DNA of 64,000 nt from Octopus vulgaris (Eukaryota). The stretch spans positions 121,520,001 through 121,584,000 of the forward strand of contig OX597816.1 of the NCBI GenBank assembly GCA_951406725.2, written 5' to 3'. Numbering within the stretch: the first letter of the stretch is position 1; each line of letters starts with the position of its first letter. The notes under the pieces were generated by a model. The model was not told the origin of the DNA. It did not search any database and was given only the letters and a program-made list of their open reading frames with translations. A program made the translations under genes and the position numbers. This document shows, one piece after another, positions 1 to 64,000 of the stretch.

Positions 1-239
1 TCTAAGTGTCCATGCAAACCTTGCTCACATGGACACGCTGGTGCGATATCATGCCAGTGTCAGATATGCATACTTTTGTGCATAAAGAACAGTTAAAGAG
101 GGAACAAGAAACTCTTGCAAAGCTTATGATATTAATCTCGTTTTTACAAAATTTTCTTTGCAATTCAGCTTGCTTAAATCTTGCTCAAAATCTTTAACGC
201 CGCTCCAAATCGTAGTTCTACATTCTATATACTGAAGTG

Positions 240-450
240 CGCGTGTGTGTTTATGTCTGTGGTTGTCTCCCATCATCGCTTGACAACAAGCGTTGGTTTG
301 TTTACATCTGCGTAACTTAGCGTTTCGGCAAAATGAGACGGACGGAATAAGAACAAGGTTTAAAAAAGTACTGGGGTTGATTTATTCGACTAAACCTTAA
401 TACGTTGTGCCCCAGCACGGCCTCAGATCAGTGACTAAAACAAGTAAAGA
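240..450 (+). mobile_element. SINE family A, 3' half
   Basis: Matches the 3' half of the complete copies at 35170-35610 and 41990-42387 (cgcttgacaac...gtaacttagcg.ttcggcaaaa...ctggggt.gat...cccagca.ggcc.cag.tca.tgactaaaacaagtaaa). Confidence 0.75.
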
Positions 451-657
451 GTATGATAAATGTTTAAAACTGATCAAGGCCGCATTAAATGTATTTGCAT
501 TAACTAATTGTTTTCCTAAGTAATGACATCCGATTGCTTAACAAAATCTCATAACGTTCAACAAACCTCAGCTTACAAATACATTGTTTCTTTTCTGAGC
601 CTCTTATACCATCTTCACAATAGTCTCTACTTATCTGAAGAAGAAAGCTACGTACCA

Positions 658-820
658 GGCGCAGGCGTAGCTGTGTGATAAGAAGCTTACTTCCCAAACC
701 ACATGGTTCTAGGTTCAGTCCCACTGCGTGGCACCTTGGACTAGAGTCTTCTATTATAGCCTCGAGCCAACCAAAACCTTGTGAGAGGATCTGGTAGATG
801 GAAACTGAAAGAAGCTCGTT
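658..820 (+). mobile_element. SINE family A, tRNA-derived 5' half, followed by (ATAC)n
   Basis: ggcgcaggcgtagctgtgtg (A-box-like) ... ggttcagtcccactgcgtggcaccttgg (B-box-like) ... ggaaactgaaagaagc. More than 10 similar copies occur in the window. Confidence 0.8.
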
Positions 821-827
821 TTATATA

Positions 828-863
<36 letters not shown>

Positions 864-881
864 CATACATACATACATACA

Positions 882-914
<33 letters not shown>

Positions 915-973
915 TTATAAAGTGCTAACTCACGAAACTCTCGAGCTTTCAGTCACTCTGTTATTTCTACTTG

Positions 974-1039
<66 letters not shown>

Positions 1040-1354
1040 GCGCACACAAAGTGATTTTGGAGGGATCTATTATTCAGGCGGATATTATATTAGCTCTTTG
1101 TTTGGTTCCAGATGTAGGTTAACCACAACGGTCAATATCCAATGTCCGTGCCTACAACAAGTTGTTAGTCACTGGTGAATTCTTCCGGTGGGTACTTCAC
1201 TTCGAGGAAGACCAAATAGATGGAAGCTGGTGAAACTGCATTGACGACATTGCAAGATTGCATCTGCATCAATATGCAGTCGCTACAGTGGAAACACATG
1301 TCGGTCATTACTATGAAATAAATATTATGGATGTACAAGTCTCCACAATCCTTA

Positions 1355-1720
1355 TCTCTTATTATAAAAGGCAGATTTTATCTGCCTCCCTTTGGGAGTT
1401 ATACAAATCTACAATATAGGATTTCTTCAATTACAATTTACCTTGCATTTTTAAGAGTACAATGCATCGCGTCATGCCAGGTCCAGTTTTTAAAATTTAA
1501 ACTCCAGTTAAGCAAAATGTACAGAAAACTCACATTCTGGTGTGTGTGTCAAATGCTTTTCTTAGTCTGGTTTACAGCACACGCAAACGCACACACACAG
1601 TGGGCAACGAATAAAATGAAAGTAATTGACTTACTGTAGTGAGTGATTCTTTCACTCTGCCTCCCACTTCCTCTTTCCACACAGACACGCAAATATATAA
1701 ATAAAATTGTAAGCTAACGT
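1355..1720 (+). mobile_element. possible Helitron-like 5' fragment
   Basis: A|TCTCTTATTATAAAAGGCAG resembles the 5' start of the Helitron at 2483 (A|TCTCTCTATATATAAACGGCAG). No 3' CTRR end of its own was found. Confidence 0.35.
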
Positions 1721-1865
1721 GCGTGTGTGTGAGTGGGTGTGTGTAGGTGTGCGCGTGTGTGTGTGTGTGTGAGGGTGCGTGTGTGTGTGTGTGTGTGCGT
1801 GTGCGTGAGTGTGTGACAGGAAAGTTTTTTACGACGAATATAACACCTATATCCAAGTAGCAGAA

Positions 1866-2482
1866 AGATAAGACAGTAAGGTGTGATTTGAGGGAGATTT
1901 GGCTGCTATTTCTACCATGTCTAGCTGCCATGTAGGGGTCTCCCTCATAGGCTCATACATACATATATACATAGATAAGACAGTAAGGTGTGATTTGGGG
2001 GAAATTTGGCTGCTATTTCTACCAGGTCTAGCTGCCATGTAGGGGTCTCCCTCATAGGCTCATACATACATATATACATAGATAAGACAGTAAGGTGTGA
2101 TTTGGGGGAAATTTGGCTGCTATTTCTACCAGGTCTAGCTGCCATGTAGGGGTCTCCCTCATAGGCTCATACATACATATATACATAGATAAGACAGTAA
2201 GGTGTGATTTGGGGGAAATTTGGCTGCTATTTCTACCAGGTCTAGCTGCCATGTAGGGGTCTCCCTCATAGGCTCATACATACATATATACATAGATAAG
2301 ACAGTAAGGTGTGATTTGGGGGAAATTTGGCTGCTATTTCTACCAGGTCTAGCTGCCATGTAGGGGTCTCCCTCATAGGCTCATACATACATATATACAT
2401 AGATAAGACAGTAAGGTGTGATTTGGGGGAAATTTGGCTGCTATTTCTACCAGGTCTAGCTACCATGTAGAGGTCCCCCTCA
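1866..2482 (-). repeat. 107-bp tandem array (5.8 units) built from the 5' head of dispersed element family H
   Basis: Units start at 1866, 1973, 2080, 2187, 2294 and 2401 (agataagacagtaagg...). Units 2-5 appear identical. The ORF track shows the same 107-bp periodicity. Confidence 0.95.
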
Positions 2483-2854
2483 TCTCTCTATATATAAACG
2501 GCAGTTTGTCTGTGTGTGTTTCTGTGTGTCTGTCAGGTTGTACCCTCACCCTGACCACGGCTTTCAACCGATTCTGATGAAACTTGACACACACATAGCC
2601 CAATGTCATAATTCAAAACTAACGCAGCGAAAATTTTGAAAAGTTCCCCCAGTTCTGAAAAAAATCGATAAATTCGACATGGAGTCGAGAATCAGAAACA
2701 CAAACCACAGACTGTCTAGGGGACGCAACTCGACCTTTTTAACTAAAAAAAAATTTACCATCATTTTTTTTCAATTTTTTTGGCTATAACTCTCTAAAAA
2801 TGCTTTATAGTTATTTCCCTTACAAACCCGAGCAACGCCGGGCGATACTGCTAG
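2483..2854 (+). mobile_element. non-autonomous Helitron (family 1), complete
   Basis: 5' TC, 3' CTAG preceded by the GC hairpin cccg-agcaacgc-cggg, inserted between A and T with no TSD. A near-identical copy lies at 38862-39242. Confidence 0.85.
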
Positions 2855-2873
2855 TTATTAATATTGTCTATGT

Positions 2874-3073
2874 AACCGCGTGTGTACCGTTGGCGATTTT
2901 CTTCCTCCGTCTTCCCTTCTTTGGATCTTTCCTTTTCCTATGTTTCAGACGAAGAGCTCCGCTCGAAACGTTAAACTCTCTTTCTTTCCTTCTTTCCTGA
3001 GCGTCCAATAATACTATATTTGTTCCACGTCCTCGCGTTGTTGTGTTTTCTTTTGTGTTTTCATGTTTGGATA

Positions 3074-3078
<5 letters not shown>
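2874..3078 (+). mobile_element. Penelope-like pLTR-derived short element with minimal hammerhead motif (2942-2976)
   Basis: GTTT-CaGACGA-A-GAGC-TCC-GCTC-GAAA-CGTT-AAAC. Homologous copies at 9868-10056 and 19054-19256. Confidence 0.65.
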
Positions 3079-3110
<32 letters not shown>

Positions 3111-3194
3111 TGTGTGTGTGCATGTATGTAAGTATGTATGTGGGTATGTATGTATGTATGTATGTATGTATGTATGTATGTATGTATGTATGTA

Positions 3195-3577
3195 TTGGCA
3201 TGTCTTTGCTGACGAAGATTAGGCGGTCGGAAGTCTGTTGTCCACGTCGTCTGCACGCTCGTTCGTGGCTGATAAGACTGATGTAGGATCGACATATCCG
3301 ACTGCAGTGATGACAGATATATGGTTGTCTAGAGTCTGATGATGCAGCTGCATTATGTTTTCGCCTCCGACCTTTGTCTTCAAGAGAGGCACTGCGAGAG
3401 AGCTCAAAGGACGAAACAGCATCGCTGATGGTATGGCACCAGGCAACACAGTCAGCTGTTAGAGTGGACCACTCACGATAATCAATGTCATAAACGCTAA
3501 GGGACTGCTTCAGGCAGTCCTTGTAACGCTGTTTTGTGTCCCCACTGTTGCGGTAGCTAGTGGTGAGCTCACCGTAC
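3195..3577 (-). mobile_element. RTE (BovB-like) LINE 3' fragment with C-terminal zinc-finger-like motif
   Basis: Hand translation YGELTTSYRNSGDTKQRYKDCLKQSL...W...AWCHTI...YICHHCSRICRSYISLISHERAC is typical of an RTE ORF C-terminus. It ends in an (ATAC)n tail. Confidence 0.8.
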
Positions 3578-3591
3578 TATGTACGTATGTA

Positions 3592-3654
<63 letters not shown>

Positions 3655-3659
<5 letters not shown>

Positions 3660-3870
3660 TTTCTGTCTGTGTTTATCTCTACGACCGCTTGACAACCAGT
3701 GTTGGTGTGTTCACTTCCCCGTAACCTAGCAGCTCGGCAAAAGAAATCGACAGAATAAGTACCAGGCTGAAAAACGGGCATTGCGGTCGATTCATTCAAC
3801 TAAAAGTTCTTCAAGGCGGTGCCCCAGCACTGCCGCAGTCCAATGACTGAAACAAGTAAAAGATAAAAGA
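3655..3870 (+). mobile_element. SINE family A, 3' half after (GT)n
   Basis: Same 3' module as the other family A copies. Confidence 0.8.
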
Positions 3871-3874
3871 CACT

Positions 3875-4290
3875 CTTCCTGCTCTTATCTAAGCCCTTCG
3901 CTCTGTATGAAGTGCAGGCCATCAACGAATTTTTTCCACTGTTCTCGATTCTGCGCTGTCGTTTCTGTTTCTCCCTACTTGAATCCCTATTTTTCATTTC
4001 TGCCTCTCTATTCCACCTCCAGCAATTTCTGGGGCATTCTCTCCGCCTCCCTTGTGAATTCCAGGCACAAAGCCTGCCGTGTCATGTTTCCCCGAAGGAA
4101 GTCTATCCTCTTCTAGCTTTTGAACTGACATCGATGCTTCTGTGACTTTGCTTTTTTCTAGATAGGAGTGCTGGTCCTACGCAAACCACTACTAGTCCTG
4201 CCTCTATCCTTTGATCTGTCCTGTATGGGAGACCCATAGCTCTCAGGATCATTGAGTGTGGTGGCACAATCCACTATAGCGCAATAAGGA
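3875..4290 (-). mobile_element. decayed RTE-type element (3' coding end plus possible 5'UTR)
   Basis: The minus strand gives TRQAL...AQNREQWKKFVDGL, resembling the RTE C-terminus. 4150-4290 resembles RTE 5' UTR sequence (recognised from memory). Confidence 0.5.
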
Positions 4291-4559
4291 CTGTATCTTG
4301 TAATGATTCTCCTGTTCTTAACCCCGCCATTTCTTACTAACGACTACCCCTCTCTTTATTCACCTTCCTTCCCTGAGCTCCAGCTCATAGTAATACTCCA
4401 CATTTTTTTCTGGGGTAAGGAATGATGATAACGACTCCAGTCGTGCTTCATATCTCATATTAAGCTAATTCTTATTCCCTTTGACTAACTTCAAAAATGT
4501 ATCTGAAAAGTATTACATTGATTTTGTTATATTACAAGATGGAATTTTTTTCTTTTGTC

Positions 4560-4908
4560 AAGTAACCACACGCACTATATAATACTCGTTCTTCACTTCA
4601 ATTTTATTATTATTCTTATTTTAGTATCCTTTGTCTGAAATCTTTTGTCACACGTCCTGTGACCTCTTCAATGACTCTCCGTCCCACGTGTCTCCTCTTG
4701 ACCTATTTAGTCAATTCTTCAACGACTCTCCATCTCACATGTCTCTTCCTGTCCTTTTTAGTCCATTCTGCCTAGACTAAACAGGATTGGAGGAGGCACG
4801 TAGGATGAAGAGTCGTTGAAGAGGCCCCGGATGTGGGATGAAGGAATTCAGTCAAAGGACACTAAAATAAGAAGTGAAGAACGAATATGTAATACATGTG
4901 GTTAATTG
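4560..4908. repeat. imperfect inverted repeat (arms ~4560-4698 and ~4790-4908), Penelope-pLTR-like
   Basis: The reverse complement of the right arm aligns to the left arm (tcgttcttcacttc...ttattttagt.tcctttg.ctgaa...cctcttcaa.gactct). It contains the hairpin GTCACA-cgtcc-TGTGAC. Confidence 0.7.
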
Positions 4909-6054
4909 GCCTCCAAAAAATGACCATCAGAGGACACTTGTCTAAGATGTTGTGCTGTAAGATCGAACCCAGAACGGCGTAATTCTGAACTTCTTAAACT
5001 ATAGCTATCCCTACACCTACGATGTTCATAACATAATCAACTGCATGAAAGCAACGACACCCCACCTTCCATCAGCTTGCTTTCATCGACTTCATCAATA
5101 ACTTATTTTTATTCATGGTCATAATTCTGTCATATTCTTCCCAAGACAAGGTTTTCTTCCATACAGGAAAGATACAAGGCAGTACGACGATAATTTATTT
5201 CCTGTTTTGAAAATAAGAGATTCTGTCTGAACCTCCTAAGTATTCCTAAAGCAGGAGCTGGGATTCCAAGTTGGTGACATTTATTTTGAAACGAAAACTG
5301 ATATGGTTTCTTCATTGTCTTCCGACATAGTGCAAAATAAGTGGATGTCAATGAATCATTTATCGATTACCCTGCGGTCATAGACTTTCAGAAGGGTACC
5401 TCCTGATACTAATGTTATCGCTTCATACTCGTCTGTCTAAATTTCAAAATAAGAACCAGTCTGTAGAAAATTATTGTAATAAGCCAAACACTCATCCTTT
5501 CGTCATTTATCATTAACATTAACCTTTTGGTGGTCCCCTCACTCAAACTACGTTATCGATGAGACAACCTGTATGAGGAGATTGGTAAGCTTGTAACAAA
5601 GGTTCGCTCTTTTGTGTTTGTGTGTGTGTGTGGTGGCAAAACCTACCAAGCGCATAGCAGCAGTAAAAATTCACTGTTGGAAATAATGTATGCTCTGTGT
5701 GTAGTCAGTACAACTTGTACAAACAGCGAATACGCGGTTAAGTATGCAAAACAACAAAAGAACTAATTTCACTTGTGTTGAATATGACGAATTTGTCGAA
5801 TTCATTAGTGCAATACGATGCCCATCACCGAGAATCTTTCTCAATATTTTTTTAATTATTAATTAGTCAGTGAAAGAGGATCGGTATTCAAGCAAGTTCT
5901 TTGTAGACGATCCGAAACTGATAGAGTTGATGAATATGGTGCTCTGCTTGTGCTTCTTTAGACTCCATATCTTAAAACATTTTAACCTCCCAAGAACGAG
6001 TAAATGAGGTTACATAAGAATTCTTCGAAGATATACACGTTATTTTTTATTGAA

Positions 6055-6270
6055 AGGCGGCAAGCTAGCAGAATGGTTAGCAACCGGGCAAAATGTTTAG
6101 CGGCATTTCGTCTGTCTTTACGTTCTGAATTCAAATTCCGCTGAGGTCAACTTTACCTTTCATCCTTTCAGGGTGCATAAAATAAATACCAGTTGATCAC
6201 TAAGGGTCGATGTAATCTACTTAGTCCCTTTCCCGAAATTGTTGGCCTTGTGCCAAAACTTGGAACCATA
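6055..6270 (+). mobile_element. SINE family B (tRNA-derived head, gtcgactttgcctttcatcctttcggggtcgataaaataagtaccag core)
   Basis: ggcggcaagctagcagaatggttagc...ttctgaattcaaattccgctgagg... More than 25 copies or fragments occur in the window. Confidence 0.8.
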
Positions 6271-7043
6271 ATTTTTAGTGAGATTTTATTGTTGCTAATT
6301 TTTTCTCGAGTATAGGTTGTTAATTCGCTGTCTATCTCCTGTTGTTTCAAATCTGTGTTTAATTCTCTTCCTTCGCTTGGGCAGAGTAGACAGGTGATGG
6401 ACCCATGGAAAGTCTTTCTTCGTTGTGATTATCCCTTTAGTGATCAATCATTCAAACTTTTCGTCTTGAGTTGTTGGTTTCTTCTCCTACATCAGTCCTG
6501 ACAGCGAGCCAAACAATGGTCAAAGGTGTTTTTTATCATCATGATCGTCCCATCTGTTGTCAGGCATCATGTTCGCCGGTCAGAGGAACGACGATCATCT
6601 AATCATCCTTAAAGATGATTGATGATTGATGATTTGTGCGGCAACTTAGTTTAAAGAGAAGAGTTGCACATCGTCAACCTTACTCTCTCGACCTTACTTG
6701 AGTGAACCGTACGTCAATTTGAACCTTACTCAATTGAACCTTACTTCAATTGAGTGTCAAGGCCAGATCAAGACGACTGGACATGGAGACGGTTGTAATG
6801 GACGTCCAAGATATCATGCTTGCCTCATTTTGCTCTCTGCACTCCACAATGCGTTACTGGAGTCGCCTTCCCTTCCGTTGACCCATGAAGGTTTCTCCCG
6901 CAGAGTCAATGAGATCCAGTCTTGACATATATTGGCAGGAAAGCCCTAACAAACTAATTAACCCATAGCGGGAACCCTGATAAGTGCTATTACTGCAGGT
7001 CAGAGTAGACTTGAAAGCAATAATGGCTAAGAGGTGGTTCCAC

Positions 7044-7384
7044 CACTAGTGTAGCCAAGGTGGGCGGTAGGGGTGGTCCACCCCGGGCGACACTTTTTTC
7101 TTTTTATTCTTGGCACAAGGATCGAAATTTTAGGGAGGGGGCCAGTCGATTAGATCGACTCCAATATGCAACTGGTACTTAGTTTATCGACCCCGAAAGG
7201 ATGAAAGGCAAAGTTGACCTCGGCGGAATTTAAACTCAGAACGTAAAGACAGACGAATTACCGCGGTACTTTTAAAGGGGCGATACTTTGCGGTCTGCTG
7301 TAGGCAATATGTGTTTTTTGTGGGGTTCGGGGGCGGCAAACGGAAGGGCTGCTCCGGGCGGCACACACTGTAGCTACACTAGTA
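7044..7384. mobile_element. hAT-type MITE with nested SINE B (~7100-7265, minus)
   Basis: TIRs cACTAGTGTAGC / GCTACACTAGTa. Perfect 8-bp TSD GGTTCCAC at 7036-7043 and 7385-7392. Confidence 0.85.
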
Positions 7385-7494
7385 GGTTCCACACTCTTCA
7401 AAACTCTAGGCCTTCCGAACCAGGATTTTACTACTGGATGCAATTTAAAGTTATACCTAGGACAAAGTGAATCTAAGACTATATATTAATGTGT

Positions 7495-7805
7495 CATGCG
7501 CATGGGTCAGTTGTTAGAGCGTCAGGATCACAATCATGAGATAGTGAGCTAGATTCCCAGACCGGACAGTGTGTTGTGTTCTTGAGCAAGACACTTTATT
7601 TCACGTTGCTCCAGGTAGAAATGAATTACGACATCACTGATGACAAGCTGTATCGGCCTTTGCCTTTCCCTTGGATAACATCAGTGGCGTGGAGAGGGGA
7701 GGCTGGTATGCATGGGTAACTACTGGTCTTCCATAAACAACCTTTCCCGGACTTGTGCTTTGGCGGGGAATTTTCTAGGTGCAATCCCATGGTTATTCAT
7801 GACCT
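7495..7805 (+). mobile_element. SINE family C (tRNA head, V-SINE-like central domain)
   Basis: gtgttcttgagcaagacactttatttcacgttgctccag core. Homologous to 26232-26560 (minus) and to the head of 62042-62317. Confidence 0.7.
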
Positions 7806-8800
7806 TATTACTACTTATTACGCCCTTATTACTTCTTTCAATACGGTAGTATATGATTTGCGGTTACTTCGTTGTCCGGTTTCATCTTGAGCAGTTTTGA
7901 GGAATTCATGCTTGGTCTGACCTGGAGCAAATTCACACTTGGTTTCTTGGCACGTTTCTCCAACGTTGCTAATTTTGGTTACTTAGTAGATTTCCTAACC
8001 GAATAGTTGTGTTTCATATCATCTGATAGTCCGAGATCTGTTAAAAACAGTTGCCAAAAACACTCTCAAATCACACTCTACTGTCATACAAAAAGGAGGG
8101 ACACATTGAAAAAAATAGGGTTCTACATGAAGGCACACTGTATCTGAATAAAACACCTTTAATCGTAGGTCGAATCGATTTTTGGCTGAGCAACAACGTT
8201 TGATTGGCTGATAAGTTTTCTTCTATGCTAGAACAGAATGTTTGGCTGGTCCTTTTATATCCAACAGATGTCCAAATGGCTGTCGTCACCACCACCGTCA
8301 CCACCATCACCACCACCACCACTAACACCGCCGACGACGACCATGACGAGCTACCAGCTCCTTCTCCTCTTCCCGCTGCTTTCATCCTCCTCCTCTTTTT
8401 TCCAATACTGCCCCCTTTCCCCTTCTCACAGCATATCAACTTATCCTAGAAAACAAAAAGCGCATATATCACAGTGGGGTGGGGTTAATTATTCAGTTAT
8501 ACCATCTGATTGGAAAACAATAGCTAATTTAGTCATAACATCATATAGTGGGCATCAAAATACCCAAATAGAAATAATTATGTTGGGAGAAAAATACATT
8601 AGATCAACGATTAATACGATTCCAGTAATAATATTCTACTTGTGATATGTCCGAATATTACGCTTAACAATGGAACGAAATGCAAAGCTCCGCCTTATGA
8701 GAATAACTTTCTCTGTCATGGTCAATGTGAAGAACATACCCTATACACTTACCTTCTAAGAACTGCTGTAAACAGTGAAAGTGAGCAAGAACGTTAAACT

Positions 8801-8844
<44 letters not shown>

Positions 8845-8846
<2 letters not shown>

Positions 8847-9012
8847 GACGGGCTTCTTTCAGTTTCTATCATCTCTCTACCAAATACATTCACAAGACTT
8901 TGGTCGGCCCGAAGATAAAGTAAAAGACACTTGCCCAAGGTGCCACGCAATGGGACTGAACCTGGAAACATGTGGTTGGAAATCAAGCATCTTACCACAC
9001 AGCCACACCTGC
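8845..9012 (-). mobile_element. SINE family A, 5' half
   Basis: Reverse complement of the family A head, abutting (TA)n. Confidence 0.8.
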
Positions 9013-9456
9013 TATGTTTATAGTGATCGATTGTATGCCCTATACATTAGCTCACTCCTTACATCAAATCAACAATGCTTGAAAAGTACCCAGTGAACCA
9101 CATGTCAGGTGTCGAAGTAATCGCGAAGCAACGTGAGATGAAGTGTACCACCTGGTCCAGGAATCGAAAACACGATCTCGCGATCGTGAGTGCAACACCC
9201 TAACTACAAGATCTTGCACCCTCACAATAGTCTCCATATAAAAGCTGCAAACTTCTCATTAGTTTTCCACATATGTTCTCCTTTTCTCAGTTTCTGACGA
9301 GACAATTACATACGCCGAGCAGTTGACCTCTGCAGCGCAGCATCACTTTTAATTCTTGCTCCAGAGAACCATGTCTGACTTATAGGATTTACACCAGGTT
9401 GTTGGCTTTATTGAGATATTCCTCTATAGCATTCTTTTATTTTTAAAGGTATAGTC

Positions 9457-9641
9457 CAGTGGTACTCAATAGGGGACCATATGAGTTTTGAGGGTTCATG
9501 AAAGATTTTGCAGTTAAAATTTATATGCTATAATTTGGTTATACTTCAAAAATTCACAAAATAGTTTAACAATTTTATTTTATACAATTCCTAAGTAAAA
9601 TAGGAATCAAAGGGGTCCATAGGTGAAAATTCGAACCACTG
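9457..9641. mobile_element. hAT (Charlie-like) MITE
   Basis: TIRs CAGTGGTacTCAA / TTcGAACCACTG. 8-bp TSD gtatagtc/gtatagtt. A related copy lies at 43311-43593. Confidence 0.8.
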
Positions 9642-9867
9642 GTATAGTTCTGGTGTGTCATGCATGACAATCCTTCCTGTAAATTCCCGCGGATTTTATA
9701 TAGCTTCATTGACAATGTAATGTCATACTGGAAAGAAGCAACGTGCGGACACTTTTTGACAACTGCTGCGGATGTAGTTGTTTCACGCTGGTATGGCGCA
9801 ATCGACATTTTCTATCGTAGTATATAAATATGTGTGTTTGTGTGTGTGTGCGTGTGTGTGTGTGTAT

Positions 9868-10056
9868 AGTCAATCCAAACATGAACAAGCAAGAAATGAC
9901 AACAACGCGAGGACGTGGGATAAGTATATTGGACGCTCAGGAAAGGAAAGAAAAGAAGGAGAGATTTCACGTTTCGAGCGGAGCTCTTCATCAGAAATAT
10001 TGAAAAAGTCCAAAGAAGACGGAGAAAGAAAATCGCCAACGATACACACGCGGTCA
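9868..10056 (-). mobile_element. Penelope-like pLTR-derived short element with minimal hammerhead motif (9964-9998)
   Basis: Minus strand ATTT-CTGATGA-A-GAGC-TCC-GCTC-GAAA-CGTG-AAAT. Confidence 0.65.
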
Positions 10057-10089
10057 CATATTGAAATAACTGGAAGAGAATGGGTGGTG

Positions 10090-10800
10090 CGTGTGTGTGT
10101 GTGTAATATATATATATACGAAAGTATGCGTATATTTATGCTTGTATACACACATACGCGCAAACATGCATATGCAAATAATATACATGCATATATGTAT
10201 CTGTGTATGTGCCTCTGTGTGTGTGTATAATAATATGTATGTATATGTGTGTATATATATACATATATATATATATATATCATATATACATAGATATAAA
10301 TATGTATTCATGTATAGATAGATACATACATACAAACACATGCACATACATACATACATACATACAGACTGGCAGACAGACATGCATGCACGCATACATA
10401 TATACATGTATTCATATATAGTGCATACATACATGCATACATACATGCATACATACATACATGCATACAAACATGCATGCATACAAACATGCATACATAC
10501 ATGCATGAATGCATACATACATGCATGAATGCATACATATATACATACATACATACATGCATACATACATGCATACATACATGCATACATACATGCATAC
10601 ATACATACATACATACATACATACATGCATACATACATACATACATACATGCATACATGCATACATACATACATACATACATACATACATACATACATAC
10701 ATACATACATACATACATACATACATACATACATACATACATGCATACATCCATCCATACACATACATACATATACTCATTCATACATACATCCACATTG
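10090..10800. repeat. compound (CA)n/(TA)n/(ATAC)n/(ATGC) microsatellite
   Basis: Directly visible. Confidence 0.95.
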
Positions 10801-10944
10801 CATACGAAGAGACAGCTAGACAGTCAGCCAGACAGACAGACAGACATAATAATGAGCAACAATAAAAATATGTTAACAAGCGAAACCTTGTCAATTGTGG
10901 AAGGGAGAAGGATAAAAAAAAAGTTATGACTCCCGGCTGTTGTT

Positions 10945-13487
10945 ATGCAGTGGTAGTAGTAGTGGTAGAAGGTTGTAGTCGGGGATGAGGTGCCCGAGGA
11001 AATAGTGGTAGTGATGTGATGATGGTAGCGGTTGCGCGCTGGGAAGTGGGGGTTGTGATGGCTGTGGTGATGGTATGGGTATTAGTAGCAGTGGTTGATG
11101 TTGAATGAAAATTGCCAGTGGTTGCTATTGGTATTTATTGGTTCTGGTGTTGGTGTTGGTGTTGGTGTTGGTGTTGGTGATGGTGGTGGTGGTGGTGGTG
11201 GTGGTGATTGTGATGGTAGTGGTGGTGGTGGTGGTGATGGTGGTGGTGGAGGTGGTGGTGGTGGTGATGTTGTTGGTAGTGATTGTGATGGTGGTTGTGG
11301 TGCTGATGGTGATGGTGGTGGTGGTGCGGATGGTGGTGGCGATAGTAGTGGTGGTAATGGTGGTAGTAGTGGTGCTGATGGTGGTAGTGGAAGAGATGGT
11401 GTGTTAATCGAGGTGGTAGTGGTGGTGGTGGTGGTGATGGAGGTGGTGGTGGTGGTAATGGTGGTATTTGAATAGAGGCGTTTGTGATGGTGATAACATG
11501 GTGGTAATGTTGTGATTGTTATTGGTGGTGGTGGTGGTGGTGGTGTGGTGGTGGTGGTGATGATGGCCGTCGTCGTCTTCGTAATACTGGAGTTGCCAAC
11601 GGTAGATAGAAATAGTGATGCTTTCAAGGTGGGGGAGGCGGCGTTGATAGTCAAGGTGGTGGTAGAGAAGCTATAGAGACATCCCCATCACCACCACCAC
11701 CACCACCACCACCACCACCACCACCACCACCACCACCACCACCACCACCGTGATCCCCAAAACCACCATCACTGATGCTGTTGCAGGTATCATTGGCTAT
11801 GTTGTTGTTGTTGTTGTTGGTGGTGGTGGTAGTGGGTGGTAGTGGTGGTGGTGGTGGAATTAGTGCTATCGAAGAGTTTGGTCCTGTTATCATTATGCAT
11901 CTCTACCATCGCCGCCGCCACCGCCACCACGTCCACCACCAACTCCCCTCCTCCCCTCCTCCACACCCACATCTACTCCCACCACATCCATCACCACATC
12001 CACCACATATACCACCTCTTCAACCACCACCACCACCACCACCACCACCACCACCACCACCACCACCACCACCACCACACCACCGCTACCGACAGCAACA
12101 CCAACAACAATACCATTTCACACCATTCATACAGGCACTACTACATCAACACTACATCACCGGCGCATACACGCACCATACCAGTGCTATTCCAAGAACA
12201 GAAGACATTCACCACCACCATCATCGTCATCATCATCATTTTCATCATCAGCATCACGACCACCACCATTGACACCAGCACCCATCTTTATTGCCCCAAC
12301 CAGCGATAAATATCAGCCGACGCTGCTACCGATATCCACTCCACCCTAACCCAATCTCCATCCCTCTCTAGACGGCACATCACTAAAACCCCTCCCACCA
12401 CCACCACAACCACTGCCACCACCACTACCACTACCGCCACCACAACCTCAGCCACCACAGCTACCAGAACCACCACCACCACCACCACCACTGCTACCAA
12501 CACTGCTCCACCACCACCACCTCCCACCACCACTACCACCACCACCACCACAACCACCACCACCACTACCACTACCGCCACCACAACCTCAGCCACCACT
12601 GCCACCACCACCACCACCACCACTGCTACCAACACTGCTCCACCACCGCCACCTCCACTACCACCACCACCACAACCACTGCCACCACCACTACCACTAC
12701 CGCCACCACAACCTCAGCCATCACTGCTACCACCACCACCACCACCACCACTGCTACCAACACTGCTACCACCACTGCCACCTCCACTACCATCACCACG
12801 ACCACGACCACCACTACCACTACCGCCACCGCCACTACCACTACCTCAGCCACCACTACCGCCACCGCCACCACCATCATCCCAACCGCTACCACCACCG
12901 CAACAACCACCACCACCACTACCACCACCGCCATCACCACTACCACCACCACTACCACCACCACCACAACCACCACCACCACCATCACGACTACTAGCAG
13001 CAGAAGCAGTAGCAGTAGCAGTAGTGACGGCGGCAGTAGTAGTACCAACCACATTTGCCCACACTTCAACATCAGAAACACCCTTCCTTAACAACGAACA
13101 CGAGTCAATTAAAGAGACCTCTCTGTGGGTTATTCGATTTGCTCGAAATAGCTACCAAAATCTCTTAGCAATTCATAATACTCTACCGTCTTAAACAGGT
13201 CACGTTGAGCAATATGACCCCGTCGCTGGTTAGTTCCCTGGCAAACAGGGGAAAGACGAGTTGATCATGGTTGGAATGCTTTTAATCATAGCTCTGTCGC
13301 CTACTTGATCAGAACTAAGTCGAGGCTAAACTACGAAACAACAAATATCACTCATCAATACATCATCAACAACTCTACTCGGATCGCTACTCCCCACCAC
13401 CAAAAACCATCAATACCACCGCTTCTATCATTTTATCACTATCATCACCTCTGTCATGACGACGACGACTACCATCCTCCTCCTCCC

Positions 13488-13525
<38 letters not shown>

Positions 13526-13660
13526 ACGTTATCATCATCATTATCATTGTCGTCGTCGTCGTCGTCGTCACCGACGCCGCCATCATCATCATCATCATCA
13601 TCATTGTCATCGTCGTCGTCGTCACCGACGCCACCATCATCATCATCATCATCATCATCA

Positions 13661-13694
<34 letters not shown>

Positions 13695-14280
13695 AGCCGC
13701 TGCCGTCAACATCACTATCTTCTTTCTTTTCCACTTCCTCCTCCTGCTCACCACCACCGCCGCCACCACCACCACCACCACCACCACCACCATCATCTTC
13801 ATCATTAGTTATCATCGTCATCGACGTCGTTGTCTTCGCTTTCGTTATCACCGTCACTATCGTCGTCGTCGTCGTTGTCATCATTATCACAATCATATCG
13901 CCGTCGTCGTCGTAGTCGCCGTCATCGTCACCATCGTCACCGCTTCCATTACACCTCCTTTCTATCAATGTTGATATAATCTTTTGTCTCTGTGACCTCA
14001 TCATCACCATCGCTACCATTAATACCACCACCGCCACCACAACCACCACCACCACAACCATCACCATCACCACCACCACCACTACAATGACTACCACCGC
14101 TGCTACTACTACAATCACAACGTAACCATCACACAATCACCGCTATCACCAAAACTGCTACCATCACAATCATCAGCACCACCAGCACCGCCACCAGTAC
14201 CACCAACAGTTCCGCTGCCACCACTGCCACCACCTCCACCTTCTGTACCAGCGCCACCACCATCATCACATGTCGCCTTT
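10945..14280. repeat. 3.3-kb trinucleotide low-complexity block: (GGT)n, (ACC)n, (CAT)n, (GTC)n
   Basis: Directly visible. Includes a higher-order repeat (accacaacctcagcca...ctgctaccaacactgct) at 12380-12860. Confidence 0.95.
13101..13345 (+). mobile_element. family H element, full-length decayed copy (candidate HDV-like ribozyme head, AAC-like tail)
   Basis: Head gagtca-att-aaagag-acc-tctctgt-ggg-ttattc-ga-tt-tgctc-gaaa-tagcta-ccaaaa-tctctt. The body (ggttggaatgcttttaatcatag...gatcagaact...ggctaaac) is homologous to minus-strand copies at 47172-47380, 38440-38625 and 26635-26815. Confidence 0.6.
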
Positions 14281-14672
14281 GACGCCGGTTGAACACTCAT
14301 GCTAATTTAACGAAATGAATTAGTCATTGAACATGCAAGCTTTACCCCTTCCCCTTCTCTACCCCCATCTCATTCTCTTACTCCCCTTGTCTCTCTCCCT
14401 CTTCTTTTCTTTCCCTCTTTCCTCCTGGAGCCTTTGGATCTTCTCTGGCTGGTTTCGAGCCGAGCCGATCATTATAAATACTCATCCATTCGTTCATTCG
14501 TTATTTCCTTCGTTTTATTCATTCTTTTATTCTTTCATTCTTTCATTCTTTAGTTCGTTCATTTTATTGTCTAGTCTTTAAAGTTTCCTCATTCCGAACC
14601 TATTCAAAGCGCAGGAAGTAAAGAACACTTCCAAATTATATCATCATCATCATCATCACTACCACCACCACC

Positions 14673-14705
<33 letters not shown>

Positions 14706-14989
14706 TAAACTTCTACCGCCCTTTTGTGATTTATTCTTGGAATGTCCAATTCATCAGTCGTTTTTGTGGCAATTTTTTTTTTTTGGGGGGGGGGACACGC
14801 ACATGTTAACTTGCAGAAAAGTGCCATTCTACGTTCTTCAAGAATGCTAAGAAAGATTCTTGAGATTTGTAGAAACTTGTTGTCACCAAAACCTCAGTCA
14901 GGATAATATCACTGCAAATTATGAATGCATGAGGAAGATCAGAAAATTTTAGAAGAGTTGCAGGAAGTAATGAGTAAAGAAGTAAGAAA

Positions 14990-16410
14990 AAGATCGCCAG
15001 CATTAAGACGTACCAACAGAAGGAAGCTGCTAGAAATGACAAAGGAGGAAAGTAGATTTTGTTATCAGTAAGATAGATACTAAAAATATAGGAGACACTA
15101 ACTTATTGGTTTATGCTGGAGGGGTCGTAGTTACGAGAAGATTAGATATTCCACGAAGAAAGATTAAGAAAGAGCAACTGTGGAAAAGAAAATTACTAAA
15201 TAAAGTGAAGACTTAAAGACAAGATCTGAGTGGAATGGAAGTCTGGAAAATGATCAAGATAGGAAGCATAAGATGCAAATTTTCACTCGTGAAAAGATAC
15301 TTAGTCAAAGAGAAAGGATTTGGGACAATAATAGAAGAGTTAAAACAGTGTATCATAGCAGTAGCAAGCAAGCTCTCCAGATATCAGAAAAGAATAGATC
15401 AGTATCAACAGAATAAATTATTTGAGATAGCCCGGAGGAGATTTTATAACCAAATAAATAGTGAAGAACGAAGTACTGAAGATGAGAAACCTGATGTAGG
15501 AGCTAGAAAGTTCTGGAGTATTGTTTGGGATAAGCCAGTCAATCATAATGAAGATGCAGTATGGTTAAAGAAAGTGAGGGAAGAAGTGGTGAGTGAGAAG
15601 CAGCCAGATCTAAGATTAACTAGTGCATTAATGAGTAAAGTGTTAGAGAAAATGCCGAATTGGAAGGGCCCAAGACCAGATTTAGTTTAAGGGTACTGGT
15701 TAATGAAATTGAGTAGTTTTCATGGGAGGCTAAGGGAACAACTTCAGGATTGCCTTAATGGAGGAATAATACAAGACTGGATGACTAGAGGGAAAACAAT
15801 ACTCCTTATGAAAGAGAAAACAAGGGTAATACAGCTAGCAATTATAGACCAATCACTTGCTTACCATCAGTGTGGAAGTTGTTAACAGGAATGCTTTCAG
15901 AAGGCATTTACGAGCACCTTGACAACCAGAATTTACTGCCAGAAGAACAGAAAGAAGGCTAGAGGAACGCATGGTCTGTTATACATAGACAAAGCAGTTC
16001 TAAATGAAGTAAAAGCTAGAGAGAAAAATTTAACAATAGCATGGATAGATTATAAGAAGGCCTACGACATGTTCTCACACTCATGGATAAGTGAATGCTT
16101 GAATATATTCAGTATAGTAGACAACATAAAAGAATTAATTAGTTGTAGCATGAAGTAATGGAAAGTAGATCTCTACTCAGTTGACACAGTCTTAGGGAAA
16201 GTTAATATAAAGAGAGGGATTTTCCAAGGGGACTCGTTATCCCCTTTAATATTTGTCTTATGTTTGACCCCCACTCAGTTTAGTACTAAAGGAGGCAAAG
16301 ACAGGGTATCAGTTCAGAAATAGTAAGGAAAAAATAAACTATTTGCTCTATATGGATGATCTGAAGCTTTTTAGTAAGAATGAAAAGGAGATAGATTCCT
16401 TTATAACTGT
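14990..16410 (+). pseudogene. R4/Dong-clade non-LTR retrotransposon reverse transcriptase, decayed
   Basis: Motifs MPNWKGPRPD, NYRPITCLPSVWKLLT, LLPEEQK, AWIDYKKAYD, KRGIFQGDSLSPLIF and LLYMDDLKLF, spread across frameshifts and stops. Confidence 0.9.
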
Positions 16411-16519
16411 ATGAGTATGTGAAAAAAGTTGATTGCTTAATTTGAGTTTATATTTTAATTCTTATCTTTTGTCACGTGTTCGACCCGAGTACTTCGTAAG
16501 CAGTTCTATATATTTCGTA

Positions 16520-17545
16520 AGAAAGATTTCTTTATTGGCCACGCAGGGCTAAACACAGAAGGGACAAAATACAAAGTAGAGCTTTTCTTTTTGGGAAGAA
16601 GAGAAGAGGAAAAAAATGAAAAAAAAAAAAAAAAGTGGGGCGAATTCCGATCAAAAGGGATCGTGAAAAAAAAGGTGGGGAATTCCGATCAAAAGGGATC
16701 GTGACAAAAAGTGGGGCCAATCAATAAGGATTGTGTATCACAGAAATGTCATTGTAAAAAGGGAAAACAGATTAGGTTTTTCCGTGGATAGAAAAGCCTA
16801 TGGAAAATACCACGGGAACCTTGGGCAATAGTGTCATGCAAAAAGAAAACACATTACAGTAAGTGGGTCTCTTTTCTCCTTTCGCCTTTTTTTTTCTTTT
16901 GGTTCATAGGATTATGCTCAAGCTGGCTCCGTCATTCACACATACCATCCTTGCTACATTCACCCATCTTTTTTTTGATACATTCACTAAATAAAACTTC
17001 CCTCTCTACTCTCACCTTTCTCTTCAAGTGATACTTGAAGAAGTTAATGAGAAATTGACCAGAGAGGAAAGTGTTTGTCTCAAGACCTTTCAAACGCGTC
17101 CACCATACATATTCTTTCACCATAGCCACACGTACGATGAAAATAGCTATTCCCGTTTCAAGGAAGGAGGCACGACAATATTCACAAAAGACTCGGTTGA
17201 TAAACCGACCCGTCCCACACGCTATAGCAGTCATTCGACATAGGCCCACAGGTCGGAAATGGTTCGACACTGTACAAGTACGTGCAGAACAGTTTCGTCG
17301 CTCTGACCGCATCTCGGACAGGTCGGCCCCGTGTTTCTCGAGACATGCCTGTAGAGCTTATCTCGAACGGGTAGCGCTTCTCGACAGCACTGCCAGGCCA
17401 AAGATCTCTGGAAGTTGTCCATAGATCCCAGCCCGAAAGTCGTCTTGAACAGGCGGGTCAGGTACTCCTCGTCGACCCCCAGGTTCGCCCCGAGATCATC
17501 GTCGTACCTCCCCTCCACGAATCCCTTATAGACTGCTTTGGTTCG
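16520..17545 (-). mobile_element. Tx1/L1-clade LINE 3' fragment (ORF2 C-terminal CCHC knuckle plus 3'UTR)
   Basis: ORF 17231..17650 contains AWQCCREALPVRDKLYRH...CPRCGQSDETVLHVLVQC. The 3'UTR ends ...tttagccctgcgtggccaataaagaaat. Confidence 0.85.
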
Positions 17546-17547
17546 TA

Positions 17548-18388
17548 AGAAAGAAAGAAAGGTAGGAAGGAAGGCTGACTGGATGAGGCGCCACTTCATT
17601 ACCGGTGCATTGTGGTCTTTCCCTTTCTTTTTTTTTTTTTTTGTTGGCATCAGACTTTCTCAGAATATATGGGGGAGGGTTGTCTTTTTGTTGCTTTCTG
17701 TCTGTGTTTGTCCTCCACATCTGCTTGGCAACCGGTTTTAGTGTGTTTTACATCTCTTTAATCTAGCGGTTCGGCAACACATACCGATAGAATAAGTACT
17801 AGGCTTTAAAAAGAAAATAAGTATTTAGGTCGATTCATTCCACTAAAAATTCTTCAAGGCAGTGCCCCAGCATGACCGCAGTCAAGTGACTAAAACAAAT
17901 AAAATATATTGGGAGGGGATCAGCGGAGAGTCACAAGACCGCCCTTGGCTCTTCAGGCCCGGCCTGGACCTCAATCTCATTCCCGCACCCAGTCTAAGGG
18001 CCCTTGCATTAATTCGTGTAGCTCAAGATTTGCTGTTAATAAATACATACCATACGTCCACACTCACCCATGTGTTGCTATGCCCTGGTACCTATGATAC
18101 TATTATCATGGCTCCAGCTAAGGTGTGGTGTCACGTTGCTATTTCTAACAAGTTGAGCGACAACTTTTTAGTTCCGTTGTCCAAAGTTCACTGCGGGCGA
18201 TGCTGTTCAAATCCTGACTAACCTGTAGTGCAAAACCCAATTGTATTCTGAGACAGCCTGATGCCAACAAAAGAAAAAAAAAAGGAAGAAGAAAAGACCA
18301 CAATGCACAGGTAATGAAGTGGCGCCTCATCCAGTCAGCTTTCCTTCCTACCTACCTACCTACCTACCTTTCTTTCTTTCTTTCTCTT
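17548..18388. repeat. foldback structure: ~120-145 bp inverted repeats (17548-17668 / 18243-18388)
   Basis: gctgactggatgaggcgccacttcattacc.gtgcattgtggtcttt...ttgttggcatcag.ct.tctcagaata is present in both orientations. Confidence 0.85.
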
Positions 18389-18514
18389 TAGTATATATAA
18401 TTCTGTATACGTGTCCCTCTCTCCTGTCTGTCTGTCCGACTCTCTCTCTCTCTCTCTCTCCCTCTCTCTCTCTCTCTCTCCCCCTCTCTCTCTCGCTATA
18501 TATATATATATGTT

Positions 18515-18720
18515 ACTCTTTTTACTCTTTTACTTTTTCACTTGTTTCAGTCATGTGACTGTGGCCATGCTGGAGCACCGCCTTTAGTCGAGCAAATCGA
18601 CCCAGGACTTGTTCTTTGTAAGCCTAGTACTTATTCTATCGGTCTCTTTTGCCGAACCGCTAAGTTATGGGGGCGTAAACACACCAGCATCGGTGCCAAG
18701 ACACATAAACATATACACAC

Positions 18721-18791
<71 letters not shown>

Positions 18792-18962
18792 CATATATAC
18801 GACGGGCTTCTTTCAGTTTCTGTCTACCAAATCCAGTCACAAGGCTTTGGTCGGCCAGAAGCTACAGTAGAAGACACTTGTCCAGAGTACCACGCAGTGG
18901 GACTGCAGCCAGAACCATGTGGTTCTTAAGCAAGCTACTTACCACACAGCCACTTCTACGCC
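18515..18962 (-). mobile_element. SINE family A, complete with internal (TA)/(GT) microsatellite
   Basis: Both head and tail modules are present in order. Confidence 0.85.
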
Positions 18963-18982
18963 TATATATATATATATGCATA

Positions 18983-19018
<36 letters not shown>

Positions 19019-19053
19019 TATATATATATATATATATATACATTCAAAATGCA

Positions 19054-19256
19054 ACCGAGCGTGTACCGTTGGCGATTTTTTTCCTCTGTCTTCCCTTCTC
19101 GGGATCTTTCCTTCTCCTATGTTTCTGACGAAGAGCTCCGCTCGAAACGTTAATCCCCCTTCTTCCCTTCCTTCCTGAGCGTCCAATAATACTATATTTG
19201 TTCCACGTCCTCGCGTTGTTATGTTTTCTCTTTGTGTTTTCATGTGTGAATTAACT
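19054..19256 (+). mobile_element. Penelope-like pLTR-derived short element with intact minimal hammerhead core (19121-19155)
   Basis: GTTT-CTGACGA-A-GAGC-TCC-GCTC-GAAA-CGTT-AATC. Confidence 0.7.
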
Positions 19257-19388
19257 ATATATATATATATGGGTACAGGACGTCACCAACAGTAACCAAA
19301 ATGAAATATAAAAACAAACGAGTTAATGGAAAGCAGAACAAGTTATACAAAAAATACAAAGAACGACACTTCATCAGTTGTCGGCTGC

Positions 19389-19521
<133 letters not shown>

Positions 19522-19572
19522 CATACATACATACATATATATATATATATACATACATATATATATACATAC

Positions 19573-19622
<50 letters not shown>

Positions 19623-19639
19623 GTATATATCATGTATAT

Positions 19640-20065
19640 ATCATCATCATTATCATCATATAACGTCCGTTGTGCATGCTGGCATGGGTTGGACGATTTG
19701 ACGCGGCTGGAACGCTGGAAGGCTGCACCAGACACCAATTTGATTTGGCATGGTTTTCTATGACTGGATGCCCTTCCAAATTACTCCAAAAGTGTAAGGG
19801 TGCTTTTATGTGCCATCGACACGGGTGCCATTTGCATGACACCGGAGTGCATTTACGCGTCACCGGCACAGGTGCCACTTTGTGTGACACTGCTATCTGC
19901 CACGACTGCGATTTTGACCGGCTTCATGGGTCTTCTTCTCAATCACGACATAATGCCAAAGGCCTTCGTCATTTCCTCCGTGAAGCCCAATGCTCGAAAG
20001 GAACTCAGCCACTTCGCCTCCGTGAGGCACAACGCTCAAAAGATGTGCTTTACGTTTACATGCAA
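19640..20065 (-). mobile_element. SINE-like family D with (GAT)n tail
   Basis: The plus strand reads (cat)n-taacgtccg...catgctggcatgggttggacg...ctggatgcccttcc. Homologous to 20827-21367. Confidence 0.7.
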
Positions 20066-20118
<53 letters not shown>

Positions 20119-20354
20119 TATGTACATATATATGTGTGTGTCTGTATTTGAACTTGACTCTAGGACCACATTAAATGTTCATACAGAACCAGGAGAGAGT
20201 CAAGTTCTGGCTGCTATATCTAGCATGGTGGTATCTTTTAGATACCCTTAATTATAATTTTAATAATAATTATTACCTATGAGGTTTTTATTCCCATGCT
20301 AGCCACTTGATATGATCGGTATTTTAAATAACGATCTTATCCTAATATCAATTT

Positions 20355-20588
<234 letters not shown>

Positions 20589-20591
<3 letters not shown>

Positions 20592-20745
20592 TGCAGGATT
20601 GGCTGTGTGGTAAGAAGCTTGCTTGGCCTCGGGTTCAGTCCCACTACGTGGAATTTTGGGCCAGTGTTTTCTACTATAGCCTCGGACCGACAAAAGCCAA
20701 TGTGAGTGGATGATTTAGCAGACGGAAACTGAAAGAAGCTCGTCG
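20589..20745 (+). mobile_element. SINE family A, 5' half
   Basis: Head module homology. Confidence 0.75.
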
Positions 20746-20826
20746 TATATTTATTTTAAAAAAATATATATATATATGCGATTGAACGTTACGCATCCAT
20801 TTCCAAATAAATTTATGTACATATAT

Positions 20827-21367
20827 CATCATCATCATCATCGTCGTCGTTTAGCGTCCGTTTTCCATGCTACCATGGGTTGGACGGTTCTACAGGGGTC
20901 TGTGAAGCCAGAAGGCTTCATCAGGCACAGTCAAATCTGGCAGTGTTTCTACGGCTGGATGCCCTTCCTAACGCCAACCACTCCGTGAGTGTAGTGGGTG
21001 CTTTTTACGTGCCACCCGCACAGGTGCCAGACAGAGCTGGCAAACGGCCACGAACGGATGGTGCTTTTTATGTGCCACCGGCACAAGGGCCAGGCGAGGC
21101 TGGCAACGGACACGAAACGGGGCGGTGCTGGCAACGGTCGCGAAACGGAAGGTTCTCTTACATGCCACCGGCACTGGTAACACATCTGCAATTTCCATTT
21201 TGATCCTCACTTGCCTCAACGGGTCTTCACAAGTAGAGTTTCGACATGCCACCGGCACTGGTAACACATCTGCAATTTCCATTGATCGATTTCCATTCTG
21301 ATCCTCACTTGCCTCAACGGGTCTTCACAAGTAGAGTTTCGACATGCCACCGGCACTGGTAACACAT
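20827..21367 (-). mobile_element. SINE-like family D with internal 84-97 bp tandem repeat
   Basis: ggatgcccttcctaacgccaacc core. catgccaccggcactggtaacacat starts at 21161, 21245 and 21342. Confidence 0.7.
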
Positions 21368-22547
21368 ATAAAACTTAGAAACTTAGATATGTTTTGACCA
21401 AAGATTAGTCCAGGTTATGTCTAACTTAATAGCACCACCTGATAGGATTATCTAAATCCTCTTTAAGTCAAGTTTTGTTTATGGTCCATTCAAGCAGTGA
21501 GTTCTTGTTGAGTGAGTTGTATCCAGGTATGGGTGGCTTATCTGGTATTCCTTGAAGAAATCTGGCCAGACTCCTTTTCCTCTTTGATCAGTTTTGGGAC
21601 AATGTTAAACAGGGTAGGGCCTGCTGAGGAAAAGAACTTATGTCGCAGTGTACTTATATGTTGTAATCCTGAATTGGGCAAGGGACGTATGGGCCGTGAT
21701 CCCAGCCTTGGATGAACCTTGAAACTAATGTTCAGGTCGTCTGGGCAATGCTGGCGGTATACTCTCCACATCGTACAAATGATGTACCGCTTGCGGCGGC
21801 GCTAGAGAGGGTAGAGTTTCAAGGTTTTAAGGCGGTCCCATTAATCAAGATCACTAATTCCTTCAATTCGTTTAGTGAGTGCCCTCTGGGGTGATTCAAT
21901 CCTCGAAATGTTTTGTTTTTTTTTTGTAGGGGGAGACCACAGGGGGCAGCAGTATTCGAGGTGTGGCTGTACAAAGGAGAAAAGTGGAATGATGACACCT
22001 TGTTCTCTGGACCGGAAGGTTCATAAGATCCAGGAGCTCATCTTACGAACTATATCGACCTTATTGTTGATGTGGGCACTCCAACTGAGATTGTTATCAA
22101 CAATTACACCCAGGTCTCTGATATCATTAGATGCCGTGAGCGGTTCCCCCGAAGGAAGAGAGTATGGCTGTTTTGGTATAGACTTTTTTCCAAAATGCAT
22201 CAGCTCAAATTTTCCCTCGTTCAGTTGCATTTTGTTTTTGTCTGCCCATTGACTCACATCATATAGATCAGACTGGATTTGAGTTCGGTCATTTTCTTCT
22301 TTGATGATTTGCTGGAGTTTAGTGTCATCAGCAAATATTTTCATTTTGCAGTGATTTACGATGCTGGAAAGGTTATTTATGTAAATTATAAAGAGGAGCG
22401 GGCCCAAGACAGTCCCCTGAGGGACACCACTGGTGACTTTTGCTGGGCTTGAGTGGACTCCATCGACTACAACTTCTTGTGTTCTATTCGCCAGGAAATA
22501 CTTAATCCAGTGTAGGAGCTTTCCACGAATTCCAACATTTACCAATT
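21368..22547 (-). pseudogene. CR1-type LINE, 5'-truncated reverse transcriptase and 3' end
   Basis: ORF 22021..22545 contains SGVPQGTVLGPLLFIIYIN, FADDTKL and DLGVIVDNNLSW. Downstream are PHLEYCCPLWSP and further decayed C-terminal sequence. Confidence 0.92.
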
Positions 22548-23070
22548 TTGAAAATAAGATATTATGGTGCTTGTTTTACCCCTCTGCGAGGTTATTTTAT
22601 TTTAATTCTCTCGCAGGAAGACCTAGTATTGACGAGTCGTGTCCTGTCTTGCCTTCGAAACACGCTAAGTCTACTAGCGACAGTTGATGATTGGGGATTT
22701 TCCTTGTGTAGCTTGTCCTGTACCTTGTTTTTCTGTTGTAAATAATGTTTTTCCCGTTTTCGTTCTCGTCCTGTTCCACGTCCCTGTCTTTCTGTTGTAA
22801 AAAAATGGCTTTTCCGTTTTCGTTTCTGTCGAGTTCTACGTCTTTTTGTGGTGTCCTGTACTTACGTATATATATATTTATATATGCATGTATATATACA
22901 TGTAGATGTAGGTCCGTTTGTATGTATGCATATATTTTATTTATTACACTATTGTCTGACAGCGCTTCGCGTCGGGTTCGTTCGATTCTTCGCTTCGTTC
23001 CGTTTCTTATCCTCCCAGTATTGTTTTATATATATATATATATATATATCATCTACTCTCTCTGACTCCC

Positions 23071-23072
<2 letters not shown>

Positions 23073-23102
<30 letters not shown>

Positions 23103-23136
23103 TGTATGTATGTATGTATGTATGTATGTATGTATG

Positions 23137-23179
<43 letters not shown>

Positions 23180-23231
23180 TTATCTATCTACCTACCTACC
23201 TACCTACCTACCTACCTACCTACCTACCTAC

Positions 23232-23283
<52 letters not shown>
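23073..23283. repeat. compound (ATGT)n-(ATCT)n-(ACCT)n-(ATCT)n microsatellite
   Basis: Directly visible. Confidence 0.95.
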
Positions 23284-23284
<1 letters not shown>

Positions 23285-23612
23285 GTTTCCACTCCTCCTC
23301 TCTCTGTGTACCTGCTCTTAACAGTTGCCATTCCTTACAAGCAATAACAAAGAATGTAAAATCCGTGTCTTGGAAAAATAAATAAAAAAAAAAGACGAAA
23401 CAAGCAAAAAAGCTAAAATAGGAACAAAAGGCAAAAAGTTCAAATGAAAATTTGTTAAAAGTACATTAATAAACGAATCTGTTTAAAACAATATCTCAAG
23501 GAAGGACTACTCCCTATTTACACACCCACCCACCACCAACTCACTCTTATCTGTTACATACGTCACAAACCCCCACACCCACATTTATACACATACTTAC
23601 ATTTATACATGT

Positions 23613-23643
<31 letters not shown>

Positions 23644-23711
23644 CACATACACACACATATATATGCATATATATATATATATATATATATATTGCTATAA
23701 AAATATATATA

Positions 23712-23742
<31 letters not shown>

Positions 23743-23757
23743 GCATGTGTATATATG

Positions 23758-23818
<61 letters not shown>

Positions 23819-24269
23819 GCGAATCTATATATATATATGCATATTCACATAAAGAAACAATGGTAAGGCGACAGGACGTTTCCTAACCATGTTAAAATTG
23901 TAGTTAGAAGTCTCCAATTATGTCTTTAACACACCTTTCGCATGCTTCAATAACCAGGTCTATTTACGGCCACAAACTCCCACGCCTAACGCATTTGTTA
24001 CCTTTTGTATAGAGTCTTGGGCAGGGCAAAGATTCATTATCTTTTCATTTTTTTTTCCTGCTTTTTTCTTTTCACGTTTCCTTTTTTATTTTTCTAAAAC
24101 ATGGAAATGAGTGCGTAATTCAATGTACACAGGTACACGTGCGCGGGTGTGTGGGTGTGTGTGTGGGCGTGTGTGCGTGTGTGCGTGTGCCTCAAGCAGT
24201 CAATCTATCATCTCTTACTCACTCCATACAAAATACATACATGATACATACACACACACACACATATGA

Positions 24270-24372
24270 ACTCCTACTGCGTGGTACCTTGGGCAAGTGT
24301 CTTCTACTACAGCCTCAAGCCGACCAAAGCCTTGCGAATGGATTTGGTAGACGGAAACTAAAAGAAGCCTGT

Positions 24373-24456
<84 letters not shown>

Positions 24457-24495
24457 ATAAGTGTGTGTGTTTGTCCCCCCATCATCGCATGACAG
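24270..24495 (+). mobile_element. SINE family A fragment interrupted by a Tx1-like LINE
   Basis: Head, then (TA)n, then the start of the tail (ttgtccccccatcatcgcatgacagccga), followed by LINE sequence. Confidence 0.7.
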
Positions 24496-24496
24496 C

Positions 24497-24990
24497 CGAC
24501 GTGTTGTCACACTTAGGCAGAGTACAGCTATCAGCTGAGTCTATAATAAAGATTGTGCCACCAACCGGACTCTCAAAGGAAGATGAGGCATGTTTTCTCT
24601 GTTCAGTGGCAGTGTTGAAAGAGTGTGTGTGTGGAAGACCAGATTGCAAGGCCTCGTGACGGAATCCTTCATCTTGGCCCTGGTTTGCTGACATACTTCA
24701 GATACCATCTGGAGAGTAAGATAGGGCTGAAGAAGAGATGCCTGTCGCGAGGTGTGTTCGAGAAAAGATGGAAGGTTATAGTAAGAAAGGCGGGTGTAAG
24801 TGACCCTGCTTAATCCTCGTGGGAAAAGGAAAAGGTATAGTCACTGGGCTTTTCAGACCATCAGGTTTAATCCCCTCACCAAAGTCAAATTTAATTATAT
24901 ATCATTCAATATTTTTAAAAACTAAATATCATACGAACTCATAATAAAAATAATTGTTTGTATTGTCTTGTTTTGTCCCCCCTATGTATG
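24497..24990 (+). mobile_element. Tx1/L1-clade LINE 3' fragment
   Basis: LGRVQLSAESIIKIVPP...FRYHLESKI...FEKRW is homologous to the 16950-17230 segment (VGRVGLSTESFVNIVVPP...FKYHLKRKV). Confidence 0.75.
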
Positions 24991-25474
24991 ATATTAATTA
25001 TTCTAATTTTTAAAAAATCATCTCTAGCAGAAAGGTGTCCAGTACTAAGGAAGGGCAAAATAGACTGGTCTTGCAGACCACATGGCAAGCTTCTTAGCCA
25101 CACAGCTACGGCTATTTCACATATGGTAATATCGTGAATGGAAAGTTTTCGATTGATAGATTATGAATGTAGTAAATAGGTATACTTTCCGGTAAACTGA
25201 AGAACTTAATTTGTCCACATGATGAACTTATCATTACCAAGCTATTTTCAACGGTATTTGGAAACCGCTCCTGGAGCTTATACAAAATAAGCATTATACA
25301 CCCAGTTTCAATCAGCTGAAGATTGCGAACAAGAAACTCTGACTAGCAACTCACATAGACCCAGTGTATGTAGTGTTTATATTTATAGGTGGGCAGTTGC
25401 TGACTTATATGTCTATTATTCGGAATTTCAAGCAGAGAAAACGTATATAATCGGTTAAATTTCCGACAACATTG

Positions 25475-25690
25475 GCTTCAAATTTTGGCACAAGGCAAAC
25501 AATTTTGATGATGAGAGATAAGTCGACTTCATTGAGCCCAGTGATCAACTGGTACTTATTTTATCGAGCCCGAAAAGATGAAAGGCAAATTCGATCTCAG
25601 AAGCATTTGAACTCGGAACGCAAAGCCGGATGAGATGCCGCTAAGCATTTTGTCCGGCCTGCTAACAATTGTGCTGGCTTGCCGCTTTTG
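25475..25690 (-). mobile_element. SINE family B
   Basis: Reverse complement of the family B consensus. Confidence 0.75.
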
Positions 25691-26231
25691 CCCCGACAAT
25701 ATCGCTGATAACTGGTCGATTAAACACGGATTTTTAGTGTCTGTGAAACGGAATTAATTAATTAATTAATGATAATTTGATTATCAAAGTAGCCCTGCTC
25801 ACATATTTATGTAACCAAAATATGTGCTTGGTTATTTGCAATGTTTTCACCATCAGTAACCTCAGCAGTGTTAGATACGGTGACGAGGGAAAATATCAGA
25901 AGCTGACATCATTTTGTTGTCAATGTATAATGTCTGTTTAAAAACAAACCGAATTAACGAAGAAAACAGTTATTGCTTTACATACCGTTTAATAAGATTT
26001 GTCTCCCTTCGAAATAGATTCATAGTTGATCTGCGACCCAAACGATTTTTTCAGTTTTGGAGCTCATTCCAGAATGCTTATGAAACTTAGGTCTACAGAC
26101 GTGTGAGGAGTTTATGACAAGGTGAACAATAATTTATTTATCTGTTTGGTTTCGTTCTCCCGTGTCTTGCAGAACTAACAAAATGCCGGACTGTATTATC
26201 TAGTTTAAACTCTCTAAATTCTGATCTAGAG

Positions 26232-26560
26232 TAAAGAGTAAAGACCCGCTTCAGTCATGAATGACCATGGGATTGCACCTAGAAAGTTACCCTCCAAGGT
26301 ACAAGTCTGGGCAAGGTTGTTTTATGGAAGATCAGCGGTCGCCCCCTCCCCATGCCACATACGTTATCCATGGGAAAGGCAAAGGCCGATACAGCTTGGC
26401 ACTAGTGACATTGCAATTCATTTCCACAGCTCAGTGAACTGGTGTAATGTAAAATAAAGTGTCTTGCTCAAGAACACAACACACAGCCCGGTCCGTGAAT
26501 CGAATTCACTACCTCATGTTTGTGAGCCCGACGTTCTAACCACCGAGCCATGCGCCTTCG
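26232..26560 (-). mobile_element. SINE family C
   Basis: Reverse complement of 7495-7805. Confidence 0.75.
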
Positions 26561-26634
26561 CATCTAATACTCTGGATTTTCTCAACGGATTAATAGAATC
26601 ACTAGAATTCTGAATAATATGATTGTTGGCATTT

Positions 26635-26815
26635 AATTGTTCTTGTTTTGCTCCAGGCCAGACCTTATCAAGCGAACCTATTCATCAAAGAGCCGTCAAC
26701 ATCTTGTATTTTCAGACATAGGTTATCTCAGACTACATTATCCATTCCTTTTTAAAGATATAGGTGTATTATGAGAAGAAATTTGGTTGTTATTTCTAAC
26801 AGGTTGAGACATTCC
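26635..26815 (-). mobile_element. family H element, decayed
   Basis: ccaggccagaccttatcaagcgaacctat...atcaaag...atttggttgttatttctaacagg. Confidence 0.6.
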
Positions 26816-28225
26816 AGATACGACCATCTTGTATTTTATCTTAGTGTATCTCAGATTACATTATTTAATGTATCATCCAGCTGCTAAAACAGTCGGGTGT
26901 AATTTGAAGATTATTCTGTTCTTTCCTGCAGTTAGTGCCACCTGGTTGCAGCTTTTTCGTTGGAGGCAAAGGTGTGGTGGAAATGATTGCCGGATTAAAG
27001 GTTCTTTCGTTAAAGGTAGTGGTTGCAGAAATAATTGCCGAACTAATGACCCGCATTTTGGAGGTGGTGACGAGGTGGGTAAATGGCATCTTTTTGGCGG
27101 TGGTGATGCAGCCGAAATGGCTCCTTCGTTGGAGGCTGTAATGTAACCTAAATAATTGCCGAACAAATAGCTGTCTCTCGTTTGGATGCGGTGGTGTAGT
27201 TGAAATGACTGACGGACGTTTGGTTCCTTCGATGGCGGTTATGATATGGTAAAAGTGATGACCTAATTAAATACTTTGTGGTATTTAGTTAGGTCTGTTT
27301 ATGTCCTGAAATTACATAATCCCTCCCTGTGGTCAACTTTGCCTTTCAGCCAATCGAAATCAATAATATAATTTCTAATTTTGGCACAAGGCCAGCAATT
27401 ATAGTGGGAGGGGCAAGTCGATTACTGTGACCCCCAGTATTTGACAGGTATTTTATTAGCATTTCATGTTACCAGACTCTGTCTAAACTTTCAAAAATGC
27501 AATACGCCCGTAACTTGGAGAACGCTTGTATTCGCATTTGTTACGTCACGAAATAAATAAAAAATGAATATAACAGAATCTTTTAGTTTTTAGGTGGCTA
27601 GCATGTTTCTTTTCACTATCTAATTGCTTTTAAATTTATAAATTTTTAATTCTTAATAACTAAGAATACCAAAGGAAGGGTGGCAGACTTTTCAAGGATG
27701 GTTAACTACTCCTTGCCCCTCCTTGTTTACAGCTATTCCAGTTATAAACTAGAATTTAATTTTTGCAACAATAGACTTCTTCTTCAGTTTAGTGGTTTTG
27801 TACCAACCAATCAGAAATCACTGAATTCGAAAACGCTGTAATCGGATTATTCCTATAAATATAATTTAGCGTGTAATGATACAAAAACATAACCTAAAAC
27901 AAGTTTTGAGTGCCATGTTTCAAATTACGTATATAATAAACAAACAGAAAAGTAAGGAAAATAAATTAAATATTCTTCTGTGGAGGTATCAGATTTTTCT
28001 AGTAATTAAATACTTTCACAGATATGGGCAGAATTATTAAAGCGTCAGATAAAATGTCTTGCGGCATTTGTTCTTTACAGAGTTTAAATTCTACGAGGAC
28101 AACTACTCTTTTTTCATTCTCCCAAAGTCGATAAAATAAAGTACCAGTCAAAATACTGAGTCAATATAATCCACTATTTTCTCTCTTTCCTCCTCACAAT
28201 TTTGGCCTTTTGCCAACGTAATTTA

Positions 28226-28266
<41 letters not shown>

Positions 28267-28323
28267 GAGTGAGCGAGCAGAGCATGCCATCAAAGTGACA
28301 CTGGGGTAAAATATACGAAGCCC

Positions 28324-28354
<31 letters not shown>

Positions 28355-28738
28355 AGGCAGCGAGCTGGCAGAATCATTAAAGAGCCGGGCGACATGGTGA
28401 TCTCATATCAAGATAAACAGCACATGACCTTGCAGGTGGAGCCCAGTTAGAATTTTCTTCAGATCGAGTAACCATCCCGCTCAAAGGTCCCTGAATAAAG
28501 GTTGTTTAAGGACGTTGAACGAAACACCCATGTTTCCAGAGGTGAATTATTCAAACCCCAAAGAATCCTTCTCAACACATGGCTATGATGCTCCCCCACT
28601 ACTTCTACTCGTGATCAGAGATGCACATATCGTCAGCCACTAAGGGACATGCTCAACTGGTTACGGTCAAACAACTGACAAGCAAATCTGTGGTATTGAG
28701 CAGAATATTTGCTGTAGCCATCTTTTATACCATTATTA

Positions 28739-28769
<31 letters not shown>

Positions 28770-28782
28770 TATCATTATCATT

Positions 28783-28843
<61 letters not shown>

Positions 28844-28852
28844 ATTATTATT

Positions 28853-29030
28853 AAGGCAGCGAGCTGGCAGAATCATTAAAGAGCCGGGCAAAATGCTTAG
28901 CGGCATTTCGTCCGTCTCGACGTTCTGGGTTTAAATTCTGTCGAGGTCGATTTCTTTCATCTTTTCGGGGTGGATAAAATAAGTACCAGTTGAACCCCCT
29001 AAATTGCTGGCCTTGTGCCCAGATTTTGAA
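28853..29030 (+). mobile_element. SINE family B after (TAT)n
   Basis: Head and core are present. The first 37 bp are duplicated at 28354-28390. Confidence 0.8.
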
Positions 29031-30387
29031 TTATTATTATTACAAAGGCATCGTGGCAGATTTTTTTAGCATGTCGGACAAAGCGTTTGGCGGCTTATTG
29101 GAGTATTGAACAAAATACATTAGAATAACGAATTGCGTCATTGCATGTTCTGCCGTTTCGACTTACTTTCATCCTTCTTGGTTTTCTAAAACTAGGGTCG
29201 ATTTCAACGATTGCATTGGTGCCACTTTAGTGTGTAATTTAACCCTTATTCTAAACATTAACTGTAACCCTTATTCTAAACATTAACTCTTATCTTAAGT
29301 TTAACCCCAAACTCAAACATTAACCCTAAATCCTAACCCTTACCTAACCCTTGTCCTAAATCTCAACCTAAATCTTAAACTCTAATTCCAAACCCGAACC
29401 CAGATCAGCCCATTTCACAGTGTAGATTACAGATACTGCAGTAGCCCTCTCGCTAAAGTAATGCCGTTATATTTCTCTCCTGAAATTTGTGATCCTGTAT
29501 CTATATTTTAAAAAATAAAAAAAATACGATCTTTAAGAATCTTTTGCATCACAGAAAACTCATGACTTGGAAATCATCTTATTAAGCTCTTTCAGTATTT
29601 TAGGGAATACTTCTTAGGACAACATTATCCAACGTCTCCTTCCCTTTCCGAAGAGGGTTGAGTGTGATTGAGAGTGATTTGGTCGCTATTTCTTACTGGT
29701 CGATAGTCACCACATTTCTGGTAGTTGTGTGGGAGTCTTGTATAAAGTTAGAATAGTTGCTTGTGCACCAGTATTTGGATGATGAACAGAAGAGAATGTA
29801 AGTTTGATATCAAGAAAACGGTCTTGTAAGGTAAAGCATGAAAATAATGGGTGACTGGACGGATCCATGTGATACCCTATTCAGAAAATTGTAAATTCTA
29901 GGAAACGTTCATTTTACATACTTTATAAAGGTTTAGCAAAACGACAGGTAATTTAATAATAATAATAATTGTGTACAGTGCTCAGGTGCACTACAACTCA
30001 TCTAAAGTGTATATATAATCAGGTGTAGTTTCGGCGGATTTCGGAAAGCATGAGGGCCTTAAAGGATGCAGTGTCATGCATTTGCTAGATAACAGAATTT
30101 TATATCACTGTTTCTTAATGTGGTGCCGAATAAGGGACTGCAAAGAAGAGCTGGGGTGTGAGGGTGGGGCCTTTTCCGTTTCTTTCCTTTTTTTCTTTAA
30201 ACCGTCACGTACGTTGAGTGGATTGACTTGAATCAATGGTGTGTTATGAGACGGGTTAGGGTTAGGGTTAGTGATGTCAAATATTAGCCCTCGGTATCTC
30301 TGGGGTGTTAAGTGTGTTATTGTCTGTTAGCAACTTGTTGGGATGTCTGTGTGAATATGTACTGTAAGTCAATGTGTCTGCTGTCTT

Positions 30388-30911
30388 CATGTATGTATGT
30401 ATGTATGTATGTATGTATGTATGTATGTATGTATGTATGTATGTATGTATGCATGCATGCATGCATGTATGTATGTATGTATGTATGTATGTATGTATAT
30501 ATGTATGTATGTATTATGTAAGCATGTATGTAAGCATATATGTAAGTATATATGTATGTAAACATGTATATATGTATGTAAGCATATATGTACATAAGTA
30601 TCTATGGAAGCATGTATGTATGTATGTACGTATGTATGTATGTATGGAAGCATGTATGTATGCATATAAGCAAGTATGTATGTATGTATGTATGTATGTA
30701 TGTATGTATGTATGTATGTATGAATGTATATATGGAGGCATGTATGTACGTATGTATGTATGCCTGTATGTATAAATGTATATGTATGTATATGTATGTA
30801 TCTATGTATGTATGTCTAATATGTATAAATGTTTAATATATATATGTATATGTCCATGTATGAATGTTTGTGGGAATACATGTATATCTGTGTATGTATG
30901 TGAACGTGTTC

Positions 30912-30953
<42 letters not shown>

Positions 30954-30965
30954 CGTGCGTGTGCA
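30388..30965. repeat. (ATGT)n-derived and (GT)n microsatellite
   Basis: Directly visible. Confidence 0.95.
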
Positions 30966-31076
30966 GGTGAGAGGTAAAAAATGTAAAGGAAGATTTGTCT
31001 TCCGGTGATAAAGAAGAGCCTTTGTACGAATGTGTGCGTGTACCACTGTACATGCATGTGTCAGCATGTATGCGCG

Positions 31077-31111
<35 letters not shown>

Positions 31112-31250
31112 TTCGCAGAAAGTGAGTGAGAGAGAGTGAGTTATAAGAACGGAAGTTCATAAAATCTACTGTTGTTTTGTTGTTTTTCTTCCTGTGAACT
31201 ATATTCGTATGTATGCGTGTGTGTGTAGGTGTGTGATAATCTGTCTTCAT

Positions 31251-31590
31251 GAGAGAGAGAGAGAGAGAGAGAGAGGACTAGAGAGAGAGAGAGAGAGGAT
31301 TAGAGAGAGAGAGAGAGAGGGCTAGAGAGAGAGAGAGAGAGGACTAGAGAGAGAGAGAGAGGACTAGAGAGAGAGGACTAGGGAGAGAGAAGACTAGAGA
31401 GAGAGAGAGAGGACTAGAGAGAGAGAGGACTAAGGAGAGGGAGGACTAGAGAGAGAGACAGGACTAGAGAGAGAGAGAGGACTAGAGAGAGAGAGGACTA
31501 GAGAGAAGAAGAAGAAGAAGAAGAAGAAGAAGAAGAAGAAGAAGAAGAAGAAGAAGAAGAGGAGAGGGGGACTAGAGAGAGAGAGAGAGA
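31251..31590. repeat. (GA)n-ggacta minisatellite plus (GAA)n
   Basis: Roughly 13 recurrences of (g)gacta separated by variable (GA)n runs. Confidence 0.9.
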
Positions 31591-31893
31591 ATTTATGTAA
31601 TGTGCGTGTGTGTATGTGTGTGAACGAGAGAGAAAAGGCAGTTGGGAAAAGAACTCTATACATATCTGTGTGTCTTAGTATGTCCGAAATGGTAAGTGGA
31701 ACATGTGCACATATGTGTATGTATGTATGATTGTGCGTAAAGTTCTATGTGTGTGTGTGTGTGTACGTTTGAGTTTACAAACAAACGGAAAAAAGTACTT
31801 AATACACAAAAAGTTACGTGATCAGTCGTATTCTTCGCGAAACGCTGAGTAGTATCAAAGAGTAATCTCAGCAATACTGTCTGTGGTGGGGGT

Positions 31894-31939
<46 letters not shown>

Positions 31940-31955
31940 CGTGTGTGTGTGCGTG

Positions 31956-32033
<78 letters not shown>

Positions 32034-33739
32034 GTTTCCGAGGTTGTGTAACTGTGCCGACATGAAGTGAATTAAAACAATAATATCTCTGTTGGCGAAG
32101 GAAATACATTTTTTATCGAATCACACCATCGAAAGTGAGCACCACCACCAACACTACCGACACCTATACAACCACCACCGCCAACGCCACCACTACCGAC
32201 ACGTATACAACCACCACCATCAACAACAACAACTCCAGCACAGCTACCAACTCTCCTACCACTAATAACAACAACAACAACAACAACACAATCACCAACA
32301 TCACCACCGCCTCCATCAGTAACAGCGCCAAGAACTTCACCGGAAGTAAGAATAATGTAGAATTTATATACACATGTCAATAGTTTAATTGTGCATGATC
32401 TTTAAAGTGGTGGAAAGTTCTCGATGAATAGAATCTGAAACACAAGTTCGATTCCTTTCCTCAGTTAGAGCATTTCATTTCACATCTCCCTAGTAAGTAT
32501 CAGTAATTCTTGGATGCATAAATATGTTCCAGCCCCTAACTCCTCTTTCCTTTCTTTTTTTTTCCTACCAATGCTAGAACGAACGATCATTACTCTTCGA
32601 AGGTAACTATTTAGGTAGCTACTACCACCTCCACTCAAAGCTCACATGCCACACTCAACTCTCTTTATCTCATCGTCCATTCAGTGTGTCCTCATTTATC
32701 TGGAACACACAGTAACCACTATGTTGTTTCTTCCAGGAACGACAACCCTCTTAACTTCTACTCTTGCCCACATTCTTCCTGTAATTAGTTTACAGAGGTT
32801 CATGCTGAACATCCACAATATTAGTCCCACCGGATTCGTGGGTTTGTACGTGTTCTCCGAAAATATTTGGGCCGTCCATAATTTTCTGAATAAACCCTAG
32901 AAAGGTGAATGGATGAGAGAGCCCTTACGTTGTGACTCAGCCAAATCCCCTCCCCTTGCACAAAATACACTTTATTGTTTGTAAAAAAAAATAAGGACGC
33001 AATACGTTTCATCACAGACCTGCTTATCTATGATGAATTAGGGTTGATTAGGGGTTAAATTACAAGAGTGGAACTACCTAGTCACTAAACTATAATGAAA
33101 ATTACCGAATAGTGAATAGACCCTTAAATCTTTAATAGGTCTCTCTAGTAGTATCGGGGTAAGATGTTTGGTTTATGACAAGGCTGACCCTTTGAATTAT
33201 ATAAGTAATCTATTTTTTATGGTTTTATTCAGGAAGAAGGGATTGTACCCGTAATGTATTTAAGATTTCCAGAGACTGGTAGGAATCGTTGCGATTGAGG
33301 CTTACGTAAAATAGCTACGATTCGCTTGTTGTGGGGCGAAATGTGGGCGAGAAAGGTAGGCGGTCAGAGAGAAAGGATTGGATACTGAGGTTACCATACC
33401 ACCGCCACCATCAACAACAACAACGCCCCCACAATACTTTGCAAGTTCTCACTTAAATAGAAAATATAATTTCTAAGAAATGCAGTTAATACTAAGCATT
33501 TGTCAAACATTTGACAACACTATGCATTTGTCAAGCATTTGTCAAGCCCACTTGTAAAATAATGATTCATTAATTTTTATAATTTTTTTTGCATATTTTG
33601 GTAAACGTTCAACTACGAAGTTTTTCGCGTGTAAACTGTCACCAATCAACTAGGACAACTTCTATGATATCAATATTTTCTCTCTTAGGGAAATATTACG
33701 TAGCGCTGGATTTCGGTAGATTTGTTACTTTATGTTCTA

Positions 33740-35029
33740 GGAGATGCATTCCAGAAAGATTGAAATTTCTTCAGGAGTCAGGAGAGAGACACTTACGAAT
33801 TTCAAAGAAGTAGAAAACTATATTCTCCTCCAAAATAGCATCCTCTGACTTCAGTGTAGTTGTTATAGTACTCCAGCCATTTCGTAAAGACTCCATGGAA
33901 TTCTTCCAAGATGAAGATACCCACAACCCTTGTTACAGCCTCCTTTATCTTTTCAATGCCTTTAAAACGACTTTCCCCGAGGTAAGAGAACAACCAAAAT
34001 TCACGGGGAGCAAAGTTTGAACAGTAGGGAGGGTGTGAGGGACGGTTTTGAGGCCCATCTCTGTCAAGTGGTAGGTTACCAGGATGGAATTGTGGGCTGG
34101 TTCATTGTCCTGGTGCTGATGTTACCGATCCGACTGGAAGAGCTTTGGGCTTTTGTGACGAAGTCTCTTCCCGAACTCCCTGAAAACCTTCATAAAATGC
34201 TCTTTGTTGATCATCTGGCTGGAAGGAACACAATGTATGTAGGTGATGCCATTGCTGTCGAAAAAGGGGATCATCATGAGCTTCCCGGTGGATTTTGCTT
34301 TGCCTAGTCTTCTTGAGTCCGAAGGAGCCAGGATTCTTCCATTGTGCACTCTGCCTCATGTGCTCTGGATTATAACAGTAGATTGAGCTTTCGTCACGGG
34401 TCACTAGATACTCAAGTACTCTTGGATTGGAAGTAATGAGCTCAACTACCTCCCTACTGTCACCAACGCGTCTTTGAGCACCCCGGGAACAAACTTTGCA
34501 TACATTTTACACGTGTTCAGATCTTCATGAATAATTCTATGTACAGTCACCACTTTAAACCATATGTTTAATGTCTTTATAGACACACGACGGTCTACGT
34601 CACAAAAATGCGAATTTTCTCAACCAGCTCTGATGTTTCGTTGTCCCTCTCCCTCCCAGACTTCCCATCGTCTCTCACATCCTCTTGTGCCCTCGAAAAA
34701 CAGATGCTCAGCTTATAAAAATTTATCCATAAGCACTCTGGAGGATTTCACAAGTTTCTGTGAAGTTTTTTCTTGATTTAACACAAAATTTTATTGCATA
34801 GCGAACTTACAAATTGTTTTCACATCCTGACTGCATTCTGAAGACTAGTCAGCTATGATAAGCAGTATTTAGTAGAATGTGTTCAAAGTGTTGCTACAGT
34901 CGTCTCCAATATAAATAAAGTAGTTGGCAGGTCAGCTTATTAGAAGTATAGTAAAGATATACTCAAATTACAACTATCTAGGACAGTTGTCTCTCATAGA
35001 AAGTCTTAAATTTTCTGGAATGCACCTTA
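33740..35029 (-). mobile_element. full-length decayed mariner (DD34D) transposon, 1290 bp
   Basis: TIR core TGCATTCCAGAAA at both ends with flanking TA. Transposase remnants TRDESSIYCYNPE..RQSAQWK, GKLMMIPFFD and HQDN.PAH, with frameshifts and stops. Confidence 0.9.
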
Positions 35030-35169
35030 TAAGTTCAAATCTTGAATGGCTCAACTTTGCCTTTCATCCTTCCGACGGTCGTTGTCATGCTTACCAGTGA
35101 AAGATTGGAGTCGATATAATTAACATCTACCCCTAAATTGGTGTCCTATGCTAAATCTGTATTTTGGCT

Positions 35170-35320
35170 CGCTGTGTGGTAAGTAGCTTGCCTACCAACC
35201 ACATGGCTCCGGGTTCAGTCCCACTGCGTGACACCTTGGGCAAGTGTCTTCTACTATAGCCTCGTGCCGACCAAAGCCTTGTGAGTGGATTTGGTAGACG
35301 GAAACTGAAAGAAGCCCGTC

Positions 35321-35400
<80 letters not shown>

Positions 35401-35610
35401 TTGTGTGTCTGTGTTTGTCCCCCCAACATCGCTTGACAACCGATGCTGGTGTGTTTAGGTCCCCGTAACATAGTGGTTCGGCAAAAGAGAGCGACAGAAT
35501 AAGTGCTAGGCTTACAAAGAATAAGTCCTGGGGTCGATTTCCTCGACTAAAGGCGGTGCCCCAGCATGGCCGCAGTCAAATGACTAAAACAAGTAAAAGA
35601 GTAAAAGAGT
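35170..35610 (+). mobile_element. SINE family A, complete
   Basis: Head, internal (TA)n(GT)n, and a tail ending aagtaaaagagtaaaagag. Confidence 0.88.
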
Positions 35611-35874
35611 TTACATGTATTTATTAATAAGAAAAAAAAACCCACCCAAAACGGCGTTTTATTTGTGTTAACACTTTCTGTAATATTTGTAAAAAGAAAA
35701 AAGTATCCAATTGATCTTGTGACACTTTCTTACCATGACGAAATCTCATGTGATGTTTTATTATCAATTCTTGAACAAGGATTTCATCTGATAAGCTTAC
35801 TATTGAGTTTTGCTCCACGATATTACTCATTGATTGCCGTAGTTTATGAGTGAATAATAAATAACAAAAATATT

Positions 35875-38820
35875 CATTTCTACCAAAGTCACTAGGACGC
35901 AAATTCACAGGGAAAGGGTAGAATCGAATATATTGATACCAAAACCGGTTGGTTTATTTTATTGACCCCCAGAGGAATGAAAGGTATAGTGAAGCTCGAC
36001 CAGATTCTAAACCAATACATGAAGGATCACAACAGAAACCCACGTTGGTATTTAGTCTGGCACTCTACGGTTTGTGTCACGCCCTTGTTTTATGATATTG
36101 AATACAACTAGTTTGTACTTGTGAGTCATCATAGTAAATATCACTCTTCCTCATTTCTTCTTCCACACTCATGTTTTAGTCTATCCCCCTCCTTGTGCCA
36201 TCAATATCGATGAATGACCATTGTAGCTTCCTTGACAAATGCTCACCACGGGGATTAGTTTAAGGGAGTTCTCAACTATTGATGAAGAAGTTGGTTTGCC
36301 ATCCATTGACTCACGTCATCAATACACTGCTGACAGGATCTCCCACACTGACGCTTACTCAGGATAATACGAAACGTGACAGTTCACTCCACTCGAGACT
36401 GCCGGATGGTTGGCGGTAAATATAGCCAAAATATGTCAGTTTCCGCTTACACTACTTTTTTCCCAGGCTGGGAGGATTGCCTACTTGATCTTGGACATGC
36501 ACGTCCGTCTTGTAGTAGTGTAGTAAAGAAGTTAATTTAGTATCCGGTTCTTAACGCTTCTATTATGACCTGAACCTACAAGTGGGGCCGAGCTTACTAC
36601 TGCGAGTTGATGCTAAATTCGAAAGTTTATAATGCAACTCTTCTTTCGAAAGGACAAAGGGTAAAGTTGACCTGGGCAGGATTTGAACTCAGCGCGCAGA
36701 GAGTCGGGACAAATACCATGAAGCATTAATTCTATCCTCTTATTGTTCATAGAAGGAAAAAGGTTCAAGTCGACCACGGTGGTATTTGATCACAGAATGG
36801 GGCATTATTAAATACAGCAAAAACAGAGCGACGAGCTGGCAGAGTGGTTACCACGCGGGACAAAATGTTTGGTGGCATTTCTTCCGGCTTAGGCTTTGAG
36901 TTCAAATACTGCTGATGTCGACTTTACCTTTTATCTTTTCGAGCGCAATCAAATAAGTAACATTTAGGTACTGAAACCTATATGACCGACTACCCGCTAC
37001 CACAAAATTTCCGGTATTGTACCGATAATAGAAATGATTATTATTAAAAGGACAGCGAGTTGGCAGAATTCCTAGAGCATCGGAAAAAATATTTTGCGAT
37101 ATTTCTTCCGATTCTTTATGGCCCTGAGTTCAAATTCCACCGAGGTCGACTTTGTCTTTCATATTTTCGAGATCGATAAAATAAGTACTAGTTGTGCACT
37201 GGGGTCGTATGTAATCGAATACCTCCTTCCTCTAAATTTCAGGCTTTGTGCTTATATTACAAAGAAAAGTAATATTAAACACTACAATGCATTTTATCCT
37301 ACGTTCTACTGATTCTACCATCGTCTATGATAGCAATTTTTAACATAGCCATGACGCTAGAAAGTTGTGAGAAGTGAACATTCGATTATATCAATCTCAG
37401 TTTTTGACTGGTACTTTATTTTATCAAAAGCAAAGCTGACTCAGAAATCAGAACGTAAAGAGCCGGAACAAATGCCTTGAAATATTTTTCAACGCTAGAT
37501 CTTGGTCACCATTCAATGACTAGATATATTGATTCAAGTATTTGACAAGTAATCTATTTTATCGATTCCCCGGGATTATCAAAAGCAAAGTTGACTCCAC
37601 AGAGTCAGAAAGCAGATCATAAAGGGACGCAGCTAAATACCACGAAAACTAATATCTAGCACTATCGCGATTCTGCCAAAAGTGCTTTAAATCAAAGACG
37701 AGGAAGAGATATAAAGTCGATTAAATCGTCACCAGTATTTAAATGGTCTCTTTAATCGACCATCGGAATGAAGAAATGCAAAAACATATCTAACAGGGTT
37801 TGATCTGAGAACATAAAATGAAAATAATAATAATCATTTCTGCTATAGGCACAAGGTCTGGAATTTGTGGGGTGGGGGATAGTCGAATACATCGACACCA
37901 GTATTTGAGTGGTACTTAATTTATGGATTCTGAATGGATGAAAGGCGAAGTCAACTTCGGCGGAATTTGATCCCCGAACGTAAAAACAGGAGTTTCACCG
38001 GTACTTAATTTATCGACCCCGAAAGGATGAAAGGCAAAGCTGACCTCGGTGGAATTTGAACTCAGAACGTAGCAGCAGACGAAATACCTATTTCTTTACT
38101 ACCCACAACGGGCTAAACACAGATAGGACAAACAAGGACAGACAAACAGATTAAGTCGATTATATCGACCCAGTGAGTAACTGGTACCTAATTTATCGAC
38201 CCCGAAAGGATCAAAGGCAAAGTCGACCTCGGCGGAATTTGAACTTTGAACGTAACGGCAGACGAAATACGGCTACGCATTTCGCCCGGCGTGCTAACGT
38301 TTCTGCTCGCCGTCTTATTGATGATAATGACAATGATGATAATGAAATGCAACTTAGTATCTACAAGTATTTTTTTTATCTACTACTTTACCGAGTCTTC
38401 CACTCCTTGAGCTACTTACCATACGTTACGTATTGATCTCGATGTTGTAGTTTAATCCCGAGTCAGCCTTAAATTAGGGAACTTATGATCAAGGTGTTCC
38501 CACCGTGGTTATTTCGTCTTTTCCAATTTACAGGGTTAGGATCACATTATCCAGAGGTAAGCTGTTATGTAAGAAAGATTTGGCTGCAATTTCTAGCTTG
38601 TCAAATAACCATATGGTGGTGATTTCTAACATAGACTGAAGGCCACATATTCTGGGAATGAATTTAATAGATTATATTGTCACCTGTACGTAACAGGCAC
38701 TCTATTTTATCGACCTCGGAACGACGAAAAGTAAAGGGTACCTCGGTGAGATTTGAACTAAGAACGTAAAATACGAAGTGGTATTTTATTTTACCCACCA
38801 CTCTACCGACTCTGCCAACT
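35875..38820. mobile_element. dense cluster of SINE family B copies in both orientations (about 10 fragments)
   Basis: gaaaggcaaagtcgacctcggcggaatttgaactcagaacgt and its reverse complement recur throughout. Confidence 0.8.
38440..38625 (-). mobile_element. family H element, decayed
   Basis: tttaatcccgagtcagcc...tatgatcaaggtgttcc...gatttggctgcaatttctagcttgtcaaataaccatatggtggt. Confidence 0.6.
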
Positions 38821-38861
38821 CGTTAACTAGGTTGACAGTCGTATTGATTATTTATCGCTTA

Positions 38862-39242
38862 CTAGCAGTATCGCCCGGCGTTGCTCAGGTTTGTAAGGGA
38901 AATAACTATAAAGCATTTTTAGAGTTATAGCCAAAAAATAGCAAAAAGATGGAAAAAAATGATGGTAAATTTTTTTTTTAGTTAAAAAAGGTGGAGTTGC
39001 GTCCCCTAGACAGTTTGCGGTTTGTGTTTCTGATTCTCGACCCCATGTCGAATTTATCGATTTTTTTCAGAACTGGGGGAACTTTTCAAAATTTTCGCTG
39101 CGTTAGTTTTGAATTATGACATTGGGCTATGTGTGTGTCAAGTTTCATCAGAATCGGTTGAAAGCCGTGGTCAGGGTGAGGGTACAAGAAAACAGACACA
39201 CAGAAACACGCACAGGCAAACTGCCGTTTATATAGAGAGAGA
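38862..39242 (-). mobile_element. non-autonomous Helitron (family 1), complete
   Basis: Reverse complement of 2483-2854, with A|TC ... CTAG|T junctions. Confidence 0.85.
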
Positions 39243-39545
39243 TAATTAATGGCAGTAATATTTGTAGAGTCGTCTGCCGCTGTTTGTGCCGGCAATCTGT
39301 GCGCCAAGTTTTAAGTCCTAAATCAAACCAAGATGAACTTTGCCTTCAGGCACCTCAGGGACAATAAGGTACCAGTCAAATACTGGAGTAGGATCTTTTC
39401 TTTTAATCGGTTAAGCTTCGCTTTTAGAAGGGCCATAAAAAGTTACTACTCGTAGTATCCCTTTATTCAGAAACGAAGGAAGCTAACCACCCCTTCGAAG
39501 GACATATCAGTACGAAATACAGCACAGAAATAAAATAGTTAGTAT

Positions 39546-39968
39546 GGCGGCGAGCTGGCAGAATCATTAGCACGCCGGGCGAAATGCGTAGCCGTATTTC
39601 ATCTGCCGTTACGTTCTGAGTTCAAATTCCGCCGAGGTCGACTTTGCCTTTCATCCTTTCGGGGTCGATAAATTAAGTACCAGTTACGCACTGGGGTAGA
39701 TATAATCGACTTAATCCATTTGTCTGTCCTTGTTTGTCCCCTCTGTGTTTAGCCCCTTGTGTGTTGTAAAGAAATAGAAAAAGGTATTTCGTCTGCCGCT
39801 ACGTTCTGAGTTCAAATTCCGCCGAGGTCGTCTTTCCCTTTCATCCTTTCGGGATCGATAAATTAAGTACCAGTTACGCACTGGGGTCGATATAATCGAT
39901 TTAATCCGTTTGTCTGTCTTTGTTTGTCCCCTCTATGTTTAGCCCCTTGTGGGCAATAAAGAAATAAG
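39546..39968 (+). mobile_element. SINE family B, young subfamily with tandem ~185-bp unit and Tx1-like tail
   Basis: Head, then the unit gtatttc.tctgccg...tttagccccttgtg...aaagaaata twice. Confidence 0.85.
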
Positions 39969-40703
39969 AAATAAAAGAGTTAAGCAGTCTTAATGAATGA
40001 CCTCAGCTGTTATTTAACCACGGGCCGGTACTCCTCCCGCCTTCCGTTGAAACTTGTGCATTTAATATGTAATTGATTTAATCAACATGTGTATCAGTTG
40101 TTAGTGATTCTTTCTGAAAAGACTCTCTTAATCAGTCATTGTAATTATTTCGTATGTGCTTGTGTCAGTGTAGGTGTACGAACACTCATGTAAGTATGCG
40201 TTTGTTTCGCATGTATGTGGATACGTGTGTGCGTGTGTGAGTGAGTGTGTGTGTGACCACGTAAGAGTTTTATAATTGAAAGTGACTATAGACATAAGTG
40301 TGAGTTCCCCCTCTCTCTCCCTCTTCCCCCCCTCTCTCTCTCTGTCTGTCTGTCTGTCTCTCTCTCTCTATCTATTTCTACGTATTGTTTCTTAAACTGG
40401 CAATCCTTCGTTTATTTTGTTTGGTTTAAAAACTTGTTTATTGACAGACTACGTAGATCCGTTTCCGGTCTCTCCCATTTCACTTTTTCCTTTCTGTTCC
40501 AGACGTATTTGTTATCTTAAGGTTACAAGGCGAGCGTCGTCGAGTAAAGTTCCTGACGAATCAACTCTGCAACCAGGTTTCAATTCTACATTGTCACCAC
40601 TTCAATATCATTGTTGTGTAGTCTCGCTTTAGTCCAAAGTGACCCAGATGCATGATCAAAAACATTCTGACCTCAGCCAGTTCGTTTTTTTATTAAAAAC
40701 TCT

Positions 40704-41239
40704 GTATGTATGTATGTATGTATGTATGTATGTATGTATGTATGTATGTATGTATGTATGTATGTTTGTGCATGTATGTGTGTATGTATGTGGGTATGCA
40801 TGCATGTATGTATGTGTGTGTATGTATGTATATATGTATGTATGCATCCTTATATGTAAGTATGCACTCTTATATGTCCAAAGTGACCCAGATGCAAGGT
40901 CAAAGACTTTCTGACATCAGCCAATTTGTTTTTTATCAATGTATGTATGTATGTATGTATGTATGTATGTACGCGTGTATGCATGTACGTGTGTATGTGT
41001 GTGCATTTATGTATGTGTGTATGTATGTATGTGTGTATGTATGTATGTATGTATGTATGTATGTATGTATGTATGTATGTATGTATGTATGTATGTATGT
41101 ATGTATGTGTATGTATGTACGCGTGTATGTATGTACGCGTGTATGTGTGTGCATGTATGTATGTATGTATGCATGTATGTATGTATATATGTATGCATCT
41201 ATGTATGTATATATGTATGCATGTATGTATGTATGTGTG

Positions 41240-41271
<32 letters not shown>

Positions 41272-41281
41272 TGTATGTATG
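40704..41281. repeat. (ATGT)n microsatellite blocks
   Basis: Directly visible. Confidence 0.95.
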
Positions 41282-41329
41282 TTCTTCTCTTCCTCTTTCT
41301 AATATTAGAGTAAATTTTGACCGGCCACC

Positions 41330-41543
41330 TTCATAGTAGCAAGGTTGTGAAGGAAAGCATCTTGTTTTAACCATCAAAGCTTAAATCTTAAGAAGGTTGT
41401 AAAGATTGTCCCTGATATCGTGATCATTTGTAGCATATAAATTAAGGATTTGCGTTCTCTCCTCAAGATCCCAAGTTCAGCCATACTTTGTTCCAGACGG
41501 CTTGGTATGCATCCTGTTCCTCCAATAATAATAGGTATTGTGT
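41330..41543 (-). mobile_element. extreme 3' end of an RLE-type (R4/Dong-like) LINE
   Basis: IPIIIGGTGCIP..LEQSMAELG...LQMITISGT..TFLRFKL* resembles R4/Dong C-termini. Confidence 0.6.
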
Positions 41544-41638
41544 ACATGTGTCTGTAAGTTAGTAAGTATGTATGTATGTATGTATGTATGTATGTATGTA
41601 TGTATGTATGTATGTATGTATGTATGTATGTATGTATG

Positions 41639-41670
<32 letters not shown>

Positions 41671-41989
41671 GTCAACTAGAATGAGGGCCTCCTGGTCTTT
41701 GTCAAGATATCCCTCTAGGAGAAGGTTAGCTCGTATGTAAAACCTGCTGCTCCACCGAGCCAGATATCTTGTACTTTTGCTTATCTCTAGGCTTCTTGGT
41801 GTTGCAAGTGTGAGTGGTGGATTTTGTATAAGCCGCACTCGATTTAAAAACCCTTACACGAGCAGCAATAGGCATGCTTGACTAACGAGTAGATAGCTAT
41901 CATGTATGTATATATGCATATAGGTGTGTATGTATGTATGTATGTATGTATGTATGTATGTATGTATGTTGTATACTCTCTCTCTCTCT

Positions 41990-42387
41990 TTTACATGTTT
42001 CAGTCATTTGACTGCGGCCATGCTGGAGCACCGCCTTTAGTCGAGCAACTCGACCCCAGGATTTATTCTTTGTAAGCCCAGTACTTATTCTATCGGTCTC
42101 TTTTGCCGAACCGCTAAGTGACGGGGACGTAAACACACCAGCATCGATTGTCAAGCAATGCTAGGGGTACAAACACAGACACACAAACACATACACATAC
42201 ATATACATATATATACATATATACGACAGGCTTCTTTCAGTTTCCGTCTACCAAATCCACTCACAAGGCATTGGTCGGCCCGGGGCTATAGCAGAAGACA
42301 CTTGCCCAAGATGCCACGCAGTGGGACTGAACCTGGAACCAAGCGGTTGGTAGGCAAGCTACTTACCACACAGCCGCTCCTGCGCCA
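41990..42387 (-). mobile_element. SINE family A, complete
   Basis: Both modules are present with low divergence. Confidence 0.88.
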
Positions 42388-42476
42388 TGTGTGTGTGTAT
42401 GTATGCATATATGAATGTGTGTGTCTGTGCATGTTTGTGTGTGTTTGTGCGTGTGTGTGTATATATGTGTGTGTGT

Positions 42477-42560
<84 letters not shown>

Positions 42561-43310
42561 CAAGGATTACTTTGTCTACTGCAACCTTCTTCATTTAAGA
42601 GTGTGCAATGTGATTTGAGAAAGAATTCGTTGCTGTTTTCTTTATTCGTACTAGTTTTATTGTTATCGGAAATGCATTGTTGTATTGTGTCACCTTAGGT
42701 TAGCTTTTATCAAAGACATTCTAGCCATGATCACCCCATCTGGTCTTTCAGACACAGTACATCTAGGGCTAAATTATCCAGAGTATCCTTTATTTATTGA
42801 AACGGTTTGGTTGGCTAGGAGAGAATTTGGGTTCTATTTTATCTTTTTTCATAGTTCTTTTATTGATTCGATGTGGAGAAAAGACTCGTGCCCTTTACAT
42901 CTGCAGGCTTTCTGAGCAATGCAGTCTCAAGGTATGGGTGACCGAGGGTTCAATTATCTACGGTACCAACGCTAATCTATGTATACTGTGGCTTTCTATC
43001 AGTTATTAAATACTATGAGCTACAGTGCATATCTTCGCAGGGTTTTTAATGATGTGCTTATAAAGATGTGAAGACGGCCCTGCTCAAGCATCTATAACAG
43101 TATTGGGCAACCTTTATCGAGAAGTTGGCCACATAAGACATGTCGCATATTCAGGCAGGCCGCTCTACTAAAAAAAGATTAGTTTTTCGTTTGGTGTGCC
43201 ATTCAAAACATCTCACTGACCGCAGTTTTTCCATGACTGATATATAATGATGTTAAAACGGCCCTGCTTCTAAAACCTCTGACATTGATACAATTAACGT
43301 TCCTCTAGCA

Positions 43311-43593
43311 CAGCGGTTCTCAACCGGGGTTCATATGGCTCTTGGGGGTCATATAGCCTTTAGGGGTCAATATGGCCCTTAAGGGGTTCATATAAGATTT
43401 TGCTGTTAAAATTTATATGCAATAAATTGGTTATATTTCTACAATACACAAAAATATTTAAACATTATTTATACAATTCTTAATTGAAATGTGATAGGAG
43501 TTCTTAGACGTATAATGGCTATGAGGTCCCACTCGCTGAGTAAAATAGGAATCAAAAGAGCCCATAGGCAAAAGAAATGGTTGAGAATCACTG
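43311..43593. mobile_element. hAT (Charlie-like) MITE
   Basis: TIRs CAGcGGTTCTCAACC / GGTTGAGAAtCACTG. TSD ctctagca/ctcaagaa. The interior matches 9457-9641. Confidence 0.8.
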
Positions 43594-44143
43594 CTCAAGA
43601 AGGCACGGCTACTCTTTGGAGCAGTGCTTTCTAACCAGGATGTCTCAGCACCCTTGGATGTCCCAAGCAGTAATTAGAGATGTCAAGAAGTTTTAAATTT
43701 ACATAATACAATTGACAAAAAAAAAAAAATATAGAAAAAAAAATGTACGTATTTCAGAAAGGGAAAAGTGAAGAGAGTAAGCAAACAGACTTAGCACGTG
43801 GCAGATTTTCCTCTCGAGTTTATGTTTTCTCTGCTGAAGCAAAATAAGGGTATCACGTGCCTTAAGCACAGGGAGATAGGGTGGCAGGTTCACAGAGACG
43901 TAGGAAACGACCTAGGTTAGGTTTCAATGTTATTCTTAAGACAAGTATAATCACATGTACTCCTTCACTATGAATCCGAAAATTGAATCTAAACTAGAAG
44001 TCTAACCAACGATACAAAGGAATAAATTTTAGACGGTTCGTACCAAAGGGTATTCTTTTACATAATGAATGTGGATACGCTCACACGTGCACCGATATAG
44101 GAACACACATATATTGTTTGAACCTGTGTGTTAACATAAACGA

Positions 44144-44181
<38 letters not shown>

Positions 44182-44215
44182 GTGCATGCATGATGCATGT
44201 ATGTATGTGTGTATG

Positions 44216-44249
<34 letters not shown>

Positions 44250-44330
44250 TGTATGTATGTATGTATGTACATGCATATACACACAAATATATATACACAT
44301 TTATATGTATGACTGCTGTGTATATACATA

Positions 44331-44470
44331 GGCGCTGGAGTGATTGTGCGGTAAGAAGCTTGCTTCCAAACCACATAGTTTCAAGTTCAGTCCCACTGGC
44401 AGGTACCTTGGGCAAGTGTTTTCTACTATAGCCTCGGGCCGACCAAAGCCTTGTGAGTGGATTTGGCATA
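44331..44470 (+). mobile_element. SINE family A, 5' half
   Basis: Head homology. Confidence 0.78.
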
Positions 44471-44491
44471 TGATAGGTTTCTTTCAGTTAG

Positions 44492-44680
<189 letters not shown>

Positions 44681-44693
44681 CGTGATAAAAATA

Positions 44694-45646
44694 AAACTAC
44701 TGCGGGAAGAAACAAACTGAGGACCGGTGGAGCCAGAAGCCTCTGCAAGGACAGTATATACCTCGTAACCGAAATGCTGATGTAAACCAAGCCACAACCC
44801 ATCAGTGGCTGAGAAACTCAGGACTGAAAGCAGAAACTGAAGGCTTCATATCAGCGGCACAAGACCAAAGCTTGCTGACCCAAAGCTACCCGGCTAACAT
44901 TCTTCAAAACGGTTCTGACCCTAAATGCAGATTCTGCGATACATGTGACGAAACAATAGACCATCTCGTCTCGAGATGTCCTGTGCTGACACTAAACGAA
45001 TGCAAGAATCGTTACGATAGGGTAGGACAGTATTTACATTGGAAAATATGTAAACACTACAAAATCAACTCTCCTGCTTACTGGTGTGAACATCATCCTG
45101 AGCCACTCGTTGAAGGTAAAAATATCACTATCCTCTGAGATTTTCCAGTCAATACCGACATAATGATCCAGGCTAATGGACCAGAAGCGTCATTAAAGAC
45201 TGGGAAGAAAATACTTGGAGACTAATAGATAAAAGTGTTCCACACTGATAAAAATATATCTGTAAAGGAATTTGACAAATTAAGTAAACATAAGGACCTG
45301 GAAATTGAAATAGAAAAGATGTGGCATCTTAAAGCGAGAACTGTTCCTGTTATTGCAACAGGTATAATAATAAAAAAAGGATGTTAGAAACATCTAGATA
45401 AGATCCAGGTGAACTATGTCTCAGAAAAATCCAAAAGATTGTGCTGACAAGTACTGCCCACATCCTTAGAAAAAAAACCTTATCAATTTAAATATCTGTA
45501 TTGTATTACATGAAGATATTTCGATACTGCTCCTGTCACTTACCATCCCCAAACTTTCAGTCATACTGTAACATTTCTTATCCTTCACTCGCCCTAGGAC
45601 GCAGAGTGTGTCTCGACAAGTGACTGTAACAAAGATGCAGATTAAA

Positions 45647-45690
<44 letters not shown>
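44694..45690 (+). pseudogene. R4/Dong-clade LINE 3' end: CCHC knuckle, restriction-like endonuclease, 3'UTR, (TAA)n tail
   Basis: LKAETEGFISAAQDQSL, KCRFCDTCDETIDHLVSRCPVL, DKLSKHKDLEIEIEKMWHL and TAHILR. Ends in (TAA)n, the repeat type that Dong elements are known to target. Confidence 0.9.
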
Positions 45691-45718
<28 letters not shown>

Positions 45719-45955
45719 AAGAACAACAACAACAACAACAACAACAACAATAATAACAAGAAGAAGAACAAGAAGAACAAGAACAAAAACAAGAACAACA
45801 ACAACAAGAACAACAACAACAACAAGAAGGGGGAGAAGAAGAAGAACAACAACAAGAAGAACAAGAACAAGAAGAAGGAGGAGGAGGAGGAGAAGAAGAA
45901 GAAGAAGAAGAAGAAGAAGAAGAAGAACAACAACAACAACAACAGCAACAACAAG
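45648..45955. repeat. (TAA)n-(GAA)n-(CAA)n compound trinucleotide tract
   Basis: Directly visible. Confidence 0.95.
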
Positions 45956-45959
45956 AATG

Positions 45960-46171
45960 GCTTCAAATTTTGTCACAAAGGCAGCCATGCTGGGGGAGGG
46001 GTTGAATCGATTACATCGACCCCCACTGTTACACTGGGACTTAATTTATCGACCCCGAAAAAAATGAAAGGCAAAGTGACCTCGGCGCAATTTGAACTCA
46101 GAACGTAGTGATGGGTGAAATACCGCTAAGCATTTCGTCCAGCGCGCTAACAATTCTGCCAGCTCGCCACC

Positions 46172-46172
<1 letters not shown>
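45960..46172 (-). mobile_element. SINE family B
   Basis: Complete reverse copy adjoining (TAA)n. Confidence 0.8.
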
Positions 46173-46238
<66 letters not shown>

Positions 46239-46244
46239 ACATGT

Positions 46245-47095
46245 TTTCTTAATTAATTACTAAAGGGTTCACAAAAAAAACCCAGATCGAAGATGGTAAA
46301 GGTCGATATAATGTGGAGTTACATAAAAGTGCGTAAACAGTAACATAACAGAAATGAAGAAGCAAAAAATTCAAACAAGAAATAATTCCCAAAAAGGGAG
46401 CGAAGTGTGACTTCCGAGGGCTACTCAACCCCACAAAGCCAATAAAATAGCATGATTACTAAGACAAGTGTGCTTTCCTTATCTTTCTCCCCCAGTCTTT
46501 AGACGCATTCTTAGAGCAAGTCCGTCCACTCGGACAATCCTTGCCACTATCATCCACTTCCCAATACAGTTGTTTCAAGGCAACACTTCCTTCTCCATCC
46601 TCACTTTCCTTTTCAAGAGAAACTTGAAAAAGTTAATGAGGGCTTGGCCATAGAGTAAGGTAATGGTTTTTCAGCCCTTTAGATTTTGTCCAACACATAA
46701 ACTCTTTCTTAAGGTCACCTGACAGAGAAACACTGCTTGTCTCTTCTAGCTAAGGAAGGCGATCGATCTTCACAATGAATTCAACTGATAGCCAGATCCA
46801 TCCCATGCGTGATAACAGGTGTTTATCATAAGTCCACAAGTCATCAATATTTGGACACTAGTCACTGTCGAACAGTTTCGTCGCTCTGCGCGTAGTAGGA
46901 GCAAGCCTAGCTGACGGTACATCCGTGCCTGTAGAATTTATTTCAAATAAGCGATGTCCCTTGGTAGCACTTCTATTCCAGGGACTTTGTAAAATTTTTT
47001 ATGAGCCCAGAGCCAAAAGTATTCTAGAACAATCGATCAGTTGATTTTCGTTGATGCCCAGAGTCTCTTTGACAATGTTGCTCTTGCTTTTTACT
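46245..47095 (-). mobile_element. Tx1/L1-clade LINE 3' fragment, older copy
   Basis: Shares gaacagtttcgtcgctctg and flanking similarity with 16900-17500. Confidence 0.7.
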
Positions 47096-47171
47096 AACAA
47101 AATTGTTGGGACTCATCTTGGTACCTATAACCTATCCAGTAAGTGTTTAAACGAAGCCAGCCTAGAAAGTT

Positions 47172-47380
47172 TGTTGTTGTTGTTAGGTCTCAGATCAGCC
47201 CTGATCGAGAAAAAGAAAGATTAAAAGCATTCCAGCCTTGACCATCCTGGTTGTTAAGGGTATGTAAGACAATATTATCTATAGCGTCTTTTCCCTGTTT
47301 AAGATAGCAAGATGAGATTTGAATGAGGTTTGGTTGTTATTTCTAGCGAGTCAAGTAACCATGTAGATGCTTCTCATTGC
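47172..47380 (-). mobile_element. family H element, near full-length
   Basis: (GTT)n-aggtctcagatcagccctgatcgag...gcattccagccttgaccatcc...tttggttgttatttctagcgagtcaagtaaccatgtagatgcttctca. Confidence 0.65.
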
Positions 47381-48074
47381 CACATACAACAAAAAATTGT
47401 TTCTCTTAAAGACCGTGAGCTTAGAGAATTGGCGCCCATTTAGCTTAAGGAGTCATCAGTCATCTTCTCCCCCACCTCCGAAACTATAGCAACAGGCTTA
47501 AAAATCATCTAATTCAGAATTTCGAAATCATGTTGGCATTATAAATACAACTGATTTAGAAGCTGTCATTATATGCTCGACCGTATCTGTCTTTTACATT
47601 TAAGATATGAACTGAAGTTTGTAAAAATTAAAATACTCAATAAAATATCTTTCATTTCTCTCTCTCTATTCTCTCTCTCTCCCTCCTCTCTCCCCCCCTC
47701 TCTCTCTTCCATATACGTGCATATATACATACGTACATACATACATACATACATACATACATACATACATACATACATACATACATACATACATACCAGC
47801 AAATTACCCCGGCCAAGAATGTGCAAGACTGTTTTTGTATATGTTGAATTGGTCATATCTGTGCGGAGATTAGGCGAGTTGAAATCGAGACCGATGCGAG
47901 TCATTAGGTACCTCTCGTATCCGAAGCAAAATCAGAATGCTCTTTCTTTGTAAATATGTCAATTCAACCGTAAAATTATATAATTTTAATTTGATGATTT
48001 TATATCTTCTTCTCGTTTAGAGTTATTTTCAGTTATTCTTAGGTATTTAGTTGGGGTTTTTTTTTTGTTAAGAG

Positions 48075-48510
48075 GGAGTCAAGCAAGGCCAACAAGAACA
48101 GTGGACAAAGTAGGAGAGTGCTCTCGAAAAGTGTCTAAGATGGCGGATGACTGGGTGTACACAGTAGACCTTCCATGATGGGAAAGACACATAGACATTA
48201 TCAAATGTTTTATGAGACCGGATATTGTACACTATTCATTTTCATCAAAACAAGTGATTCTGGTTGAACTCACCTTGTCATATATCAATCAGATTGGAGG
48301 AATCCCACATCTACAAGACTGAAAAATATGTTTAATAATCAAATTCAGAAAATCTGGCTTCCAAACTAAAGAGGTCAAAGCGAGGATGATTATCGGCAGA
48401 TCTGCCTACGATCTCATGAAACGGCTCTCAGTTTCTGGGTTAAAGAGAGAGTTCTTAAAGTAACAGCAAGAGCAGCTGAGTGGAGTTTCAATAGGATTAA
48501 ATGTGAATTT
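48075..48510 (+). mobile_element. decayed HERO/NeSL-like LINE endonuclease fragment
   Basis: QGQQEQWTK, DW...VDLP, RPDIVHYS..SKQVILVELT and LEESHIYKTEKY form a PD-(D/E)xK RLE signature. Confidence 0.65.
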
Positions 48511-48776
48511 CAGAAGGCATAATGTACACTACGTTCACTTGGCGACATGGAACGAAGTGGTTACGGCATCCAAAGTGTCTTGCATTTGGTGCACCTTGGC
48601 CAATCAGGAAGCTGCAGGTTGCCAATCAAAGCTGTAGCATAGGATGTGGTTGCAGAGACAGTCATGAACTGGATGCAACTAACACTACTATTAGCATGTA
48701 AGGAGTTAAGAGCCGAAACACTTAAATGTAGTGGGATTCTTCTATGAAGAGCTACTAGTCTCCCTAGAGATTTTTA

Positions 48777-48882
<106 letters not shown>

Positions 48883-48889
48883 ATATATG

Positions 48890-49310
48890 AGACCTCTTTA
48901 AAACACTGAATCTATTCTCTACAGCGGTGCCATGAACCCTACATCATTTGCACAATGTGGAGAATATACTACCAGCATTGTCTAAACTACTTAACCATTA
49001 GAAATTCATAATTTATCCAAGGCTGAGACCATGTGTCATACGCACCCTACACAGTTCAAGCTTACAACACATAAATGCACTGCAACATAATTTGTTTCCC
49101 TCAACAGGCTCTGTTTTATTTAAGATTATCGAAAAGCAAATCAAAGTAGAAAACAGCTTCCATCAGCTTCAAATGAAACCTCGACAAATTTCTTCAAGGG
49201 ACACCAGATAAGGCACCTATACCTAAAGACATCTCAGCCAACAACAATTCCCTACTTGAATGGGCTATGATGCCACAAAGCTTGACTTAAAATGACTTCA
49301 AAGACCCTAT
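48890..49310 (+). mobile_element. CR1-type LINE 3' fragment
   Basis: Homologous to 21450-21840 (catcatttgcacaatgtggagaatatac vs catcatttgtacgatgtggagagtatac). Confidence 0.75.
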
Positions 49311-49759
49311 CAAGTAGTGTTATTAAGCTAGACATGACGTGGGAACAATCTATGGCCAAAACATATCTAAGTTATCTATGCTACATAAATCCACACTCAC
49401 ACACACACACGCGCGCGCGCACACGCACACACACGCACACACACACATGTAAGTACATACGTATGTATGTATGTATGTATGTATGTATGTATGTATGTAT
49501 GTATGTATGTGTGTGCGTGTGCGTGTCTGAGTGTGTGTAAAAGTATGACTGACAAAAATACCGTTGCATTCACTGCATCAAAACGCAATAGTCAGATGGA
49601 TGCTAGCATACATGATGTGGTAAGCTAAGAAATTTCACTTAATCAAGATTGCAACAAAACAGCCATGTTTGTTGTTGCTGCTAAACTGCAGGTCAGCTTT
49701 AACTGAACACAGTTGTTAGCAAGGACGTTCTAGCTACAATGATCCTGTCATATAATATA

Positions 49760-50314
49760 CGAGCAAAACGTCCCCCGTCCAATGGACAGTGCTGAGTTGT
49801 CAAAGATTTAAACCAAATTTTCTCAAAACAACTTGTCTGATCGTCCCATAGGCCTCCCCTTTGAGAAACACTGATTTAACCTAAATTTTAGACACCAGCA
49901 AAAGAAGAAATGAAGACTTTTTTTCTATTCCAAAGAAAAACGATTTCATTCACACAAATATGCAACCGAAGAGTTTAAAGTACCAGTAATGATAAGGCTG
50001 TTGACTGGGAGAACACAAACATGGTTTAAACAGTAAGCTTGGCAGGAAATAAACGTGCCTTTAAGCAGTACAAAAACACAAAAAATTGGAAGGTGCAGTT
50101 ATGTAGAGGTTGACGGAAGAAAAGCAGGACAAAAACGGCTTTATCGATCGCATTCTCACCTGGAATCGATTTTTGTAATTTTTTCAAGACTAATACATAC
50201 CCTCATACCGTTGGTATCTACATATCAAATTTGAGCGCAATCGGATGGAGGATGCTCGAGATCCTAGATAACACACATACACACACACAGACAGAACGGA
50301 TTTTATATAATAGA
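49760..50314 (-). mobile_element. non-autonomous Helitron (family 2) inserted in a family H element
   Basis: Minus strand 5' A|TCTATTATATAAAATCCG...; 3' hairpin GTCCA-t-TGGAC followed by CTcG|T. The flanks 49668-49750 and 50315-50400 are the two halves of a family H copy. Confidence 0.6.
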
Positions 50315-50640
50315 TTTGATGAGATTATTGTATTGCCAATATATCTTCATTTAAAACGCTATTGTGTGACTTTTAAGAAGAGCTGACTGCTATTTCTAGC
50401 TAGCACTTTGCTTTGGCTAATCTTGCCTATATTAGTTATGTATGTACACTAGAGATACGAACTCGCGTCACAGACGCTACATTGAAGCCCACGAGTAGAG
50501 GACGTTGCCCATCCGGCCATTTAGTTTCCAACGAACAAAGAAACCGAAACTGTAGACGTTGCAGAATTGAAACTTTATATCTTGGGTTTTTGAAAGGTGT
50601 AGAAATGTGAAGAATCTGCATACGAATCATTGCAAGTTGT

Positions 50641-50820
50641 TTCTTCTTCTTCTTCTTCTTCTTCTTCTTCTTCTTCTTCTTCTTCTTCTTCTTCTTCTTC
50701 TTCTTCTTCTTCTTCTTCTTCTTCTTCTTCTTCTTCTTCTTCTTCTTCTTCTTCTTCTTCTTCTTCTTCTTCTTCTTCTTCTTCTTCTTCTTCTTCTTCT
50801 TCTTTCTTTCTTTCTTTCTC
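50641..50820. repeat. (TTC)n microsatellite, more than 50 units
   Basis: Directly visible. Confidence 0.97.
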
Positions 50821-50932
50821 ATACCAATTTCTGATGCTTCTCTTTTGTTTTTGATTTCATATTTATTTTTTCTACATCTTGTTGAAAAAGTTATTTTACT
50901 TATATCTCTCTCTATATATTTATATACATATG

Positions 50933-50989
<57 letters not shown>

Positions 50990-51097
50990 TATATATATAT
51001 ATAAAGGCGGTGTTACAGCATGGCTGCAGTCAAATGACTGAAACAAGTAAAATAATAAATGAATATATATGCATGTGTGTGTGTGTATACACATACG

Positions 51098-51128
<31 letters not shown>

Positions 51129-51157
51129 GCATATATATTACACACATACACATGACG

Positions 51158-51350
51158 GCGGCCATGCTGGAGCACAACCTTTAGTCGAACAAATCGACCC
51201 CAGGACCTATTCTTTGTAAGACTAGTACTTATTCTATCGTTCTCTGTTGCGGAACTGCTAAGTTAGGAGCACGTAAACACATCAACATCGGTTGTCAATC
51301 GATGGTGGCGGGGACAAACACAAATACACACACACGCGCGCGCGCGCGCG

Positions 51351-51408
<58 letters not shown>

Positions 51409-51803
51409 TAAACCTTGTGAGTGAATTTGGTAGAGGAGCGTATAACCGTGTTCGCTATTAACGGTAAGTGACTGAATTCGTATATTTGCCACTCCGGTTT
51501 TGTGTATGTGAGCCGCAAGGGCCTTCGTTTTTGGAATCTCCACTTATAGAAATGGAAAAATCGGTCTTTGACTGCCATTTCTAATTCCTTCGGTATGAGG
51601 CGAAACAGCTCGCTGCTAGCCAACTTATTTTTCTTTACTATATATATATATATATATATATACGCTCCTCTACCAAATTCACTCACAAGGTTTTGGTGGG
51701 CCCCAGGCTCCAAGTAGAAGACACTTGCCCAATATGCAACGCAATGGGTCGGAACCCGGAACCATATGGTTGTGAAGCAAGCCTCTTACCACATAGTCAC
51801 TCT

Positions 51804-51805
<2 letters not shown>
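51158..51805 (-). mobile_element. SINE family A, split by a rearranged insert
   Basis: Tail at 51158-51325, head at 51668-51805, and a 35-bp perfect inverted repeat at 51410-51444 / 51659-51693. Confidence 0.7.
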
Positions 51806-51837
<32 letters not shown>

Positions 51838-51842
<5 letters not shown>

Positions 51843-52026
51843 ACAGAAAAACAAAAAACAAAGACAGGTGTATAAACAATAAGTAGGTGTATTAGCTTGA
51901 CGCTCGGGCAAGTGAGAAAGTATTTTACGTTTCGAGCCTACGCTCTTGAACAGAAAGGAGTATGAGGAAATAAACAGAGAGAAAATAAAATAAAAACACT
52001 TGTGGATTTAGCAATCAATCATACCG
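51838..52026 (-). mobile_element. second Penelope-like pLTR family with variant hammerhead motif (51923-51956)
   Basis: Minus strand TTT-CTGTTCA-A-GAGC-GTAG-GCTC-GAAA-CGTA-AAA, followed by gagcgtc as in the first family. Confidence 0.55.
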
Positions 52027-52258
52027 ACTGATTAGGAAAAAATAGTTTAACAGGAGAGCTAGGAAGAAGGGGAGATACAAAGTCGAGTCTAAGACGCATA
52101 CGCAGTAGCGCGTCGCTGATCCCGTTTTTTTACCGTGGACATTGCCATCGCACCTTGAGAGGTATGCTATCACCTACGAACAGCCCCACCCACCTGCTGA
52201 TATGCGGGCTCTAGGAAGTACGATCGCCGCTACAACCTAGCTTCATATATGCATATGC

Positions 52259-52289
<31 letters not shown>

Positions 52290-52509
52290 TGTATGTATGT
52301 ATGTATGTATGGATGGATGGATGGATGGATGGATGGATGGATGGATGGTCGGTGTTTCAATGAACCACGTGTGCAGTAACCTGGGTTCGATTCGTAGCAG
52401 GAGCCATCATATATCACTCACTTGTAACTAATGACCTTATTTTACACACGAACTTCACAACATTTCTTTATTTTTTAGTACCCCTAGCTCCACAGTCACC
52501 ACCATTAGT

Positions 52510-53067
52510 TATTGAAGCAAAGTCGACCTCAGCGGGATTTGAACTCAGAACGTAAAGACGGACGAAATGTTACTAAGATTTTGTCCGGCATGATAATGAT
52601 TCTGCCAGCGCGTTGTGATTGCAATAATGATAATAATAATCCTTTCTACTAAAGGCACAAGGCCTGAATTTTAGTGGGAGAGGACTAGTCTATTACATCG
52701 ACTCCAGTGTGTCACTGGTATTTAACTTATCGACTCGAGAAGATGAAAGGCAAAGTCGAATTTGAACTCAGAACCTAAAGACAGAGGAAATGTTGCTAAG
52801 CATTTTGCCTGGCGTGCTAACTATTCTGCTAGCTCGCAGCCATTGTAATAATAGTAATAGTTTCAAATTTTGGCACAAGGCCAATACGTTCGGAGTGGAA
52901 CCAGTGTTCAACACGGATCCCAGTGTTCAACTAGTACTTGCTTCATCGGCCCCGAAAGGGATAAAAGGCAAAGTCGACCCCGATTATATTTGAACTCAGA
53001 ACACGAAGAAGAACTAAATACTGCTGAACATTTTGTAGGGTGTGCTAACGATTCTGCCAGCTCACCA
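52510..53067 (-). mobile_element. three stacked SINE family B copies
   Basis: The family B core is repeated in reverse, with copies separated by (TAA)-like spacers. Confidence 0.78.
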
Positions 53068-53373
53068 TATTAAGTAATAGGCAAATACTAAATATTATCT
53101 AAACACTGATTTCTTATGTTTACATATTTCTTTATTCATTGTCATTACGGCGCTCATTAAAATATAATCCAGTAATGCTAGAGAGTATGTAATTAATAAT
53201 CCTCGTTATAAAGCGCGAGAATGAGGTGGGGACTGCGACGATCCCCCACCTACCTACACAATCTACAGATCACTCGCATGAAAAATGAATTAAACGTAAA
53301 AATATTTTAATGATTTAATAATTACATTAACATCACAGATTTGGCAGGATACCATATCATGCGCACACAGAGC

Positions 53374-53404
<31 letters not shown>

Positions 53405-53551
53405 CATACATACATACATACATACATACATACATACATACATACATACATACATACATGCATACATACATGCATACATACATATGTGTGTGATGTGTGT
53501 GTGTGCGTATAGAGAGAGCACGAGAGCGAGTGACAGTGATAGAGGTAAGCA

Positions 53552-53602
<51 letters not shown>

Positions 53603-53635
53603 AAAGCAGTATATATATATATACACACACAATAT

Positions 53636-53686
<51 letters not shown>

Positions 53687-53690
<4 letters not shown>

Positions 53691-54320
53691 CTCATCCCAT
53701 AAATAATGCAGTATTTTAGACTTCTTTTATTTTTCAAAATTAACATAAACAAAGTTCTTTTTTAATAAAATATACTCCCCTTCGTTTTCTACAATGCTCT
53801 TTCATCTATTTAGTAGATTTGCAAGGCCCTTCTTCTAAAATTCCCTTGTCCGTAACGAATAATACTTCTCCAGTACTGTTCTGACCTCGTCTACAGAATG
53901 CATATTTTTTCATCCAAATGATTTTCAAGACTGCGGAATAAATGATAATCAGATGGGGCAATTTCCGGCGAATTTGGTGGGTGGAGCATTATTTCTCATT
54001 CAGACTGCTCCAGCCTTTGGATTATCATCTTCGATGTATGTAGTCGAGCATTATCCTGATGGAAGAACATCTTTCGTCTTGAAACCAAAGATGGCTATTT
54101 TCCGATGGTATGCAAGTCAGGTGTCTATGAACGGTTGAATGACAAAATCCAAGCTTCTCTAATAGTTCCCCAACAGTTACGATGGGATTTTGTTCCACCA
54201 GGGTTTGCAGAGCGTCCTTGTCGAGTTCTATAGGTCTTCCAGGATGAGGCTCGTCTTCTAGGCTCTAGTTTCTGGCTCGGAATTTTTAAAACCAGCATTG
54301 ACAATGGCTTACACTTTATA
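53687..54320 (-). mobile_element. internally deleted mariner fossil inserted in (TA)n
   Basis: HPPNSPEIAPSDYHLFRSLENHL (YSPDLAPSDY motif) and SLEDEP.PGRPIELD. One TIR-like end, TA|ttggctcatcccataaataatgc. Confidence 0.8.
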
Positions 54321-54564
54321 AAATCAAACGGCTTTCATTGCAAGGCAAATTTCCAAGATGAGGAAGTGGAAAAAATTTATAATGTATTTTCAAAAAAATA
54401 TTAAATATATACAAAAATTAATAAATAAATATACCAATACATCATAGTGTCTTTAAGCTTTTAAAGTTCAATATCATTCCATGGAAAAACTTCTTTGGAG
54501 GATTAGTTTTTTCCTTTCCTATAATTTCTCCACGTGCGGTTAACACAACCCCACCATTTACTGA

Positions 54565-55290
<726 letters not shown>

Positions 55291-55386
55291 TAGTAGCTGT
55301 AATACACACACACACATCTGTATATATATGTATATATGTATGTATATGTATCTGCGTACGTGTGCAAGGTTGAATGTATGTATGCA

Positions 55387-55466
<80 letters not shown>

Positions 55467-56314
55467 AATACATATAAACGTATAAATACATGCCTTCATA
55501 TATGCACACTGATGCACGCTTACATATGGAAAAGATTTAGCGATGTTTTAATTTCATCCTAAGTAGACGTACGTTTTTTCTTTCTCAATCGCTAGTCATA
55601 ACAATAGGTGTTTCCCATCTTGGTTTTTATCCGTCCTATCGCTATGACCCCACTTGTCTCTGCTGTATCAGTTACCAAACAACCACCTCTGAGATAGCGG
55701 GTCCTATCTCAAGTTGTTGAAACTACCACAATCCCTAGTTAGGCAAATGAGGGTTAAATTTTCTACGTTTTTCTGAGTGTTCCTATTTTTGATATTCATA
55801 AGTGAGTGTGTGTGTGTATGTGTATGTGTGTGTGTGTACATGCATGCATCCAACCGTCTGTCTATCCATCCATCCATCCATCCATCCATCCATCCATACA
55901 TACATACATACATACATACATACATACATACATACATACATACATACATACATACATACATACATACAAATTATAAACGGTCAATTAGCAGTGTTACTAG
56001 AGCGTTAGATAGAACGTGTTCCAATATTTGACTCAACTTCTAGATTCAAATCTTCTCGAGATTTCATCTTTCAAAGCGTAGATAAATAAAATATCAACCC
56101 AGCGCTAATGCTTTCCGCTCTTCTCACAGAACGTGGCACATGCTCCATTTAGAGTAAAGGCTCTAATTTGTAATGAGAAAGCCCCAGAACAAGATCCTCT
56201 ACACCATGACCAACATCAATATTGTACAATACCTGCGACTAGAATTGGATATTAAAAGGCTAAGTTCACCGAAGTTACGTCCTTTCAAGGAGTTATAATT
56301 TGCACACGTACCAT

Positions 56315-56530
56315 TGGTTTCAAATTTTGGCACAAAGCCAGTAATTTCGGGGTTGGGGCGCAAGTCTATTACGTCGACTCCTAATGTTTAATTGGTAATT
56401 ATTCTGTCGACTCCGAAAGGAATAAAGGCAAAGTCGACCTCGGCAGAATTTGACCTTAGAACGTAAAGACAGACGAAATGCTGCTAAGCATTTCACCCTG
56501 TGTGCTTACGATTCTGCCTGCTCACCGCTT
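56315..56530 (-). mobile_element. SINE family B
   Basis: Complete reverse copy. Confidence 0.78.
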
Positions 56531-56593
56531 AATTCGCGCACGTAATATTACAACGTGGTTATATCTATTGACTCCAGTACATATACAGGCGTG

Positions 56594-56673
<80 letters not shown>

Positions 56674-58519
56674 CTCACACGCATACACATATGACGGGCT
56701 TCTGCACAGTTTCAACTCCTAGTCATGAATTCATCTAACACTATAATAGAAAGTACTTGTCCTATGTGATGCATTGTGGAATCGATCTTGGGACGAGATG
56801 GTTGCAAAGCAAACTTCTTCACAATATTGCCATGCTTACAATCATGTTAATTACTTAACTAATGTTTATATTTGAGTGTCGATCCTATTTCATATCTGCT
56901 TGTATGACTTATTTGTTTGGATTATGTCGGTATGTTGGCTCAGAGTACTTTTACAATTCTGTCTGATCCAAAATATGATACTTTAAATATGATATTTTAA
57001 ACGATGAACGAGAGCTTAGACTTCTGTGCTATGGAGAGGCTTAAGAAATGGGAAATTATGAGTATCATATCTTTTCTAATGGCATTAATGATGCAACAGA
57101 TACCATTTAACCAGAAATCGAAAAAATTATAAATTCAGCTCACTTTAAAAATAATAATAATAACGAGGTTAATTACTTTAATTCCATCTGAACTTGCCTT
57201 TAGTGAAACTAATAATATATTCAATAATTCTATACCTTGCTGCTCTAAAGAGTTTAAACATTTAAATGAATTTTTGTCTTTATTCTTTTCTGTGATAATT
57301 GAAAAGACTGGGTAAAACATCGGTCTCTGGAACTGAAGACTGTGGGTTTGGCTCACATTTCCACTGAATATTTATGTTTGTGCAATTATTTTATTTCATA
57401 TATATTTTATTGCTCCTTTGTTTTGTTTTACTGGGGTTTTTTTTCGCTTTGTCAGAGGAGGACCCTTTTCCTCATGACCCTTTTGGGGCAAAATTGTCGG
57501 AGAAAGAAAGACATTGCAAGACGGTCTGTCAGGCGTGAACGAATGTAACGGAGTGAACTCATCTAAAGACGTTCAAGAGTCAGGCAGTAGTGTTAAAATG
57601 GTCAACAGATTAAGCTGACCACAGGATAAATAAGAATTTGAATAGTAACTATTTCGTACCCGTTGTCTTGAAATGTACAACAATTTCGTTTCCTAATTAG
57701 CATAATTACAAGTGTTTCCTTAGTGTTTAGGGACAGGCCAGCGAGAATGCAAATTTCTTTCTTCCTTTTTTATACATTATCTTTAATTTGGAAGCATCAT
57801 GTCTATATAACAACTATACTAAACAATGAACCAGACAGGGGTTTCCTATTTGAAAGTACTTTTTCGAAGATTTTCTTACTATCTTGCCACTAAAAATAAT
57901 CATTTCTACCAAACATTAACGATTCTCATCGTCAATCCAATACTCCTTACAGTTATGAGTCATTTTGGTTTGCAGATTCGGGAATCAGGTGATAATGGTT
58001 AGAGCTCATTGCGTGGAGGGTTTGTGAGTCGTTGATGTGTGGGAGGGTATCTACAGAAACAGTATGTTTACTTGTTTACTTGTCAGTGCTGAATTAGAGG
58101 AATTACTACTATATGAGAGTTGCTAATGTCCAGGTATACAATAGAGGAAATTATTGCTAGGATACGATATAAAGCCCTAAGGGAGAAAATATTACTATAT
58201 TAATGTTAAAGCGTATCGGTAACCTATAGTCTATACAGCCAGTAGTAGTGGTGGTTGCTAGCTCTGTATTTGGATTTTTTTTTGTAGATATTTCTTAATA
58301 TGCCTATGCTTAAACAAAACTCGATTTTTTAAATTTAAGAATTTCAAGTATTGCATCAAAGATTCAAGCAAAAATCCAAAATTCTATCTATTGTAGATAT
58401 ATGAACACACACCTTTAAGAAGGTTGCATTATGAAGTTATACTTCTCGCCCTTACATACTTGCATCGCTTTGATCAGTTAGAATATGAAATCTCTGTTTC
58501 AATTGTATGTTTTTAGGAA

Positions 58520-58697
58520 TATTGCTGCTGTTTAAATCCATGACAATTTTTGATCGGGTAGACCTAGCGTATCTAGAACATCTTTATTCAATGTTTCTTT
58601 TCTTTTTTTCAGGCTGGTTGGCGGGATTTGCGAAAGAGTTGGCTGTAATATTAAAGCACGTCGCGAGACTACATTAAAGGCTTCTTCATTCATTCGG
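58520..58697 (-). mobile_element. family H element, highly decayed
   Basis: Minus-strand head cgaatgaatgaagaa-gcc-tttaatgt-agt-ctcgc-gac...acag-ccaa-ctctttc. Confidence 0.45.
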
Positions 58698-59957
58698 TTT
58701 CCATCGATAGCGATAATGATGGGAATTGTTATAATGATACTTTGCCTTGTCTTGAGCCCTCAACTCCTTGATTGAATCATAGGGCGTCGTCGTGACATAC
58801 GGTGTGTCTTGGGCATTTTTAGACAAAAAGGGACCATCCCTCTCCAAGTTTAACTACAGCCGATTTTTACCAGAAGAAGGTACTCTATATTCGAATAACA
58901 GATAAAAAATGGTTGTGGATGGACTATCTTTTACAATAGGTCTTCGCGATCAGAACTGTCCTGGATAAATCCAAACAACAGAGACAGACAGAAAGAGTTA
59001 GAGAATGAGAAAAATCGACCCCACTATAAGACTGGAACTTATTCATCGACCCCAAATGAAGGAAACGGTAAAGTTGACTTCGGTGGAATTTGAGCCCAGA
59101 ACCCAGAGAACCGAAACTATTACCACAAGGCAATCTGTCCGAAGCCCTAATTACTATCGCATCAGGCCGCCTTAGTGATATTGATAAGCCTGATGAGACT
59201 GGTAGAGCGGAGACAGAGACGAATGAGTGAGTGTGCGTGTATGTGTGTGTGTGCGCGCGCGCGTTTGATATGCATCTTTGCACCAGAAGTAAATATTGGG
59301 CATGTCAAGACAGTGAAACCGTTTTCGATTCTCAGTCGAAGCAACTTCACTTCATTTATACTTCTGGTAATCTTAGGACAATTATGGACAGCAGAATATC
59401 GAATTTGCGGCCAGTGAAAGAACGCAAATAATTTTTTTTTTTTTTTTTTCAGCTGAACTACATGGTGCTGCCTCAACTCTTTTTACAACAAAGGAAATAT
59501 ATAGGTCTATGCCTCTGTTCTCACTCTATCTCTTATTTTCTCCCTTAAAACCACCATTTCCCTCTTCTTACTCAGCACAATCCAACTCATTTCCATGCCA
59601 CAACCACAACCATCACCATTTTTCTTTCCGCCTTCATCACCTACATTTGCTACTACGCCACCACTACCATCATCGCCACCACCACCACCAAGATCAACAA
59701 GTATATGCAACACGTGCCAGACACATCAAACTCCTCCTATCCGACACGCCCGTGGGTGGCGTCATCTAAACTTACGTCTTCTCTCAAATGATACTGAAGC
59801 TCTTTCGCACTCAACTTGCTTTGATCCCACCTCTTATTCCTGTTGCCCTCATTGACGACAACGACGACGACGACGACGATGATGATGATGATGATAATGA
59901 TGTCATTGCTGATGTTGCTGTTCTCTGCTGTTAGTGCTATTTATTATTATTATTATT

Positions 59958-60051
<94 letters not shown>

Positions 60052-60052
<1 letters not shown>

Positions 60053-60420
60053 GGCAGAAACGTTAGCACACCGTTACGTTCTGAGTTCAAATTCCGCCGA
60101 GGTCGACTTAGCCTTTCATCCTTTCGGGGTCGATGAATTAAGTACCAGTTACGCAATGGGGTCGATGTAATCGACTTAATCCGTTTGTCTGTCCTTGTTT
60201 GTCCCCTCTATGTTTAGCCCCTTGTGGGTAGTAAAGAAATAGGTATTTCACCTGTCGCTACGTTCTGAATTCAAATTCCGCTGAGGTCGACTTTGCCTTT
60301 CATCCTTTCGGGGTCGATAAATTAAGTACACTTGGTATCAATGTAATTGACTAGTCCCCCACCCCATCAACATCCCCCACCTTCAAAATTATTGACCTTA
60401 TGCCTAATTTCGAAAACATT
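60052..60420 (+). mobile_element. SINE family B with Tx1-like tail and second unit
   Basis: Same unit junction aaagaaatag|gtatttc at ~60241. Confidence 0.82.
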
Positions 60421-61019
60421 AACGTTCCTTTATTCTTATTGTTATTTTTAATGCGTGTCTGTTCGGTAAGAAGTTTACTTGCCAACGACATGGTTCCAGG
60501 CTGGGAAATTTTTTTCCCACGAGAATTCCGGACCTCAGTTATGAACTCATTTGCATACATCCAATCAGAGCTCAACTCTAAAACTAATTTATGAGCGCAT
60601 AACACGTGATGGGCGATATGATAAGGTCACTTGGGTAAGAAATGACCATGCTTCTTTTCTCTTAATAATGTTCCTTAATATTGTTCTTGTTTCATCCATG
60701 GCTACCTCTGGGTAGTTATTTAAGCTGTTTACTTTGTAAAACAATAAGAGGAGAGGGTTGCTAGCACATCACCCTCTACCTACATTTTTCCCATCCACAT
60801 CTTTACCACATAGGACCCTAACAAAATCCGATAATAGGTATAGATGCAAATCTGTCTAATTACTTGTCTCCTTCTAAAATCAGGCATAACTTGGCAATCG
60901 GTCGACTTACAACACCGTTCTTCGTCTTGAGTTTACTTAATAGAGTGTGTTTGTTAACTTGACAACAAGTTCAAGGTGAGCTCTGGTTGGCTGTATGCAA
61001 ATGAGTTCATTACTGGGGT

Positions 61020-61160
61020 CTGGAACTCTCGTGGGTAAAAAATTCGCTTCCGGGTTGAGTCCCACTACATGGCACTTTGTGCAAGTGTCTTCTACTATAA
61101 CCTTGGGTCGACCAAAGCTTTGTATGAGGATTTGGTTGAAGGAAACTGAAAGAAACCTGT

Positions 61161-61195
<35 letters not shown>

Positions 61196-61510
61196 AGGTG
61201 TCTTGTGTGTGTGTGGAGGTGTCTTGTGTGTGTGTGGAGGTGTCTTGTGTGTGTGTGGAGGTGTCTTGTGTGTGTGTGTGGAGGTGGGTGGTTGGGTGTC
61301 TTGTGTCTGTGTTTGTCCCCCCACCACCACCGTTTGACTACCGGTGTTGGTGTGTGTATGTTCCTGCAGTTTGGCCAAAGAAACCGATAGAATAATCACC
61401 AGGTTTAAAGGGAAAAAATAAAGGACTGGGGTCGATTCATTAAACTAAAAATTCTTTACTGCAATGCCCCAGCATGGCCGCAATCTAATGGCTAAAACAA
61501 GTAAAAGATG
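61020..61510 (+). mobile_element. SINE family A with internal 21-bp minisatellite (gtgtgtggaggtgtcttgtgt)
   Basis: Head and tail modules flank 4-5 minisatellite units. Confidence 0.8.
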
Positions 61511-61814
61511 AAAGAACTTTTTATTTCATGTAAATCTTCTTCTGGTTGTTGTCTATTATTTAACTATGTATTTTCCGGAAGAGGGCGAGCAGAAAGAATC
61601 GTTAGCACGCCGGAAAAAAAATGTTTAACAGCATTTCTTCCGGCTTTATATTTTGGATTCAAGTTCCGCCGAGGTTGAGTTTACATTTTTTCCTTTGGAG
61701 TCGATAAGTACTACCTGTGGTCGATGTAACAGACTAGTCCCTCCCACTAATTTCGTGCCTTGTGTCTACAATAGAAAGAATTATTTTCCTATGTATTTGC
61801 TTTCGTATTGTTCG

Positions 61815-61975
61815 CAGATGTGGCGGGGTGGTAAGAAGCTTACTTCCCAACCACATGGTTCCAGGTTTGAGTCTCACTGCGTGACACCTTGGACAAGTGT
61901 CTTCCACTATAGCCTTGGGCCCGCCAAAGCCTTGTGAGTGGGTTTGGTAGACAGAAACCGAAAGAAACCCTTCGT
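61815..61975 (+). mobile_element. SINE family A, 5' half
   Basis: Head homology. Confidence 0.78.
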
Positions 61976-62041
61976 ATCTCTCTCTACATACACACACACA
62001 CACGCATATAAGTATTTGGATATATATCTATGATATAGTTG

Positions 62042-62317
62042 GTGGAGGCGCGTGGCTTAGTGGTTAAGGTGTTGAACTCATGATCGTAAGGTTGTGGTTT
62101 CGATTCCTGGGATCGTAAGGTTGTGGTTTCGATTCCTGGCCCAGGCGATGCGTTGTGTTCTTGAGCAAAATACTTCATTTCACGTTGCTCCAGTCCACTC
62201 AGCTGGCAAAAATGAGTAATCCTGCGACGGATCGGCGTCCCGTCCAGATAGGAAATTTCTACGCCACTGAAACCGGGAAACCGGCCCTTATGAGCCTGGC
62301 ATGGCTCGAGAAGGAAC
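62042..62317 (+). mobile_element. tRNA-derived SINE (family C-related) with 18-bp TSD and duplicated B box
   Basis: TSD atatctatgatatagttg at 62024-62041 and 62318-62335. A box TGGCTTAGTGG. The 29-bp B-box segment is repeated at 62082-62110 and 62111-62139. Confidence 0.88.
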
Positions 62318-62335
62318 ATATCTATGATATAGTTG

Positions 62336-62492
62336 AGAGGAATAGCAAAGCCTGGGCGTCATGCCACAGTTTGAGATTTGTATGGAAGCCGGACCTTTGT
62401 AAAGACCTGAAGATCCGTCTCTTTGTCGCTGCAGTGGAATATATGCTGTTGTACGGGTCTGAGACTTGGACACTGAGCAAGAAACTCACTCA
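62336..62492 (+). mobile_element. RTE-type LINE RT fragment (target of the SINE at 62042)
   Basis: KAWASCHSL..VWK.DL.KDLKIRLFVAAVEYMLLYGSETWTL. Confidence 0.8.
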
Positions 62493-63371
62493 AGGTAGTA
62501 TTTGTGTCTCGTATCTACTGTGTTTTGGTATTGCACAGCGATTTTGTCAAATTTGTGCTCTGTGAATCGTTTTATATTGATAGTTAGCAAATGTATTTAA
62601 GAGTTTTTGTTATGAACTGCTCTTGGTACATGCTATGTTATCGCTCATCGAAATGTCGAAAAGTCGGCATGTTATTCTGTAGACATAGCAGTCGACACGA
62701 TCGTATCTATAAGTAAACTCAAACATTCCAAAGACTAGGTAGCCAGAAATGATGTGGTCAATTGTCTCATTACGTGGGCTGCACAGACTGCAGATGTTAG
62801 AATTTTTTCCTTATTGTATTTTAGTAATTATTTGCGCCATAACATTGATCCAGCATATTATAATTCAAACGTTCTGTTTCTATTTTAGTCGCAGTCTTTG
62901 AGTCATTCTTGCTATTCATTGTGGCTTACTTCTACATTGAATGCTGTGTTATTATAATTATGTTGTGTTTTTCCCTTAGGTATTTCTTTAATATATATTT
63001 TGGGATTCTGTTTTGATTGGCATTTTTTAGCCGTTTTGTTCTTATCTAAATCTTTTTCTTTAGTTCAATTAGTTTCTTCTACTTTGAACATTTTGTTTCT
63101 TTATATAAAAAAAATGTTGGTTTTCTTCATTGCTCTAACTTTGCTTGTATTTTTCTAGTCCTATTTTTATTATTTTATAGTTGTTTCCCATTTGCATGAA
63201 ACCCTGTCATTCCTATGTGCGGAGTAGGCATATTCTTCCTGCATCAGCATTTGCAAAGTGACTTCAGAAAGTTGTTACTAGTCTTTTTTCCTAAGCTCTT
63301 CTAGTCATTTAACTTCGTATTTATTATGCTAAATCTGTAGTTTATAACAAGAGGGACTAGTGTAACGACTT

Positions 63372-63935
63372 CCAAAGGATGAAAGCAAAGTCGACCTCGG
63401 CGGAATTTGAACTCAGAACGTAAAAACAGACGAAATACCGCAAAGTAATTCGCCCGGTGTGCTAACGTTTCTTATTTCTTTGTTGTCCACAAGGGGCTAA
63501 ACACAGAGGGAACAAACAAGGACAGCCAAAGGGATTAAGTCGATTACATCGACATCAGTGCGTAACTGGTACTTAATTTATCGACCCCGAAAGGATGAAA
63601 GACAAAGTCGACCTCGGCGGAATTTGAACTCAGAACGTAACGGCAGACGAAATACCTATTTCTTAACTACCCACAAGAGGCTGAACACAGAGGGGACAAA
63701 CAAGGACAGGCAAACGGATTTGGTCTCATCCCTACTACAAAAAGTAAGATATCAGATATAATAATATGATCAGAGAAAATGTAGAGCAAATCCCGACAAA
63801 AGTGAATGTTGTGTTAGAACACAAGGATGAAAGGCAAAGTCGACCTCGGCGGAATTTGAACTCAGGAACGTAACGGCAGACGAAATACGGCTACGCATTT
63901 CGCCCGGCGTGCTAACGATTCTGCCAGCTCGCCCC
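63372..63935 (-). mobile_element. stack of three SINE family B units with Tx1-like tails
   Basis: The core recurs at 63375, 63575 and 63825. Tails are at 63470-63540 and 63655-63720. Confidence 0.82.
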
Positions 63936-64000
63936 TTTATTTAGCTTTCAATATTAGTCCTGTCCTATTCTTAAAGTGCCGAAGTCGACTTTACCTTTCA

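Follow-up and report, generated by a model that had tools for sequence, protein, structure and literature searches.

A decayed high-copy repeat family of Octopus vulgaris whose reconstructed ancestor begins with a predicted HDV-like ribozyme fold

Family H in the window and across the genome

The window, i.e., the whole 64,000-nucleotide stretch of Octopus vulgaris DNA that was analyzed (contig OX597816.1, positions 121,520,001 to 121,584,000), carries on its plus strand a decayed, full-length copy of a dispersed repeat, here called family H, with head, body, and tail (nhmmer, 96 bits). The initial annotation had placed a copy at 13101; its exact extent is 13101 to 13345, and alignment to the reconstructed ancestor showed that it covers the entire unit, with 158 of 215 aligned bases equal to the ancestor from the first position to the last. 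C13101 is the first base of the element according to the boundary test described below, and cleavage is predicted immediately 5' of this base; the 5' strand of P1 occupies 13101 to 13106, where five pairs with 13132 to 13136 are still possible. By alignment to the ancestor, the 5' strand of P2, decayed in this copy, and the 5' strand of P3 lie at 13110 to 13119, followed at 13120 to 13130 by L3, which is decayed and has one extra base here, and the 3' strand of P3; the ancestral L3 was read from column counts. Column counts also place the 3' strand of P1, together with the A of a putative single U-A P1.1 pair, at 13131 to 13137. The P4 hairpin with its GAAA tetraloop (13139 to 13154; from the alignment and the pair probabilities of the ancestor) is partly broken. 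J4/2, with its candidate catalytic C at 13156, and the decayed 3' strand of P2 were located at 13155 to 13167 from column counts and from the alignment of copy L161 with the CPEB3 model. The rest of the copy, 13168 to 13345, consists of a body that is structured according to the folding of the whole ancestor, a 3' stem-loop, and a degenerate (AAC)n tail.

Family H was recovered by iterative profile searches, the seed of which was the best full-length copy in the window (47171 to 47379, minus strand). A blastn search from the 13101 copy returned one 26-base match, decay being too great to connect the other copies. The profile search gave 35 near-full-length matches of 135 to 265 bp (median, 197 bp), in keeping with the earlier description of a dispersed family of about 200 to 240 bp; the unit is about 216 nt long, and its 3' end is the (AAC)n that had also been described, in degenerate form. 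In the 64-kb window, the final profile yielded 22 matches, comprising 6 units of the array and 16 further copies or fragments, whose E values are flattered because the profile was partly built from them. The reversed-sequence control gave no matches in 360 kb.

Profile matches were found at eight of the nine minus-strand positions listed in the initial annotation; the ninth, at about 6470, has no family H copy (best profile score, 1.8 bits). Besides the seed copy, the minus strand carries a copy at 38441 to 38620, two head-to-tail partial copies within 26635 to 26964 (26964 to 26807 and 26808 to 26635), a partial copy at 29613 to 29715, two adjacent 5'-truncated copies within 42555 to 42839 (42839 to 42683 and 42638 to 42555), a tail-only copy at 49669 to 49756, a partial, internal fragment at 50336 to 50402, and a near-full-length copy at 58520 to 58695. 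The profile search added copies that were absent from that list, on the plus strand at 8035 to 8199, 32907 to 33065, and 58886 to 58983 and on the minus strand at 40607 to 40705, as well as a weak minus-strand copy at 18135 to 18178. The non-array copies are distributed 12 to 4 between the minus and plus strands (P = 0.08). Since a search for a host gene, in which 80 of the 243 unique open frames of the window were scanned with Pfam, gave a zf-RVT fragment only, this skew is not attributable to a gene.

The genome that was searched comprises 2.80 Gb in 227 contigs, has a GC content of about 39%, and is rich in microsatellites. In 36 unselected 10-kb stretches there were 34 family H matches, which corresponds to about 2.6 × 10^5 copies or fragments genome-wide (Poisson 95% interval, 1.8 × 10^5 to 3.7 × 10^5) and, by extrapolation from the same sample, to about 1.3% of the genome; the family is about 2.5 times denser in the window than the genome average. 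The copies are mostly solitary, with 4 adjacent pairs among 56 matches. Heads do, repeatedly, form local tandem arrays with units of 90 to 105 bp, and whole units are also found in tandem (L009, L016 on C30, L104, L162, and L017). The copy at 47170 to 47385 was also present in DNA sequencing runs of organisms A to E, and no RNA run carrying it was found among the runs listed for it. Many paralogues of the head occur in contigs of organisms A, D, and E, where the loose-end consensus runs on into the same 3' strand of P2. Two runs that we guess to be RNA contain head paralogues as contigs (188 and 434), which are uninformative about ends, strand, and expression.

An array at 1866 had been counted as a member of the family. 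Comparison of its flanks and pairwise comparisons showed that this 107-bp tandem array of a captured, broken family H head (1866 to 2483, minus strand) is not an independent insertion but is carried within a younger element of about 2.1 kb. Its units have at least 79 matches elsewhere in the genome at 99 to 100% identity (40 of 410 candidates scored), its downstream flank is common to 20 of 20 other loci among those listed, and about 2.1 kb is common to all seven pairwise comparisons of the array-bearing element. Positions 1040 to 2483 and loci L071 to L100 represent this young (about 99% identical) composite, with its variable 107-bp array; it may, at a guess, be Helitron-like, and its copy in the window is interrupted at 2482 by another element. 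The array was also considered as a non-LTR retrozyme or a tandem ribozyme repeat of the Sm-alpha type, in which every unit of the tandem bears an intact (hammerhead) ribozyme, a reading that was rejected because P1 and P4 are broken in the array unit and because the array lies inside a larger element. Positions 2482 to 2753 and 38972 to 39243 are inverted 272-bp copies, 94% identical, of another young repeat.

The reconstructed ancestor and its predicted fold

The ancestor was inferred from 155 independent copies, whose identity to it averages 67%, with a maximum of 82%; the mean is somewhat low because rows were extended to the model ends. The family is old, and its present copies are likely inactive. 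Substitutions are mostly C>T and G>A, and four dinucleotides of the head show a CpG-type TG/CA split that is lacking in control dinucleotides (110 of the 155 copies aligned). A CpG-restored 21-base core, written before it had been found in any copy, has four exact matches in the genome, compared with none for the control. No young copies were found by three exact-pattern genome-wide searches, since these gave only 3, 4, and 6 matches, all of them decayed copies.

The initial annotation had read GAGTGA as the 5' end and as a strand of P1. This was not borne out; the family begins CGAGCCAA. In the 61 of 155 copies that were anchored, retention of G and C is significant from base 2 on (P = 5e-5 to 4e-12 at G/C positions), and none is seen upstream. 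Of 16 copies whose 5' end is well preserved, 13 begin with C (8 copies) or T (5 copies), and the base preceding the element is mixed (A, 6; T, 5; G, 3; C, 2). The strongest prediction of the HDV-like reading, that the 5' boundary of the element would coincide with the start of P1, was confirmed, in that the element begins with the C that forms the first base of P1; this agreement is one of position, not of cleavage. Within the copies, paired positions of the head are kept no better than unpaired ones, as in neutral decay, and selection never acted on the fold in these copies.

The column counts contain the P2, P3, L3, GAAA-capped P4, and J4/2 C that had been proposed, whereas the proposed P1 pairing was wrong. 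In the ancestor, the first five bases of P1 pair with the strand that follows P3, with a C-C mismatch at the top (six positions, five of them Watson-Crick pairs); according to the accessible part of the source, P1 of HDV-like ribozymes has 6 to 7 bp, with cleavage at its first nucleotide (PMC4908430). J1/2 has 3 nt, and L3 reads UCUACGU. P3, initially given as ACC/GGU, is mainly GCC/GGU; an extra A occurs in the array and in the 13101 copy. P4 consists of six pairs capped by a GAAA loop, with pair probabilities of 0.91 to 0.98 for five of the six. J4/2 carries C-A-A-A, after which four contiguous P2 pairs can form in the canonical register; shifting the register by two gives seven P2 pairs at the cost of one P3 pair. 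J4/2 had been supposed to be 1 to 2 nt longer than usual, which is not required if the catalytic C is the second one. This candidate catalytic C, which in copy L161 aligns with the catalytic C of the CPEB3 model, is C in 78 of 108 copies and T in 25, a pattern like that of other C positions. Position 22 of L3 is U in 82 of 96 copies and its partner is A in 96 of 106, so that a single U-A pair could form P1.1. All helices, U20, C21, C24, and G25 of L3, and the C-N-R-A of J4/2 are intact in the ancestor. Any given insertion is shared by at most 2 of 110 copies, so that the shortness of the P1/P1.1 region goes back to the master and is not an alignment error.

The canonical HDV-like consensus has C22 in L3 and a C22-G38 pair as P1.1. 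A strict HDV-like descriptor rejects the ancestor on account of its six-position P1 with a C-C mismatch, the U at position 22, and the single U-A pair. A relaxed descriptor of the nested double pseudoknot (P1, P2, P3, L3, P1.1, P4, and J4/2) matches the ancestor at base 1; on 20,000 dinucleotide shuffles, it matched 2 anywhere and 0 at the 5' end. Because the descriptor had been relaxed after the sequence was known, a retest under looser rules was run, in which 0, 2, and 34 of 4,000 shuffles matched at the 5' end. The relaxed descriptor found no sites in 464 kb of genomic sequence and matched at none of six loci with well-kept copies; self-excision would apply only to the ancestral master, since no present-day copy tested passes.

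Comparison with Rfam models of HDV-like ribozymes gave a result below the gathering score. For L161, the best-kept copy, the top match was CPEB3_ribozyme over the full model, at 15.7 bits against a cut-off of 35 (E = 0.12 over 4,227 families), with two bases missing between P1' and P4 that no subfamily restores. The three other copies scanned had no HDV-like match, so that one of four was positive. Genome-wide, none of the five RF00622 matches was a family H copy (59 candidates scored), and RF01787 had no matches (56 candidates scored). When the entire window was scanned with Rfam, the 150 matches listed, of 306, were microsatellite artefacts.

Absence of covariation had been named as a result that would speak against the HDV-like reading, and covariation was indeed at shuffle level in 37 copies (290 and 166 of 500). 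This says little, because the copies decay neutrally, with paired positions no better kept. The pairing is register specific, with 66% of cells paired compared with 24 to 48% when the structure is slid, a result that is favored by the derivation of the structure from the consensus. Nested folding of the ancestor, a method that cannot model pseudoknots, favored the shifted 7-bp P2 (0.63 to 0.67) and a rival hairpin (0.5 to 0.6) over P1 (at most 0.29) and P3 (at most 0.06), and the whole ancestor had a folding z score of -3.85, with none of 300 shuffles as low. The HDV-like reading fits the corrected, CpG-restored ancestor, although its original P1 pairing and the expected covariation did not hold and the fold is noncanonical at P1 and P1.1. 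We consider it highly probable that the head of family H descends from an HDV-like ribozyme.

Promoter, mode of spread, and competing explanations

The absence of A and B boxes that had been reported was confirmed; the best 11-mers have 3 mismatches to the A box and 3 to 4 to the B box, no better than on the reverse strand. ARAGORN found no tRNA genes in the window, and there were no tRNA, 7SL, or 5S Rfam matches inside the four scanned copies. A classical SINE, with a small-RNA head and Pol III transcription, was rejected on these grounds, and inspection by eye and the Rfam scans gave no support for tRNA, hammerhead, or twister readings of the head. The earlier label SINE is therefore loose; in the usage found in the accessible text of PMC3414825, cotranscribed elements of such a kind are SIDEs.

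Family H is polar, with a sharp 5' start, a structured unit, a 3' stem-loop, an (AAC)n tail, and 5'-truncated and tail-only copies, from which we infer that it spread by LINE-driven retroposition. Target-site duplications gave no signal in 31 full-length copies, in which the mean best match was 6.7, compared with 5.8 ± 0.3 for the null, and about 5.7 after four units of one local tandem had been subtracted by hand; these copies are about 30% diverged. The partner LINE that the initial annotation suggested looking for was not found; the 900 bases downstream of each of 77 RT-like regions contain no match to the tail (about 1 Mb, in which old LINE families are barely sampled). An RVT_1 search returned mainly young LINE families with ends unlike family H, which from their motifs we take to be CR1-like and RTE-like, and none of the young LINEs examined starts with a family H head. 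Tail-only and head-only copies have no flanking family in common, and a search of viral contigs with an RT protein returned nothing. Within the window, the 3' end of a young 949-amino-acid APE-RT family with an (ATT)n tail lies at 30022 to 30078 (minus strand), and there are LINE fragments, including older RT remnants and the zf-RVT fragment, at 21712 to 22566 (minus), 15898 to 16254 (plus), and 17234 to 17659 (minus).

Because the ancestor has no tRNA-type promoter and begins exactly with the predicted HDV-like fold, it is likely that family H spread by self-excision from host transcripts. The first 65 or so bases of the ancestral RNA are predicted to have folded as a variant HDV-like ribozyme, which would have cut just 5' of the first C of the element and so freed family H RNA from read-through transcripts of the host. 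In a next step, an APE-type LINE, presumably of the RTE or I/Ingi/Vingi/Nimb group, would have bound the structured body, the 3' stem-loop, and the (AAC)n tail and reverse transcribed the RNA. On the predicted fold, family H is probably a non-autonomous retroposon of the SIDE/NARTc type that was released by such a ribozyme and is now a fossil, and there is a reasonable likelihood that cleavage set its 5' end. A bolder version, which we regard as doubtful, is that the variant ribozyme, with its six-position P1 and swapped U-A P1.1, was a stand-alone SINE head, not taken from the 5' UTR of a partner LINE, and was behind one of the largest expansions of a ribozyme in an animal genome (about 2.6 × 10^5 copies and more than 1% of the octopus genome), giving rise to a Pol III-independent class of dispersed SINEs.

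Several observations could also be accommodated if the head were a relic of an HDV-like ribozyme from the 5' end of a LINE, already crippled in the master, with the 5' end set by an internal Pol II promoter, as is thought for the Pr77 and LP-SINE heads, or by end protection. The noncanonical P1 and P1.1, the two bases lacking relative to the CPEB3 model, and the competing predicted folds fit such a history, and, in the accessible portions of the respective papers, several SIDER ribozymes with plausible folds are inactive (PMC4035085), Pr77 doubles as a promoter (PMC3383444), and mollusc LP-SINEs bear LINE-derived heads of about 70 bp (PMC4758252). A crippled master is disfavored by the intact helices, L3 letters, and J4/2 in the ancestor of a family of about 2.6 × 10^5 copies and by an element start exactly on P1, and we consider this explanation rather unlikely.

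It seems improbable that the HDV likeness is coincidental, in which case the head would have originated in a different structured RNA or in an atypical Pol III gene, with the P2 and P4 hairpins plus the rival hairpin as its true fold. The predicted minimum-energy fold is a three-way structure without P1 and P3, covariation is missing, and the head contains words that weakly resemble the A box (2 mismatches in 12) and the B box (2 in 9), but these words are no better than those of the reverse strand and lie too close together for a tRNA head, in which the spacing of the A and B boxes is greater. Moreover, the fold arose at the 5' end in none of 20,000 shuffles and in less than 1% even under very loose rules, and the top match in an independent Rfam scan is to an HDV-like family. 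The missing target-site duplications and partner LINE, together with the heads in local tandem arrays (L009, L016, L104, and the 1866 array), might instead point to a non-autonomous DNA element or a microsatellite-associated repeat that spread by recombination. Against this stand the polar anatomy, seen in the sharp 5' start, the (AAC)n tail at the 3' end, and the presence of copies that are truncated at the 5' end or reduced to the tail, and the ancestor, in which no terminal inverted repeats were seen by eye; we regard an origin other than retroposition as very improbable.

Relation to known systems and a second repeat with a ribozyme-like head

Non-autonomous retroposons with a ribozyme head occur in trypanosomatids and in the rDNA of Drosophila. 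In the portions of the sources that are accessible, short derivatives of this kind are described for L1Tc/ingi (PMC3383444, PMC4035085, PMC3185411) and R2 (PMC3414825), some SINEs are stated in a review to use hammerhead or HDV-like ribozymes (PMC6765202), and bipartite non-autonomous LINEs arise from RTE, Ingi, Vingi, and R2, with RTE, Ingi, and R2 carrying 5' ribozymes (PMC5786205). Ribozymes of the L1Tc clade begin at C1 (PMC4035085), and L1TcRz works with a single-pair P1.1 (PMC3185411), according to the same partial texts. The concept of a ribozyme-headed short retroposon is thus already known; the scale and the ribozyme variant appear to be new.

Like family H, the NARTc, RIME, and SIDER elements are short, noncoding, and present in high copy number, and their Pr77 ribozyme, which the family H head resembles by prediction, occupies the first 70 or so nucleotides, cleaves 5' of +1, starts at C1, and has a single-pair P1.1 (accessible parts of PMC3383444, PMC4035085, and PMC3185411). 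Family H differs in its animal host, in an (AAC)n rather than a poly(A) tail, in having no autonomous partner found, in its mismatched, six-position P1, and in that its fold is predicted. Likewise, Drosophila R2 and the R2/R1 SIDEs have an HDV-like ribozyme head instead of a Pol III promoter, the SIDEs being non-autonomous and cotranscribed (PMC3414825, accessible text); SIDEs are site specific in 28S rDNA and few, with tested ribozymes and known parents, whereas family H is dispersed, with about 10^5 copies. RTESINE, Bov-A, and the Vingi derivatives share with family H their length, microsatellite tail, and lack of a small-RNA head (PMC5786205, in part), but the homology to LINE 5' and 3' UTRs that defines this type was not found for family H. 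The CPEB3/HDV-like family (RF00622) has the same helix order, 3-nt J1/2, 3-bp P3, 7-nt L3 ending in CGU, and C-N-R-A in J4/2; against it, family H has a score of 15.7 rather than 35 bits, U at L3 position 22, and a P1'-to-P4 interval that is shorter by two bases. Mollusc LP-SINEs are also short, with a non-tRNA head of about 70 bp, and have been proposed to be Pol III independent; by eye, the LP head (PMC4758252, supplement figure S2) is unlike that of family H, and no ribozyme is proposed for it in the accessible text. Family H does not qualify as a canonical HDV-like ribozyme, nor can it be called a proven bipartite derivative of a LINE.

No report of an HDV-like ribozyme in a cephalopod repeat was found in the literature searched, which did not extend to subscription papers, and the family may already be catalogued in Repbase or Dfam. 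The only paper combining ribozyme, cephalopod, retrotransposon, and HDV was PMC5786205, the accessible text of which does not mention octopus, and the accessible parts of PMC13708176 and 10.1101/2023.05.16.540928 contain nothing on family H. If release by a ribozyme is correct, a dispersed animal family of about 10^5 copies would demonstrate that self-cleavage is able to take the place of a Pol III promoter at SINE scale, the sequence rules for HDV-like ribozymes would be widened to include a short P1 and a U-A P1.1, and sense-oriented intronic copies would be predicted to be depleted in cephalopod genes. Without cleavage of the RNA, family H would be an ordinary old repeat with a ribozyme relic.

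Of the five sites found in the genome with RF00622, four lie in another old repeat, which has a canonical CPEB3-like head. This second, low-copy repeat is represented by L165 to L168 and L171 to L173 (e.g., L167:1501-1580, minus strand; G000:C17:7801974-7802053), and the P2-P3-L3 and J4/2 letters of its head are close to those of the mammalian CPEB3 ribozyme (33 bits; cut-off, 35). A broken frame that follows the head resembles, we assume, the start of an Ingi/Vingi endonuclease; a six-frame Pfam search of the sequence after the head returned nothing. The canonical head of this repeat indicates that a ribozyme-head strategy was in use in the lineage, and since it differs from the head of family H, the second repeat is a precedent in the same genome and not the parent. 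It may also be relevant to the question of whether the CPEB3 ribozyme originated in a retrotransposon. In addition, a CPEB3-ribozyme match above the Rfam cut-off, at 39.1 bits, lies at L164:1501-1579 on the minus strand (G000:C17:20038532-20038610), in a context unlike that of L165 to L168.
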